Assembly: GCA_031409335.1 (NCBI GenBank)
Contig: JANNWY010000229.1
Span: 1 to 57,068 of the forward strand
Source: Chthoniobacteraceae bacterium
GTDB lineage: Bacteria; Verrucomicrobiota; Verrucomicrobiia; Chthoniobacterales; Chthoniobacteraceae
Length of the DNA stretch: 57,068 nt
Direction of reading: 5' to 3'
How positions within the stretch are numbered: the stretch's first letter is position 1; each line of letters begins with the position of its first letter. The position numbers and the translations under genes are program-made. Of the stretch, positions 1 to 57,068 are shown one piece after another. A model generated the notes under the pieces. That model ran no database searches. It had not been told where the DNA came from and saw only the letters and a list, made by a program, of their open reading frames with translations.

Positions 1-317
1 GCGAACTGCGGATCATCCGCCCGCTCCGGTGCGAGCAGCTTGAGCGCGACGAGACGGTTGAGTGATTTCTGCCGCGCCTTGTAAACCACACCCATGCCGC
101 CGCGCCCGAGGCATTCGAGGATTTCGAGCTGCGGAAAATGCGGCGCGAGTTCTTCCGGCGAGAGCGTCTTTTGCGACGCGGCTGGCTCCGCATCCGTCTT
201 GGTCGCCTCCATCGCCTCGGCCATGAGACAGCGCGGGCAAAGTCCCGCCGTGGCCGCCGAGGGCAGGACGGCTCCACACTTCGGGCAGGAGTTCGGAGGT
301 AAAGTTGGTTCGCTCAT
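1..317 (-). CDS. Ser/Thr protein kinase (Hanks type), N-terminal part; runs off the window edge
   Basis: Not in the ORF track; translated by hand from ATG at 317: [19 protein letters not shown]...LCPRCLM...[31 protein letters not shown]. It has an N-terminal Cys-rich knuckle, the Gly-rich loop and the VALK lysine. Confidence 0.93.
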
Positions 318-325
318 GCCCCTGT

Positions 326-353
326 CCTGACGTGCTGGCGCGGATTGGTTACC
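326..353 (-). promoter_or_regulatory. Putative ECF sigma promoter GGTAACC-N14-CGTCAGG upstream of the kinase
   Basis: Identical bipartite motif and spacing also occur at 1157-1184; resembles ECF -35 AAC / -10 CGT elements. Confidence 0.7.
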
Positions 354-365
354 AAGATTGTTTCC

Positions 366-1127
366 TCAACTTCCCAGCGCGGCGAACAACGCGCGCATCT
401 CATCCTCGATCGCACCGGAATCATCCAGCGTGCCGGCGACCTCCGTTTTCAGCACCTCGCGAAAACGCCGCTTCAGCCGATGCACCGCGACCTTCAGCGC
501 GTTCGCGTTCATGCCGCAACTCGCCGCCAGCGCCGCCTGGTCGCCGTGCGCGGCCTCTCCCGTGAGCCACGGTTTCACTCCCTCGAAAAACTCCGCGCGT
601 CCCTCGGCGACGCATTCCCGCCGCAGCGCCTCCACGGCGCGCGCCAGCACCGTGAGCGCCCATTGCCGGTCGAAGGCTGCGTCTGGCGAAAGCACACTCG
701 CGTCCGCCACCGCGCGCGCCTCGCCCGCATCGGTGTCATTCAGGGAAATGTTCTCCGCACCGCCGCCACGCTTGAGCCGCCGCGCCGCCTCACGGTGATG
801 CGAAAGAAAGTTTTTCACCGCGCCGAGCAGATAAGAGCGGAAGCGCCCCCGGTCCTGCTCGGCATGGGTGATGGCCCCGCCGGCCAGCACGTTCGCGAAA
901 AAGTCGTGCGCGAGGTCCCGCGCGCCATCCGCGTCGCGGAGTTCGCAGCGGAGAAACGCAGCGACCGGCTCGTAATAGGCATCGCACAGTTCCACCAGCG
1001 CCCGCCGTCCCTCCGGCGATTCCGCCTTCGCGCGGCTGACCTGCGTCCACCGCGTCGTCCGGAAGTCCTCGCCAAGCCTTTCCCGTGGAAGCGGACTGGT
1101 CGTGACGGGTGTTGGTTCAGTGGTCAT
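366..1127 (-). CDS. ECF RNA polymerase sigma-70 factor (kinase-associated PVC type)
   Basis: FRTTRWTQV N-terminus, region 2 (RGRFRSYLLGAVKNFL), region 4 HTH (MNANALKVAVHRLKRRF); directly upstream of the kinase. Confidence 0.9.
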   Translation of the reverse strand: MTTEPTPVTTSPLPRERLGEDFRTTRWTQVSRAKAESPEGRRALVELCDAYYEPVAAFLRCELRDADGARDLAHDFFANVLAGGAITHAEQDRGRFRSYLLGAVKNFLSHHREAARRLKRGGGAENISLNDTDAGEARAVADASVLSPDAAFDRQWALTVLARAVEALRRECVAEGRAEFFEGVKPWLTGEAAHGDQAALAASCGMNANALKVAVHRLKRRFREVLKTEVAGTLDDSGAIEDEMRALFAALGS

Positions 1128-1156
1128 CGGGAGCCGGCGAGATCATGGCGCAGATG

Positions 1157-1184
1157 CCTGACGTTTTGGAGGGGAAAGGTTACC
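1157..1184 (-). promoter_or_regulatory. Putative autoregulatory ECF promoter GGTAACC-N14-CGTCAGG
   Basis: Exact second copy of the motif, about 30 nt upstream of the sigma start codon. Confidence 0.7.
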
Positions 1185-1339
1185 GGCTATTGTCCGCCAC
1201 CTCACAGGCTCAGGCGGTCGGCGGGGGCGAAACGAAAGCGGGCAATTCGCGCCGCCCTAGTTGAACTCCACCGCGCGCGCGTTCGCGGGAATGGCGACGA
1301 CCTTCTCCGGTGATACATCCGCCTCAATCGCGGGGTCAG

Positions 1340-2764
1340 TTACTTTTTCTCGGGTTTTGGGATCTCGCCAAATTGCTCGCGGTAGAGCGTGGCAAAAGTG
1401 TTTTCCTGCGCCGGCACGGCGTTCTCATTCACGAGCTGCGGCTGCACGGAGTCCCACCAGCGATCGTAGGCGGCCTCGAGTTCGCGGACCACTTCGGGAT
1501 GGTCGGCGGCGACATCGCGCTGCTCACCGGGGTCTGTCGGAACATCGAAAAGCTGCCACGCCTTCGCGCCCTTCGGATCGACATTCACGAGATGCCAGCG
1601 GGGCGTGCGCACCGAGCATTGGCGATACTTTGCAGCGGCAGCTTCCCCCGTTTTCCACCGACCGACATGGGTGAAGTGCGTGCGCTCCGGCCACGCGGCG
1701 GCGGGATCGCGCAGCAGCGGCGCGAGGCTGCGGCCCTCGATCTGCGCGCGCTCTTTTTCACCCAGCTCCGCGCCCGCGAGTTCGGCGAGGGTGGGGAAAA
1801 AATCGACGTGCGCGGTCAGCGATGCGCGCGCACCGGGAGCGAGCGCATCGGGCCAGCGCCAGAAACTCGCGGTGCGCGTGGCACCGAGCCAGGGCGTGGC
1901 TTTGCCACCGCGCATTTCCGCGTTCCACACCTTCACGCCGCCCGTTCCACCGTTGTCAGTCATGAAGACGACGAGCGTGTTTTTCGCGATGCCGAAGTCA
2001 TCGATCCGCGCGAGCAGTCGTCCGATGTTGTCGTCGATGTTTGCGATCATTCCGAAATACTTTGCGGTCGCCGGCGGCACTTTTTCGGCGTAGCGCGCTT
2101 CGTCTTCCGGCCGGACTTGCAGGGGTGCGTGCGGCGCGTTGGTGGCGAGATGGCAGTAGAATGGACCGCGATCTTTGACCTGCCCGATCCACGCGAGCGC
2201 CTGCTCGAAAAACACGTCCGTGCAGTAGCCCCGCGTCTTCTCGAACTTGCCGTCGTGCAGGATGAGCGGGTCGAAATACTTGTTCCCGGGTGCGTCGCCG
2301 CACGAGCCCGGATAGGTCTGCCCGATGCCGCCCGCGCCGTGGATGAAGGTTTCGTTGAAGCCCCGCTTCCCGGGCTGATACGCCGGCTCGTCGCCGAGGT
2401 GCCACTTACCAAAAATGCCCGTCGCATAGCCCGCGCGCTGCAACACCTGCGGCAGCGTGATCGCATCGAGTGTGAGCCGCTCGCGCTCCTGGATCGTGTG
2501 CGTCACGCCATTGCGAAACTCATGTCGCCCGGTGAGCAGCGCCGCGCGCGTCGGGGCGCAAGTCGGCGAGACGTGGAAGTCCGTGAAGCGCACACTCTCG
2601 GCGTGCAGGCGGTCGAGATTCGGCGTCTTGAGGATCGGATTTCCGTGCGCGGAAATGTCGCCGTAACCCTGGTCGTCGGTGAGGATGAAAATGATGTTGG
2701 GCTTCGGCGCGGCGAGCGCGGAGGCAGTCAGGATGCAGTAGAGAAAAAGGCGGATGAGATTCAT
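1340..2764 (-). CDS. Arylsulfatase (Cys-type)
   Basis: Signal peptide, PNIIFILTDDQG, CAPTR motif, GKWHLG; start MNLIRL chosen from the ATGA overlap with the upstream gene. Confidence 0.92.
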   Translation of the reverse strand: MNLIRLFLYCILTASALAAPKPNIIFILTDDQGYGDISAHGNPILKTPNLDRLHAESVRFTDFHVSPTCAPTRAALLTGRHEFRNGVTHTIQERERLTLDAITLPQVLQRAGYATGIFGKWHLGDEPAYQPGKRGFNETFIHGAGGIGQTYPGSCGDAPGNKYFDPLILHDGKFEKTRGYCTDVFFEQALAWIGQVKDRGPFYCHLATNAPHAPLQVRPEDEARYAEKVPPATAKYFGMIANIDDNIGRLLARIDDFGIAKNTLVVFMTDNGGTGGVKVWNAEMRGGKATPWLGATRTASFWRWPDALAPGARASLTAHVDFFPTLAELAGAELGEKERAQIEGRSLAPLLRDPAAAWPERTHFTHVGRWKTGEAAAAKYRQCSVRTPRWHLVNVDPKGAKAWQLFDVPTDPGEQRDVAADHPEVVRELEAAYDRWWDSVQPQLVNENAVPAQENTFATLYREQFGEIPKPEKK

Positions 2765-4377
2765 TTTTCGATGGGCATGGCGGGCAAATACTCTTCGCGG
2801 CTGACAAAGCCATCCGCATTCGCATCGCGAGCGGTGAACCACTTTTCCGCATCCGCCGCGGGGCGCCCCGCGCTGAATTCTTCCTTGCTCAACTTTCTGT
2901 CGTCGTTCCCGTCGAGTCTCGCAAACGCGGCGGCGCGCGGGCTCGCGGCGGGATTCGCTGTTTGCACGCCAGCCATCAAAGCGGGCAGCGGCAGGTAGTC
3001 GAAATCGACGATCATCTTTTCCGCGAGCGCGACGCGGAGCGCATGTTCGATTTCCCGCACTTCGGATTTTCCGCTGAGGTTGTTGAGTTCCGATGGGTCG
3101 GCTTCGAGATCGTACAATTCATACACGGGACGCGGCGTGGTGAAATAGGTCACCGCCACGGCAGGCGCGAGTTTCCCCGCGGCACGCGCTTCCCGCATCT
3201 GCGTCCATGCTGCGCCAGTCATGCTATCCACCGGCGAGTAGGGAATCCACGGCGTGCAGTTGTAGATCAGCTTGTGACGTTCACTACGCACCGCACGGCT
3301 GAGGTCGTAGCCGTTGCTCGTCATATCCACCGTCACCGGTGCGCCGCCATGCGGGCCGCGCTCGATGAAGACGTGCTTCCGCGCCGCGTGCGCCTCGCCG
3401 CGCAGGAGCGGGAGAAAGCTGACGCCGCTCATCTTTTCCGGCGCGGCAACACCCGCCGCGGCGAGCAGCGTGGGCGCGAGATCTTCACCACTCAACAGCG
3501 CGCGCGATTCGCCGCCCGCTATCACCACGCCGGGCCAGCGCACGAGGAAGGGCACGTTCGAGCCGGGATCGTACAGCGAACCTTTTCCGTGCGGCAGCGC
3601 CGCGCCGTTGTCGCCGCAGAAAACGACGATCGTGTTCTTCGCGAGCCCGCGTTTCTCCAGCACTTCGAGGCACGCCTGCACCTGCTCATCCACGCGATTC
3701 ACCTCGCCGCAGTAGTCGGCAAGCTGCTCGCGCAAACCCGGCAGATCGGGCCAGTGCGGCGGGAGTTTCAGCGCAGCGGGATCGGGCCGCGCGCTCATTT
3801 CATTCCACGGATGATGCGGATTGCTGAAATTTGCCCACAGAAAAAACGGCTTCCCCTCGGGCCGCTGCGCGAGGAACTCCTCCACCTTTGCCTCCACGCC
3901 TTTGCCGCCACTGGAATCGAGATAGTCCACGCGCCCCGCAAACGTCTTCATGCCACGCTCCTGCAGCAGCCTCGACAGCTCCGCATCGCCCTTTGGCACC
4001 GAGCCATCGAGGTGAAAATGCCGCCCGCAAATACCGGTGAAATATCCCGCCTTTTCGCGCAGCAGCTCCGGCAGGGTGATTTCATCCTTCGCCAGCGGCG
4101 ACGAAAACCGCGTGATGCGCGCCGCGACCGGCGAGCGCCCCGTCATCAGCGAAGCGCGCGAGGGCACACACTGCGGCGCGGTCGTGAAAAAGCGATGGAA
4201 CTTCATCCCCTCCGCCGCGAGCCGGTCGAGATGCGGCGTCGTCACATTCGCATCGCCGTAGCAGCTCAGGAATGGGTAGCTGTGATCGTCGGAGAGCAGG
4301 AAAATGATGTTCGGTTTTTCCGCCGCGATGGCGGGCAGGGCGAGGACGATGAGGAGGATGAGTAGCGCGCGTTTCAT
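2761..4377 (-). CDS. Sulfatase with C-terminal EF-hand pair
   Basis: PNIIFLLSDD, CVPSR motif; C-terminal DGNDDRKLSKEE and DANADGFVSREE loops. Confidence 0.92.
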   Translation of the reverse strand: MKRALLILLIVLALPAIAAEKPNIIFLLSDDHSYPFLSCYGDANVTTPHLDRLAAEGMKFHRFFTTAPQCVPSRASLMTGRSPVAARITRFSSPLAKDEITLPELLREKAGYFTGICGRHFHLDGSVPKGDAELSRLLQERGMKTFAGRVDYLDSSGGKGVEAKVEEFLAQRPEGKPFFLWANFSNPHHPWNEMSARPDPAALKLPPHWPDLPGLREQLADYCGEVNRVDEQVQACLEVLEKRGLAKNTIVVFCGDNGAALPHGKGSLYDPGSNVPFLVRWPGVVIAGGESRALLSGEDLAPTLLAAAGVAAPEKMSGVSFLPLLRGEAHAARKHVFIERGPHGGAPVTVDMTSNGYDLSRAVRSERHKLIYNCTPWIPYSPVDSMTGAAWTQMREARAAGKLAPAVAVTYFTTPRPVYELYDLEADPSELNNLSGKSEVREIEHALRVALAEKMIVDFDYLPLPALMAGVQTANPAASPRAAAFARLDGNDDRKLSKEEFSAGRPAADAEKWFTARDANADGFVSREEYLPAMPIEK

Positions 4378-4390
4378 GGTGTGATGGGAG

Positions 4391-5965
4391 TTAGCGGGCG
4401 GGCGTCAGCGGCTCCTTTTCGTAGTCGCTCGCGCGCACCCATCCAGTCGCCGGTTTTTCGCCGCGCTGGAAGCGTTCGTAAAAGCCAACGTGCCCGCGAT
4501 TCGCGTGTTCGTAGCGGTCGAAGATCGCGCCGTCACCGACCACGCGCGGGTCGCCCTGCTGGCGGAGTTCGGCGAGCATTTCCTCGCGCAGCGAGGATTG
4601 CGCGGCGGCGCCTTGCGGTGAAAGCGCGAGATTGCGCAGGCAGTCGGGGTCGTTGCGCAGGTCGTAAAGTTCCTCGCCTGGACGCATGCCAAAGCACAGC
4701 GCCCAATGCGGGTCGGCGGGATTCGCGCGGCGCGCGTCGAGGATGAAACTTTTCGTCGGGCCGGCATCGCAATCGAGATAACCCGTCTCGGGATTTCCCG
4801 CCGGCCAGCGCGAGGGCTCGAAGTTTTTCAGGTAAAGCCAGCCGTCCTTGATGATGCCGCGCGTCGGATAACCCGCGTCGTCTGGCCGCCCGATGTCCGT
4901 GCGCTCCTTGCCGATCAGCACATGATCGCGCGCCGGATTCACGAGACCCGATTTCTCCGAGCGGAAGATTTCCGTGAGACTGCGCCCCGGCGATTCCGCC
5001 ATCCCGGTCGCGGCCCACTTCAGCCCCGCGATCTCGATGAGCGTCGGCGCGATGTCGATGAAACTCACGAAGTCCTCCACCGCGCGTCCTGGCTTCGCGA
5101 TGCCGCGCGGCCACATCGCGGCGAGCGGCACATGATTCGCAAACTCATACGCATTCCCCTTCACCCGCGGGAAAGGCATCGCGTGATCGCTCGTCACGAT
5201 CACCAGCGTATTCGCGAGCTGCCCGCGCTTTTCCAACTCGGCCAGCATCCGCCCGAGATGCCGGTCGAAATGCTCGATCTCAAACGCGTAGTCGAGCAGG
5301 TCCGTCCGCGTCGTCTCATTGTCCGGCCAGTAGCCCGGCACGCGGTCGATGTCCGCCAGCTTCTTCCCGCCCTTCGCGATGCCGGAGCCGAATTCATATC
5401 CACGATGCGGCTCGACCGCGCCGTACCAGAAGCACCACGGCTTTTCCGCGGGAGCGGCATCGAGAAACGCGGAGAAATTTCCCGCGTAATCATTGCCACT
5501 GATCTCCGGCGTCGGCGGCGCTGCCTTGCGCGCATTGAAAGCGACGCCCGTCATCTGCCGAGGCTTTCCGTCCGCGCCCGTGGCCACGCCCGGACCCCAG
5601 CCTTTTTGCGTGTGCCCCACGCGCCAACCATGCTCCGCGAGCGCCTCGGCCCAGCCTTTGAACTCCGCGGGGAAAAAGCAGACGTGATTCGCCGCCTCCT
5701 TGAGCTGCCACGAATTGCGCCCGGTGAGCAGGCACGCCCGCGACGGCGCGCATTTCGCATTCGGCGTGTAGGCGTTTTGAAACAGCACGCCCTCGCGCGC
5801 CACGCGATCAAACGCCGGCGTCTTCACCCAGGCCGTGCCATAAGCGCCCGCGTGTTTCCCCCAATCGTCGGCGATGGCGAAGAGGATATTTGGCGGCGCA
5901 TCGGCGGCGGGCAAAACTGCCGTAGTCTGCGTGAGAACGAGAACAAGGATGGTGAGGAGCTTCAT
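4391..5965 (-). CDS. Sulfatase (sulfamidase/heparan N-sulfatase-like)
   Basis: [17 protein letters not shown] motif; start MKLLTIL at an ATGA overlap. Confidence 0.9.
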
Positions 5966-7686
5966 TGCGGTTTGCGTTTGGTTTTGCCGGGAGCTGGTTT
6001 GTCCCACGGCCATGGGAGGACGTTCGCGCGCCTTGCCCACGCCTGCCATTTTGACGCGAGATCTTTCACCCGTGCGGGTTCTTGCGCGGCGAGGTCATGG
6101 AGTTCCGAGCGATCCGCCGCGAGGTCGTACAGTTCCCACGCGGCGGCGGGGCCTTTGGCGACGAGCTTCCAGTCGCCTTCGCGAATGGCGCGGTTGCCTT
6201 CATGCTCCCAGACGAGCGGCTGCGTGCGCGCGAGCGGTTGACCGGCCATGGCCGGGCGCAGGCTCACGCCTTCGAGCGGCGTGATTTTTTGGCCATCGCG
6301 CTCGGCGGGGTATTGCGCGCCGGTCACGTCGAGCACGGTCGCCATGATGTCCACGAGTTGCCCGGGCTGATGCGCGAGCTGCCCGCTTCCGCTGGCCGCG
6401 ATGCCCGCCGGCCAGTGCGCCACCAGCGGCGTGGCGATGCCGCCTTCGTGGACCCAGTGCTTGTATTCGCGAAAGGGCGTGTTGCTCACATTCGCCCACT
6501 CGCGCCCATAGGAAATGTAAGTGTCGGCCCCGCCTGGCATCGTGCCGTAACCCATGCGAACCGGCCAGCCATCGCGGGTTTGTTTGGGCGTGCTGTTGTA
6601 TTGAAAATCCCCCGTCGCCATCAGCGGCAGCGTCGGTTTTTCACCGCGGGGTTCAGTCTTAGGGCCGCGGCCGATGGTTTCGGCGCACCCGCCATTGTCC
6701 TGAAGGTAAAAGATCAGCGTGTTCTCAAACTGCCCGCGCTCTTTCAACTCCGCGATCACGCGCCCGATGCCCTGATCCATGCTGTCCACCATCGCCGCAT
6801 AGACTTCCATGCAGCGTGTCTCGAACTCGCGATTTTTCACCTCGCTCCAGTCGCCGACGAGCGGCGACGGCGTCCACTTTTCATCCACCACGCCGAGCTG
6901 TTTCTGCTTTGCCCAGCGCGCCTCGCGGATCGCCGCGTAGCCCGCGTCGTAGCGTCCGCGATACTTCGCGATGTCCGCCGCCTTCGCGTGCATCGGCCAG
7001 TGCGCTGCCGTGTAGGCGACGTAGAGAAAAAACGGTTCCTTCGCGTGGTCGCGCGCGTGGTCGCCGATGAAACGCACGGCGTGATCGCTGATCGCGTCGG
7101 TGTAGTAAAATTCCGCCGGACGATACTCCGCGTCATTCACCGCGGTGATCTGCGCGTCGTCGCGCACGAGCGCGCTCGGATCCCAGTAGCTGCCTGCGCC
7201 GTGGATCGTGCCGTAGAAACGCGCGAACCCGCGCTGGAGCGGCCAGTTCGACGAGATGCCCAGCTCCTTGGCGCTCTGCCCCGGCGTGACGTGCCACTTC
7301 CCGACCGCGTAGCTGCGATAGCCCGCTGGCTTCAGCGCCTCGGCCAGCGTCACGCAGTGGCGGTTCAGATTGCCGCGATAGCCGCCGAGCCCCTTGTCCT
7401 CCATCATGTGCCCCACGCCCGCCTGGTGCGGGTGCAGCCCCGTGAGCAGGGAAGCGCGCGTCGGGCAGCAGCGCGCGGTGTTGTAAAACTGTGTGAATCG
7501 CACGCCGCCTGCGGCGAGCGCATCGAGATTTGGCGTCTCGATTTCACCGCCGTAGCAGCCGATGTCGGAGAAGCCCATGTCGTCCGCGAGGACGACGATC
7601 ACGTTCGGCCGTTCGGCAGCGGCGAGGGCGCCTTCGGCGAAAAACAGGGCGCAGAGTGGAGCGAGGAAATCGCGGGGTAGTTTCAT
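5962..7686 (-). CDS. Arylsulfatase (AtsA-like)
   Basis: [20 protein letters not shown] motif, [11 protein letters not shown]. Confidence 0.92.
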
Positions 7687-8528
7687 TTGGCAATGTCTGG
7701 ATCGAGCGTCGGCGGGCCAGCGATCCAGCCGAGCGAGACGAGGAATTTATCGGCCTCGGCGAGCGTCTGCGACTTGTGCGGCTCCTTGTTAAAAAAACCG
7801 TGAATGCCGCCGGGATACACCTGCGCGTCGCAGCGCGCACCCGCCTGCTTCATCGCCGCCTCGAACTCGCGGAGCACCGCCACCGGGATCAATTTGTCGG
7901 CATCGCCGAGAAACACGATGGTCGGCGGCGCGGTTTTCGTGATGTGGTGCGCGGGTGAAAACTCTTTGAAACGTTCGCCAACGCGCCCGTGTCCCCACTG
8001 GCCCGGGCCATTGTTGAAGACCGGATTGAAGAGCAGCAGCGCATCCGGCTTGCAGGAAATTTTGAGATCGTCCGCCGCGTCATCAAGCCCATCCACCAGC
8101 GCCGTGAAGGCCGCGAGATGTCCACCCGCCGAGCCGCCCGCGGCGGCGATGCGCGTCGGATCGATTCCCAGCTCCGCCGCATGCGCGCGCACATACCGCA
8201 CCGCCGACTTCGCATCCGCGCAGCAGACGATCGGTGGACCTTTGTCATCCTTTGCGAGGACGCGATACTCCACGCGAATCCCCACCAGGCCGCGCGTCGC
8301 GAAGTATTCGCTCTGCCCGCGAAACTGCTCCGGCGTCCCGGACACCCACGCGCCACCGAAGAAAAACACGATGGCCGGCCGCTTGTCCGCCGCCTTCCAG
8401 TCCACGGGTTTATCAATGTGCAGCCGCAACTCGCGGTCGCCGGCTTTTTTGAAAACGAGCGTCTCCGCCGCGTACAGGGCGCTGGCGGAGATCAAAAATG
8501 CGAGCGTGAAAAGGATGCGCGAAATCAT
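7683..8528 (-). CDS. Secreted alpha/beta hydrolase (HSL-like esterase)
   Basis: Signal peptide, FGGAW oxyanion motif, GGSAGG nucleophile, HGFF. Confidence 0.88.
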   Translation of the reverse strand: MISRILFTLAFLISASALYAAETLVFKKAGDRELRLHIDKPVDWKAADKRPAIVFFFGGAWVSGTPEQFRGQSEYFATRGLVGIRVEYRVLAKDDKGPPIVCCADAKSAVRYVRAHAAELGIDPTRIAAAGGSAGGHLAAFTALVDGLDDAADDLKISCKPDALLLFNPVFNNGPGQWGHGRVGERFKEFSPAHHITKTAPPTIVFLGDADKLIPVAVLREFEAAMKQAGARCDAQVYPGGIHGFFNKEPHKSQTLAEADKFLVSLGWIAGPPTLDPDIAK

Positions 8529-8558
8529 GGTGCCGGGGTTTTCTGGAGCATATTTTCG

Positions 8559-10034
8559 TCAGCGGATTTTTGCGTCGGGAAGTTGCGACTTGATGCCTTC
8601 GTCGAGCGGCATCTTGTCTTTGTCGGGCGTCAGATCCTCGGCGCTGAGCAGCGCGGCGAGCTGCTTTTCCAAGCCGCCGCGCGTCGCCGCATGCGCGGGA
8701 TCGTTGGCGAGATTACGCAGCTCCGCAGGATCGGCGGTGAGGTGGTAAAGTTCGGCCATGTGCTTGTCGGGCGAGCCGTCGCCGTGCGGGTAGCGGATGA
8801 ATTTCCACTCGTCCCCGCGGATGCCGCGCACGTTCGGCGTGTAGGGAAATTGTTTCTCGTAGTTGTATTCGTAAAACCACGCGGTGCGCCACGCCGGGTC
8901 GCCGTCGTTCGCGAGCTTGCGCCACGAGCGGCCCTGGATTTTCTCCAGCGCTGACGCGCCGCACAGGTCGAGCACACTTGGCGCGACATCGAGCGTGAGC
9001 ACTTGCTGGCGCACGACTTTTCCCGGCGGCAGCCCCGGCCCGCGCGCGATGATCGGGATGCGAATGCTCGGCTCGTGCATCGTGCGTTTGTCCACCATGC
9101 CGTGCTCGCCTTCGAGCAGGCCGTTGTCGCCCATGAAAACGATCAGCGTGTTTTCCAATTGCCCGCGCTCTTTCAAAAACGCCACCAGCCGCCCGACGCT
9201 GTCATCGACCGAAAGCACGGTGCCCCAGTAGCCATGCACCATGTTTTCGAAATCCTTCACCGCCTCGGGCCGCTCATCGGGAAAATTTTTGCGCCACTCA
9301 AAGAGCGGGCCGTAAATGCCATGCCACGTCGTGAGCCGTTGCTTGATCCACGCTGGCTTGGCATCGAGGGCAAAAGCGCTCGCCGGATACGGCACGCGCA
9401 CCGCATCAAACGTGTGCGCGTATTTTTCCTCCGGCGTGTAAAAACTGTGCGGTGCCTTTTGCCCGATGCACAGCGCCCACGGCTTCGCGGCGTCGCGCTG
9501 CTTCAGCCAGTCGAGCGCGAGATCGGTGACGGTCGTGGTGTAGTAGCCGGGGATCACTTTCGCGCCCGCGCCGTTCAAGCTCCACTCAGTGTCGAAATAC
9601 TTCCCCTGTCCCTTGTGCGTCGCGAACCAATCGAAGCCCGGTCGCGGCGCATCATTGGTTTCGCCCATGTGCCATTTGCCGATGTATGCCGTCGCGTAGC
9701 CCGTCTCGCGCAGCCGCCCCGGCCAGTGCGGGAGCGCGGCGGGCAGTTCGGTGAAATTATCCCGCACGCCGTGACGATGCGCATACAGCCCGGTGAGGAT
9801 GCTCGCGCGGCTCGGCGAGCAGAGCGACGTGGTGCAAAAAGCGTTCGCGAATCGCACGCCGCTGCCCGCGAGCGCGTCGATGTGCGGCGTCTTCACATGC
9901 GCCGATCCGTAGCACCCGAGCGCATCGGGTCGCAGATCGTCGCAGAGGATGAAGAGGACGTTGGGCTTTTCCGCGCCCCGGGCCATGCCGGAAAGTGCGA
10001 GGACGAACGCGAGCAGTGGGAGGATCAGTTTCAT
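8559..10034 (-). CDS. Sulfatase (N-acetylglucosamine-6-sulfatase-like)
   Basis: [15 protein letters not shown] motif, GKWHMG; start MKLILP. Confidence 0.9.
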
Positions 10035-10158
10035 GTCGGAGCGCGGTGTGATACCGCGCCGCGCGGGCGATGTCACCCGCCGTGATCGCCTCGCCCGGCA
10101 CATTCAGTTGCTAAGTTTGTGGCACCTTTGCGGAGTTCGCAGGACACTTGTCCGCCCG

Positions 10159-13100
10159 ATGCGTACCCCACTGCTCATCCTCGTTTTCACATCCGTCCTC
10201 CGGGCGGGATTGCGCGCCGACGATTCCGCCGGCATCGAGTTTTTTGAAACGCGCGTCCGCCCCATGCTTGTCGAGCATTGCTACGAATGCCACAGCGCCG
10301 ATGCGAAGAAGCTGAAAGGCAATTTGCGGCTCGACTCGCGCGAGGGCATTTTGCGCGGCGGCGAGACGGGGCCGGCAGCGATCGCGGGCAAGCCGGACGA
10401 AAGTCTGCTGATCGGCGCGGTCCAATATCACGACAAAGATCTGCAAATGCCGCCGCCCAAGGACGACGTCCCGCGGAAACTCAGCGGCCAACGAATCGCG
10501 GATCTGATCGAGTGGGTGAAGATCGGCTTGCCAATGCCCGCCAGCGCGAATCTTCCAAAGGCGGATGCCGCTGCCGCGCACTGGGCTTTTCAACCGCCAA
10601 AAGCCGTCGCATTTCCAGCGGTGAAAGGCGAGGCGTGGGTGAAAACTGGCGTCGATCGTTTCATCCTCGCGAAGCTCGAAACCGCGGGGCTCGCGCCCGC
10701 GCCGGACGCGGATCGACGCACCCTCATTCGCCGCGCGGCGTTCGATCTCACGGGCCTGCCGCCGACAGATCACGAGATGGCGGAATTCCTCGCGGACAGA
10801 TCGCCAGATGCTTTTGGCAAAGTCGTCGAGCGCCTGCTCGCGTCGCCACATTACGGCGAACGGTGGGCTCGCCACTGGCTCGACGTGGCGCGATATGCGG
10901 ACACGAAAGGTTACGTGTACGGGCGCGAAGAACGGTTCTTCGTCCACGCATGGGCGTATCGCGACTGGGTCGTGCGCGCGCTGAACGATGATCTGCCTTA
11001 CGACCGTTTTCTCCTGCTCCAGATCGCCGCGGATCAGCTCGTGCCCGCCGGCTCACCCGATCTCGCCGCGATGGGTTTCATCACCGGCGGCCGCCGCTTC
11101 ATCGGCGTCACGCGCGACATCATTGACGATCGGATCGACGTGGTGACGCGCGGCACGATGGCGCTCACGGCGGCGTGTGCGCGCTGTCACGATCACAAAT
11201 TCGATCCCATCCCGACGCGCGATTATTACTCGCTCTACGGCGTCTTCGCGACGTGCGAGGAGCGGCTCGTGAGCCTCGGCGCGGAATCGACGGATGCCGA
11301 ATTTGTGAAGCACGCGAATAAACTCGCGGACACGATGAAGCAGCGGCGCGACGAAGCGGCGGCCCGGCTGCGCGCCCGCGTGGGCGATTATCTCGCGGCG
11401 CAATCGGAACTTCAGAAATATCCCGAGGAAGGCTTCGACCAAATCCTCACGCCAGACGATCTCATCCCCGCTTCGGTCCGGCGCTGGCGCGATTTTCTGC
11501 ATCGCACGCGGACCACGACCCATCCGATCTTCGCGCCCTGGCATGTGCTCGCAAAGCTGCCCGCGGAATCATTTCAAACGCAGGCGGGTCCGGCGCTCGC
11601 GCAGCTTTTCACCGACCATCGCGCGACGCTGAATCCAGTCGTGGCAACCGCATTCACGACTCCGCCGAGAACCCTGCGCGAAGCCGCGGAGCGATATGGG
11701 AAAATGTTCGCGGAGAGTTCGGACGCGGCGCTTGTGAGCTTTTTGAGTGATCCGCGTTCGCCGACTTCGGTGGCGGACTCGGGCATCATCGACAACGAAC
11801 TTTTCTTCCCAACCAACGCCTGTGAGGAACTGTGGAAGTTGCAGGGTGAAGTGGACCGCTGGCTCATCAAGACGCCCGCATCGCCGCCGCACGCGCTCAT
11901 CCTCGCGGATCGCGAACCGGAGCGAAACCCGCGCGTCTTTATCCGAGGCAACCCCGCGAGACAGGGCGATGAAGTGCCGCGGCAGTTTCTGAAAGTGGTC
12001 GCCGGTCCGGAGCGCCAGACTTTTCAAATGGGAAGCGGACGGCTCGAACTCGCCCGCGCAATCGTGCATCCCGAAAATCCGCTCACCGCGCGCGTGCTGG
12101 TGAATCGCATCTGGCAGCATCACTTCGGGGCCGGGCTGGTTCGCACGCCGAGCGATTTCGGCGTGCGGGCGGATGCGCCGAGTCATCCGGAATTGCTCGA
12201 CTGGCTCGCGCTGGAATTTGTGCGTGCGGGCTGGAGCGTGAAGGCGCTGCACCGGCTCATCATGTCGAGCGCAGTTTATCAGCAGGGCTCCGCTGCCGTT
12301 CCGTCCAGCGATGCGGACAATCGGCTGCTCTCCTCCTTTCCCCGGCAGCGCCTCGACTTCGAGCAAATGCGCGATGCCATGCTCGCAGCGACCGGCGAAC
12401 TCGACACAACGATCGGCGGCAAGCCGGCGGAACTGCTCGCGTCCGCAAACAAACGCCGCACGCTCTACGGACTCGTCGATCGCCAGTTTCTCGCCGGAAC
12501 TTTCCGCGTCTTCGATTTTGCGAATCCCGATATCCACATCGCGCAACGCCACGCGACCACCGTCCCGCAGCAGGCGCTCTTTTTTCTCAATCACACCTTC
12601 GTCGCAAGTCGCGCCCGCGCGCTCGTCTCGCGAGCTGAAGTTGCGAGGGCGACATCGAGTGTTTCCCGCGTGGACCGCCTCTTCCACGCAGTCTTTCAAC
12701 GCAGCCCGACAAACCACGAGATGGCGAATGCGTTTCGCTTTCTCGCCGCTGCGGAAAATGAAGCCGCGACAGCCGAACCGCCGCCCGTGCAGTCGGCGTG
12801 GTCTTATGGCTGGGGCGAATACGACGAGGCCGCGAAGCGCATAAAGACCTTCAACCCGCTCCCGCATTTCACCGGCAAAGCCTGGCAGGGCGGCGCGAAT
12901 TTTCCCGACGGAACGCTTGGCTGGGCGCAACTCACCGCCGAGGGCGGCCACCCGGGAGATGACCGCCAACACGCCTGCATCCGCCGATGGACTGCTCCAC
13001 AGGACACCGTCATTTCGATCTCCGGCGAACTCGTGCATGAGCCAGACGCCGGAGACGGCATCCGCGCCTTCGTCGTCTCCAGTCGGCACGGCGAATTGCG

Positions 13101-13371
13101 CGCCGCGACGGTGCATCACTCGCGCGAGCCGATGACTGCGAGTGGCATCGAGATGAAGCAGGGCGACACGCTCGATTTCATCGTCGATATCCGCGAGGGC
13201 TTAAACAGCGACCAATTCCTCTGGTCGCCCGCGATTTCCGCCGTGGACATAAAGTGGGATGCAAAAAAGGAATTCAACGGCCCGCCGCCGATCACCGCGC
13301 AGCCCCTGAAACCGTGGGAGCAATACGCGCAAGTGCTGCTGCTCTCGAATGAGTTTTCATTCGTGGACTGA
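10159..13371 (+). CDS. Planctomycete cytochrome c / DUF1549 / DUF1553 (PSD1) protein
   Basis: CYECH and CARCH heme motifs, HWAFQPP, YGERWARHWLDVARYADT, NPLTARVLVNRIWQHHFG, SNEFSFVD end. Confidence 0.92.
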   Translation: MRTPLLILVFTSVLRAGLRADDSAGIEFFETRVRPMLVEHCYECHSADAKKLKGNLRLDSREGILRGGETGPAAIAGKPDESLLIGAVQYHDKDLQMPPPKDDVPRKLSGQRIADLIEWVKIGLPMPASANLPKADAAAAHWAFQPPKAVAFPAVKGEAWVKTGVDRFILAKLETAGLAPAPDADRRTLIRRAAFDLTGLPPTDHEMAEFLADRSPDAFGKVVERLLASPHYGERWARHWLDVARYADTKGYVYGREERFFVHAWAYRDWVVRALNDDLPYDRFLLLQIAADQLVPAGSPDLAAMGFITGGRRFIGVTRDIIDDRIDVVTRGTMALTAACARCHDHKFDPIPTRDYYSLYGVFATCEERLVSLGAESTDAEFVKHANKLADTMKQRRDEAAARLRARVGDYLAAQSELQKYPEEGFDQILTPDDLIPASVRRWRDFLHRTRTTTHPIFAPWHVLAKLPAESFQTQAGPALAQLFTDHRATLNPVVATAFTTPPRTLREAAERYGKMFAESSDAALVSFLSDPRSPTSVADSGIIDNELFFPTNACEELWKLQGEVDRWLIKTPASPPHALILADREPERNPRVFIRGNPARQGDEVPRQFLKVVAGPERQTFQMGSGRLELARAIVHPENPLTARVLVNRIWQHHFGAGLVRTPSDFGVRADAPSHPELLDWLALEFVRAGWSVKALHRLIMSSAVYQQGSAAVPSSDADNRLLSSFPRQRLDFEQMRDAMLAATGELDTTIGGKPAELLASANKRRTLYGLVDRQFLAGTFRVFDFANPDIHIAQRHATTVPQQALFFLNHTFVASRARALVSRAEVARATSSVSRVDRLFHAVFQRSPTNHEMANAFRFLAAAENEAATAEPPPVQSAWSYGWGEYDEAAKRIKTFNPLPHFTGKAWQGGANFPDGTLGWAQLTAEGGHPGDDRQHACIRRWTAPQDTVISISGELVHEPDAGDGIRAFVVSSRHGELRAATVHHSREPMTASGIEMKQGDTLDFIVDIREGLNSDQFLWSPAISAVDIKWDAKKEFNGPPPITAQPLKPWEQYAQVLLLSNEFSFVD

Positions 13372-13448
13372 ACGCCAATCCTGCCCGCCGAAGTGACCGG
13401 CAAGTTGAGAACTTGCTGCCGAAGACGGCTCCGGCTAGACGACTTCCC

Positions 13449-13697
13449 GTGCGCTACACCGTCATTCTCACCGATGAAGTCAAAGGAAAGCTGCACGCCT
13501 TGCCGCTCGCGCTGCGCCGGGAGATCGGGCACAAGCTCTTCCTTCTGGAGGAAGACCTGTCCGGCAACGTGAAAAAGCTCAAGGGCTCCAGTAACGAATA
13601 CCGTTTGCGAGTGGGCGACTATCGCGCGCTTTTTACCCTCGAAGGCAAGACCGTGACGATCTATGCTGTAGGCACCCGAAAGGATATTTACCGATGA
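13449..13697 (+). CDS. RelE/ParE-family type II toxin
   Basis: VKKLKG...YRLRVGDYRALF...VGTRKDIYR; GTG start inferred. Confidence 0.88.
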   Translation: MRYTVILTDEVKGKLHALPLALRREIGHKLFLLEEDLSGNVKKLKGSSNEYRLRVGDYRALFTLEGKTVTIYAVGTRKDIYR

Positions 13698-13894
13698 ATT
13701 CTACGCTTCCTAAATCCAAACCCGTCGTGGCGGACATCGACAAACAAATCCGCCGGGGGAAAGCGGTGCTACGCGAACTGAAGACCACGCTGGAAGACCT
13801 TGAAGACCGCCGCGAACTGGCCGCCGCCCGCAAGCGCAACGGCGGCAAACCCGGCACATCCCTGCGTCAGGCTGCGAAGGAACTGGGGCTGTAA
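13694..13894 (+). CDS. Putative antitoxin (66 aa)
   Basis: ATGA overlap with the toxin; LEDLEDRRELAAAR...SLRQAAKELGL resembles small RelE-partner antitoxins. Confidence 0.72.
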   Translation: MNSTLPKSKPVVADIDKQIRRGKAVLRELKTTLEDLEDRRELAAARKRNGGKPGTSLRQAAKELGL

Positions 13895-14135
13895 TCCAAA
13901 TTCGCGGGAGGCAATTTCCTCGTCACCAAGTTGGGCGTGAGCGGGGCCGGACTTTGCCTCGACCGCGTTGGTGATGGCTTCGGGAGGATTGAAGATTTGG
14001 ACAGCTTCATCCTGCGGCAAGCGGGCCAGCGCGGATGGCTATGCACTTTTCCCGCTCGCCAATCGAGCGGTGAGCCGCAATTCGCGCAACTTTTCCTTGG
14101 TGGATTCGCGGACTCGCGGGTCGTAAATGTTGACC

Positions 14136-15554
14136 ATGCGTTTTCCTCACCCGCATCCCTTGCCCCTTACCCGCCGCGACTTTCTGCGCCGGTGCGGGAT
14201 GGGCATGGGGGCGCTGGGTTTTGCCCAGACGCTTGGGGCGGCGGAGGTCAATGCGGGGCGGAATCCGCTCGCCGCGCATGCGCCGCATTTCGCGCCGCGG
14301 GCGAAACGGGTGATCCACTTTTTCCTGAACGGTGGGCCTTCGCATGTCGATACGTTCGATCCGAAGCCGGCGCTCGCGAAATACGCGGGGCAGCCGCTGC
14401 CGAGTGAAAATTTGCGGACGGAGCGGAAGACGGGCGCGGCGTTTCCTTCGCCGTTCCAGTTTCAGCGATACGGGCAGAGCGGTCTCGAAATTAGCGAGCT
14501 GTTTGCGAAGACGGCGGCGCACGCGGACGACATCGCGGTCATTCGCTCGATGGTCGCGCAGGTGCCGAATCATGAGCCTTCGCTGATGCTGATGAATTGC
14601 GGCGACTCCGTGCAGGCGCGCCCGAGTGTCGGGGCGTGGGTGCTTTACGGGCTCGGCACGGAGAACCAGAATCTGCCCGGCTTCGTTTCGATGTGTCCCG
14701 GCGGCTACCCGATCAAGGATGCGGAAAACTGGCAGTCGGGCTTTCTGCCGGGCGTGTATCAGGGGACGTTCATCGACCCGCAACACACCGATGTCGGCAA
14801 GCTCATCGAAAACATTCGGAGCCCGCACGCGACGACGGCGATCCAGCGCCGGCAGCTCGATCTGTTGCGCGAGATGAATGCCGCGCACCGCGAATCGCGC
14901 GCGGACGATCCGCGGCTGGACGCGCGCATCCAATCGTTCGAGCTGGCGTTCCGGATGCAGATGGAGGCGACCGATGCCTTCGACGTTTCACGCGAACCCG
15001 CGCAGGTGCGCGCGGCCTACGGCGAGCATGTGCATGGCCGCCAGACGCTGATCGCGCGGCGCTTACTCGAGCGCGGCGTCCGCTTCGTGCAGCTCTGGCA
15101 CGGCGCGGGGCAGCCTTGGGATCATCACGAAAATATCGAGGCGAATCTGCGCACGCATTGCGGCCAGATCGACGGGCCGATCGCGGCGTTGCTCGCGGAT
15201 TTGAAACAGCGCGGGATGCTCGAAGACACGCTCGTTTTGTGGGGCGGCGAGTTTGGGAGAACGCCGACGGTCGAGCTGAACGACACTGGGAAATCCAAGC
15301 TCGGGCGCGATCACAATCACTATGGATTCAGCGTGTGGATGGCGGGTGGTGGGATTCGCGGCGGCACCGTCTATGGCGCGACGGATGAGTTCGGATTTCG
15401 CGCGGTCGAGAATCGCGCGACGGTCCACGATCTGCACGCGACGATGCTGCACTGCCTCGGCTTTGATCACGAGCAACTCACCTATCGCCACGCAGGGCGC
15501 GACTTCCGGCTCACGGACGTGGAAGGCAGTGCGATCACGCAGATCCTCGTCTGA
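14136..15554 (+). CDS. DUF1501 family protein (Tat signal)
   Basis: TRRDFL, AKRVIHFFLNGGPSHVDTFDPKP, WGGEFGRTP, GRDHN. Confidence 0.93.
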   Translation: MRFPHPHPLPLTRRDFLRRCGMGMGALGFAQTLGAAEVNAGRNPLAAHAPHFAPRAKRVIHFFLNGGPSHVDTFDPKPALAKYAGQPLPSENLRTERKTGAAFPSPFQFQRYGQSGLEISELFAKTAAHADDIAVIRSMVAQVPNHEPSLMLMNCGDSVQARPSVGAWVLYGLGTENQNLPGFVSMCPGGYPIKDAENWQSGFLPGVYQGTFIDPQHTDVGKLIENIRSPHATTAIQRRQLDLLREMNAAHRESRADDPRLDARIQSFELAFRMQMEATDAFDVSREPAQVRAAYGEHVHGRQTLIARRLLERGVRFVQLWHGAGQPWDHHENIEANLRTHCGQIDGPIAALLADLKQRGMLEDTLVLWGGEFGRTPTVELNDTGKSKLGRDHNHYGFSVWMAGGGIRGGTVYGATDEFGFRAVENRATVHDLHATMLHCLGFDHEQLTYRHAGRDFRLTDVEGSAITQILV

Positions 15555-15569
15555 ATTTTCGCGCGTCGT

Positions 15570-16985
15570 TCATGGCGCCGGCGGTTGCGGCGCGGTCACG
15601 ACCGCTTCGAGTTGCGTGGGCAAAGGCTGGAGAGTGGCGCGGTGTTTTTCGATGGCGGCAGCCAATTCCGCGAGCACATCGGGATGCTGCGCGGCGACAT
15701 TGAAACTCTCGCCGGGGTCGGCTTGCACATCGAAGAGCAGCGGCGGGTCATGCGCCTCGGGCTTCGGCGTGCCGTAGCCGGGCTGGGTGAAAAGGTGCGC
15801 CTTCCATTTCCCGAGACGCACCGCGAAAAGCTGCGCGCCGCGGTAGAAGAAAAACGCGTCGCGTTTCACCGGACTAGCGCCGGTGAGCAGCGGCAGGATG
15901 TCGAGTCCGTCGAGCGCGCGGTCGGTGGGGAGCTTTGCCCCGGCGAGCGCGCTGCACGTGGGAAAGAAATCCATCATCGTCGCGACCTCACGGCAGACGC
16001 TGCCGGCGGGCACTTTTCCCGGCCACCACGCGATGCCCGGCACGCGCATCCCGCCTTCCCAGGTCGAGCCTTTGCCATTGCGCAGCAGCCCGGCGCTGCC
16101 GCCCGCGAGGCCGCGGACCAGCCACGGGCCATTGTCGCTGCTGAAGAAGACGAGTGTGTTTTTGTCGAGCCCCTCGCTGCGCAGCGTGTCGAGGATCTGG
16201 CCGACGCTCCAGTCGAGTTCCTCGACCACATCGCCGTAGCGTCCGCGCGGGCTTTTGTCGCGGAACTGATCCGACGCGAACAGCGGCGTGTGCGGAAAGG
16301 TGTGCGGCAAATAGAGGAAGAACGGCCCGGCCTTTTTCTCGCGGATGAATTTCACCGCGCGCTCGGTGTAGCGGCGCGTGAGCGTGGTCTGATCGGCGGG
16401 CTGCTCGACGAGTTTCTCCCCTTCAAAAAGCGGCGCACTCCACCACTGCGGATCCGGGTTCGTGCTGTTGTCCTCGTCTTTCGGCTTGGCGGCGACGGGG
16501 TTCATGTCGTTCGAGTGCGGCAGGCCGAAGTGGATCTCGAAGCCGTGTTTCCGCGGATGCCCCGCCGGGTTGTTCATCCAGTTTCCGAGATGCCATTTGC
16601 CGATGAGCGCAGTCGCGTAGCCCTGCCCCTTCAACTGCTCCGCGAGCGTGATTTCCTCGTCCGGCAAATGCCCCATCGACTCCCGCCGCAGCACGCGGAA
16701 GCGGTCGTGGCACATCCCGCTCCGCACCGCATATCGCCCGGTGAGCAACGCCGCGCGACTCGGCGTGCAGACTTCCGCCGCGGAGTAAAAATCTGTGAAC
16801 CGCATCCCTTCCGCCGCCATGCGATCGAGATTCGGCGTGCGCACGCTGGGATGCCCGTAGCAGCCAAGGTCGGCGTAGCCGAGATCGTCGGCGAGGATGA
16901 TGATGAAGTTCGGTTTCGGCTCAGCGCAATGGGCGGCGCAGAGCGAGAGGAGGAGCGTGGTGAAAAAGCGCGCGAGTGTTTTCAT
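15570..16985 (-). CDS. Arylsulfatase A-like sulfatase
   Basis: PNFIIILADDLGYAD, CTPSR motif, GKWHLG, SDNGPW. Confidence 0.92.
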   Translation of the reverse strand: MKTLARFFTTLLLSLCAAHCAEPKPNFIIILADDLGYADLGCYGHPSVRTPNLDRMAAEGMRFTDFYSAAEVCTPSRAALLTGRYAVRSGMCHDRFRVLRRESMGHLPDEEITLAEQLKGQGYATALIGKWHLGNWMNNPAGHPRKHGFEIHFGLPHSNDMNPVAAKPKDEDNSTNPDPQWWSAPLFEGEKLVEQPADQTTLTRRYTERAVKFIREKKAGPFFLYLPHTFPHTPLFASDQFRDKSPRGRYGDVVEELDWSVGQILDTLRSEGLDKNTLVFFSSDNGPWLVRGLAGGSAGLLRNGKGSTWEGGMRVPGIAWWPGKVPAGSVCREVATMMDFFPTCSALAGAKLPTDRALDGLDILPLLTGASPVKRDAFFFYRGAQLFAVRLGKWKAHLFTQPGYGTPKPEAHDPPLLFDVQADPGESFNVAAQHPDVLAELAAAIEKHRATLQPLPTQLEAVVTAPQPPAP

Positions 16986-17132
16986 AGAGAAAGGTGCGGC
17001 CTTCTTCTGGGCCAACTTCCGCAGCGTTTCGAGCCGCATCTTCACCGACTGACTCCGGTCACTTTCCTCTCGCCATGCCTCACGGTTCCGTAGTCTGCCA
17101 GGCGAGCTTCGCGGAACGGGCACCCCGAAAAT

Positions 17133-17215
17133 TGTTACGCGCTTTCAGCGCCGATGCGCGGCGGATTGCAATCCCAGAGCGTTGCCCTGGCCAGTCGAAT
17201 TTCAGCCCTTCGGGC
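17133..17215. repeat. Degenerate single arm of the REP-like element at 21595-21788
   Basis: cgcgctttcagcgc ... atcccagagcgttgccctgg ... gcccttcgggc follows the three-motif right arm of that element. Confidence 0.55.
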
Positions 17216-17250
17216 AGCGGAATTTTTTCCACCTCGAAAGCGAATCGGAA

Positions 17251-19455
17251 CTAGAACGTTCCAGCCGCTTTTCTCCCCACCCAAAACACGCCGAGCAGCA
17301 ACACGATCAATCCCGCCCAAGCCGGATGCGCCCAGAGTTGCACGCGGCGCTCTTGTAACTCCGGCTGCGGCAGCGCAGCGATGGCGGCGATGACGTCCGC
17401 CGGATTGGCGCTTTCCATCATGCGGCCGCGGGTGAGTTGGGAGATTTCGCGGAGCACGTCGAGCTTGGCGGGCTGGCCGCGTTTTTCGCGGCTCGTGCCT
17501 TGCACGGAGATCGTGGCATCGAGCGCGGAGCCGGCGTCGGCGCAGGAAAGGCGGACGGTGTGTTCGCCGGGTTCGGTCGGCGTGAAGACGGCGGTGAAAA
17601 GCCCCCACGCTTCCTCGCCCGGCGGATTCATGCGCACGCTCGATGTTTTCCCGGATGGTCCCGTGATCTGCGCGATGACCGCGCCGTCGCGCAAGGGTTC
17701 GCCGGTGAGGCTGGTCACATTGGCATTCAGCGTGAGCGCGCTGCCGGCGAGGGGGCGGTCGGGCGAGTAGAAGAGGCGCATCTTTTCGCCCTGCGACATG
17801 TTCCGCTGATAAGCCATCCAGCGCACGACCTGGCCCCAGAAGCGGTAGTGATATTTGTCCTCCACCCCCTTGCGCCAGCGCCATGCGCCGTCGGTGCCCA
17901 TGAACAGGATTTTCCCCGAGCCGTAAGTCTTCGTGACGATGAGCGGCACGCGTCCGAAACGGTTCGTCTCCGTCGCGTGCGTCGCGAGGATTTCCGAGCC
18001 GGCTTTCGCGCGGATGGCGGGCGCATACCATTGGAAACCGGGAAGCGTTTGCCACACCCGCGCGCTGGCTTCGTCGGTGTCTTCCAGCTTCGTGAGCAGG
18101 CTGCGCGCGCCGGATTCCGTGAGCGCAAATCTGCCCGGCGAGGATGTGCCCCAGCCGCGCGGCTGCGTTTCGTCCCACACGATCGGGATGAGTTCCGCGA
18201 GCGCGGTGCCTTGCAGCGTCGCTTCGTTGCCGCGCAGGCCGGGCATGAAGACGAGCCCGCCCGCTTGATCGCGCACGAGTTTTTGCAAAGCGGCGCACTG
18301 CTCCATCGTGAGCTGGCCTTTCGCCGTGCCCACGTCGCCGAGGAAAACCACGTCGTATTTCGTCAGCTCCTCGTCCTTCGGCATCGCCGGGAGATAGCCG
18401 CGACCTGCGCCGGGTTTTTCGAGGTCGGGTTGGAAAAGGAGGCAGTTCAGGGACACGCCCGGATCGCGCTCCAGCGCGTTGCGCAGGTAGCGATATTCCC
18501 AGCGCGGATAGGACTCGACGATCAGCACGCGCAGTTGCTCTTTGCGAATCGCGAGCGGCGCTTCGATCGCGTTGTTTTCCATGAAACGCTCCGCGCCCGT
18601 CTTGGGCACCGTCAGCGTCACTTTCACGTCGCCGGGCTTGTCCGGCTTCCAGGTGATCGCATCCTGCAAACGGCTCATCGCCGGGATGACGACGGATTTC
18701 GTCACGACTTCGCCGGTCGAGGATTTCATCTCGATCGTCGCCGCCTCATCGCGCGGCAGCGAACTCTCGATGCTGAACGGCATCCGCAGCGGCTTGCCCG
18801 CGATGGCGAAAGTCGGCACGTCGAAACTCGTCAGCTCCACATCCGGCAGGCGCGTCTCGGCCCCGAGCGGCACGGCGAAGACCGGCACCTCGCGCATCCG
18901 CAATCGCGTCGCCGCCTGCGCGGGTGCTTCGCCGCTGTTCCAGTCGCCGTCGCTGAGCAGCACCACTGCGTGGAGTCGCGGATGTTTTTCCGCCGCCGCG
19001 AGCAGCGCGCCATTGATGTCCGTGCCTTCCTCGGGAGGTTCCTGGCTGGAGGAAAAAGATTCCACCGCGATTTCCATGCGCTCGGAGATTTCGCGCCACG
19101 CCGCGATGTCGCTCAGCGGTTTGGCGAGGTCCGCGCGTGACTTTGGTTCGGCGGAAGGATTTGCGGAATCAATCACGTCGCGGGTCTCCATCGAGTGCGA
19201 CGTGTCGTTCAGGATCAGCAGCGTCGGTTTGCTCTCCGGCTTGAAAACTTCGCGCCACTCCGGCTGGTTCAGGGTCACCGCGATGGCTGCCGCGATCAGC
19301 ACGCGCAGCGCCTCCAGCACGCCCGTGGAAGTGCGAAAACCGCTGCGTCGCCACGCCATGAATGCGAGCCCGGCGATCACCAGCACGAACACAATGCCGA
19401 CCGTGAGTGAGGTCGGCGTTTGCGTGAAAACGAGGGATTGGCTCGCGGGTTTCAT
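17251..19455 (-). CDS. Membrane protein with vWA-like and glutamine-amidotransferase-like domains (MoxR operon)
   Basis: N- and C-terminal TM segments, DTSHSM, LLSDGD, PRWEYRYLRNAL, WRWR...HYRFWGQ. Confidence 0.82.
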   Translation of the reverse strand: MKPASQSLVFTQTPTSLTVGIVFVLVIAGLAFMAWRRSGFRTSTGVLEALRVLIAAAIAVTLNQPEWREVFKPESKPTLLILNDTSHSMETRDVIDSANPSAEPKSRADLAKPLSDIAAWREISERMEIAVESFSSSQEPPEEGTDINGALLAAAEKHPRLHAVVLLSDGDWNSGEAPAQAATRLRMREVPVFAVPLGAETRLPDVELTSFDVPTFAIAGKPLRMPFSIESSLPRDEAATIEMKSSTGEVVTKSVVIPAMSRLQDAITWKPDKPGDVKVTLTVPKTGAERFMENNAIEAPLAIRKEQLRVLIVESYPRWEYRYLRNALERDPGVSLNCLLFQPDLEKPGAGRGYLPAMPKDEELTKYDVVFLGDVGTAKGQLTMEQCAALQKLVRDQAGGLVFMPGLRGNEATLQGTALAELIPIVWDETQPRGWGTSSPGRFALTESGARSLLTKLEDTDEASARVWQTLPGFQWYAPAIRAKAGSEILATHATETNRFGRVPLIVTKTYGSGKILFMGTDGAWRWRKGVEDKYHYRFWGQVVRWMAYQRNMSQGEKMRLFYSPDRPLAGSALTLNANVTSLTGEPLRDGAVIAQITGPSGKTSSVRMNPPGEEAWGLFTAVFTPTEPGEHTVRLSCADAGSALDATISVQGTSREKRGQPAKLDVLREISQLTRGRMMESANPADVIAAIAALPQPELQERRVQLWAHPAWAGLIVLLLGVFWVGRKAAGTF

Positions 19456-19579
19456 CGTCCTCGTCCTCCTACTCGTCCTCGAAACATCGTTGCCGGCATA
19501 TTCGCGCTCAAAGTCGTTGCACCTCCGCTGGGACCGCTTCCTTCGAGGACGAGTAGGAGTAGGAGGACGAGGACGAATT
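19455..19579. repeat. Inverted pair of GAGGAC/GAGTAG hexamer arrays with no cargo gene
   Basis: Arms at 19455-19483 and 19542-19579 around a loop of about 58 bp. Confidence 0.9.
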
Positions 19580-21565
19580 CGTCTCCCTGCGCGGCGGCAT
19601 GCAGAGCAACGCCTCGCCGAGCAGCGCGAGCGCCATGGCCATTAAGAACGTGCGCCAGACTTCGTTCGTGAGGCTGCGTCCATCTTCGAGGTTGTCCGTG
19701 AGAACGCGGAAATCGAGGCCGGCGAACAGGTCGTTCAGCGCGGGAGTGGAAAGTGCGGTGGGCAGATCTTCGCCGGGTGGGCGGTTCAGTGCGGTGATTT
19801 TTTCGCCCGCGGCGACGACGCCAGCGCGCAGCGGAAGACTCGCCGAAATCACCGCGTCCGCTTTTTCCTCCACGCGCTTCCACGCCGACGGATCGGCACC
19901 GAGAGCCGTCGCTGACGCCACGCGCTGCTGCGCCTTCCCGAGCGTGCGCGCCCCTTCGTTCAGCGCGCGATGAAGCATCGCAAACATCACGACACCATCG
20001 CGCGCCAGACTGGATGCGCCCGATCCTGGCAGCGTTCCGAGAAAGTAGACGCTTCCATTTTGCTCCTGCGCGGAGCGCATCAGTAGCGGCGCACGTCCGC
20101 TGACGCGCGCGAGCGGCACGCCTTCGCCCGCGATGCCGCAGCGGCGCGAGACTTCCAGGGAACCCACCGGCAGCGCCGCGCCGTCCCGCGTGTTGGCGAG
20201 CAGATCGGCATCGTTGCGCCACCATTCCAGCGTGAGTGGTTTGTCGGTCGCGGCGGATTCCCAGCGGTCCCAGCGAAGGCCGAGAATCTCCGACACATCC
20301 GGCGTTTCCGGCGGGAGAAAGATAATCGTCCGCCCAGCGGCGGCGTGATTTTGCAACTGCCGCGCGAGCACGTCGTCCGCTTTTGGAATCGGCGCGTGCC
20401 ACACGATGAGCGCCGCGTCTTCCCAGGGAATCTCCGCCGCGCGACGCACGTTCAGCGTCGTGGCGAGGTATTTCCGCGCGGGATCGGCGGCGGCGGAAAG
20501 CGCGGCGTTCAGCGGGCCGGACTCCGCTTCATCATCGGAGACAATCACCGAGCGCATGGGCGGAGCTTCGTCGAAGACGAAATGGAAAACGTTGTTCGCG
20601 GGGCACGAGTCGGCGGGCAATTCCACGCGGCCCCAGCCGCGCTTCACGGTCTTGTCGATCGGGATCGCGTGTGCCTGCATCACGAGCTGATTTTCTTTCA
20701 CCGCGACTTTCAGCATCGTGGTCACGCCATTGATGACGAAGCGCAGCGGCACTTCCACTGGCGGCGGCGCGTCCCCGTTTCGCGCGACGCGCAGATCGAG
20801 CAGCAGCTCCGCCTTTTCACTCGTCTCGCGACGCACCACGCGCTCGACGCTCACCGCGAGATCATCCGGCGCGGCTTGCGGATAGCAGAGCAGATGAAAT
20901 CGCACGCCTTTCAAACTGCCGAACGCGCCGCGCAGCGTCTCCCAGCGCCCGCCCGCCGAATCCCAATCGCTCTGCTGAAGATCGCTCACGAGCCACACAT
21001 CGGTGCGCTCCGTTTTATTCGTGGTGATGAAATCGAGCGCGCCTTGCAGCAGCGCGGGGATGTCCGCCGCCGTTTCGGTCGCCTCGGTCTGCGGTAAATC
21101 GAGAAGCGCATCCGCTTTCGCGAGCGCCTGCGGCGTGCCGAGCGCGCTGTCGAGCAGCACGAGATGCGAGCGCGTGCCGACGGCATCCGTGATCGCCTTC
21201 GCGACATTGCGCAGACCCGCGATGCGTTTGCTCACGCCGGTCGCGGTGTTCTGCTGCTCCATGCTCGCGGAGCGATCGAGCAGGATCATCACCGTGTCCG
21301 GCGCGCCGCCCGTGAGCCCGAGCCAGCCGCCGGCGAGCGGTCTGGTGATGACAAAGAGTAACGCGGCGATCGCCAGCACGCGCAGCGCGAGGATGAGCAC
21401 TTGCTTCAACCGCGAGAGCCCCTTGTTCATCCGCTGCGCGGCCAGCAGGAACATCATCGCCGCCCACTTCACCTGCCGCCGACGGTAGAGATGGATGAGA
21501 TGAATGATGACCGGCAGCGCGGCGAGCGGCAGGGCGACGAGCAACGCTGGTGCGAGGAAGGTCAT
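19508..21565 (-). CDS. BatA-domain / vWA protein
   Basis: MTFLAPALL...LPVIIHLI...WAAMMFL BatA N-terminus; LDRSASM MIDAS-like motif; repeat-derived tail NSSSSSYSYSSS. Confidence 0.88.
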   Translation of the reverse strand: MTFLAPALLVALPLAALPVIIHLIHLYRRRQVKWAAMMFLLAAQRMNKGLSRLKQVLILALRVLAIAALLFVITRPLAGGWLGLTGGAPDTVMILLDRSASMEQQNTATGVSKRIAGLRNVAKAITDAVGTRSHLVLLDSALGTPQALAKADALLDLPQTEATETAADIPALLQGALDFITTNKTERTDVWLVSDLQQSDWDSAGGRWETLRGAFGSLKGVRFHLLCYPQAAPDDLAVSVERVVRRETSEKAELLLDLRVARNGDAPPPVEVPLRFVINGVTTMLKVAVKENQLVMQAHAIPIDKTVKRGWGRVELPADSCPANNVFHFVFDEAPPMRSVIVSDDEAESGPLNAALSAAADPARKYLATTLNVRRAAEIPWEDAALIVWHAPIPKADDVLARQLQNHAAAGRTIIFLPPETPDVSEILGLRWDRWESAATDKPLTLEWWRNDADLLANTRDGAALPVGSLEVSRRCGIAGEGVPLARVSGRAPLLMRSAQEQNGSVYFLGTLPGSGASSLARDGVVMFAMLHRALNEGARTLGKAQQRVASATALGADPSAWKRVEEKADAVISASLPLRAGVVAAGEKITALNRPPGEDLPTALSTPALNDLFAGLDFRVLTDNLEDGRSLTNEVWRTFLMAMALALLGEALLCMPPRRETNSSSSSYSYSSSKEAVPAEVQRL

Positions 21566-21594
21566 GCGTGGCAGATGCCTCCACGACGGGACGG

Positions 21595-21788
21595 TGAGGG
21601 CCAACGGCCCGGCAACAAACCAGCCCAGGGCAACGCCCTGGGTTTACGATCGAAATGGGATGAAGCCCTGAAGGGGCGCGACAAAATCCCCGCCGCGATT
21701 TGCACCGCCCCTACAGGGCTGTGATCGTGTGCCGTGGGAACCCAGGGCGTTGCCCTGGGCTGGTTTGGGGCCGCACCTTTGGTGCTCA
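21595..21788. mobile_element. Non-autonomous REP-doublet / MITE-like palindromic element
   Basis: Perfect 29-bp IR (21616-21644 / 21739-21767), inner IR (21664-21678 / 21706-21720) and outer mini-palindromes. Confidence 0.8.
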
Positions 21789-21851
21789 ATGCGCTGGTGC
21801 GACGGGTGAAGGTCGAACTCGTCGCGGCGTAAGCTGGCGTTTCGTCGCTCA

Positions 21852-22760
21852 TCATCGCGCGCCGCGTTTCGGAGTGCGGCCGAGCAGGAAGCGGATGAGC
21901 GCGTCGTCGTAGCGCTCGTGCATTTTCACGCGGTGATAATCCACGCCCGTGGTGCGCACGAGTTCGTCCATTTCGGTGAGGTAAAGGCGCACGGCTTCGC
22001 GGTAATTCCGCGCGATCAGCGAGGGATCGGCGAGCACGGCTTCGCCACCTTCCATGTCGATGAAGCGCGCGGGCCGGTCGAAGTCGAAATCGAGTTCCTT
22101 TTGGTCGAGCAGATGAAACGCGGCGACATCGTGTTTGCGAAAACGCAGATGCTGGATCGCGGTTTTCAACTCGGCAGGCGGCACGAAAAAGTCCGAGAGA
22201 ATCACGACCAGCGCGCGCTGCCGGATTTTTTCCGCGGCATCGTGCAGCGCCGTGAGCAGCGTGGTGCCGCCGACGGGCTGGATGCCCGCCATTTGATCGA
22301 GCACCAGCCCGACATGCGAAGCCCCGCGCTTGGGCGGAATCTCCACCGGCTTTTGCGCCAGACTCCACACGCCCGCCGCGTCGCCCTGCTGCGCGGCGAG
22401 ATACGCGAGCGTGCCGCCGAGCTTGCGCGCGTAGTCGAGCCGCGTCGCGCCATTCGGGCCAAAACCCATCGACCCGCTGGCGTCGATCAACAGACAGAGC
22501 CGGAGGTTGGTGTCGGCCTCAAATTCCTTGATGTAAAACCGGTCGCTGCGTCCCCACGTCCGCCAGTCCAGCCGCCGCGTGTCATCGCCGGGGACGTATT
22601 TTCGATACTGCGCGAATTCCAGCGACGACCCGCGCACTGGACTGCGATGTTTCCCCGAAACGCTGCCGAGCATCGCGTGGCGCGCGTGCAGTGGGAGCGC
22701 CATCAGACGGCCAAGCACGGCTGGTTCGAGAAAGCTGCGATTGTTTGAAGAAGCGGCCAC
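21852..22760 (-). CDS. DUF58 family protein
   Basis: GKHRSPVRGSSLEFAQYRKYVPGDDTRRLDW, IDASGSM; GTG start at 22760 inferred. Confidence 0.92.
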   Translation of the reverse strand: MAASSNNRSFLEPAVLGRLMALPLHARHAMLGSVSGKHRSPVRGSSLEFAQYRKYVPGDDTRRLDWRTWGRSDRFYIKEFEADTNLRLCLLIDASGSMGFGPNGATRLDYARKLGGTLAYLAAQQGDAAGVWSLAQKPVEIPPKRGASHVGLVLDQMAGIQPVGGTTLLTALHDAAEKIRQRALVVILSDFFVPPAELKTAIQHLRFRKHDVAAFHLLDQKELDFDFDRPARFIDMEGGEAVLADPSLIARNYREAVRLYLTEMDELVRTTGVDYHRVKMHERYDDALIRFLLGRTPKRGAR

Positions 22761-22764
22761 GGCA

Positions 22765-23205
22765 CTAATTCGTCCTCGTCCTCCTACTCCTACTCGTCCT
22801 CGAAAGTTCCCCCGTCGCATCGGCCTCAACCTTCTCCTCAAACCGCTCGACCAACCGCGAAAGAACCGAAACCACGCGAATCAACAGCGCCTTTCCCTCC
22901 GCGACACGTCCGCTTTCCACAGCACACTTTGCAACCAGCGCATCCAGACACGCCGCGCATTCCGTCGCAGAACCGCGCGCATCATCGAAGAACCGCACGC
23001 GTTGTTGTGAGGCGCGCCGGCCATTTCCCTCCGCGATGTTTAGAAGGACGGAAAGGCTGGCCCGGTCGAGTTGGTCGAGCGTTTCCGCGACGCGCCTTGG
23101 CTTCGCGACGTGCAGCTCATCAAACAAATTCGCCAGCCATGTGATGAACCGGAGTTGCAGTTGGTAAACGTCGAGTTTTTCGTGATCGAATTGCTGCGCG
23201 GGCAT
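22765..23205 (-). CDS. Four-helix-bundle protein (23S rRNA intervening-sequence protein family)
   Basis: FDHEKLDVYQ, DQLDRASLSVLLNIAEGNGR, FFDDARGSATECAACLD. Confidence 0.92.
   Translation of the reverse strand: MPAQQFDHEKLDVYQLQLRFITWLANLFDELHVAKPRRVAETLDQLDRASLSVLLNIAEGNGRRASQQRVRFFDDARGSATECAACLDALVAKCAVESGRVAEGKALLIRVVSVLSRLVERFEEKVEADATGELSRTSRSRRTRTN
22767..22804. repeat. Hexamer-array arm at the 3' end of the four-helix gene
   Basis: 38-bp exact reverse complement of 19542-19579. Confidence 0.9.
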
Positions 23206-23209
23206 GGGA

Positions 23210-23255
23210 TCGAGGACGAGTAGGAGTAGGAGGACGAGGACGAGGACGAGGACGA
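23210..23255. repeat. Hexamer-array arm just upstream of the four-helix gene
   Basis: tc GAGGAC GAGTAG GAGTAG (GAGGAC)x4 ga; inverted relative to 22767-22804. Confidence 0.9.
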
Positions 23256-23263
23256 TCTTCCGC

Positions 23264-24283
23264 TCACGCCGCCTTGCTTAGTTCCTCCACCAGCCGCTTC
23301 GCGACATCGCGGCTCGTCACACCATCGCTTTCGGCGGTGAAGGTCGTCATCACACGATGCCGCAAGACTGGATCGGCCACGGCGACGACATCCTCCATGC
23401 GCACCATGTAACTGCCATTCAGCGCCGCCCGCGCTTTCGCGCCGAGGATGAGATATTGCACCGCGCGCGGACCGGCTCCCCAGCTCACCAGGGGCTTCAG
23501 CCACGCGGGCGATTCGCTGCTGCCGGGGCGCGTGCGGCGGGCGAGATCGACGGCGAATTCGTAGAGATGATCCGGCACCGGCACGCGGCGGACGAGGTCT
23601 TGAAACGCGAGCACTTTTGGGCCGTCGAGCACATGTTCGAGCTGCGGCAGCGCCATCCCCGTCGTGCTGCGCGCGATCGCGATTTCCTCGGTTCGCGATG
23701 GGTAATCCACGCCGATCATAAACATAAAACGATCGAGCTGCGCCTCGGGCAGCGGATACGTGCCTTCCTGCTCGATCGGATTTTGCGTCGCCAGCACGAA
23801 GAACGGCGAGTCGAGCGTGTAGGTGCGGCCCGCGACGGTCACGCGATGTTCCTGCATGGCTTCCAGCATCGCGGCCTGCGTCTTGGCGGGCGCGCGGTTG
23901 ATTTCGTCGGCGAGCACGATGTTCGCGAAGACCGGCCCTTTCGCGAATTCGAACGCGCGTTTTCCGCCCGGCAGTTCCTGCAAAATGTCCGTGCCCGTGA
24001 TGTCCATCGGCATGAGATCGGGCGTGAATTGAATGCGGCTGAAACTCAGCGACATCGTCTCCGCGAGCCGGCTGATGAGCAGCGTTTTCGCCAGCCCCGG
24101 CACGCCCATGAGCAGCGCATGGCCGCGCGCGAAAAGGCAGATCGCCAGTTGTTCGATCACGTTTTGCTGGCCGACGATGATCTTCCCCAACTCCGCGCTG
24201 AGCCGCCCATAAACCAGGCGCAGTTCGTCGATCGCGGCGACGTCATCTTTCGGGAGGGGAGCGGACTGCGCGGGATTTTCCAT
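23264..24283 (-). CDS. moxR: MoxR-family AAA+ ATPase
   Basis: GVPGLAKT Walker A, RIQFTPDLMPMD, LADEINR, ATQNPIEQEGTYPLPEAQLDRF. Confidence 0.95.
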   Translation of the reverse strand: MENPAQSAPLPKDDVAAIDELRLVYGRLSAELGKIIVGQQNVIEQLAICLFARGHALLMGVPGLAKTLLISRLAETMSLSFSRIQFTPDLMPMDITGTDILQELPGGKRAFEFAKGPVFANIVLADEINRAPAKTQAAMLEAMQEHRVTVAGRTYTLDSPFFVLATQNPIEQEGTYPLPEAQLDRFMFMIGVDYPSRTEEIAIARSTTGMALPQLEHVLDGPKVLAFQDLVRRVPVPDHLYEFAVDLARRTRPGSSESPAWLKPLVSWGAGPRAVQYLILGAKARAALNGSYMVRMEDVVAVADPVLRHRVMTTFTAESDGVTSRDVAKRLVEELSKAA

Positions 24284-24375
24284 GGGCGTGATTTAGGGAT
24301 TGGCGTCATTAGTGGCAAGATTCGCGAATCCGTTCAGAAGGCGGCGAAATTATCCTCAAAGCGTAGATCGAAGTC

Positions 24376-24470
24376 ACCGCGAAAAACACGGATGACGCGG
24401 ATGTTTGGAGCGTGCTTCGGAAAAATTTCCCCTCCTCCGTGTAATCCGCGTATTCCGCATAATCCGCGGC
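24376..24470. repeat. Inverted pair of approximately 9-bp (ACGCGGATN-like) tandem arrays
   Basis: accgcgaaaaacacggatgacgcggat (24376-24402) versus tccgtgtaatccgcgtattccgcataatccgcggc (24436-24470). Confidence 0.65.
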
Positions 24471-24561
24471 AATTCTTCACGATCAGTTTCAGGCCCATTC
24501 CGCCGTGCCGCTCGCGAATCTTCTGGCGCGGTGCGGGCGCTCACCTATTCGTCGGGGCGCG

Positions 24562-27387
24562 ATGAAATCCCTCACGCCATCTCTTTTGCTCGTGATTTTC
24601 GCCCCGCTGCTCCACGCTGCCGACCGTGTGCCGTGGACGACTTCCCGCCTCCGCGGATCGCCCGAGCCGCCGCTGCCATATCGCGTCGAGCGCGCGTTTC
24701 CAAAGATCACTTTCGACAATCCGCTCGATGCCGCGACGATCCCCGGCACCGATCGTTTCGTCGTCGCGCAACAGCGCGGGCGGCTGGTTTCCGTGCCGAA
24801 TGACGAGGCGTGTGAAAAGGCGGACGACTTCGCCGACTTGAAGCAATTCCATCCCGACGCGGTGGAATGTTACGCCTTCACTTTTCACCCGCGCTTTACC
24901 GAAAACCGTTTTGCATTCATCTGGATGAACCTCGACGGACGCGGAAAAAAGAACCGCGAGGACGGCACCCACATCGTCCGCTTTCGCGTCACCGAGGGAA
25001 ATCCGCCGCGCCTCGATCTCGCGAGCGGCACCACGATTTTCACCACGATGAGCGGCGGCCACAACGGCGGCGGCTTGCGCTTTGGCCCGGATGGAATGCT
25101 CTACATCGCCGCGGGCGACGCCGCCGATCCCGATCCGCCCGATCCGCGCGCGAGCGGGCAAAATATCGGCGACGTGCTGGCGAGCATCCAGCGCATCGAC
25201 GTGGATCGCCCCGATGCAGGCCGCGCGTACGGCATTCCGAAGGACAACCCATTCGTCGCCACGCCCGGCGCGCGCGGCGAGGTGTGGGCGTACGGATTTC
25301 GCAATCCGTGGCGGATGACTTTCGACAGGAAATCCGGTGCGCTGTGGGTCGGCGATGTCGGGTGGGAACTTTGGGAAATGATCTACCGCGTTGAGCGCGG
25401 CGGGAACTACGGATGGAGCATCACCGAAGGTGGGAAGCAGGACGTGCGGCCCGATCGCGCGCGCGGGCCGACGCCGATTTTGCCGCCGGTCATCGCGCAT
25501 TCGCACAAGGAGGCCGCGAGCATCACGGGCGGCGAAGTGTATTACGGAAAAAAGCTGCCGGAACTCGATGGCACCTACATTTACGGCGACTGGCAGCTCG
25601 GCACTTTCTGGTCGCTGCGCGATGGAAAAAGCACGGAACTCTGCCGCAGCACGCTGCTGCCCGTCGGCTTCGGCGTGGCGCACGATGGCGAACTTTTCAT
25701 CTGCGATCAGATCGGCGGCGGGCTGTGGCGGCTGGCGCGAAACCCTGATGCCGGCAAGTTTTCGCGGTTCCCGCGACGACTGAGCGAGAGCGGACTTTTT
25801 GCGGATTTGAAAATGCAAACGCCGTCGGCTGGCGTCGTGCCTTACAAAATCCACGCGGAGCGCTGGGCGGATCATGCGACCTCGGAGCGATGGCTCGCGC
25901 TGCCCGGCGAGGAGAACATCACGATCGCAAAAAAGGAACTCGGCGTGATGGGTCCGGGGCGCTGGGTTTTCCCGGCGGACGGCGTGCTCGCGAAAACGTA
26001 TTCGCTCGAAATGGAGCGCGGAAATCCCGCGACCGCGCGCCGCATCGAAACGCAAATCATGCACTACGACGGCATCCAGTGGGCCGCTTACAGCTACCGC
26101 TGGAACGATGCGCAGACCGACGCGGAACTGGTGCCCGCGGATGGTGCCGACGTTACCTTTGATGTGAAAGACTCCGCCGCACCCGGCGGCGCACTCCGCC
26201 AGCCGTGGCGCTATTTTTCGCGCGCCGAATGTCTGCGCTGCCACAACCTGTGGACAAATTTCGCGCCCGGTTTTTCCCCCGCGCAACTCGACCGCAAAGC
26301 CATCGCCGAAGCGGGCGATCCGCTTGCTTTGCTGACTCGCCTCAAACTGCCGCCCGAGCAGCCGACTCTCGCAAATCCGCACGGCGCGACTGGCAGCATT
26401 GAGTTGCGCGCGCGTTCGTACCTTCATGCGAATTGCGCGACCTGCCATCGCTACGGCGGCGGCGGTTCGGTGCCGACGATGCTGAACATCGAAACCAAAC
26501 TCGCCGACGCGCGGCTCATCGGTGTGAAGCCCGTGCAAGGCGATCTCGGCCTTCCCGACGCGCGCATCGTTGCATCCGGCGATCCATTTCGCAGTGTGCT
26601 GCTTTACCGCATGGCCACCGCAGGCCGCGGCCACATGCCGTATCTCGGCGGCAGACTCATCGACGATCGCGGCCTGCTGGTCGTGCGCGATTGGATCGCC
26701 GGGATGAAACGCGACGGCAACTCCACCGCCGATTCTTCACCGCTCGCCGATGCTTTCGCTGTCATCGACGGCACGCTCAAAGGTGACGCGCGCGATCAAG
26801 CCATCGCCAAAGGAGCGGCGCTCACCGATCCGATGCAGCGCGATCTCTTCGAGCGTTTCCTCCCCGAATCGCAGCGCCGCAAAGTGCTCGGCCCCGACCT
26901 CCGCGCCGATGCACTGCTCGCGCTCACCGGCGATGCCGCGCGCGGAAAAACGCTCTTCTCCGCGATCTGCGGTGCGTGCCATCGCGCGGGCGATGCCGGC
27001 ATCGACTTCGGCCCCGACCTTTCGCACATCGGCGCAAAATACGAGCGCGCCGCGCTGCTCGAACAAATCCTCCAGCCCGCAAAAATCATCGAGCCGCAAT
27101 GGCATCTCGCAACCGTGACCATGAAGCATGGCGATCCGCTCACCGGCTTCATCGCCGCGCGAACCGCCGCCGAGATCACGCTGAAAATGGCCGACGGCGA
27201 ATCGCGAAAAATTTCCGCCAACGAAATCAAGGAGGCGACGACCGCCGCAATTTCCATGATGCCCGAGGGCCTGCTGCAAAGCCTCACCGCGCAGGAAGCC
27301 GCCGACCTGCTCGCATTCGTTTCATCGCTCAAACGATCAGATTCCAACCGTCCACCAATGAACGCCGAAGGCTCTGGACTGCGGTGA
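24562..27387 (+). CDS. PQQ-dependent (GSDH-like) beta-propeller dehydrogenase fused to three c-type heme domains
   Basis: HNGGGLRFGPDGMLY, YGFRNPWR, GGNYGW; CLRCH, CATCH, CGACH; SMMPEGLL. Confidence 0.88.
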   Translation: MKSLTPSLLLVIFAPLLHAADRVPWTTSRLRGSPEPPLPYRVERAFPKITFDNPLDAATIPGTDRFVVAQQRGRLVSVPNDEACEKADDFADLKQFHPDAVECYAFTFHPRFTENRFAFIWMNLDGRGKKNREDGTHIVRFRVTEGNPPRLDLASGTTIFTTMSGGHNGGGLRFGPDGMLYIAAGDAADPDPPDPRASGQNIGDVLASIQRIDVDRPDAGRAYGIPKDNPFVATPGARGEVWAYGFRNPWRMTFDRKSGALWVGDVGWELWEMIYRVERGGNYGWSITEGGKQDVRPDRARGPTPILPPVIAHSHKEAASITGGEVYYGKKLPELDGTYIYGDWQLGTFWSLRDGKSTELCRSTLLPVGFGVAHDGELFICDQIGGGLWRLARNPDAGKFSRFPRRLSESGLFADLKMQTPSAGVVPYKIHAERWADHATSERWLALPGEENITIAKKELGVMGPGRWVFPADGVLAKTYSLEMERGNPATARRIETQIMHYDGIQWAAYSYRWNDAQTDAELVPADGADVTFDVKDSAAPGGALRQPWRYFSRAECLRCHNLWTNFAPGFSPAQLDRKAIAEAGDPLALLTRLKLPPEQPTLANPHGATGSIELRARSYLHANCATCHRYGGGGSVPTMLNIETKLADARLIGVKPVQGDLGLPDARIVASGDPFRSVLLYRMATAGRGHMPYLGGRLIDDRGLLVVRDWIAGMKRDGNSTADSSPLADAFAVIDGTLKGDARDQAIAKGAALTDPMQRDLFERFLPESQRRKVLGPDLRADALLALTGDAARGKTLFSAICGACHRAGDAGIDFGPDLSHIGAKYERAALLEQILQPAKIIEPQWHLATVTMKHGDPLTGFIAARTAAEITLKMADGESRKISANEIKEATTAAISMMPEGLLQSLTAQEAADLLAFVSSLKRSDSNRPPMNAEGSGLR

Positions 27388-27482
27388 TTCCTTCACCGCT
27401 TTGACGAAGTTCCGCGCCATCGCAGAAACCGCGCCTGTTTCAAAAAGCGGTGAAGGAATCACCGCAGTCCAGGGCCTTCGGC
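27364..27482. repeat. REP doublet (REPIN-like hairpin)
   Basis: 39-bp IR arms (27364-27402 / 27444-27482, one mismatch), each with internal palindrome gcggtga-N5-tcaccgc. Confidence 0.85.
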
Positions 27483-27628
27483 TTTTATTTTTCCAGCTCG
27501 CTCGACCTCGCCGACTTCTACCAAACGCAGATCAACGTCGGCGGCCTGCCCGTGCTCGGCTCCGCGAAGGCGGCGAAGTTCGAGTGGCGTCGTGAGGCCG
27601 AATCCGCCATACCGAGTCAAGCTCCGCC

Positions 27629-28261
27629 ATGAAAACTCCGCTTCTGTTCGCCGCCACGTTTCTGTTTTCACTCGCCGCCGCACGCTGCGCGCCGGTTCCC
27701 CTGTTTGATGGAAAAACGCTCGACGGCTGGGAAGGCGAGACGACGAAAGTCTGGCGCGTGCGCGACGGCGCGATCGTCGGCGGCTCGCTCGAGGGAAATC
27801 CGCGGAACGAGTTTCTCGCGCTGAAAAAGAGCCACCGAAACTTCGTGCTGCGGCTCGAATACAAGCTCACCGGCACGGAGGGCTTCGTGAATGGCGGCGT
27901 GCAAATCCGCAGCAAGCGCATCGCGAATCCGCCGAATGAAATGAGCGGCTACCAGGCGGACATTGGCGCGGGCTACTCCGGCTGCCTCTACGATGAATCG
28001 CGGCGCAACAAAGTGCTCGTGCAAGCGGACAAGGCGCTGATCGCGAAGGCGGAAAAACCCGGCGAGTGGAACCTCTACGAAATCCGCTGCGAAGGCCCGC
28101 GCATCACGCTCACCGTGAATGGCACGCAGACCGCGGACTTCACCGAATCCGAGCCAGGCATCGCGATGGACGGCTTCATCGCGTTGCAAATCCACGGCAA
28201 TTGCAAAGCCGAGATCGCCTTCCGCGCCATCACGATCGAGGAACTGCCGGACGCGAAGTGA
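27629..28261 (+). CDS. DUF1080 (3-keto-disaccharide hydrolase-like) protein
   Basis: Signal peptide, LFDGKTLDGW, NGGVQIRS, GYQADI, GEWN, GFIALQIH. Confidence 0.9.
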   Translation: MKTPLLFAATFLFSLAAARCAPVPLFDGKTLDGWEGETTKVWRVRDGAIVGGSLEGNPRNEFLALKKSHRNFVLRLEYKLTGTEGFVNGGVQIRSKRIANPPNEMSGYQADIGAGYSGCLYDESRRNKVLVQADKALIAKAEKPGEWNLYEIRCEGPRITLTVNGTQTADFTESEPGIAMDGFIALQIHGNCKAEIAFRAITIEELPDAK

Positions 28262-29013
28262 GCACGCTCGAATCCATCGTCGGGCATCTCGACCGCACGC
28301 TGCGCACTGCCGAGATCGCCGACTACCCCGGCGCGTGGAACGGCCTCCAAATCGAAAACTCCGGCGCGGTGAAAAAAGTCGCCGCCGCCGTCGATGCCTG
28401 TGAGCCAGTGATCGCGGAAGCCGTCGCGCGCGGCGTCTCGCTGCTGCTCGTGCATCACGGATTGTTTTGGAGCGGAGTGCAGCCACTCGTTGGCGTGGTG
28501 CGACGCAAAGTGAAATCCGCGCTCGACGGCGACCTCGCGATCTACAGCTCGCACCTTCCCCTCGATCTCCACCCCACGCTCGGAAACAACGCGCTGCTCG
28601 CGAAGGCGCTTGGCTTCAAGCGTTGCGAGCCCTTCCTCGAAATGAAAGGCCAGGCCATCGGCGTGCAGACGAAGGCCGCGCTTTCCCTCGAAGAACTCTC
28701 CCGCCGCCTCGAACGCGCGCTCGGCAGCGCCCCGCACCTCGCCCCCGGTGGCCCGTCGAAAACCGCGCGCATCGGCATCGTGACGGGCGGTGCGGGCGGC
28801 GAAGTCGCGCAGGCGGCGGCGGAAGGCGTGGACACCTTCATCACCGGAGAAGGCCCGCACCACAGCTACACGCTCGCGGAGGAACTTGGCGTGAACATCT
28901 TCTACGGCGGACACTACGCGACGGAGACCTTCGGCGTGAAGGCGCTCGCCGCGCATGTGGCGAAGAAGTTCCGCGTGCCGTGGGAATTCATCGACCATCC
29001 GACGGGGTTGTGA
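28258..29013 (+). CDS. Nif3-like dinuclear metal center protein
   Basis: DYPGAWNGLQ, LLVHHGLFW, SSHLPLDLHP..GNN, GGHYATETFG; GTGA overlap start. Confidence 0.93.
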   Translation: MSTLESIVGHLDRTLRTAEIADYPGAWNGLQIENSGAVKKVAAAVDACEPVIAEAVARGVSLLLVHHGLFWSGVQPLVGVVRRKVKSALDGDLAIYSSHLPLDLHPTLGNNALLAKALGFKRCEPFLEMKGQAIGVQTKAALSLEELSRRLERALGSAPHLAPGGPSKTARIGIVTGGAGGEVAQAAAEGVDTFITGEGPHHSYTLAEELGVNIFYGGHYATETFGVKALAAHVAKKFRVPWEFIDHPTGL

Positions 29014-29088
29014 GCGGGACGTCGGACGCGCGAAGTTTTCCGCCTTTACGGGAGTGATGGAGCCATGAATCTGCGACGGAGAAAGGTT

Positions 29089-31383
29089 TCAGTTTTCTTC
29101 GGCTTCGAGAAGCACGGTGGCTTTGGGAATGATTTCCCGCATTTCGGGTGATGAGCCGGTGAGGACGGGCGGCAGGGTTGTCAGCTCGGGAATGGTAGCG
29201 AGGAACTTCAACAACTCAGTGCTCTTCACGGCATAGTTGACGTTCTGGGCAGCGGATGGATCGAGCATTCCGACGACGACACCGATCACGTTGCCGCTTT
29301 CATCCAATAGTGGACCGCCAGAATTTCCATGCTGAACGGGAGAGCTGAATTGAAACATACTTGCGTCGTCTTTCGCGCCCTTGAGTCCACTGATGGTGCC
29401 TTCGTTTGCCTTCAGCTCCCTGCCCTGAATATCGATCTGCGGGAAACCATAGGTTGCGACTTTGTCCAAAAGTTTTGCGGTTTCGCTGGGTCGGATTGGC
29501 AGCGCCTTGAACGAGCCTTCCACTTTCAAAAGGGCAAGGTCGTTTGCGCGATCTTCCCGCACAAGGCGGGCTGCAAGCCGCCCGAACTCTGTGGTGACCT
29601 GAATGTTTCGCGCGCGATTTGTGAAGTGAGCTGCGGTCACCAGATAACCCTGCGATGAAATGAAAAACCCGGTGGCGCTGAGGGAGAATCGGGGCGTGCG
29701 CGGGCTGGCTGGTGCCGAGGCTGGGCGTGTACGGGTGAGCTTGATCGTGCGCTGCGGCACGTGGTGGCGGAAAAAGGTTTCAGCAATTTTCTGGTGCAAC
29801 TCCTGGTAGGCGATGTCGGCCATACGATCGTAGAGCGAACCGCCCTGTGAGGCGTCGAGGAACTCCGCTGGATTGACAGGAAGATCGAAGCTCCACGCCG
29901 GGCCGCCGGGAGTCGTGATCTCAACGTGGAAGTTGAAGCCGAGCATGAGGTAAGCGCGCTCGCGCGCGGTGTCCGCGATCACGCCGTTTACAGGTTCAAC
30001 CGTCGCCTGAATGGTGAGCGCGGGTTTATCGAATCCGCGGGGGCTCCCGGAAAATGCGCGGCCTTTCGCAAGGCTCACGACTTCGGACGAGACGACATTC
30101 CGCAGGCCCTCGCGCAAAACGGAAACCACCGCGTCTTCGCGCCGATTCACCACCGCTGGCGAAAAGCTGGCCGCGCTTTGTGCGATCTCGATCGGCAGTC
30201 GATCGAGGCGCAGGCGATCTTTCAGATACTCGTCGATCGTTGTCAGCAGCGCCTGCGAGCTTTCCCCAAAGCGCACCTCCAGATCCGCTGTGCGGTGCTC
30301 CCGCAGCCAGCGGAAAAATCCTTTCACCGCAGGGTGCGCCTGCGGGTCCATTTCGGCGAGAGAATTGGTTTCACTGTCGTCGTAGATGCGCTCCAAAGCA
30401 GCAGCAGCCTCCGCTCCCGCTTGCGAATTTCCGAACTCATTTGCGACTTGCCGCAGCGCCTCGGCACCGCCGTCTTTCTGCGCTGCGCGCAACGCTGCCG
30501 CAGGCAACCGGCGTCGCTTCACGTCCGTGTGATAGGTCGAATCGGGTCGCTTCAGAAACTGCCGCCATGCCCCCGGAGTATTCGTCGATAGGGCCAAGCG
30601 AAATGCGATGCCGTCGCGCACCTGATTCGAGCCAAACCAAATTGCCACGCCCGCGACCACCCCTGCAATCAACCCTGAACGGACGACAGGCACGGGCAAG
30701 CCGAACCAGCCGCTTGCTCCACGCGCCCCCGATACCACGACGGGAGGACACACTTGCTCCCACGCCCCGCCATGGCGCGCTCCGTACAGTGGATCGAGCG
30801 CCAGCACGGTTTCCGAGTCTCCGACTGACATTGCCTCGGCAAGACGATCGTGCGCGATCTGGATTTGCCCCAAGAGCCGTTGCGCGATTTGCTGCGAGGC
30901 CACGATAAGTGAAACGGTCTCGCCCGGAAACTGCCACTTGATCTGTGCTTGTTGAATCCCGGATGCACCAGTCACGGATCCCATTTTTGCGTGCGTTAGC
31001 GTATCGAAGGGATGCAGCAAACACCGCCCGTCTTCGGCGATGATCACATCCGTGGCGAAAACGTAAATGCCGTCCGGAAATGGCAGTGCGCTTTTCATCT
31101 TTTGCGCGCGCGAGCGTCCGAAAATGCCCCACCCCAGTGATGTGGTGGCGGCAACCCACGCAGCCATCCACCAGATTTCCTGCCGCCTCGTACCAGTGAT
31201 CAACGCGAGGACGAGCAGGCTGCAAATCCCGCCCCACAAGAAAGCCACCCATCTCTCCTGGGCGGGCGCGAGGGAAGTCCAGAGCGGCTTCGGCATTCCA
31301 CGACCGACGATGCATTCCACAAAACGTTGACGGACGCTGGCATGCAGCCTCCCCAATGCTAGTTCCCGACACGTCCGAATCAT
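29089..31383 (-). CDS. Membrane-anchored protein with C-terminal trypsin-like (S1C) serine protease domain
   Basis: TM helices at the N-terminus; LVTAAH, NDLALLK, GNSGGPL triad; start codon uncertain. Confidence 0.82.
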   Translation of the reverse strand: MIRTCRELALGRLHASVRQRFVECIVGRGMPKPLWTSLAPAQERWVAFLWGGICSLLVLALITGTRRQEIWWMAAWVAATTSLGWGIFGRSRAQKMKSALPFPDGIYVFATDVIIAEDGRCLLHPFDTLTHAKMGSVTGASGIQQAQIKWQFPGETVSLIVASQQIAQRLLGQIQIAHDRLAEAMSVGDSETVLALDPLYGARHGGAWEQVCPPVVVSGARGASGWFGLPVPVVRSGLIAGVVAGVAIWFGSNQVRDGIAFRLALSTNTPGAWRQFLKRPDSTYHTDVKRRRLPAAALRAAQKDGGAEALRQVANEFGNSQAGAEAAAALERIYDDSETNSLAEMDPQAHPAVKGFFRWLREHRTADLEVRFGESSQALLTTIDEYLKDRLRLDRLPIEIAQSAASFSPAVVNRREDAVVSVLREGLRNVVSSEVVSLAKGRAFSGSPRGFDKPALTIQATVEPVNGVIADTARERAYLMLGFNFHVEITTPGGPAWSFDLPVNPAEFLDASQGGSLYDRMADIAYQELHQKIAETFFRHHVPQRTIKLTRTRPASAPASPRTPRFSLSATGFFISSQGYLVTAAHFTNRARNIQVTTEFGRLAARLVREDRANDLALLKVEGSFKALPIRPSETAKLLDKVATYGFPQIDIQGRELKANEGTISGLKGAKDDASMFQFSSPVQHGNSGGPLLDESGNVIGVVVGMLDPSAAQNVNYAVKSTELLKFLATIPELTTLPPVLTGSSPEMREIIPKATVLLEAEEN

Positions 31384-31528
31384 TTCATTTTCTGCGCAGA
31401 CAGCCCGCCACCGGTCAAGCCTAGAGGAGCGCATGCGGCGACGTCCCCTACGCCTTTTCGGTCGCGCCCATTGGTTTCCTCAATTTTGCAGTTTCGAGAT
31501 GTCTCCGGCAAAGCAGACAACCCGACAA

Positions 31529-32227
31529 ATGAGCGACTCGTTCGCAAAAAAGGAGTTCGCCGCGGCAGTTTACTTTATCGATATGGTAAATTTTACGGGG
31601 CAGGCGCTCGGCCGAGCACCGAAGGAGGTTGCCGAGCTAGCTTCGCCCTTTCTCCATGCCGTAGTCGATGCGGCGACGAGCAACATGTGCTTTGTCGATA
31701 AGACGATGGGAGACGAAGTGATGGTCGTGATGCCAGTGTTTGAAGCCACCAGAGATCCCTTTGATGAGGTAATGTGGTTTCTAGCCGACGCGGTTGCGCG
31801 TATCCAGCAGCGCGCTCCTGGAATCGCTTTCCGAGTGGGGGCGTGTTTCGGGAACGTTTTTCTGGACGAGGTGAAGGCCGAAACATTTCACGAATGGTCT
31901 GTTTACGGGAATTGTGTGAATGGCGCGAAGCGCCTGCAGTCGGTCCATCCTGTTTCAGTTTCGGAGGATCCGACGCGCAAATACCGACTCGTGGTGGGAG
32001 CAATCGAAGCGGAGAAGCCAGCTTTTCGAGAGGAAATCAGAGCTTGGTTGCGAGCCCCAAAGATTGAGCCAGAATCTCATCGAGAGCGACCGTTAACCTA
32101 TGTTGTGCGCCACCTCGAGTGCGGGGAGTTAAAAGGTGTGGGAAGGATGTGCTTTTTAGATTCGTGGCTCGTGCCTCGTCCCGATTTCAAAGAGTGGCGC
32201 GCCACGGACGCTCGCGCGTGGCACTGA
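31529..32227 (+). CDS. Class III nucleotide (adenylate) cyclase catalytic domain
   Basis: FIDMVNFT, DKTMGDEVM, FRVGACFG, SVYGNCVNGAKRLQS, ELKGVG; start uncertain (31499 or 31529). Confidence 0.82.
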   Translation: MSDSFAKKEFAAAVYFIDMVNFTGQALGRAPKEVAELASPFLHAVVDAATSNMCFVDKTMGDEVMVVMPVFEATRDPFDEVMWFLADAVARIQQRAPGIAFRVGACFGNVFLDEVKAETFHEWSVYGNCVNGAKRLQSVHPVSVSEDPTRKYRLVVGAIEAEKPAFREEIRAWLRAPKIEPESHRERPLTYVVRHLECGELKGVGRMCFLDSWLVPRPDFKEWRATDARAWH

Positions 32228-32428
32228 GCGCGGAAGGACGGGGTCAGCTTTGTGGCACAACCGAAATTGATCGGGCAGCCTGCTGAAGCGAAAAGTGGAT
32301 GAACCCAAATCCGGCGATGAACGACAAGAGTAAGACGGGGTCTTTGGAATTTCGCTCATTTTGGCACAACGAGATTCATCGGAGAAAGGGATCGGTTCAG
32401 AATTTCGCTGTGGAGTGCGTTCAGAGGA

Positions 32429-32620
32429 TTACGCCGAAGGTGTCACCAGTTGCTTTTGCACCCGCACGGTCCTTTCGGCGTGTTGCTTCTGCCGCTTGCG
32501 GAGGGATTCCCCGTGGCGGCGGGGGTCGTTGCCGTGCTCGGCGGCGAGGCGTCGGCGAATCTCGTGGATTTCGGCGATGGGATCGTCGGTGGTGTCAGGT
32601 GTGGTGATCGGCGTGTTCAT
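32429..32620 (-). CDS. Small protein, probable antitoxin partner of the PIN protein
   Basis: ATGA overlap with the PIN gene; DDPIAEIHEIRRRLAAEHGND. Confidence 0.7.
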   Translation of the reverse strand: MNTPITTPDTTDDPIAEIHEIRRRLAAEHGNDPRRHGESLRKRQKQHAERTVRVQKQLVTPSA

Positions 32621-33093
32621 TTTTCGGCCTCCAGGAGTTGAAAAGGTGTGGCGAGGATCGGCGTGTGCAAACCCAGGATGTCGTGAATGTGATGAACGTG
32701 CTCCAGTTTGTTTGGGTTCGCAATGTGGCGGCAGTTCCACGTGGCGAGTATGTCGCAGCCGTGCCACGCGGCGAGGGCGAGGTGGCGCGCGTCGCCTTCG
32801 AGGCTGGCGGGCATGAGTTTGTGGCGGATGTAAAACTCCACGGTCTCGTCGATCTCGGGAGTATCTTCCAGGATGGGAAGCGCGGCTGTGAGAGCAATGC
32901 ATTCCGTGCGCTTGGGTTCCGGGGTCAGATCGATCTCCGCGAGGACGGCATCGGAGGTGACGAATTGATTCCGTGCCCCGGCCTGCTGCGACCAATCCCG
33001 CGTCCAGTTGCGCATGGCGACGAGTTCGGGCCTGGGCCGTGTTTCGTGATAGAAGCTCGGAATGGTGGTCTCGATGTAGATGACTTTGCTCAA
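32617..33093 (-). CDS. PIN-domain (VapC-like) toxin
   Basis: IYIETTIPSFY, GDARHLALA, LATWNCRHIAN. Confidence 0.88.
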   Translation of the reverse strand: MSKVIYIETTIPSFYHETRPRPELVAMRNWTRDWSQQAGARNQFVTSDAVLAEIDLTPEPKRTECIALTAALPILEDTPEIDETVEFYIRHKLMPASLEGDARHLALAAWHGCDILATWNCRHIANPNKLEHVHHIHDILGLHTPILATPFQLLEAEK

Positions 33094-33270
33094 GGGAATA
33101 CGCGGGCTGGCGTGGTCGGCAGTGTGCGAAATTCGCCCTTCAGCGTCCAGCCGTCACATCGCGGAAATGTGCGAAGAGCTTCGCCACGTCGCGGAGATAA
33201 CGGGACGGGCAAATGGCGTTGCCCACCTCCGCGCTTGCGCCGCTGCTGCCGGGCAAACTACATCCGTCCC

Positions 33271-34404
33271 ATGTCGCGCCTCTTTCTCACCCTCGCACTC
33301 ACCACCGCCGTCACTTTTGCCGCTGAGCCGCCGGAGGTGCCGGAGGGCTTTGTCATCGAAACGATCTGCGAGGGACTCGATGCGGCGGTCACGATGGATG
33401 TCGCGCGCGACGGACGCGTTTTTTTCACCGAGCAGCTCGGGGCGGTGCGGGTGATCGAAAAGGGGAAGCTGCTCGACGAGCCGTTCGTCCGCGTCGAGGC
33501 GGATGACTATTTCGAGCGGGGCGTCGAGGGTGTCGCACTGCATCCGAACTTTCCCGCGGAGCCGTTCCTGTATGTCCACTACGTGCGCAAGCAGCCGCAT
33601 CCGGCGCACATCATCAGCCGCTTCACCGCCGCCGGGCCCACTTTCAACACGGCGCAGGCGGGCAGTGAACTGGTGATGTCGGAGGGCGAAAATCAGGACA
33701 AAAGACCCGCGAAGGCGCGCGGGGCGCATCAGGGCGGTGCGATGCGTTTCGGCGCGGATGGGAAGCTGTATGTGACGATCGGCGAACACACGACGCGCGA
33801 GCCTTCGCAGGCGCTGGATTCGCTCTTTGGGAAAGTCCTCCGCTTCAACCCCGACGGGAGCATTCCAAGTGACAATCCATTTTTCGCGGAAGCGAAGGGC
33901 GAGCATCGGGCGATCTGGGCGACCGGCCTGCGCAATCCGTTCGGCCTCGCGGTGCAGCCGGGCACGGGGCGCATCTTCGTCAACGATCCGGGCCAGGAGC
34001 TGTTCGAGGAGATTGATGAATTGAAGCGCGGCGCGAACTACGGCTGGCCGAAAGCGGAGGGGCTGGTGGGGCACCTGCCGGAGTTCGAGAAGCCGCTGCA
34101 CACTTACAATCGCGCGCTCGGCGCGTGCATCGCGGGCGGGGCGTTCGTGCCGGAGAAAGGCGCGCAGTTTCCGCCGGAGTTCGCGGGGAATTTCATCTTC
34201 GCCGACTACAGCGCCGGCTGGCTCCGCGTGCTTGATCCGGCAAATCCCGAAAAGAGCGCGCCCTTCGCCACGCGCATCCCGAACCCGACCGACGTCGCCT
34301 TTGCTCCCGATGGCTCGCTACTCGTCCTCGCCCGCGCCGCGACGCTGCATGACGGGAATATGAAGCGGCGCACCGGGACGCTGTTTCGCATCCGGGGCAA
34401 GTAA
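33271..34404 (+). CDS. PQQ-dependent glucose/sorbosone dehydrogenase-like protein
   Basis: Signal peptide, ERGVEGVALHPNF, HQGGAMRFGADGKLY, GLRNPF, GANYGWP. Confidence 0.88.
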   Translation: MSRLFLTLALTTAVTFAAEPPEVPEGFVIETICEGLDAAVTMDVARDGRVFFTEQLGAVRVIEKGKLLDEPFVRVEADDYFERGVEGVALHPNFPAEPFLYVHYVRKQPHPAHIISRFTAAGPTFNTAQAGSELVMSEGENQDKRPAKARGAHQGGAMRFGADGKLYVTIGEHTTREPSQALDSLFGKVLRFNPDGSIPSDNPFFAEAKGEHRAIWATGLRNPFGLAVQPGTGRIFVNDPGQELFEEIDELKRGANYGWPKAEGLVGHLPEFEKPLHTYNRALGACIAGGAFVPEKGAQFPPEFAGNFIFADYSAGWLRVLDPANPEKSAPFATRIPNPTDVAFAPDGSLLVLARAATLHDGNMKRRTGTLFRIRGK

Positions 34405-34418
34405 CCCCGCCGTGGCGG

Positions 34419-36041
34419 TCACTTCGCGGGCGGCTGCTTCATCGCCGCTTCGATCTTGCTGCGATGTTTGGGATCCATGTTGGCGAAGGATTCCATAACG
34501 GCTTTTTGCTCGGCGTCGGGGAGGGTTTTCAAAAAGGCTCCGGCTTGCTCGGGTGATCCCCAGCCGAGATGCGTCGCGATGGTGCGGACGGCGCGGTCGC
34601 GATCGTCTCCGGCGGGTAGGTTGCGCGCGTAGTTTGTGGCGCCTTCGGGGCGGACTTGCAGCCAGGTTTGCAGGATCTGTTCACGCGCCTCGCTCACGCG
34701 TTCGGCGGGAAGTTTCCCGGCCCACTCCATCGCGGCTTCGGGATTCTTTCCCGCCTGCTGACGGGCGACCTGTTGGATCATGCCGCTCGATGCGAGATCG
34801 CGATGCGGGCCGGTGACGAAATCGCGGACGCCCGCCGGGTCACTCCACACCCAATCCCATTGCACGCGCTCGAGCGCGGCTCGGCGCGCTTCCTTGTCCG
34901 GCAGCGCGGCGAGCCACTCGAGCGCAGCGTCGCGCTGATCAGCGCCTTTCTTAAACCACACCTCGAAGAGCGAAGCGGCGGCGCGGTCCTGCGTGGGGCC
35001 CGCATCCATGCCGGCGATGAGTTCCCCCGCGGTCACGAGGTTTTTCTCCGCGACAGCTTGCACGATCCCACCGACGGCGTCGTTGCGCGCGGTGCCGCTG
35101 AGATTTTCCTGGCTCCAAGCGAGCGCGCCTGCGGGATCTTTTTTTCCCCACGCGCCGACGAGACCCTGCGCGAGCGCGTTGCGAAAAGTGGTGTCGGTCT
35201 GCGCGGCGGTGAAGCGCGCGGCCGAGGCGAGATCCCTCTCCGCCCAGCCGCGCAAAATCTCGGGCGCGAGCGCCGAGCGCGAGGGCCCAGGGAGCGTGGA
35301 GGCAAACCGCAGCCCGCCCTCTGGATCGGAAGCAGCCCACGCTTTGCCGATGTGCTTGAGGGCCTCCTGAGCAGCGTAGCCGCGGCTGTATTTCGCGGCG
35401 ACCTCCGCCGCGTGACGCGGGTCGCGCGCAGCCCACGCGGCGACATTCTTCATGTCGGGAAGGTAGTTCGTGATGGTCCAGTCGCTCATCGCGCGAATCC
35501 CGGTTTCGACATCGCCTTTCATCAGTTCGCGGACGACGGAGTGGCGCATGGTTTCGCGCGCGGAGAAATTCTGGATGTCGGTGAGCGCCTCTACGACACC
35601 GGCGGGATCGGACTTCGCCCACTCCTCGAAAAGCGTGTCGCAGAGCGTCCACCGCTGCGGGAGCGCGCCGGGCGAGTCTTCGGGCACGAGCAGTTCCGCG
35701 TAGAGCGAGGCGAACATGTCCTTCGGGTCCAGCACGGCCCAATGCCCGGCGAGCATCCGCACCGCGGCGGAGTCGTTGCCCGCCGCGCGGATGAGGCCCG
35801 GCATGTCCCGCGCCGTCGCCTTCTCCGCCGCGGAAACAAGGAGCAGCCAGCGTTTCGCGCCCATCTCGGTTTTCATGGCGCGCGCCATCGGCTCGTTCGT
35901 TTGCGGCGTTTCGGGCGCGTCTTTGCCGGAAGACGACGCGCGTTTCCTGTCGGGAGAAATTGACCGCAGGCTCCCGGCGGCGACGCCTGCGACGAGGGCG
36001 AGCGCACTGGCGGCGATGGTGTTGAGGGCGGCGCGGTTCAT
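34419..36041 (-). CDS. Membrane-anchored helical-repeat protein (W-A-x-x-D-P-x-x-A repeats)
   Basis: Repeated WAKSDP, WAARDP, WAASDP, WGKKDP; start MNRAAL at an ATGA overlap. Confidence 0.78.
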   Translation of the reverse strand: MNRAALNTIAASALALVAGVAAGSLRSISPDRKRASSSGKDAPETPQTNEPMARAMKTEMGAKRWLLLVSAAEKATARDMPGLIRAAGNDSAAVRMLAGHWAVLDPKDMFASLYAELLVPEDSPGALPQRWTLCDTLFEEWAKSDPAGVVEALTDIQNFSARETMRHSVVRELMKGDVETGIRAMSDWTITNYLPDMKNVAAWAARDPRHAAEVAAKYSRGYAAQEALKHIGKAWAASDPEGGLRFASTLPGPSRSALAPEILRGWAERDLASAARFTAAQTDTTFRNALAQGLVGAWGKKDPAGALAWSQENLSGTARNDAVGGIVQAVAEKNLVTAGELIAGMDAGPTQDRAAASLFEVWFKKGADQRDAALEWLAALPDKEARRAALERVQWDWVWSDPAGVRDFVTGPHRDLASSGMIQQVARQQAGKNPEAAMEWAGKLPAERVSEAREQILQTWLQVRPEGATNYARNLPAGDDRDRAVRTIATHLGWGSPEQAGAFLKTLPDAEQKAVMESFANMDPKHRSKIEAAMKQPPAK

Positions 36042-37891
36042 CGCGGGAACAATTCGTTTTCCATCCCCGGCTTGTAGTTTTCGCGAAGCGTTTTCAGTTC
36101 GTCCGCGGGGAGATTCGCGCTCTGGAGCATCTGCTCGGCGATGGCCGGATCTTTTCTCCGCAAACCGAGGTAGGCCATGTGCAACGAGGCGCGGCGGGTC
36201 TCGGGAGACTGGACGCTCATTGCCCACGTCCACGACGCCTCCGGCTCGGATTTCGCGAGCGCATTGACGAGGCTTTGTGAGGCGTCGTCGCGGCCTGCGC
36301 CGGCGGGGAGCGTGTCCACCCAGCGCGCGGCTTCGCGCGGATCGTTGATCGCCCATGTCCCGGCAATGGAACTGAGCGCACGATCGCGTCCGGCGGCATC
36401 CGAAAGGGATGAGGCCCACTGCACCGCGGCCTCCGGATCGGTCCCCGCCCAGCCGCTCGCGAACTGCGAAGTCGCGCCGGCGCGGCGCTCGACGGGGATT
36501 TCGTTGAGCCGCGCGATCCAGCGCGACGGGTCGCCAGTCACGTTCCTTGCGCCATACGAGAAGCCCGTTTCGAGCAGGCGCAGGCGGAGCTTTGAGGGCG
36601 CTTTCTCGAGCAGATCCTCGAACTGATCCATCCGGCTGCCACCATTGATCAGGCTCATCACGCCGCGCTCGATCAGCGCGGCGTTTTCCGGCGTGTCGGG
36701 AAGTTTGTCGAGGAATGCGAGCGCTACTTCCGGCTCTTTCCACGCCATGGCGCTGACGAGCGAACCGCGCAGGCTGCTCGTGAGGTCGCCCGGCGGTTGG
36801 CCGTCGAGCCAGTTCAGGATCGCGTCGCGGTGCAGGTAGCCTTCGTTGAGGACGGCATTACCGAAAACTTGCTCAAGCCCTGGCAGCACGCCCGTCGTGA
36901 ACAGGCGCATCGTGCCCGGTGTGTCCACGCCGAGCCGGCGCGACATTTCGCTTTGCAGCCCATCGAGGCTCGCGCGCCCGAGCTTGCCGGGATGATCGCG
37001 CAGCCACGCGATCGTCCCATCCCAATCCTTCTTCGCCGCCTCGCGGAGCACCTGCGCGCCGGCATCGCTCGCGTGTTGCATGTCGTCGCCGCCGGGCGGG
37101 GCGAGATCCAGTTTGCCGAGCGCGGCGCTGGGATCGGTCTTCGCCCAACCGGCGAGCACGGCCCTCAGCGCCTCGTCCCGCGCTTCGCCCGCCGGCATCG
37201 CCTGCGCCCACGCGAGCGCGGCGACACCATCCTTTTCCGCCCACGCTCTCGCGACACCCGCGAGCGCCTGGCCGCGTTGTTCGCCGGTGATCGACTCGGC
37301 GGCGGCGCGCGCGGCGGCGGGATCTTTCGCAGCGAAAATGGCGAACGCATTATCCGCCGAACGGTCCCAGCGATTGCCCGGCGGCTTGATCAGCCCGAGC
37401 ACTTCGACGAGCCGCGACGGCGCGACCTTTGCGATGTCTTTCAGCAAGCCCCGCAACCTCTCGCGCGCCTTGTCCCCGCCCGCGAGCAGGCCGGTGACCG
37501 CCCCCTGCGGATCGCGTCGCAGCCATTCGCGCGCGAGTTGCCCGAAGTTGCCGGGGTCCTTTTCCAAAAGATACGCCAGCGCCGCCTGCGGATTGGTCAT
37601 CGACCACTCCGCGATGAACGCCGAGCGAAACGCGCGCCGCCGGAATGCATCCTTGGTGTCCTTGATCGCCGCGTAAAGCGCCGCGTTGTCGTCGCCATGC
37701 GTCGCGCGAAGCTGTTCCCATTCGTCGATGAACGCGCTCTCCGTCGCGGTTGGCAATTTCAACTCCACCGCGGGCGAGGGCGCATCCGCCGTGCGCGGTG
37801 CGTACACGGCTACGGATGGGGTGTTGAACGCGCTGGCGGCGAAGTAACCGGCAGCGCCGAACGCGGCGACCACTAGGACTCGGGAGAGCAT
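36038..37891 (-). CDS. Membrane-anchored helical-repeat protein (paralog)
   Basis: Repeated WLRRDP, WAKTDP, WAGTDP, WAINDP; N-terminal TM. Confidence 0.8.
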   Translation of the reverse strand: MLSRVLVVAAFGAAGYFAASAFNTPSVAVYAPRTADAPSPAVELKLPTATESAFIDEWEQLRATHGDDNAALYAAIKDTKDAFRRRAFRSAFIAEWSMTNPQAALAYLLEKDPGNFGQLAREWLRRDPQGAVTGLLAGGDKARERLRGLLKDIAKVAPSRLVEVLGLIKPPGNRWDRSADNAFAIFAAKDPAAARAAAESITGEQRGQALAGVARAWAEKDGVAALAWAQAMPAGEARDEALRAVLAGWAKTDPSAALGKLDLAPPGGDDMQHASDAGAQVLREAAKKDWDGTIAWLRDHPGKLGRASLDGLQSEMSRRLGVDTPGTMRLFTTGVLPGLEQVFGNAVLNEGYLHRDAILNWLDGQPPGDLTSSLRGSLVSAMAWKEPEVALAFLDKLPDTPENAALIERGVMSLINGGSRMDQFEDLLEKAPSKLRLRLLETGFSYGARNVTGDPSRWIARLNEIPVERRAGATSQFASGWAGTDPEAAVQWASSLSDAAGRDRALSSIAGTWAINDPREAARWVDTLPAGAGRDDASQSLVNALAKSEPEASWTWAMSVQSPETRRASLHMAYLGLRRKDPAIAEQMLQSANLPADELKTLRENYKPGMENELFPR

Positions 37892-37998
37892 AAGCGAAGT
37901 GGCGCAGACGCTATTCCCGTTTCACTACTCGGAGCAATGCCATTCTCCGACTCTCGATGCGCCGGTGTGCGATTGAATGCGGAACGGCGACGTCCGTC

Positions 37999-38634
37999 GT
38001 CCCAGCGGGACAACAGAGATTAGCCGGTGGCGTAAGCCACCGGGACACGTCCTCACACGCATCCGCCCCGGCAGGGGCGGCGGAACAGCGCTTACCACAA
38101 ATATCGATCGTCGTATTCCACGCCACCGAGTCGCAGGAATTCGAGATACTCATCCTGATACGTCTGTTTCCGATGATGTTCCTCCTGCCGTCCGATGTAG
38201 CTGCAAACATGCACGCACTGTGGCGGACTCACCGTGAAACCGCCGTATCCCTCCTGCCACGAAAAGCCTCGGTCGCCGATTTCGTCATGCACCCAGCCCG
38301 ACGACACAGATTTCACCGAGCCGACGACATCGGCGAGGCAATGCGTCGCCCGCAGGCCAATGAGTAAATGAACGTGGTCGTCAACTCCGCCGACAGTCTC
38401 CGCGACTCCGCCGAGGTTGCGCACGATTCCGCCGAGATACGCGTGGAGCCGTTCGCGCCATGCGGGAACGATGAATGGCCGACGTTCCTTCGTGCTGAAT
38501 ACGATGTGATAGTGAAGCGAGAGGTGTGTGGATGGCATGGCCGTTTTTTTCCAGCGCCCCTGCCGGGGCGCACGCATTATCTCCGCAATCCGGTGGCTTA
38601 CGCCACCGGCTAATCTCCAGCGTCCCTCCGGGAC
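37999..38634. mobile_element. IS200-like / REP-associated Y1 transposase element with tripartite inverted ends
   Basis: Perfect 28-bp IR (38016-38043 / 38590-38617), perfect 16-bp IR (38064-38079 / 38555-38570), outer gtccc-N3-gggac palindromes. Confidence 0.85.
38092..38538 (-). CDS. tnpA: IS200/IS605-family Y1 (HUH) transposase
   Basis: HYHIVFSTKER, DHVHLL (HUH), WQEGYGGFTVS, YIGRQEEHH. Confidence 0.93.
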   Translation of the reverse strand: MPSTHLSLHYHIVFSTKERRPFIVPAWRERLHAYLGGIVRNLGGVAETVGGVDDHVHLLIGLRATHCLADVVGSVKSVSSGWVHDEIGDRGFSWQEGYGGFTVSPPQCVHVCSYIGRQEEHHRKQTYQDEYLEFLRLGGVEYDDRYLW

Positions 38635-38753
38635 TGGCTGCGAGCGACCCGTCCGCATCGCACCTAATCGCAACCAGTGGGCCGGTGACGCGATGGAGAT
38701 CGAGCGCAGTTTGCTTGCTAACAAACCGGCGTGATCATTCGTCCATCCTGTCT

Positions 38754-40196
38754 ATGAAACGCGTTTTCAAACTTCTTCAGATCTTCGCCGGCATCTCGCT
38801 GCTGGCCTCACCTGCGCGGGCGCTCATCATGACGGGAAAGGGCGACGAGCCGGTGCACGATCCCGGCTGGCCGGCGGGAGCGCTGGCAGTGGCGAATCTC
38901 AAGACGCGCGTCGGCTGGTGGGAGGGGCCGCCGTTTGGTGGCGGAAATTGGAATTTTCAGTATCGCGGCGACACCGCGGCGTTTGTGGAAGCACTCGCGA
39001 CATTTGCCGCGATCCGCGCGCCGGAACTGGAACTCGCGATTCACGATGAAGCGGGCGACAGCCCGTTCCTGAAGGAGGAGGGAAAGCCCGCGGCAGATAC
39101 GCGCTTCGATTGGAATTTCTCCGTCTGGGTGCCCTCAAGCTGGCATCGACTCTACAACAACCCGAAGAGTGTCTTCAGCGCTGACCAGCCGCAGTTCCGC
39201 CAGCCCGTCGCCCCGCCCCGGCTCGATCTGTATCTCGGAAGGAGCGTTGTGGATTTTTCCAAAGTGAAAGTCCCGGCAAACATCCGCGTGAGAGATCTGC
39301 GTGCGGCGGCGGCGGGCGTGACACCGGTGGGCGGCGCAGTCGTGCGTGCGGACTTTTTCGATATGGCAAATGGCAAGCCTGTCGCCGGCGCGCATCTGCT
39401 CGTCATGCGACTGCCGGATGGCGCTGCCAATAAAGCGGAGGAATACAAGAAGGTCGCGGACGCCGCGAGCGATGCGGAAGGACGCGCGCAGGCCGAGAAG
39501 ATCCCCGCCGGGAGTGTGCGCATCTCCGTGGCTGCGCCGGGATACGCTCCGCGCATGCTCGCTTACGATAGGCTCGAGAACATCAGCTTTCGCGCGTTCC
39601 AAGTCTCGCTGGCAAAAGTCGCATCGCTGCGCGGCATCGTGGTCGATTCGGACGAGAAGCCGGTCGCGGGCGTCAAAGTGCGCGCCGGTTCGAGCCTCGC
39701 GCTCGACGGACGCGGCTACCCGTCGCCGGATTCGCCAAACCGTGCCAGCGTCGTCACCGATGACACGGGCCACTTCACGCTCGTGGAGTTGCCCGTGGGC
39801 TTCACGACGCTGAGCGCGCGCGCCGAAGGCTACTACTTTGGCGACCTGTTCACGATTCACGAAGTGCCCGCCGACGCGGAGGTCCGGCTGCGCATCGTGC
39901 GCGCGTGCAAGGTCCACGTCATCGTCACCGACAAAGCGGGCAAGCCGCTCGCGAAATTCGAGGACGGCACCATCAACGTTTCGATCGAACCGAAGGACGG
40001 TGCCGGCGTCGGCAAATGGAGCGGCAGCGGCAACATCAAGCCCGATGGCACGATCGATTTCACCGGCATGCCGGATGGCGAATACCGCCTGCGCAGCCAG
40101 CCCAATCCCGGCAAGTCCGACCGCACCTATGTGCCGGAGCAGATCATCACCCTCGCCCCCGGCGCGAGCCGCGACGTGACGTTCGTTTATCCGTGA
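38754..40196 (+). CDS. Secreted protein with carboxypeptidase-regulatory-like (beta-sandwich) repeats
   Basis: Signal peptide; GKPVAGA, GIVVDSDEKPVAGVKV, TDDTGHFTL. Confidence 0.75.
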   Translation: MKRVFKLLQIFAGISLLASPARALIMTGKGDEPVHDPGWPAGALAVANLKTRVGWWEGPPFGGGNWNFQYRGDTAAFVEALATFAAIRAPELELAIHDEAGDSPFLKEEGKPAADTRFDWNFSVWVPSSWHRLYNNPKSVFSADQPQFRQPVAPPRLDLYLGRSVVDFSKVKVPANIRVRDLRAAAAGVTPVGGAVVRADFFDMANGKPVAGAHLLVMRLPDGAANKAEEYKKVADAASDAEGRAQAEKIPAGSVRISVAAPGYAPRMLAYDRLENISFRAFQVSLAKVASLRGIVVDSDEKPVAGVKVRAGSSLALDGRGYPSPDSPNRASVVTDDTGHFTLVELPVGFTTLSARAEGYYFGDLFTIHEVPADAEVRLRIVRACKVHVIVTDKAGKPLAKFEDGTINVSIEPKDGAGVGKWSGSGNIKPDGTIDFTGMPDGEYRLRSQPNPGKSDRTYVPEQIITLAPGASRDVTFVYP

Positions 40197-40281
40197 GGGA
40201 CGGGGACTTTGTCCTAAGATACCAGACTGTGTGAGCGTCCATCCCGTTGTCAGCAAACTTCAGCCCACCATTGTTCTCGCC

Positions 40282-41259
40282 ATGAAACTACCTGCTCTCG
40301 CCTTCGCAATCATCGTCGCCGCAACACCGCTTCACGCTCGAATGTGGATGTCGGCTGACAATAAACCCTTCGAGGCCGACTACGTCAGCGCGACCGCCAC
40401 GCATGTGAGTGTGCGGGTGCGCGACGGGCGCGTCGTCCCTGTCGAACTGGTGCGCCTCTCGGCGGCAGACCGCGAATTCGTCGCGCAGCAGATCGCTGCG
40501 AAACCGGCGGGCGCTGCGACACCGCCTGCCGCGCCACCCGCAACGCCGCCTGCAACGCCGAAGCCGTTCGGCGCGTCCACACTCGGTGCTGCGAACAAGA
40601 GTCCATACGCGGATTACCTCGCCAATGAGTGGAAGCAGTTTGACGGAAAGGGGAACCTCAAATGCATGCTGTTCGGCGCTCCAGTGGTGGATGCGACGAA
40701 AAAGGTGCCGCTCGTCATTTACCTGCACGGCAAGGGAAACAGGGTGCTCACGAAAGAGCATCTCGGTTTCGCCGAAGCGGTCGTGAAGCCGGAGAATTTC
40801 GGGCAGCGTCCGTGCATCGTCTTCGCGCCACAGTGCCCGGATGAAAACGGCTGGGGCGGTGCGACGGGCGATGCGGTGATGAAGACGCTCAAAGACATGA
40901 TGCGCCACCTGCCGATTGATGCCGACCGCATCTATCTCACCGGCTACTCGATGGGCGGCTACGGGACATTTGCATTCCTCAACGATGACCCGCGGATGTT
41001 CGCCGCCGGCATCCCCATCGCGGGTGGTGCGAACGTGAGTATCGCGCGCAATTTGAAGAAGACGCCGCTGTGGATTTTCCACGGAGGAAATGACGACGTC
41101 GTGAAACCGGACGACAGCCGAGCCATCGCGAAGGCGCTGGAGAAGATGAAGGCACCGGTGAAATATACGGAGTTCCCCGGCGAGGGACACGGCATTGGAG
41201 GAAAGATATTCGCCGACCCCGAAGTCCACACCTGGCTCTTCGCGCAAAAGCGGAAGTAG
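40282..41259 (+). CDS. Secreted alpha/beta-hydrolase (esterase/peptidase) with N-terminal SHD1-like domain
   Basis: RMWMSADNKPFEA...LSAADREFV; YLHG, APQCP, TGYSMGG, FHGGND, GEGH. Confidence 0.85.
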   Translation: MKLPALAFAIIVAATPLHARMWMSADNKPFEADYVSATATHVSVRVRDGRVVPVELVRLSAADREFVAQQIAAKPAGAATPPAAPPATPPATPKPFGASTLGAANKSPYADYLANEWKQFDGKGNLKCMLFGAPVVDATKKVPLVIYLHGKGNRVLTKEHLGFAEAVVKPENFGQRPCIVFAPQCPDENGWGGATGDAVMKTLKDMMRHLPIDADRIYLTGYSMGGYGTFAFLNDDPRMFAAGIPIAGGANVSIARNLKKTPLWIFHGGNDDVVKPDDSRAIAKALEKMKAPVKYTEFPGEGHGIGGKIFADPEVHTWLFAQKRK

Positions 41260-41463
41260 CGCGCGGTGCAGCACGCCCGGCATCGTTTCCGACAACGTCA
41301 TCGGAATCAATCACGCCATCCGCACGCGCGTTTTCGGGAATGGCGATGCCTTTCTCCGATGACACATCCGCGTGATGATTGATCGCCGCATGGTGTCCAC
41401 AGTCACTGGATCAACGAGGATGCGATGCGACGATGACCGCGTTCATCGCGAATGCGTCTTGGA

Positions 41464-42795
41464 TTACCTGCTTATGGTGAAATCAGCCCCCGGTCCGCCG
41501 GTGGACTTCGGCGGCTTCATTTGCTGAATTTCTTTGATCTTTTCCGCCGGCAGACCGGAGCCCGCGAGCGCAGTGTCGGCGGCCGTGGCGTCTTTGCCGC
41601 GCCACATTTGGTAAACCTGCCCCACGGATTGGGAGCGTTGCTTTTCATCCTGCACGCTGCGGGCCCAATCCATCGCGGCGGCTGGATCGCGCTGCGCCAC
41701 CACGGTGGCGAAAGTCCGCCGAGCGCCGTCGAGTTCGGGACCTTGCGGTTGTCTGGTGAGCCAATCGCCCGCGGCTCGCGCGTCCTGTCCCGCCCACTGC
41801 ATCACGACGCGATCGTAGAGCCGCGGTTTGTCCTTTTCCTCCGCGCTTTCGAGCATGAAATCCGCGGCGACCGCAGGCTTCGACATGAGCATCATTTGGG
41901 CGGCGGATTCGCGAACGGGCTTTTGCTCGTCAGCAGGCAGCGAACGGATCCATGCGACGGCTTCGTCGGGATTGCTCATCGCCCATTGGCCCACGGCGTT
42001 TTGCCGGATTTGGTTGCGCTGGTCGGCCGGGAGGGAAGCTGACCGCTCGATCAGTCGGCGGCGCGAGGCGTCGTCCTGCGCGCTCATGGCAATTCCGTTT
42101 ATTGCCGTGGCGCGCGATTGATCATCCAGCGCGCCAAGGCGGGAAATCGCGGATTCGAGGTTGTTCGAGGCGATGCCGGCGAAGACCGCGCTTACGGCCA
42201 TCATGCGGCTGCGATCGCTACCGTCGTCCTTTTGCTCCGTTTCCAGCCACTTCCAGACGGCATCCGGTTCGCGGCGCGCCCATGTGCTGAGAACGGATGA
42301 GGTGACGCCCATGTCGAACATGGAGCCCTTTCCCAGTTTCTCCTGTGAGTAGGCCATCGCGGCGGGGCCGTCCGTTTCGGCCCACTGACCGAGCAGCAGC
42401 CCGTAAAACATCATCCGCTGCTGTGGTTCGCGGACTGATTTTTCCACCTCCGCCAGCGCCTCCTGAATCTGTGAATCATCCAGCTCCGCAATCGGTGCGA
42501 TGGCGCGCAGCATCGCGCGAATATTCATCATCCCACCCATGCCGCTGCCCATTTGCAAACGCGCCTGCGCGATGATTTGCGGGATGTCCCGCGAGGCCTT
42601 GTTCGTCTCGCCGCGCCCGTCGTCACCGCGCGGGCTGGCGACGGGAACCGGAGTCGCCGCCACGACTGCTGCGGACGATGTCGCGGAATTTGCGACTGTT
42701 TGAGCAGGCGGCTGCCCGCCACTGCCGCCGACGACGTAAGCGACCGCGATGCTCGCGATCCATGCAGTGCCGATGAAGATGCGTTGGGTGTTCAT
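41464..42795 (-). CDS. Membrane-anchored helical-repeat protein (third paralog)
   Basis: WAETDG, WARREP, WAMSNP, WAGQDA repeats; N-terminal TM. Confidence 0.78.
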   Translation of the reverse strand: MNTQRIFIGTAWIASIAVAYVVGGSGGQPPAQTVANSATSSAAVVAATPVPVASPRGDDGRGETNKASRDIPQIIAQARLQMGSGMGGMMNIRAMLRAIAPIAELDDSQIQEALAEVEKSVREPQQRMMFYGLLLGQWAETDGPAAMAYSQEKLGKGSMFDMGVTSSVLSTWARREPDAVWKWLETEQKDDGSDRSRMMAVSAVFAGIASNNLESAISRLGALDDQSRATAINGIAMSAQDDASRRRLIERSASLPADQRNQIRQNAVGQWAMSNPDEAVAWIRSLPADEQKPVRESAAQMMLMSKPAVAADFMLESAEEKDKPRLYDRVVMQWAGQDARAAGDWLTRQPQGPELDGARRTFATVVAQRDPAAAMDWARSVQDEKQRSQSVGQVYQMWRGKDATAADTALAGSGLPAEKIKEIQQMKPPKSTGGPGADFTISR

Positions 42796-42814
42796 GCTGA
42801 TGATTCTTCCCGTT

Positions 42815-42842
42815 ACTGAGGAATTTCTTGGAAAAGGTTACG
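42815..42842 (-). promoter_or_regulatory. Degenerate copy of the ECF promoter (CGTAACC-N14-CCTCAGT)
   Basis: Same 14-nt spacer, 11 of 14 motif bases match, about 20 nt upstream of the ATG at 42795. Confidence 0.45.
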
Positions 42843-42865
42843 CGAAACTTTCGCGAAAGCGCCCG

Positions 42866-44239
42866 CTACTTCACTGCAAATTGAAACGTCGTGAACGAGC
42901 GAGGTGGCAAAGTATCCGCGTATCCGGTGGGCGAAGCGCTCAGCGGCGCAAGCGTGGCTGCTTCTTCGGTCGCGCTCGTGCGCTGGCGACTTGGCGGGGC
43001 AACGGTGGCTCCGGCGACGTTGAGTTGCACGGGGGTTGCGGCGTCTGTGTTGTTGGTGACGTGGACGACGAGCGTGCGCTTTGCGGAGTAGAAAGAGGCG
43101 ACTTTGATCCCATCGCTCGAGGAAGCACTCTCGACGACGCGCATGCCGCCTTCGAGCGGCGTGGACCATTGACGGAAGACCCAGTAAGGCTTTTTCAAAG
43201 TGTAGTCGTTGCCCAAGTCCATGTGGATGAGCGCCTCGCCGCCTTTGCGCGGTGGATAGACCCAGTCGTACGCCATCCATGCGTTGACGCCGCCGTTGAA
43301 GCCGTCGCTCATGGCGGCGGCGTAGTTGAGGCCGGATTTGATCTGGCCCGGGGATTCGTCCTCATCGCGCGAACTCCATTCCGTCATCCACACGGGACGG
43401 CCGCGCGCGAGTTTTTGCATGTCGCCCCAGCGGTCGCCGCGCATGTCGTAATCGTGCGCGCCGAGGACGGCGAGATGCTTGGCCGCCTTGCGCTGGAGAG
43501 TCGGGATATAATCTTTCACCGCGCCCGGCGCGCTAAGCGTGTTGGGGCCGACGAGCAGCGCGCGCGGCACATCGGGAAATTTCACGGCCATCTTGTCGAG
43601 GTAATCGCCTACGACATCGAAGAGCTTTGCGTGATCGTCCGGCGTGAAGAAGCAACCCGCCTGGGTGTGGTCCCAATCGCATTCGTTCGAAATCGCGAGA
43701 TACTACACCGGGCCGCCGTTGCGCGCCATGTGCGCGAGGAAGGCCCACAGGCATTCGGAGTATTCGAGTTCGAGCTTCGGTTTCAGCGTCGCCTTTCCTT
43801 TCCCGCTCTCCTCGTTGTTCGTCTTCATCCACGGTGGCGGCGTGAGGATCGTGGCGAGGAGTTCGATCCCCGGCCGCCGTTCGCGTGCGGCTTTGGCGAT
43901 CGCGATGGGGTGCTCGCAGTATTTGAAATTCGCGGGATCAAACGCGGGCGTCCACGGATCGGCGTTGTCGTTCGCAGGTTCGTGCGTCGCGCGGATCATA
44001 AGGTGCAGATAACGCGTGCTCACCTTCGCAAACATGTCGTCATACAGTTCGCGCTGACGGTCATTCTTTTGCCGTGCCGCGAGGCTGGTGATGTGCCCTT
44101 CGTAAAACATCGTCCCGCAGCCGAGACCCTGAAACTCCTGACGTACCTTGCCGGGATGCACGGTAATTCGCACGGGGGGCGCGGCATGGCCACTGATGGT
44201 TGCGACGAGCGCGAGCAGTGTGATGAGTCGAATGCTCAT
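42866..44239 (-). pseudogene. Clan GH-A (GH30-like) glycoside hydrolase interrupted by an in-frame TAG at 43703-43705
   Basis: ORFs 43703-44239 and 42866-43591 are one frame: NGGPV*YLAISNECDW...DKMAVK; NE acid/base and WMTEW nucleophile motifs. Confidence 0.82.
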
Positions 44240-45021
44240 TGGAGCTTGTGGGTTTGAACTGCTTGCCGCGCCTCTGCCGCCACGCTCGCGGAGTCACCGG
44301 CGCGCGCCACGATTTGCGCGAACGAGAGGCGCTGGCTTTCCGCGAGATGGCGCACCATCTGGCGATACTTGAAGTAGCGGTTGGACGGAGAGGGATGCTC
44401 CTCGCCGGATACAAAACGGCTGCGCCCTTTCACCTCGGGAAAGCTGCTCTCCTTTGCCACATAGTCGCAGTAGCCCTCGTTCACCCAATCGGTAAGCAGG
44501 ACGCCGCGCACGAGTCCGAGCCGGTGGCGGATCAAACCATGAGTGATCTCATGGGCCATCACGGACGAGAGCGAGCGCGTGTTGTATTTCGGTGCCGGCC
44601 ATCGGGCAACGTCGGCGGCGAAATCGCCATCTGCGATGAACACATGGTCCGTCAGTGGAACCGAAAAGGCGAAGCCGCCCGCCGTGGGTTTGAACAGCCG
44701 GAACAGCCACGGCGAATTGCAGACGAACACGCGCTCGCGACGGCCCGGCACCGCGAGTTCGGATTGCTGAATCAAAACCGCAGCGCGCTTCGCACACACG
44801 GCCGCCTCGGGAGGCAGCGGCATGCGTGAGTAAAGGGTGATGCCGTCCGCCGAGACGCTGTGAGCGAACAACACTTGCGGGAAGACATGCAGGCCGGCGT
44901 AGAGCAGCAACAGCACCGTCAGCATTCGCTCCCCACGGCGCAGGATGCGACTCAGGCGGGTCTTCGGCGCAGGGCGATTGAATCCGAGACCGCGGAGCAG
45001 GAATGCGAGTGGTTTGTTCAC
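44236..45021 (-). CDS. Membrane-anchored protein with HExxH motif (putative zinc metallopeptidase)
   Basis: TM helix; VMAHEITH followed by WVNEGYCDY; start uncertain. Confidence 0.65.
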   Translation of the reverse strand: MNKPLAFLLRGLGFNRPAPKTRLSRILRRGERMLTVLLLLYAGLHVFPQVLFAHSVSADGITLYSRMPLPPEAAVCAKRAAVLIQQSELAVPGRRERVFVCNSPWLFRLFKPTAGGFAFSVPLTDHVFIADGDFAADVARWPAPKYNTRSLSSVMAHEITHGLIRHRLGLVRGVLLTDWVNEGYCDYVAKESSFPEVKGRSRFVSGEEHPSPSNRYFKYRQMVRHLAESQRLSFAQIVARAGDSASVAAEARQAVQTHKLQ

Positions 45022-45069
45022 TTCGGAGTTATGGGTCAGGCGCGGGAAGGTCGAAAGCACCGCGTTTTG

Positions 45070-45669
45070 CTAGCTGTTCGCTGTCTTCGTTCCGCGTCTC
45101 CGAAAAGTCGCAAGCAGGAGTGGTGCGGTCAGCATTAGCGCAACTGTCGAAGGTTCTGGAACGACCTCTACAACTCCGTTTACCGGGTTAAAAAGTGGGA
45201 GAGAGTTATTGTCTGGATCCACATCCCTCCAAGTGCCGCCGTTGATCCCTGGAAATCCCGGCCGATTCATAAGGACGAAGTCCTCGCTGGGCTCCTCGGG
45301 GCCGCCGTCAGGATCGCCAGGGAGCCAGTTCGTGTAGGTTACTGGGGCTCCGTCGGCCCACGAAAACGTTCCTTCGATTACGGAATCGCTCAAACCGATC
45401 CACAGACTCCGATCGACGCCCGCAAAAGTCCCAAACGTGGAGAAGGCCCAGGATTGTTCGATCGCGTCGTTGATAGTGGCTAAATGACCGCCAAGACCAA
45501 TTGCCTCCGCCTCCGAGGTCGGCCAACTGCTTGAACTCAAGAGGTAGTAGTTGTGGCCATTGTCGGGGTTGGTCACGGGACCGAAGATGACCGCGGCTTG
45601 ATTGGCCTCAGGGTGGAGCGCACCACCGAAGCAAAGCGCCGCAATGAGCGCCTTTTGTTTGGTTTTCAT
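45070..45669 (-). CDS. PEP-CTERM protein with C-type lectin domain
   Basis: GGHLATI, LWIGLSD, YTNW, WRD; VPEPS + TM + RRR tail. Confidence 0.9.
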   Translation of the reverse strand: MKTKQKALIAALCFGGALHPEANQAAVIFGPVTNPDNGHNYYLLSSSSWPTSEAEAIGLGGHLATINDAIEQSWAFSTFGTFAGVDRSLWIGLSDSVIEGTFSWADGAPVTYTNWLPGDPDGGPEEPSEDFVLMNRPGFPGINGGTWRDVDPDNNSLPLFNPVNGVVEVVPEPSTVALMLTAPLLLATFRRRGTKTANS

Positions 45670-45742
45670 ATTTTCGATGGGTCGAATCGTGCAGTGAGCT
45701 TACGGGTTAGTTCATCGCTGGCCTTTGATCCATGAATGCATC

Positions 45743-46192
45743 TCAGAGTCCACTCGCGGTCGGCTTGTTCTTCTTCTCCGCAGCCTCGCATGCCTTGACA
45801 TCCTTGATGCAGAAAAAATCTGGATGGCCGGGCCAGCGGTGGGCGACGAGCTTCGGCGTCCCTCCGCGCTCCCAGCGGTTTTCTTTGCGATCAAAGTGCC
45901 AGGCAGCCTGGGGGCTGCTGTTGACCTTGAGCAGTTCCTTGATCACGTCGTCGGTCGTTCCCTTTCGATGGGCGTAGATTTCCATGACGGACTTGCCGTC
46001 GAGGATAACCACTTCCACGTAGATCTCGTTCTTCTCGTATTCGAAGGTTTCCGCCCCCGCGAGACGCTGCGTTTGCGCCTTCTTGCCCTCTCCGTAGCGG
46101 GCAGCAATTTCCTTGGCAGTCTCGCCGACGCGAGCTTGGGAGGAGACGGTGATTGCGAGTGCGGCTGTTGTCATCGCGAGGAGGTGTTTCAT
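45743..46192 (-). CDS. Hypothetical secreted protein
   Basis: Signal peptide followed by ARVGETAKEIAARYG; coding-like composition. Confidence 0.68.
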   Translation of the reverse strand: MKHLLAMTTAALAITVSSQARVGETAKEIAARYGEGKKAQTQRLAGAETFEYEKNEIYVEVVILDGKSVMEIYAHRKGTTDDVIKELLKVNSSPQAAWHFDRKENRWERGGTPKLVAHRWPGHPDFFCIKDVKACEAAEKKNKPTASGL

Positions 46193-46234
46193 AGCTGAAT
46201 GATAGCGCGTGTCCGCAGTGGTTCGCGATCCATT

Positions 46235-46606
46235 TCACTGAGACACTGGCTGTTCGATGACGAGCAGCGTGCGCCCTCCATCTGGCCGTTCCATCAGGGC
46301 GACCGGCGTTCCTTTCAACAGGGCGAGGAGTTCTTCATCGTTCACTCGGTGGATCACAATAGGCGCGGGTTTCGACCTCGCGTGGACGATGGCCGGAGGC
46401 TCGACTGCCGGCTCGCTGTTCCAATGCAGCGCGCCAGCGACGATGGCGGCGACTGCCAACAGCACGACGCTGTTTTGCATCCGGCGGCGGCGGCGTTCGT
46501 GGCGCAGGATCGAGAGCACTTCATCGCTCGATGGGCCGCAGTGTTCGCCTGACGATGGCAGCACATCTTCGAGCAGTGTGCGGAGTTTTTCGGGATCGGG
46601 ATTCAT
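46235..46606 (-). CDS. Small single-TM protein, candidate anti-sigma factor
   Basis: ATGA overlap downstream of the ECF sigma; RRRRR followed by a TM helix. Confidence 0.65.
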   Translation of the reverse strand: MNPDPEKLRTLLEDVLPSSGEHCGPSSDEVLSILRHERRRRRMQNSVVLLAVAAIVAGALHWNSEPAVEPPAIVHARSKPAPIVIHRVNDEELLALLKGTPVALMERPDGGRTLLVIEQPVSQ

Positions 46607-47262
46607 GGTTGTGTGGAGTGAAGTTCTTTGGCGATGAGTTCGCGCAGCCGGGCGCGCAGTCGCGCCAGCCTGCCTTCCACGGCGCGAACGGTGAGCGCAT
46701 GACGCGCTGCGATGGCTTCGAGTGATTCGCTGGTAAAGTAGCGGCCTTCGATGAGCGCGCGCTCATCGGTTTCCAGCTTGCCGAGCGCGGATTCCAATGC
46801 AGCGGGCAGATGGTCGTTGGCTTCGACAACGGCGCTGGCCGAAGGTTGCCACCATTCGGCGAAGCGCCCGAGCGCCCGCAGATAGCGCCCGCCTTTGCGC
46901 CGCGAGTCCGATGCGGCGTGACGCGCGGCACACGCGATCCAGCTCCACAACGCCGCTTCGTCCTGCATCACGCGGACATGCCGTGCCAGCCGCAGCCACG
47001 CGGCCTGCGCGATCTCATTGGCGAAAGTCTCATCGCCCGCAGCCAGCGCGAAGCAGTAGCGGTTGATGCGCCCGCTCCACTTGCCGTGCAGCCATGCAAA
47101 CGCCGACTCCTCGCCACGTTTCAACGCCGCCGTCAGCCGCGGTACGTCGGTAAATGCAAACGCCTCCGAGACCGGAAGCGCCGCAGGCGTGAGTGGCTCG
47201 GCCTGTTCCACGAGAAATCGGAACGCTGTCGCTGGAATCGAGTCTGGTGGCTGGTTTGGCAC
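46603..47262 (-). CDS. ECF sigma-70 factor
   Basis: GEESAFAWL, ANEIAQAAWLR, LWSWI, SLEAIAARHALTVRAVEGRLARLR; start uncertain. Confidence 0.85.
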   Translation of the reverse strand: MPNQPPDSIPATAFRFLVEQAEPLTPAALPVSEAFAFTDVPRLTAALKRGEESAFAWLHGKWSGRINRYCFALAAGDETFANEIAQAAWLRLARHVRVMQDEAALWSWIACAARHAASDSRRKGGRYLRALGRFAEWWQPSASAVVEANDHLPAALESALGKLETDERALIEGRYFTSESLEAIAARHALTVRAVEGRLARLRARLRELIAKELHSTQP

Positions 47263-47266
47263 GATG

Positions 47267-49150
47267 CTATATGCCGGGCGGCTTGATTACCTCGGGCATG
47301 GGTTCGATGGGTTTGTTCTTCAAGTCGCCGGCTTTTTGCACGGGTTGGATTTCGTTTTCCTTCAGGGCTTTGATCACCTGCCCGATCATCTCGTGCTGCG
47401 CGGCGGTCGCCTTTACCACGAGCACACGTGAATCCCTGTGAAAGGAAAGGCTCGGCGACGTCTTGGAGTTGAGCTCGGCTTGATGCAAGGTCGCCGCAAT
47501 CAGCTCCTGACATAGAGCCTGCTTCCTCGCGGACTCTTCGTTGCTTCCGCCCAAGACGTTCCCAAGAGCATGGACGTGGACGGTCTGTCGCTCGTTGTCC
47601 ATCAGCAGCGGGAGCCCGCTCGTCGGGTTGTTCGACGCCGTTTGCGGAGCGGTGAAGCCGATGTCTCCGCCGAGGCTGGATTCCATTCCAATGCCACCAC
47701 CGAGCGCCGTCACTTTTGGCGAAGGGATTGGCAGACCTGCGCGGACCAATTGGACGGTGTGCTTCTTCACTCCTTTGTCCGAGCCGATGCCAAAAGTGAC
47801 ATTCACCGATGTCCCCGGCGTACCACGGAGCAAGGCTACGAGATTCTCGACCGAGATGCTGGTCGTATCAATCGTCGGCCTGCCGAGTTCCGCCACGCCG
47901 AGGATTCGCTGGCCCGGCTTGATTTCTGGATAGGTGGAGACCGGCGAGCCGGGAAAGATCGTTTCCACGACGCCGCCGTCGTCCTTTTTCGAAAGCGTGA
48001 TGCCGATGCCTCCCACGATCTCATTGTTGAACGTGAACTTGGGCGTCAGCGGCTTGAGGCTCGCCTCGAGTCGTGCCCCATCCACACGAAGCTCCAGATC
48101 GTAATTCGGCTCCGCACTCGAGCGGTCCGCGACGGGTGTCTGCATCGCTTCGGAGCGCAGGCCGGGCGATTTGTCATTCTCCCGGAAAACCGCCTGCCAC
48201 TGCTTGTCCACCGGCAGTTCAAATTGGAAAGTCCCGTCGTCGTTGGTTGGCCCGTCTGCAATGAGGCCTGTAGGGTTCGTGCCGTCCTTCACATAAAACG
48301 CGAGCGGCCTTTTGCCAAGGGGCTTGCCGTCCTTGTCGAGCAGGCGTCCTCGCACGATGGCGGGAATCGTTGCAGCTGTTTCGCGCACAGCAGCCTCCAG
48401 CGACCTCTGCACTTGCAGGAGGTCATTGTCAGATGCGATCACGCCCGGATGATTCCGGCCATACGCCTCCCTCAACGATTGAAGTTTTGCACGCGCCGCT
48501 GCGAGATCCGATCCAATTTTCGCACTGCCTGATCCGATATCCACATATTGCTTGGCCGTTGTCATCGGGTCGCGCGCTTTCGCCGGCTCCCGGACAATGC
48601 GATAGCCGATGATTTGCTGCGGTTTTCCGGGCGAAGCCGACTCCCCAGCGGGAGCAAAAATCGGCTCCATCGCGCAACCCGCCGCTGCACACGCCAGCGC
48701 CAGCGCCTGCACGGGCGACACTCCCCGCAGGCGGAGGCTGCCCGGCACTGCGGCATCCCGACTGTCGGCACTAAAGATGATGTTTGGCATCACGGGCTCG
48801 GGCTCTGCACCGCCGTTGAGCGCCCAATCCCGAATGACCTCCTCAATTTCAGCGACAACGCCGCTCAATTTCCCCGCGGACAGCATCACGCTCATTTCTG
48901 CGGTCGGGCGCGGCGGTTTGACGGTTGGCTGGGGAATTGGGCTGGCCTCTTTTGGAATCGGAACTCCCAAGTCCACATCGAGTTTTTTTGGAGCACCGTC
49001 GGTCGTCACTTTGGGAACAGGCTTGGTCTGCGGCGCACCGCCACTAGCCAATGGTTCGGGTTCATTCGGTGGCAGAATGGGATCTGCCTGTGCCTGAACG
49101 TGAGCCGCCATGCCGAGCACGACCGCCGAGATGAGTGAATGTAGTTTCAT
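47267..49150 (-). CDS. Secreted multidomain protein with PDZ domain and secretin-N-like segments
   Basis: Signal peptide; GGIGITL...IFPGSP...LLRGTPGTSV (PDZ); C-terminal VLVVKATAAQHEMIGQVIKAL. Confidence 0.65.
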   Translation of the reverse strand: MKLHSLISAVVLGMAAHVQAQADPILPPNEPEPLASGGAPQTKPVPKVTTDGAPKKLDVDLGVPIPKEASPIPQPTVKPPRPTAEMSVMLSAGKLSGVVAEIEEVIRDWALNGGAEPEPVMPNIIFSADSRDAAVPGSLRLRGVSPVQALALACAAAGCAMEPIFAPAGESASPGKPQQIIGYRIVREPAKARDPMTTAKQYVDIGSGSAKIGSDLAAARAKLQSLREAYGRNHPGVIASDNDLLQVQRSLEAAVRETAATIPAIVRGRLLDKDGKPLGKRPLAFYVKDGTNPTGLIADGPTNDDGTFQFELPVDKQWQAVFRENDKSPGLRSEAMQTPVADRSSAEPNYDLELRVDGARLEASLKPLTPKFTFNNEIVGGIGITLSKKDDGGVVETIFPGSPVSTYPEIKPGQRILGVAELGRPTIDTTSISVENLVALLRGTPGTSVNVTFGIGSDKGVKKHTVQLVRAGLPIPSPKVTALGGGIGMESSLGGDIGFTAPQTASNNPTSGLPLLMDNERQTVHVHALGNVLGGSNEESARKQALCQELIAATLHQAELNSKTSPSLSFHRDSRVLVVKATAAQHEMIGQVIKALKENEIQPVQKAGDLKNKPIEPMPEVIKPPGI

Positions 49151-49258
49151 GATAAATGATGAGTTGGACTTCATCCCGTATCACGACAGCGGTGCCGGAA
49201 ACCCACGCAGTATTTTTCTTCGGCAGCGATTCCCAGCGCTCCGGCTGTGTTGGGTCGC

Positions 49259-49483
49259 CTACTTTTTTGCCGGGCTCTCCGGATCGTCCGTGGGCTCGCC
49301 GATGGCCTTGGAGAGCAGTTGATTTGAGTGCAACGCGGGCCAAACCAGCAGAAGCGGAATGAGTATCGGCCACGGAAACTTCGTGGATGCCAGGCCGAAA
49401 TGGAGGATCAGCGGAAGGACGATCGCGGCGACCCACAGGCAGGCATTTGCGGTGAGCATTTTCTTCCTTTCGGATTTAGTCAT
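49259..49483 (-). CDS. Small two-TM hypothetical protein
   Basis: Two hydrophobic helices in 74 aa. Confidence 0.55.
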   Translation of the reverse strand: MTKSERKKMLTANACLWVAAIVLPLILHFGLASTKFPWPILIPLLLVWPALHSNQLLSKAIGEPTDDPESPAKK

Positions 49484-49626
49484 AGGTCACATTCCAGCGA
49501 TTAAGATGATTGGGAATATGCTCTGCCTCTACTCTTCATCCGCCGGAGAAGCGAGAATGTTTCACGAGTCCTTCCGGTGCGCGCGGACGAGGTGCGCGAG
49601 CGCGTTTCTTATCCCCCGAATCAAAA

Positions 49627-50514
49627 CTATTTACCGGGCTTGGCGGGCAGCCATGGGACTGCGGGCCATCTCGGGAAGTTCTGCACCATTTGTGGCTCCG
49701 ACGTGCCGGGTGCCGGGGCGATGGTTCTGGTTTCAATTCCGGCACCGAGGTTGACGATCTGCGTGAGGTTGGGGGTTAGTTTGGAATTGGCTGGGATGAG
49801 AGGGCGGAGTTGCCAGAGGAGTTGGGTCAGGGATGCGCTGCGGCGCTCGCGCCATCCGGGTGCTTCGTGGCTGGGGTAGGTGAGCCCGGCGGTTTTCATC
49901 GTGGCGAAGTGCGCCTTGATGATCGCCTCGGCTTGCTGGGTTTGCGTGTCGCTGAGAGCGAAGGTTTCGCGCAGCGCGGTGGATTGCAGCGAGGCGATCT
50001 CAGCGGGATTATCCTCAAAAGCGGAGATTTCCGGTGCCCAGGTGGCAAACTTCATGAAAGCCTTCACGACGCAGTCGCTCAGATCGTCCGCGTTGAGGCC
50101 TCTTCGTTTCAGTTCCTGCTGCATTTCCTCGGGGTCCGACGAGATCAGCTTGGCATACTGGCCGAATTCGGCACCCATGTCCGTGATCCGCCCGAAGGAC
50201 TCCGTGATCTCAGTGTCGAGCGATGGCGGGATAGTCTTCTGTAATGCCGCAGTTTCCGTTTGGATGCTGACGGTCGCTTCCTCGATACTATGCAGCTCGG
50301 CACGCAAGGCGGTGTTGTTTTCCATCAGGGTTCTCGCTTCGTTTTCTGCAACCTCGGCAGCGCGATCATCGGGCGGTGGTGGTGGAGCAAGCTCGGCACG
50401 CTGCGTGGCAATGGCGGTCTGGAGGGCGGTGTTTTCGCCGCTACCGTGGCGCAGCCACAGCGCGGCAACGATCACGAGCAGCAGCACCGGAGAGTAGAGC
50501 ATGTATTTTTTCAT
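49627..50514 (-). CDS. Hypothetical TM + coiled-coil protein resembling the C-terminal extension of the upstream sigma
   Basis: ATGA overlap; shared motifs (SFGRITDM vs SHGKIEDL; EDNPAEIA vs EDRPADVA; WRERRSAS vs WIARRAAAS). Confidence 0.72.
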   Translation of the reverse strand: MKKYMLYSPVLLLVIVAALWLRHGSGENTALQTAIATQRAELAPPPPPDDRAAEVAENEARTLMENNTALRAELHSIEEATVSIQTETAALQKTIPPSLDTEITESFGRITDMGAEFGQYAKLISSDPEEMQQELKRRGLNADDLSDCVVKAFMKFATWAPEISAFEDNPAEIASLQSTALRETFALSDTQTQQAEAIIKAHFATMKTAGLTYPSHEAPGWRERRSASLTQLLWQLRPLIPANSKLTPNLTQIVNLGAGIETRTIAPAPGTSEPQMVQNFPRWPAVPWLPAKPGK

Positions 50515-52004
50515 GGCTTGCTCGCGCGTGGCTGCGGCGTGGCTTTTGCATCACCGCCGAGGGAGCTGAACTCTTCGATGGAAAGACCATTCAGTAATCC
50601 CTCGGAGTTTTCGAAAATGGGATGGTTGCGAGCTTCCGGCGGGAGCAGCGCCTTCACATGTGTCTCCATCTCTGCGCTGGCGGCCGCGCGTCGTGCGATC
50701 CACGACTCGGCGTTTTCCTTGGGACGCAGCGAGTAGATGAGGCTGTCGTTCTTGAGCCGGTCGAAGTCAGCCAGAAGAGTGCTCTCAATACGCGGACGAA
50801 GAGCGGCGGGCAGCTTGATGGCTTCCTCCAAAGCGATGGCGAAATAATGCGCCACATCTGCCGGGCGATCCTCAAGCTTGAGGACGAGCTTCTGCAAGGG
50901 CATGAGACTCATGAGGTCAGCCGCCATTGTCGCCGATAACTCCGCCTCTTTGGCCGTTCGCGCGCTGGCATCCAGTTCCTCCAAGGCGGCCGCCGCCTCC
51001 ATCATCGGAATCAACTTCTTCATCATTGAGCGGGCGAGGTCTTCGATCTTGCCGTGGGAAACGACGACCTCCTCTTCCAGTCGCTTCACCTTCGCCTGGG
51101 TCTCGGCCAGCGCGGTCTGCGCATCCTCTTGCGCCCGGCGCGCTACGGCGAGGCGCGCATGCAAAGCAGCGGCCTCGGCCTGAAGGGCGGAGTGATCGCG
51201 CAGGACGGGCGGTGCGACTGCGGCAGGCCGCGGCTGCTGCTGGAGTGCGGCGAGCTCGTGGCGCAATTCGGAGTTCGCGTGGGACTGCCAAGCGATGGGG
51301 ACGGCGGCGGCGAGGGTGATGACGGCGGCGATTTTGACAGCGGTGCGGGCCATGACCGTAGTGAGGGTGAGTGATAGTGGAGTTGCGGCGGTTAATGTTG
51401 TAGCCACTGCGACGGATGATGTGCCCATTTGCAGAGCAGTGGCACCTGCGAGCAATGACGCAGCGGAACCTCCAAACCCGCGCTTCCGCAACTGTGCGCC
51501 GAGGCTTTGGATTCCGCGTGAGATGCGCTTTCTCACGGCGGCTTCCGTGAGACCCAAAGCTGTGGACATCTCCGCATAAGAGCGATCTTTCAGATGATGC
51601 ATCACAACAGCCTCACGTTCGGAATCCGGCAGTGTGGCAAGCACCTCTTCCAGCATGGGCCAGACATCGCTCTCCAGTGCGGCAGGGCTATCCAAGGGGA
51701 GTTGTTCGTGCCTGCGGTTCCTCCCTGTCTCACTGCGAACCATGCGAAGGGCAAAGTGACGCGCGGCATGGTGCAGCCAGCCCGTGAGGCTCGTGCGGTC
51801 CGTGAGCATCCACGCTTTTTGGGCCAAGGTGGCAAATACCTGCTGCGCCACATCGCGTGCGAGTTCAGCATTTCCCGTGATCCGTGATGCGGTTCCAATG
51901 ACTAGCCGTTCATGCGCCCGCACCAGCGCCGCAAATGCAGCCTCATCCCCGGCCTGCATGTAGCGGGAGAGAAGGTCCGCATCGGTGGGTGGGCTGGTGT
52001 GCAT
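50511..52004 (-). CDS. ECF sigma-70 factor with fused TM and C-terminal extension
   Basis: TDADLLSRY..GDEAAFAALVRAH, ARDVAQQVF, LTGWLH, EAAVRKRISRG; TM segment then coiled coil. Confidence 0.88.
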   Translation of the reverse strand: MHTSPPTDADLLSRYMQAGDEAAFAALVRAHERLVIGTASRITGNAELARDVAQQVFATLAQKAWMLTDRTSLTGWLHHAARHFALRMVRSETGRNRRHEQLPLDSPAALESDVWPMLEEVLATLPDSEREAVVMHHLKDRSYAEMSTALGLTEAAVRKRISRGIQSLGAQLRKRGFGGSAASLLAGATALQMGTSSVAVATTLTAATPLSLTLTTVMARTAVKIAAVITLAAAVPIAWQSHANSELRHELAALQQQPRPAAVAPPVLRDHSALQAEAAALHARLAVARRAQEDAQTALAETQAKVKRLEEEVVVSHGKIEDLARSMMKKLIPMMEAAAALEELDASARTAKEAELSATMAADLMSLMPLQKLVLKLEDRPADVAHYFAIALEEAIKLPAALRPRIESTLLADFDRLKNDSLIYSLRPKENAESWIARRAAASAEMETHVKALLPPEARNHPIFENSEGLLNGLSIEEFSSLGGDAKATPQPRASKP

Positions 52005-52006
52005 GG

Positions 52007-52300
52007 TCAAAGGCGTGAGCCGAGTTCCCATTGGTGGAGCCTTCCCGTCACCGACAGCCAGACCAGGACCACTGCCGCCATCCACATGACTGTCAGCAAA
52101 CAGACCGCTGCCGTCAGCGAGCCGCTTCGACTGCGGAAGCGGTCTGGAATCGCTGCGGCGTAGGCGGCCAGCACCAAAGTGCAGCCGATCATCATCGCCG
52201 CTGCCCCGTATCGTGGCAGGACGAACAGGATGGCGACAAAACACGCGAGCCCGAAGAATGGGTGCTCGACTAAATTCTTTAATGGGAGGGGCTTGTTCAT
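52007..52300 (-). CDS. Small three-TM hypothetical protein
   Basis: MNKPLPLKNLVEHPFFG followed by hydrophobic helices; ends 2 nt before the sigma start. Confidence 0.55.
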   Translation of the reverse strand: MNKPLPLKNLVEHPFFGLACFVAILFVLPRYGAAAMMIGCTLVLAAYAAAIPDRFRSRSGSLTAAVCLLTVMWMAAVVLVWLSVTGRLHQWELGSRL

Positions 52301-52416
52301 GGCTGGTGGCGGTGGCTGGGCTGCATGGTCATGAGTGGTATCCCAGCAGACTGGCGATCTGTGACAGCGAGGTTGGATCCGCTGCGATTTTTGTTGCGAT
52401 GAGCAATCTTGGTCAC

Positions 52417-53349
52417 TCACCGAGACGCGTCCCGCAGCACTTCAAGAAACAGATCGGGTTGCTCATACATGGGAAGATGGGCGGAGTCGGGAAATACGAT
52501 GAGCTTCTTCCCGGTAGGCGCCTCCAAGTGATCGACATACTGCTTCACCAGATCCGTGGGGCTATTCGTGTCGTGCTGGCCTTGCACAAAATAGACGGGA
52601 ATCGGAAGTGTGGGGGTTGCCTTGAAGGCGCTGTAGTCACGCAACTCCTTGGCCGCCACATCCATCGCAACACGCACGGCGTCGGTCATTCGCTCCAGTT
52701 CTGCTGGCGTGTATTCTTGATTCTTCAGCATGGCTTCACCCAGGTCTTGTTCGCTGAGTTTGTAGCTGGTTCCTGCAAATCCCATCTGCTCGCCCCAAAG
52801 GCACCCAAGCTCCTGGAAGGCGTCATGAGTCACATAGGGTGGGCGTCCGAGAGTACTCAATTGGTGCTTCAGCTCGGCATTCTCGCACTTTTCCGCCAAG
52901 CGCTGCAATGCATCAAACTTGCGGGTTTCCCCGGTGAACCAATCGACCGATGTTCCCACCGACACATAGCTCTTAAAGTATTCTGGATGGCGCGTTACCA
53001 TCGCCGATGCGATGATCGTGCCCCACGAATGTCCGACGAGGATCACTTGATCTCTCTTGAACGCCTGGCGCAAATGCTGAACCACGGCGATGCCGTCATC
53101 AACGATCTGATTAACGGCGTAAGAGGCGATGGGAGCGTCGGGGACATAGGACTTCCCAGCGCTGCGTTGATCCCAGTGCACGAGGACAAAGTGTTGCACA
53201 TACGCCTCATCGAACGCCCGCGAAAAGGGCATGGCTGGAAATCCAGGGCCGCCATGCACGAACAGGACCACCGGAGCCGTGGAATCGTGAGCCCTGGTCA
53301 GTAACCATTGCTGCGAGCCGTTGATGTCGATTGCTGCTAGCCGGTCCAT
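52417..53349 (-). CDS. Alpha/beta hydrolase (proline iminopeptidase-like)
   Basis: FVHGGPG, WDQRSAGKS, GHSWG, QGQHD, SAHLP. Confidence 0.88.
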   Translation of the reverse strand: MDRLAAIDINGSQQWLLTRAHDSTAPVVLFVHGGPGFPAMPFSRAFDEAYVQHFVLVHWDQRSAGKSYVPDAPIASYAVNQIVDDGIAVVQHLRQAFKRDQVILVGHSWGTIIASAMVTRHPEYFKSYVSVGTSVDWFTGETRKFDALQRLAEKCENAELKHQLSTLGRPPYVTHDAFQELGCLWGEQMGFAGTSYKLSEQDLGEAMLKNQEYTPAELERMTDAVRVAMDVAAKELRDYSAFKATPTLPIPVYFVQGQHDTNSPTDLVKQYVDHLEAPTGKKLIVFPDSAHLPMYEQPDLFLEVLRDASR

Positions 53350-53409
53350 CTTACTGGCGGGAGAGTATTTCAGTATCGTTCGGCGGGGCCGACGCTTCGC
53401 ACCTTGATT

Positions 53410-54544
53410 TTAAGGAAGCAGCTTCTTGATCAAAGCGGAGATGACATCATCGCAGCCCTGCTTCGCTTCGTTTCCAGCGAAGTTCGTCGCCACGACGAAG
53501 GCAGCATTCCTGGCGGGCGCCACCCACATCACGGCAAGCCACATCGTATTTGAACCGGAGTGGCTGAATGCTTTTCCGCCAGCCCACGGCTGCTCGCTGA
53601 CGATCCATCCCATCGCGCAATCCTGTCCAGTCGGAGCCGTGTGCAGCTTGGCAAAGCTCGCGTCGCTGAGCAGTGCCTTGCCTTTCGTAGCACGGCGCGC
53701 ATGCCAGCCGGCGTAACTGGCGAAGTCCGCGATGGAGAGATGGACGCGGCCCGCCGGAGCGATAGCCGGCGGATTGTCGGCGGATTGTCGGCGGATTGTC
53801 GGCGGCGGGGCCGGGTGGAACTGGTTTGAAATTCGCGCCAGTGCCAGTGTGGCCCCACGGTTGATCGACCCGACGTGCGTCGCCTGGCGCACCAAATCCC
53901 GCTGTCTTCAGTCCGAGCGGCGTGAAAAGCCGTTCCGCCATCAGTTTCTCAAACGGCTTCCCTGCGACCTTCTCGAGCATCGCCCCGGCGATCGAGAAGC
54001 CTTGGTTGGAGTAAATGTATTTCGTCCCCGGCGGAGCCTCCGTCGGGCGCTCGACCAGGCCACGGACAAAGTCCAACCGCTGGTTGATCGGGCTACCGGT
54101 TTTTTTCCAGGCCGTCTGCCACAGATCCGCCGGCGGCTCACCCGGAGCGCCGGAACGATTGGTCAGCAACTGCTCCAAAGTCACTGCCTTCCAAGCGTCA
54201 TTCATCCGGCTGCGATAAGCCGGGAAAACGTCCGCGACCGTGGTCTCCCACTTGATCTTCCCTTCCTCGACGAGCACCGCCGCGAGCGAGGCCGTCATCG
54301 ATTTCGTGTCCGAGCCGATGTGCCAAAGGTCAGCATCCGTGACCTTCTCACGCCCGCCCACTTTCCGCGTTCCGGTCGTCCCGAGCACGACCACTTGCCC
54401 GTCGATCACCGCCGCTGCGGCGAGTGCGGGCAGTTGGTGCTTCGCCCGAATTTCCTCCAGCATGGGAGCAATGTTTTCCGTGGCGGCGTGAGCGCAGGCA
54501 ATGCCTGCGAATAGGGAGGAGAGGAGTTTTCGGAGCATAGACAT
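53410..54544 (-). pseudogene. Serine hydrolase (class C beta-lactamase/AmpC-like family), frameshifted
   Basis: SDTK (SxxK) and YSN lie in ORF 53447-54544; HSGS and the true C-terminus lie in another frame (ORF ending 53410); the shift falls at the 11-bp repeat. Confidence 0.85.
53768..53805. repeat. Tandem repeat (GGCGGATTGTC)x3 plus a partial unit
   Basis: Direct reading of 53768-53800 followed by GGCGG. Confidence 0.95.
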
Positions 54545-54584
54545 TAAAGTTGGGTGAGATGTGAAAGGGAGACGCCCCGGCGAG

Positions 54585-56948
54585 CTAAAATGGCAGCAAG
54601 GCGCGCAAACGGAAGAAGAGTCGCCTCTCGGTGCTGACAGCCGGCACAGCCTCGTAGGTGGCGGTGTCGAATTCGGCGTCGAGGGGCGTGGTGCCGATCA
54701 GCGTCACGGGGATCGTCCAGGTCGTCAGGTCGCGCGAAGCTTCCACGATGTAAGTGAGATTGTGCGTGCCGGCTTTGCGGCGTGGAATGCTCCAGCGCAG
54801 GTGGTCGGCGTTGATCGCCGGACCGGCGTTGAGCGCGTCCTCGCGTAAATTCGGCTCGCCGCCCAGCGCGTATTCGAGCACACGGGGAAAAGTGTCACCG
54901 TCGTCGTCTGCGAGCCAGTTAATGGCGGCATTTCCAAGATACCGGCGGTGCCAGGCGAGGGATGATGTCTCGGGCGTGGCAGCCAGCGTGGCGATCTCGG
55001 CGGCACTGAGCGCACGAGGGTAGATGCGTGCGTCTTCGATAGTACCGCTCCAGAAGCGACCTTGAATGTCGGCACCGATCCTCACGTTGCCGCTCGCGGT
55101 AGTGTTCAGGGCGAATGACGTGCTGTTGGAGATCGTCTCCAGCGTGCCGTCCACATAGAGCTTGATGTCAGTCGAATTGGGTGTGCCGTCGTTTTCAAAA
55201 GTGCAGGCAACGTGATGCCACTGACCGTCATTGATCGCGCGGGTGCCGACGACGATGCCCGAGGTGATTTCCGTGCGAATCTGGCCGGCGGTGGTCATCA
55301 GGAAGATCCACTTGCTCCCGTTGTTGTTCGGCCCCCAAGCTATGATGGGGAGATTGATGCCGGTCGAAGTGGTCTTCACCCACGCCGCGCAAGTGCGTGC
55401 ACCAGTGCCGAGGACGCCGGTGAAATTATCCACGCTCACAAAGTCATCCACGCCATCGAACTGCAACCCGCGGTTACTTCTTCCCGCGACCCACTGCGCC
55501 GGATCATTGGTAAAACCCGTAAGAGTCGCGGGCGGTCCGCCGGCTTCATAGGTCACGAGACCGCTCGTCTGATTGAACGGAAACCAATAGTCGCCACCGC
55601 TGTAAGTCACGGTGACACGCACTGTCGCCGTCGAGGTCTCCGCGCCGTCGCTCACGGTCTAAGTCAAGGCATCAGTTCCGAGAAAGGTCGCATGCGGTGT
55701 GTAATGGATCACATTGCCGACCAGCGTCACGGTGCCGTGCTGGGGCGTGCCGATGCTTTGCACAAAGAGCGGTGTCGGCGTGCCGTCGTCCGTATCATTG
55801 TCGAGAACAGCGATATCCACTGCTGTCGCCTGAGCGGTTGTGGCGGCATCGTCGAAGGCAACAGCCGGCGTGGGCCCTGTGGCGAAAGGGATGGAGACCA
55901 CGGTGACGGCGTGATCCTTGAAAGTCGCCGTGAACGAGCGGCGGTCGCCAGCCACGGTCGCGGGCTGGGTGCCACTGTTTGCGCCATTCAAGTTTGCGTC
56001 ATTTCCCTGCCACCAGATCGACATGATCGAGCCGATCACGATGCCGGTGTTGAGCGAAATGTCCACATTGAGCAGCGATGCGCCGGGATTGGCGACCCAG
56101 AGGTAAAGCCTGCCATCCGTCGCATGGTAATAGGCCTGATACAGTGGCGTGCCGACCGGATCGCCCTTGGCGAAAGCCGGCGCAGATATGGCACAAGGCG
56201 TGGAGCCCACCATGGTGCGCATTTCATGACGTTTAATCAGCGCGGCGATGGAATTATCGTCGCTGCCCGTGGACCAATGGACGAAGGAATTCACGCCGTT
56301 CAGATTCGACGTGAAGAGCACCGCCAGCGAATCGCGATACACCTGCTGAAGGTCGGTGCTCGTGCCCGTGGCGGTGTGGATTTCCGTATGCCACATCGGC
56401 TTGCCGCCGGAGAGCGTCGCGAGCGTTTGCCAGTCACTCGAAGAGCCGCTGTTGTATTGGGAGTAAAAGTGCGAACTCACGATGTCTATCTGGTCGCGCG
56501 CGCCTGGCGTGGAGAGAAACGAAACCGCATTGTCCCAGCCGCCGCTGCTGGAGAGACTGAACGTGCAAGGGCCGACGATTTGCGGGATTGGCAATCCGCG
56601 AGTGGTGAGTGCGCTCTTGAGATTTGTCGCGATAGGGCCAAAGCGATCCGGCGTCAGGCACTGGCCGGTTTCATTTCCAGGGCCTATGTAGTGAATAGTA
56701 TAGCCCTTGCCCGCCATGAAGCTGACAAAGTCTGCGAGCAATTGCGCATATTCGACAACGAGAGGTTTCTTCGCGGTGCTGGAAAAAATGCTTCCGTCCT
56801 CCGTGGACTGCACCCACGCAGGAAAAGTCGTCGCGCCCTGTAGCTTGAGCGACGCGAAGATTTGGACGTTCGGCTTTACCGCAAGGATCCTACTGAGGCT
56901 CAGCAATTCCGTGGTGTATCGCGCCTCATACCACTTCGTTATAGACAC
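54585..56948 (-). pseudogene. Modular GH-A glycoside hydrolase + Ig-like (cadherin-like) + LamG domain protein; in-frame TAG at 55659-55661 and apparently 5'-truncated
   Basis: GPGNET and MWHTE catalytic motifs; VLDNDTD...GTDALT*TVSDG Ig repeat; LQFDGVDD, DGQWHHVA, LYVDG, RIYPRALSAAEI; no signal peptide. Confidence 0.8.
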
Positions 56949-57068
56949 TGGAAGAATGAAGTCTAAGGTCGAGCGGTGTCAAGACCGCGCCAGCCGATCG
57001 ACGTCCACCACCAAGCCGAGCAAGTCCTTGAACAAGAGCGGATAGAACGCACTCCGTGGAAGCTGCAG

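Follow-up and report, generated by a model that had tools for sequence, protein, structure and literature searches.

An Avd-like four-helix-bundle gene with its own inverted hexamer arms at a moxR-DUF58 junction in Chthoniobacteraceae: a candidate protein-plus-repeat cassette

Here, a four-helix-bundle gene and a pair of inverted hexamer arrays (the arms) were analyzed between moxR and a DUF58 gene in a 57,068-nt stretch of Chthoniobacteraceae DNA (the window). The cassette is real and well supported as a unit. Judged from sequence, the reading that we favor, at slightly less than an even chance, is that this Avd-like gene and its own hexamer arms constitute an old, conserved protein-plus-cognate-repeat cassette, in which the protein would likely read the arms. 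Since the gene carries a candidate target on both flanks, the function of PF05635 proteins becomes directly testable. Dispersed short-repeat hairpins, like the ORF-bearing intervening sequences of rRNA, could have originated from cassettes of this kind. In addition, the locus provides a deep series in which a single junction is filled, empty, broken, or likely swapped, and the result of a controlled mismatch test tilts against an mRNA stem. No description of such cassettes outside rRNA was found in searches of open-access literature, in which spelling variants may hide some.

Organization of the locus and predicted fold of the protein

On the minus strand, moxR (24283-23264) is followed by 8 nt, a pyrimidine array (23255-23210), 4 nt, the cassette ORF, 4 nt, and DUF58. 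The upstream host gene, an ORF call at 23264-24283, encodes a MoxR AAA+ ATPase (AAA_3 by profile; PF07726, 209.8 bits). The downstream host gene, DUF58/vWA, occupies 21852-22760, and its GTG start at 22760 was inferred from orthologues. Between them, the ORF at 22765-23205 (minus strand; ATG at 23205) has 146 codons and was assigned by profile search to PF05635 (56 bits; cut-off, 33.8) and TIGR02436 (51.7 bits; cut-off, 24), with four long helices predicted in the model. The profiles of the ORF and its neighbors agree with the earlier note, in which a gene of the 23S rRNA intervening-sequence protein family had been placed between moxR and DUF58. Only PF05635 was found inside the unit, as expected from its earlier description as free of transposase and reverse transcriptase.

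The 5' arm on the mRNA (23210-23255, minus strand), read from the sequence as a pyrimidine array of GTCCTC/CTACTC units, starts 8 nt past the moxR stop (23264), exactly the distance that had been estimated, and ends 4 nt before the ATG. The 3' arm (22770-22803, minus strand) is a purine array of GAGGAC/GAGTAG units. It is 100% complementary over 34 nt to the 5' arm at 23210-23243, 406 nt away, in line with the stem of about 34 bp predicted from the two arrays; beyond this perfectly paired part, the pyrimidine array continues to 23255. The two arms had been described as bracketing the gene, but the purine arm actually lies inside the 3' end of the ORF, where it encodes the final residues (SRTSRSRRTRTN), and the stop codon is found 3 nt beyond the arm.

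The fold of the arm pair is not a chance product, because the 561-nt segment folds with a z of -4.1 and 0 of 100 shuffles fold equally well. The 34-bp stem is present in both the MFE and the centroid structure. Only three perfect inverted pairs of at least 30 nt with a spacing of 250-1000 nt occur in the 7.94-Mb genome, and the cassette pair alone surrounds a called gene. An Rfam search of 19000-25000 returned no match, and a promoter and terminator scan gave counts close to shuffle level, with none at the arms.

The predicted monomer model had a pLDDT of 88.7, with low confidence for the 12 arm-encoded residues at the C terminus. Its best fold match was Xcc0516 (2GSC; Z 16.3, rmsd 1.6, 112 aligned), and BT_0352 (2RLD) matched at Z 14.6. 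Avd matched at Z 12.9 (4DWL; rmsd 2.0, 106 aligned) and Z 13.3 (8UB7), a level also reached by the unrelated helical bundle 1x8z (Z 13.3). In Foldseek, Avd structures ranked directly behind 2GSC and 2RLD, with E above 0.001. The structural kinship to the Avd of diversity-generating retroelements (DGRs) that had been pointed out earlier thus holds as an Avd-like fold in the predicted model (4DWL, 8UB7), and the predicted four-helix fold is common to Avd, Xcc0516, and BT_0352. By sequence, 2GSC was the sole significant PDB match (E 2.6e-5), and the protein scored as PF05635, not as PF22296.

The Avd of DGRs is a pentamer that binds nucleic acid. Solved structures exist for PF05635 proteins, for which we know of no function and no catalytic role. 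The family is abundant, with 6169 matches at E 1e-20 among 7997 scored candidates. Xcc0516 is described as a homopentamer in the available part of the source (PMC4990558).

Occupancy, descent, and selection at the junction

Junction loci were collected with the DUF58 protein (30 genome and 80 metagenome loci) and with the four-helix protein (80 loci). Both host genes were present at 108 loci, and 13 of the 110 DUF58 loci were dropped because moxR or part of DUF58 was absent. After deduplication, 99 junctions remained (36 filled, 50 empty, and 13 other). Among the 90 junctions found through DUF58, 27 were filled and 13 held remnants or other DNA, and the empty orthologous sites looked for in relatives were present at 50. 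Exact ends were also sought by alignment with relatives; the intergenic flanks of filled and empty junctions are too diverged to define either the cassette ends or a target-site duplication.

On a quick tree, the filled state must have changed at least 12 times, with 8 of the changes forced by starred branches. In the clade with Prosthecobacter records, 26 of 29 junctions were filled. A near-clean loss of the cassette without target duplication was seen in L161 (compared with L163), and internal deletions were found in L180 and L182. A lone 3' arm was left at the junction of L209, a lone arm stood behind a different insert in L142, which belongs to the same genus as the window, and L136 contained a decayed remnant.

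Cassettes of the subfamily were found across hosts at 78 loci in 45 host-site clusters. The junction genes do not form a single clade. As 19 genes from other loci nest among them, and given the 45 clusters, new sites have also been reached; one of the 19 (L051) is a moxR-junction locus cut short by a contig end. Called neighbors were co-oriented with the cassette in 57 of 60 cases upstream and 49 of 56 downstream, under a procedure that got 1 of 12 known sites wrong and gave incomplete calls for 6. Most cassettes are separated from the upstream stop by no more than about 25 nt. The empty junctions, the armed relatives, and the many co-oriented host sites agree with the earlier proposal that arms and gene form one unit.

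Cassette distances followed host distances (Mantel rho 0.52; 0 of 999 permutations), and the five own-family junction genes cluster together, as their hosts do. In the Prosthecobacter-containing clade, three allele groups (support, 95-98) conflict with the branching of the hosts. Close host pairs carried very distant cassettes in two of five cases. For L172/L192, the host dS was 0.30, the cassette dN was 0.27, and the cassette dS was saturated; for L043/L129, a host dS of 0.28 went with a cassette dN of 0.007. The trees were obtained with FastTree or a quick IQ-TREE run from short alignments. Close hosts have likely exchanged alleles, for which homologous recombination through moxR and DUF58 is the simplest route.

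All 36 junction ORFs were intact in this set, outside which broken copies fall by construction. The median dN/dS was 0.092 over 35 cassette pairs versus 0.088 for DUF58, the window's own gene having no partner within the dS range used. The four-helix gene is under purifying selection. Host-following at depth, discordant close alleles, and purifying selection argue that the cassette is a long-lived junction resident, tracking its host at depth and lost by deletion, rather than a fresh transposon. The discrete inserting element envisaged at first is therefore unsupported as far as fresh mobility is concerned.

Arms, gene-less copies, and co-occurrence with the gene

Inverted arms with a score of at least 15 were found at 60 of 80 homologous loci versus 0 of 140 control windows, and a second count gave arms for 26 of 30 family members. 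Period-6 arms accompany the window's subfamily, and paralogues carry period-7 arms. In the window's genome (G000), 6 of 8 matches to TIGR02436 had their own inverted arms (score of at least 15), several with period-7 words. A second four-helix gene with period-7 arms (L005, G000:C205:36304-36624) follows another moxR paralogue at a distance of about 1.2 kb and, with neighbors read by eye, apparently precedes a BatA-like gene. The median match score of an arm to its own partner was 28.5 versus 19 for the arms of other loci, and the own partner was the best match of all in only 2 of 36 loci. Among the junction copies, the 3' arm either takes any of three reading frames or falls outside the ORF, and is thus conserved as nucleotide sequence.

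Seven gene-less arm pairs were found in the genome, all with the pyrimidine arm first and with spacers of 15-60 nt; no purine-first pairs were found in the genome-wide arm search. There were also 15 single arm matches, 9 of them inside called genes. Reversed words gave 56 sites and 2 pairs, although another repeat family of the genome is similar to the reversed words, so that this control is not clean. One of the gene-less pairs (19452-19573; strand not assigned), which had not been mentioned earlier, lies in the same operon, at the junction of the BatA-domain gene and the next gene, and consists of arms of the same type (32 nt, 91% complementary) around a 58-nt loop. One arm is in the 3' end of the BatA gene and the other ends at the next ATG, with AGGAGG 9 nt upstream of that ATG. 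Arms at this second junction of the operon were present in G000, G014, and G099, all of which have the gene, and in a changed version in G002; inspection by eye showed none in the remaining 26 of 30 loci. The G002 copy (L267, same genus) has a loop similar to that at 19452-19573, but its left arm is shortened and its right arm consists of a different repeat word. Further gene-less pairs occur in G099, G002, and G014.

Some gene-less hexamer pairs share their spacer and flanks and sit between terminal repeats. The same terminal repeats begin an ISKra4-like element (NF033572, 163 bits in a partial frame, below the cut-off of 205) and enclose other, different palindromes. A search of 232 loci located the ISKra4-like terminal motif at 2, neither of which is a cassette.

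Co-occurrence was scored in 151 family genomes with one arm 15-mer, a word taken from the window's genome. Four of the 7 genomes that carry the cognate gene had at least 3 copies, versus 2 of 144 without it (Fisher p 2e-5; 4e-4 when the own genome is excluded, kin not being independent), with cut-offs (3 copies; E below 1e-60) set after the tables were seen and with many genomes incomplete. The counts suggest an association between arms and four-helix genes, with exceptions both ways. The two arm-rich genomes in which no gene was found, G002 and G031 (71% and 87% complete), have arm remnants at the moxR-DUF58 junction. Of the three gene-bearing genomes that fall short of this count, G131 holds 4 copies of a second arm word outside its cassette; the complete genomes G025 and G021 have 1 and 0 copies of that word, and 0-1 matches to the two arm words. 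G014 has its own arm variant at its cassette and at 3 other places; this variant is absent from G000, G002, and G099. Co-occurrence is equally expected if the cassette is merely the physical source of the arms.

Known systems and competing explanations

The cassette belongs to none of three known systems, namely, 23S rRNA intervening sequences (IVSs), REPIN-RAYT, and DGRs. RNase III excises IVSs, and the rRNA fragments are not religated. In the available part of PMC4990558, the IVS in helix 45 of the Coxiella burnetii 23S rRNA has an S23p ORF and a 28-bp terminal stem cut by RNase III, and the ORF is said to be in decay and unlikely to be expressed. As far as this source describes them, the IVSs of Coxiella burnetii and Leptospira have in common with the cassette an ORF of the PF05635 family enclosed by terminal inverted repeats (28 bp versus 34 bp here), a similar size, and sporadic presence among relatives. 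However, they are located in rRNA, whereas the cassette occupies a protein-coding operon junction and has hexamer arrays as arms. The decaying Coxiella ORF also contrasts with a cassette ORF family under purifying selection, and the cassette has dispersed gene-less arm pairs, unlike the IVSs as described there.

According to the available parts of two preprints (bioRxiv 10.1101/2021.07.10.451892; 10.1101/2022.05.22.493013), REPINs are short dispersed hairpins with two conserved inverted ends and a variable spacer, and the RAYT is a single-copy, long-resident gene flanked by cognate repeats, with several gene-repeat pairs per genome. Dispersed hairpins with a variable spacer alongside a single-copy, long-resident, repeat-flanked gene are common to both systems, as are several gene-repeat pairs per genome, and the seven gene-less pairs likewise have inverted ends less than 130 bp apart around a variable spacer. 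On the accounts in these preprints, a RAYT is a Y1 transposase, whereas the gene flanked here encodes a PF05635 four-helix bundle; REPIN ends hold a nested REP palindrome, whereas the arms are one-strand polypurine/polypyrimidine runs without one; and REPIN copies number hundreds, against about ten copies of the hexamer arms. Unlike an insertion sequence or MITE, the unit contains no transposase, and the ISKra4-like terminal motif was seen at none of the cassettes among the 232 loci.

For DGRs, the comparison of Avd draws on the available part of PMC10053308. DGRs have a linked reverse transcriptase and template repeat, neither of which is found near the cassette; the two RVT_1 matches in the genome are on contigs C32 and C149. 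The one DGR-like locus of the genome, on another contig (L317, G000:C149:32500-36500), encodes a reverse transcriptase and its own bAvd (PF22296); it also has a template-like repeat rich in adenine, and FGE-sulfatase-domain genes whose 3' ends match.

In a selected mRNA stem, G-U mismatches are expected to exceed A-C mismatches. In 84 unique stems from 104 loci, there were 29 G-U and 36 A-C mismatches (24:24 for isolated ones), versus 29:7 in 105 control hairpins behind stop codons of the window's genome. The missing G-U excess weakens the RNA-processing and Shine-Dalgarno readings alike, and we infer that the arms are kept matched or recognized at the DNA level, or on both strands, rather than as a selected mRNA stem. 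One such reading is an mRNA intervening sequence, in which the arms would pair, RNase III would cut the stem and free the four-helix message, and selection would maintain this processing, which separates moxR from DUF58. The genome encodes RNase III, the 34-bp stem appears in both predicted structures, the co-oriented junctions mostly place the cassette just behind an upstream stop, and the Coxiella IVS has the same protein family and a like stem in the available part of PMC4990558. Even so, we consider this reading unlikely: long GC-rich stems may tolerate single mismatches, which tempers the mismatch result, but in most copies translation extends into the 3' arm, where a cut would truncate a gene under purifying selection, and 50 empty junctions manage without the cassette. 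Highly improbable is a translational switch in which a Shine-Dalgarno site within the purine arm would be hidden by the stem until ribosomes translating the four-helix gene opened it, so that DUF58 synthesis would be coupled to the cassette. The ORF end is usually close to the DUF58 start, the arms of the five own-family copies end 4-9 nt before that start, and the gene-less copy in the operon has its AGGAGG 9 nt before the next ATG. The purine arm, described earlier as Shine-Dalgarno-like, does end 9 nt before the inferred GTG (22760), but the last GAGGA and AGGAGG are 12 and 19 nt away, a poor spacing for such a site. Moreover, the earlier suggestion of translational control is opposed as a general rule by most Prosthecobacter-clade copies, which have a separate GGAGG/GGGGG outside an arm ending at least 17-18 nt from the start, by the many empty junctions without such a site, and by the 8 of 84 stems with the purine arm on the 5' side.

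The strand-neutral mismatches also fit mutation plus conversion, as they would if the repeats were passive. Here, the gene would have an unrelated job, slippage and conversion would mirror its flanks, the protein would never touch the arms, and the gene-less hairpins would be deletion leftovers hitch-hiking in miniature elements. Internal deletions were seen (L180, L182, L209, and L142), the ISKra4-like terminal repeats around some gene-less pairs enclose other palindromes too, and several kinds of palindrome gather at the junctions of the moxR-DUF58 operon. This account is distinctly unlikely in our estimate, because it leaves unexplained why most family members retain arms (60/80; 26/30), why the subfamily has period-6 and the paralogues period-7 arms, and why every arm-rich genome has either the gene or remnants of it.

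Under the favored reading, that of a protein with cognate repeats, the cassette would likely be co-transcribed with the moxR operon, and its protein would likely recognize the arm sequence through putative binding. Such recognition would maintain the cassette in the genome, together with a family of dependent hairpins lacking the gene; RNase III might also cut the 34-bp stem as a side effect. The unit encodes no inserting enzyme for new copies, and the ISKra4-type terminal repeats around some gene-less copies may indicate one carrier. For a RAYT as carrier, no hexamer-flanked copy was seen by eye among 11 PF01797 matches with 150 nt of flank, and a DGR reverse transcriptase acting in trans was not found in 5 arm-bearing relatives in a search without a positive control. 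A broader version, which we regard as doubtful, would make these cassettes a self-propagating repeat class without its own nuclease: each PF05635 subfamily would read its own short-period inverted arms and recruit a host enzyme to copy cassette and hairpins into operon junctions, with the 23S rRNA IVS as one landing site.

Other repeats were observed in the genome and around the operon. Eight miniature elements of 92-302 nt have common terminal repeats, most of them enclosing a different palindrome or short-period array (G000:C16:9124-9348, C19:13334-13471, C58:676-897, C107:31111-31412, C187:6765-6943, C212, C214, and C228); related ends start an ISKra4-like element at at least 6 contig ends. 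Another dispersed hexamer family, with GATCAA/GAGCAG units in many copies, is found at G000:C23:19990-20120, with look-alikes on C39, C71, C141, C179, and C193. At the DUF58/BatA junction of the window (21595-21788), a nested palindrome has 50-nt outer arms (86%) and 22-nt inner arms; it is likely a gene-less REP derivative, resembling by eye the flanks of a Y1 transposase gene on G000:C188. Upstream of moxR (24377-24469), inverted 26-nt arms with a period of roughly nine bases resemble those around a GxxExxY gene (L009), the same design with another cargo family. Farther along the window (about 38092-38538), a Y1 (IS200/RAYT-type) transposase gene lies between long inverted palindromes, and a near copy is present on C83.
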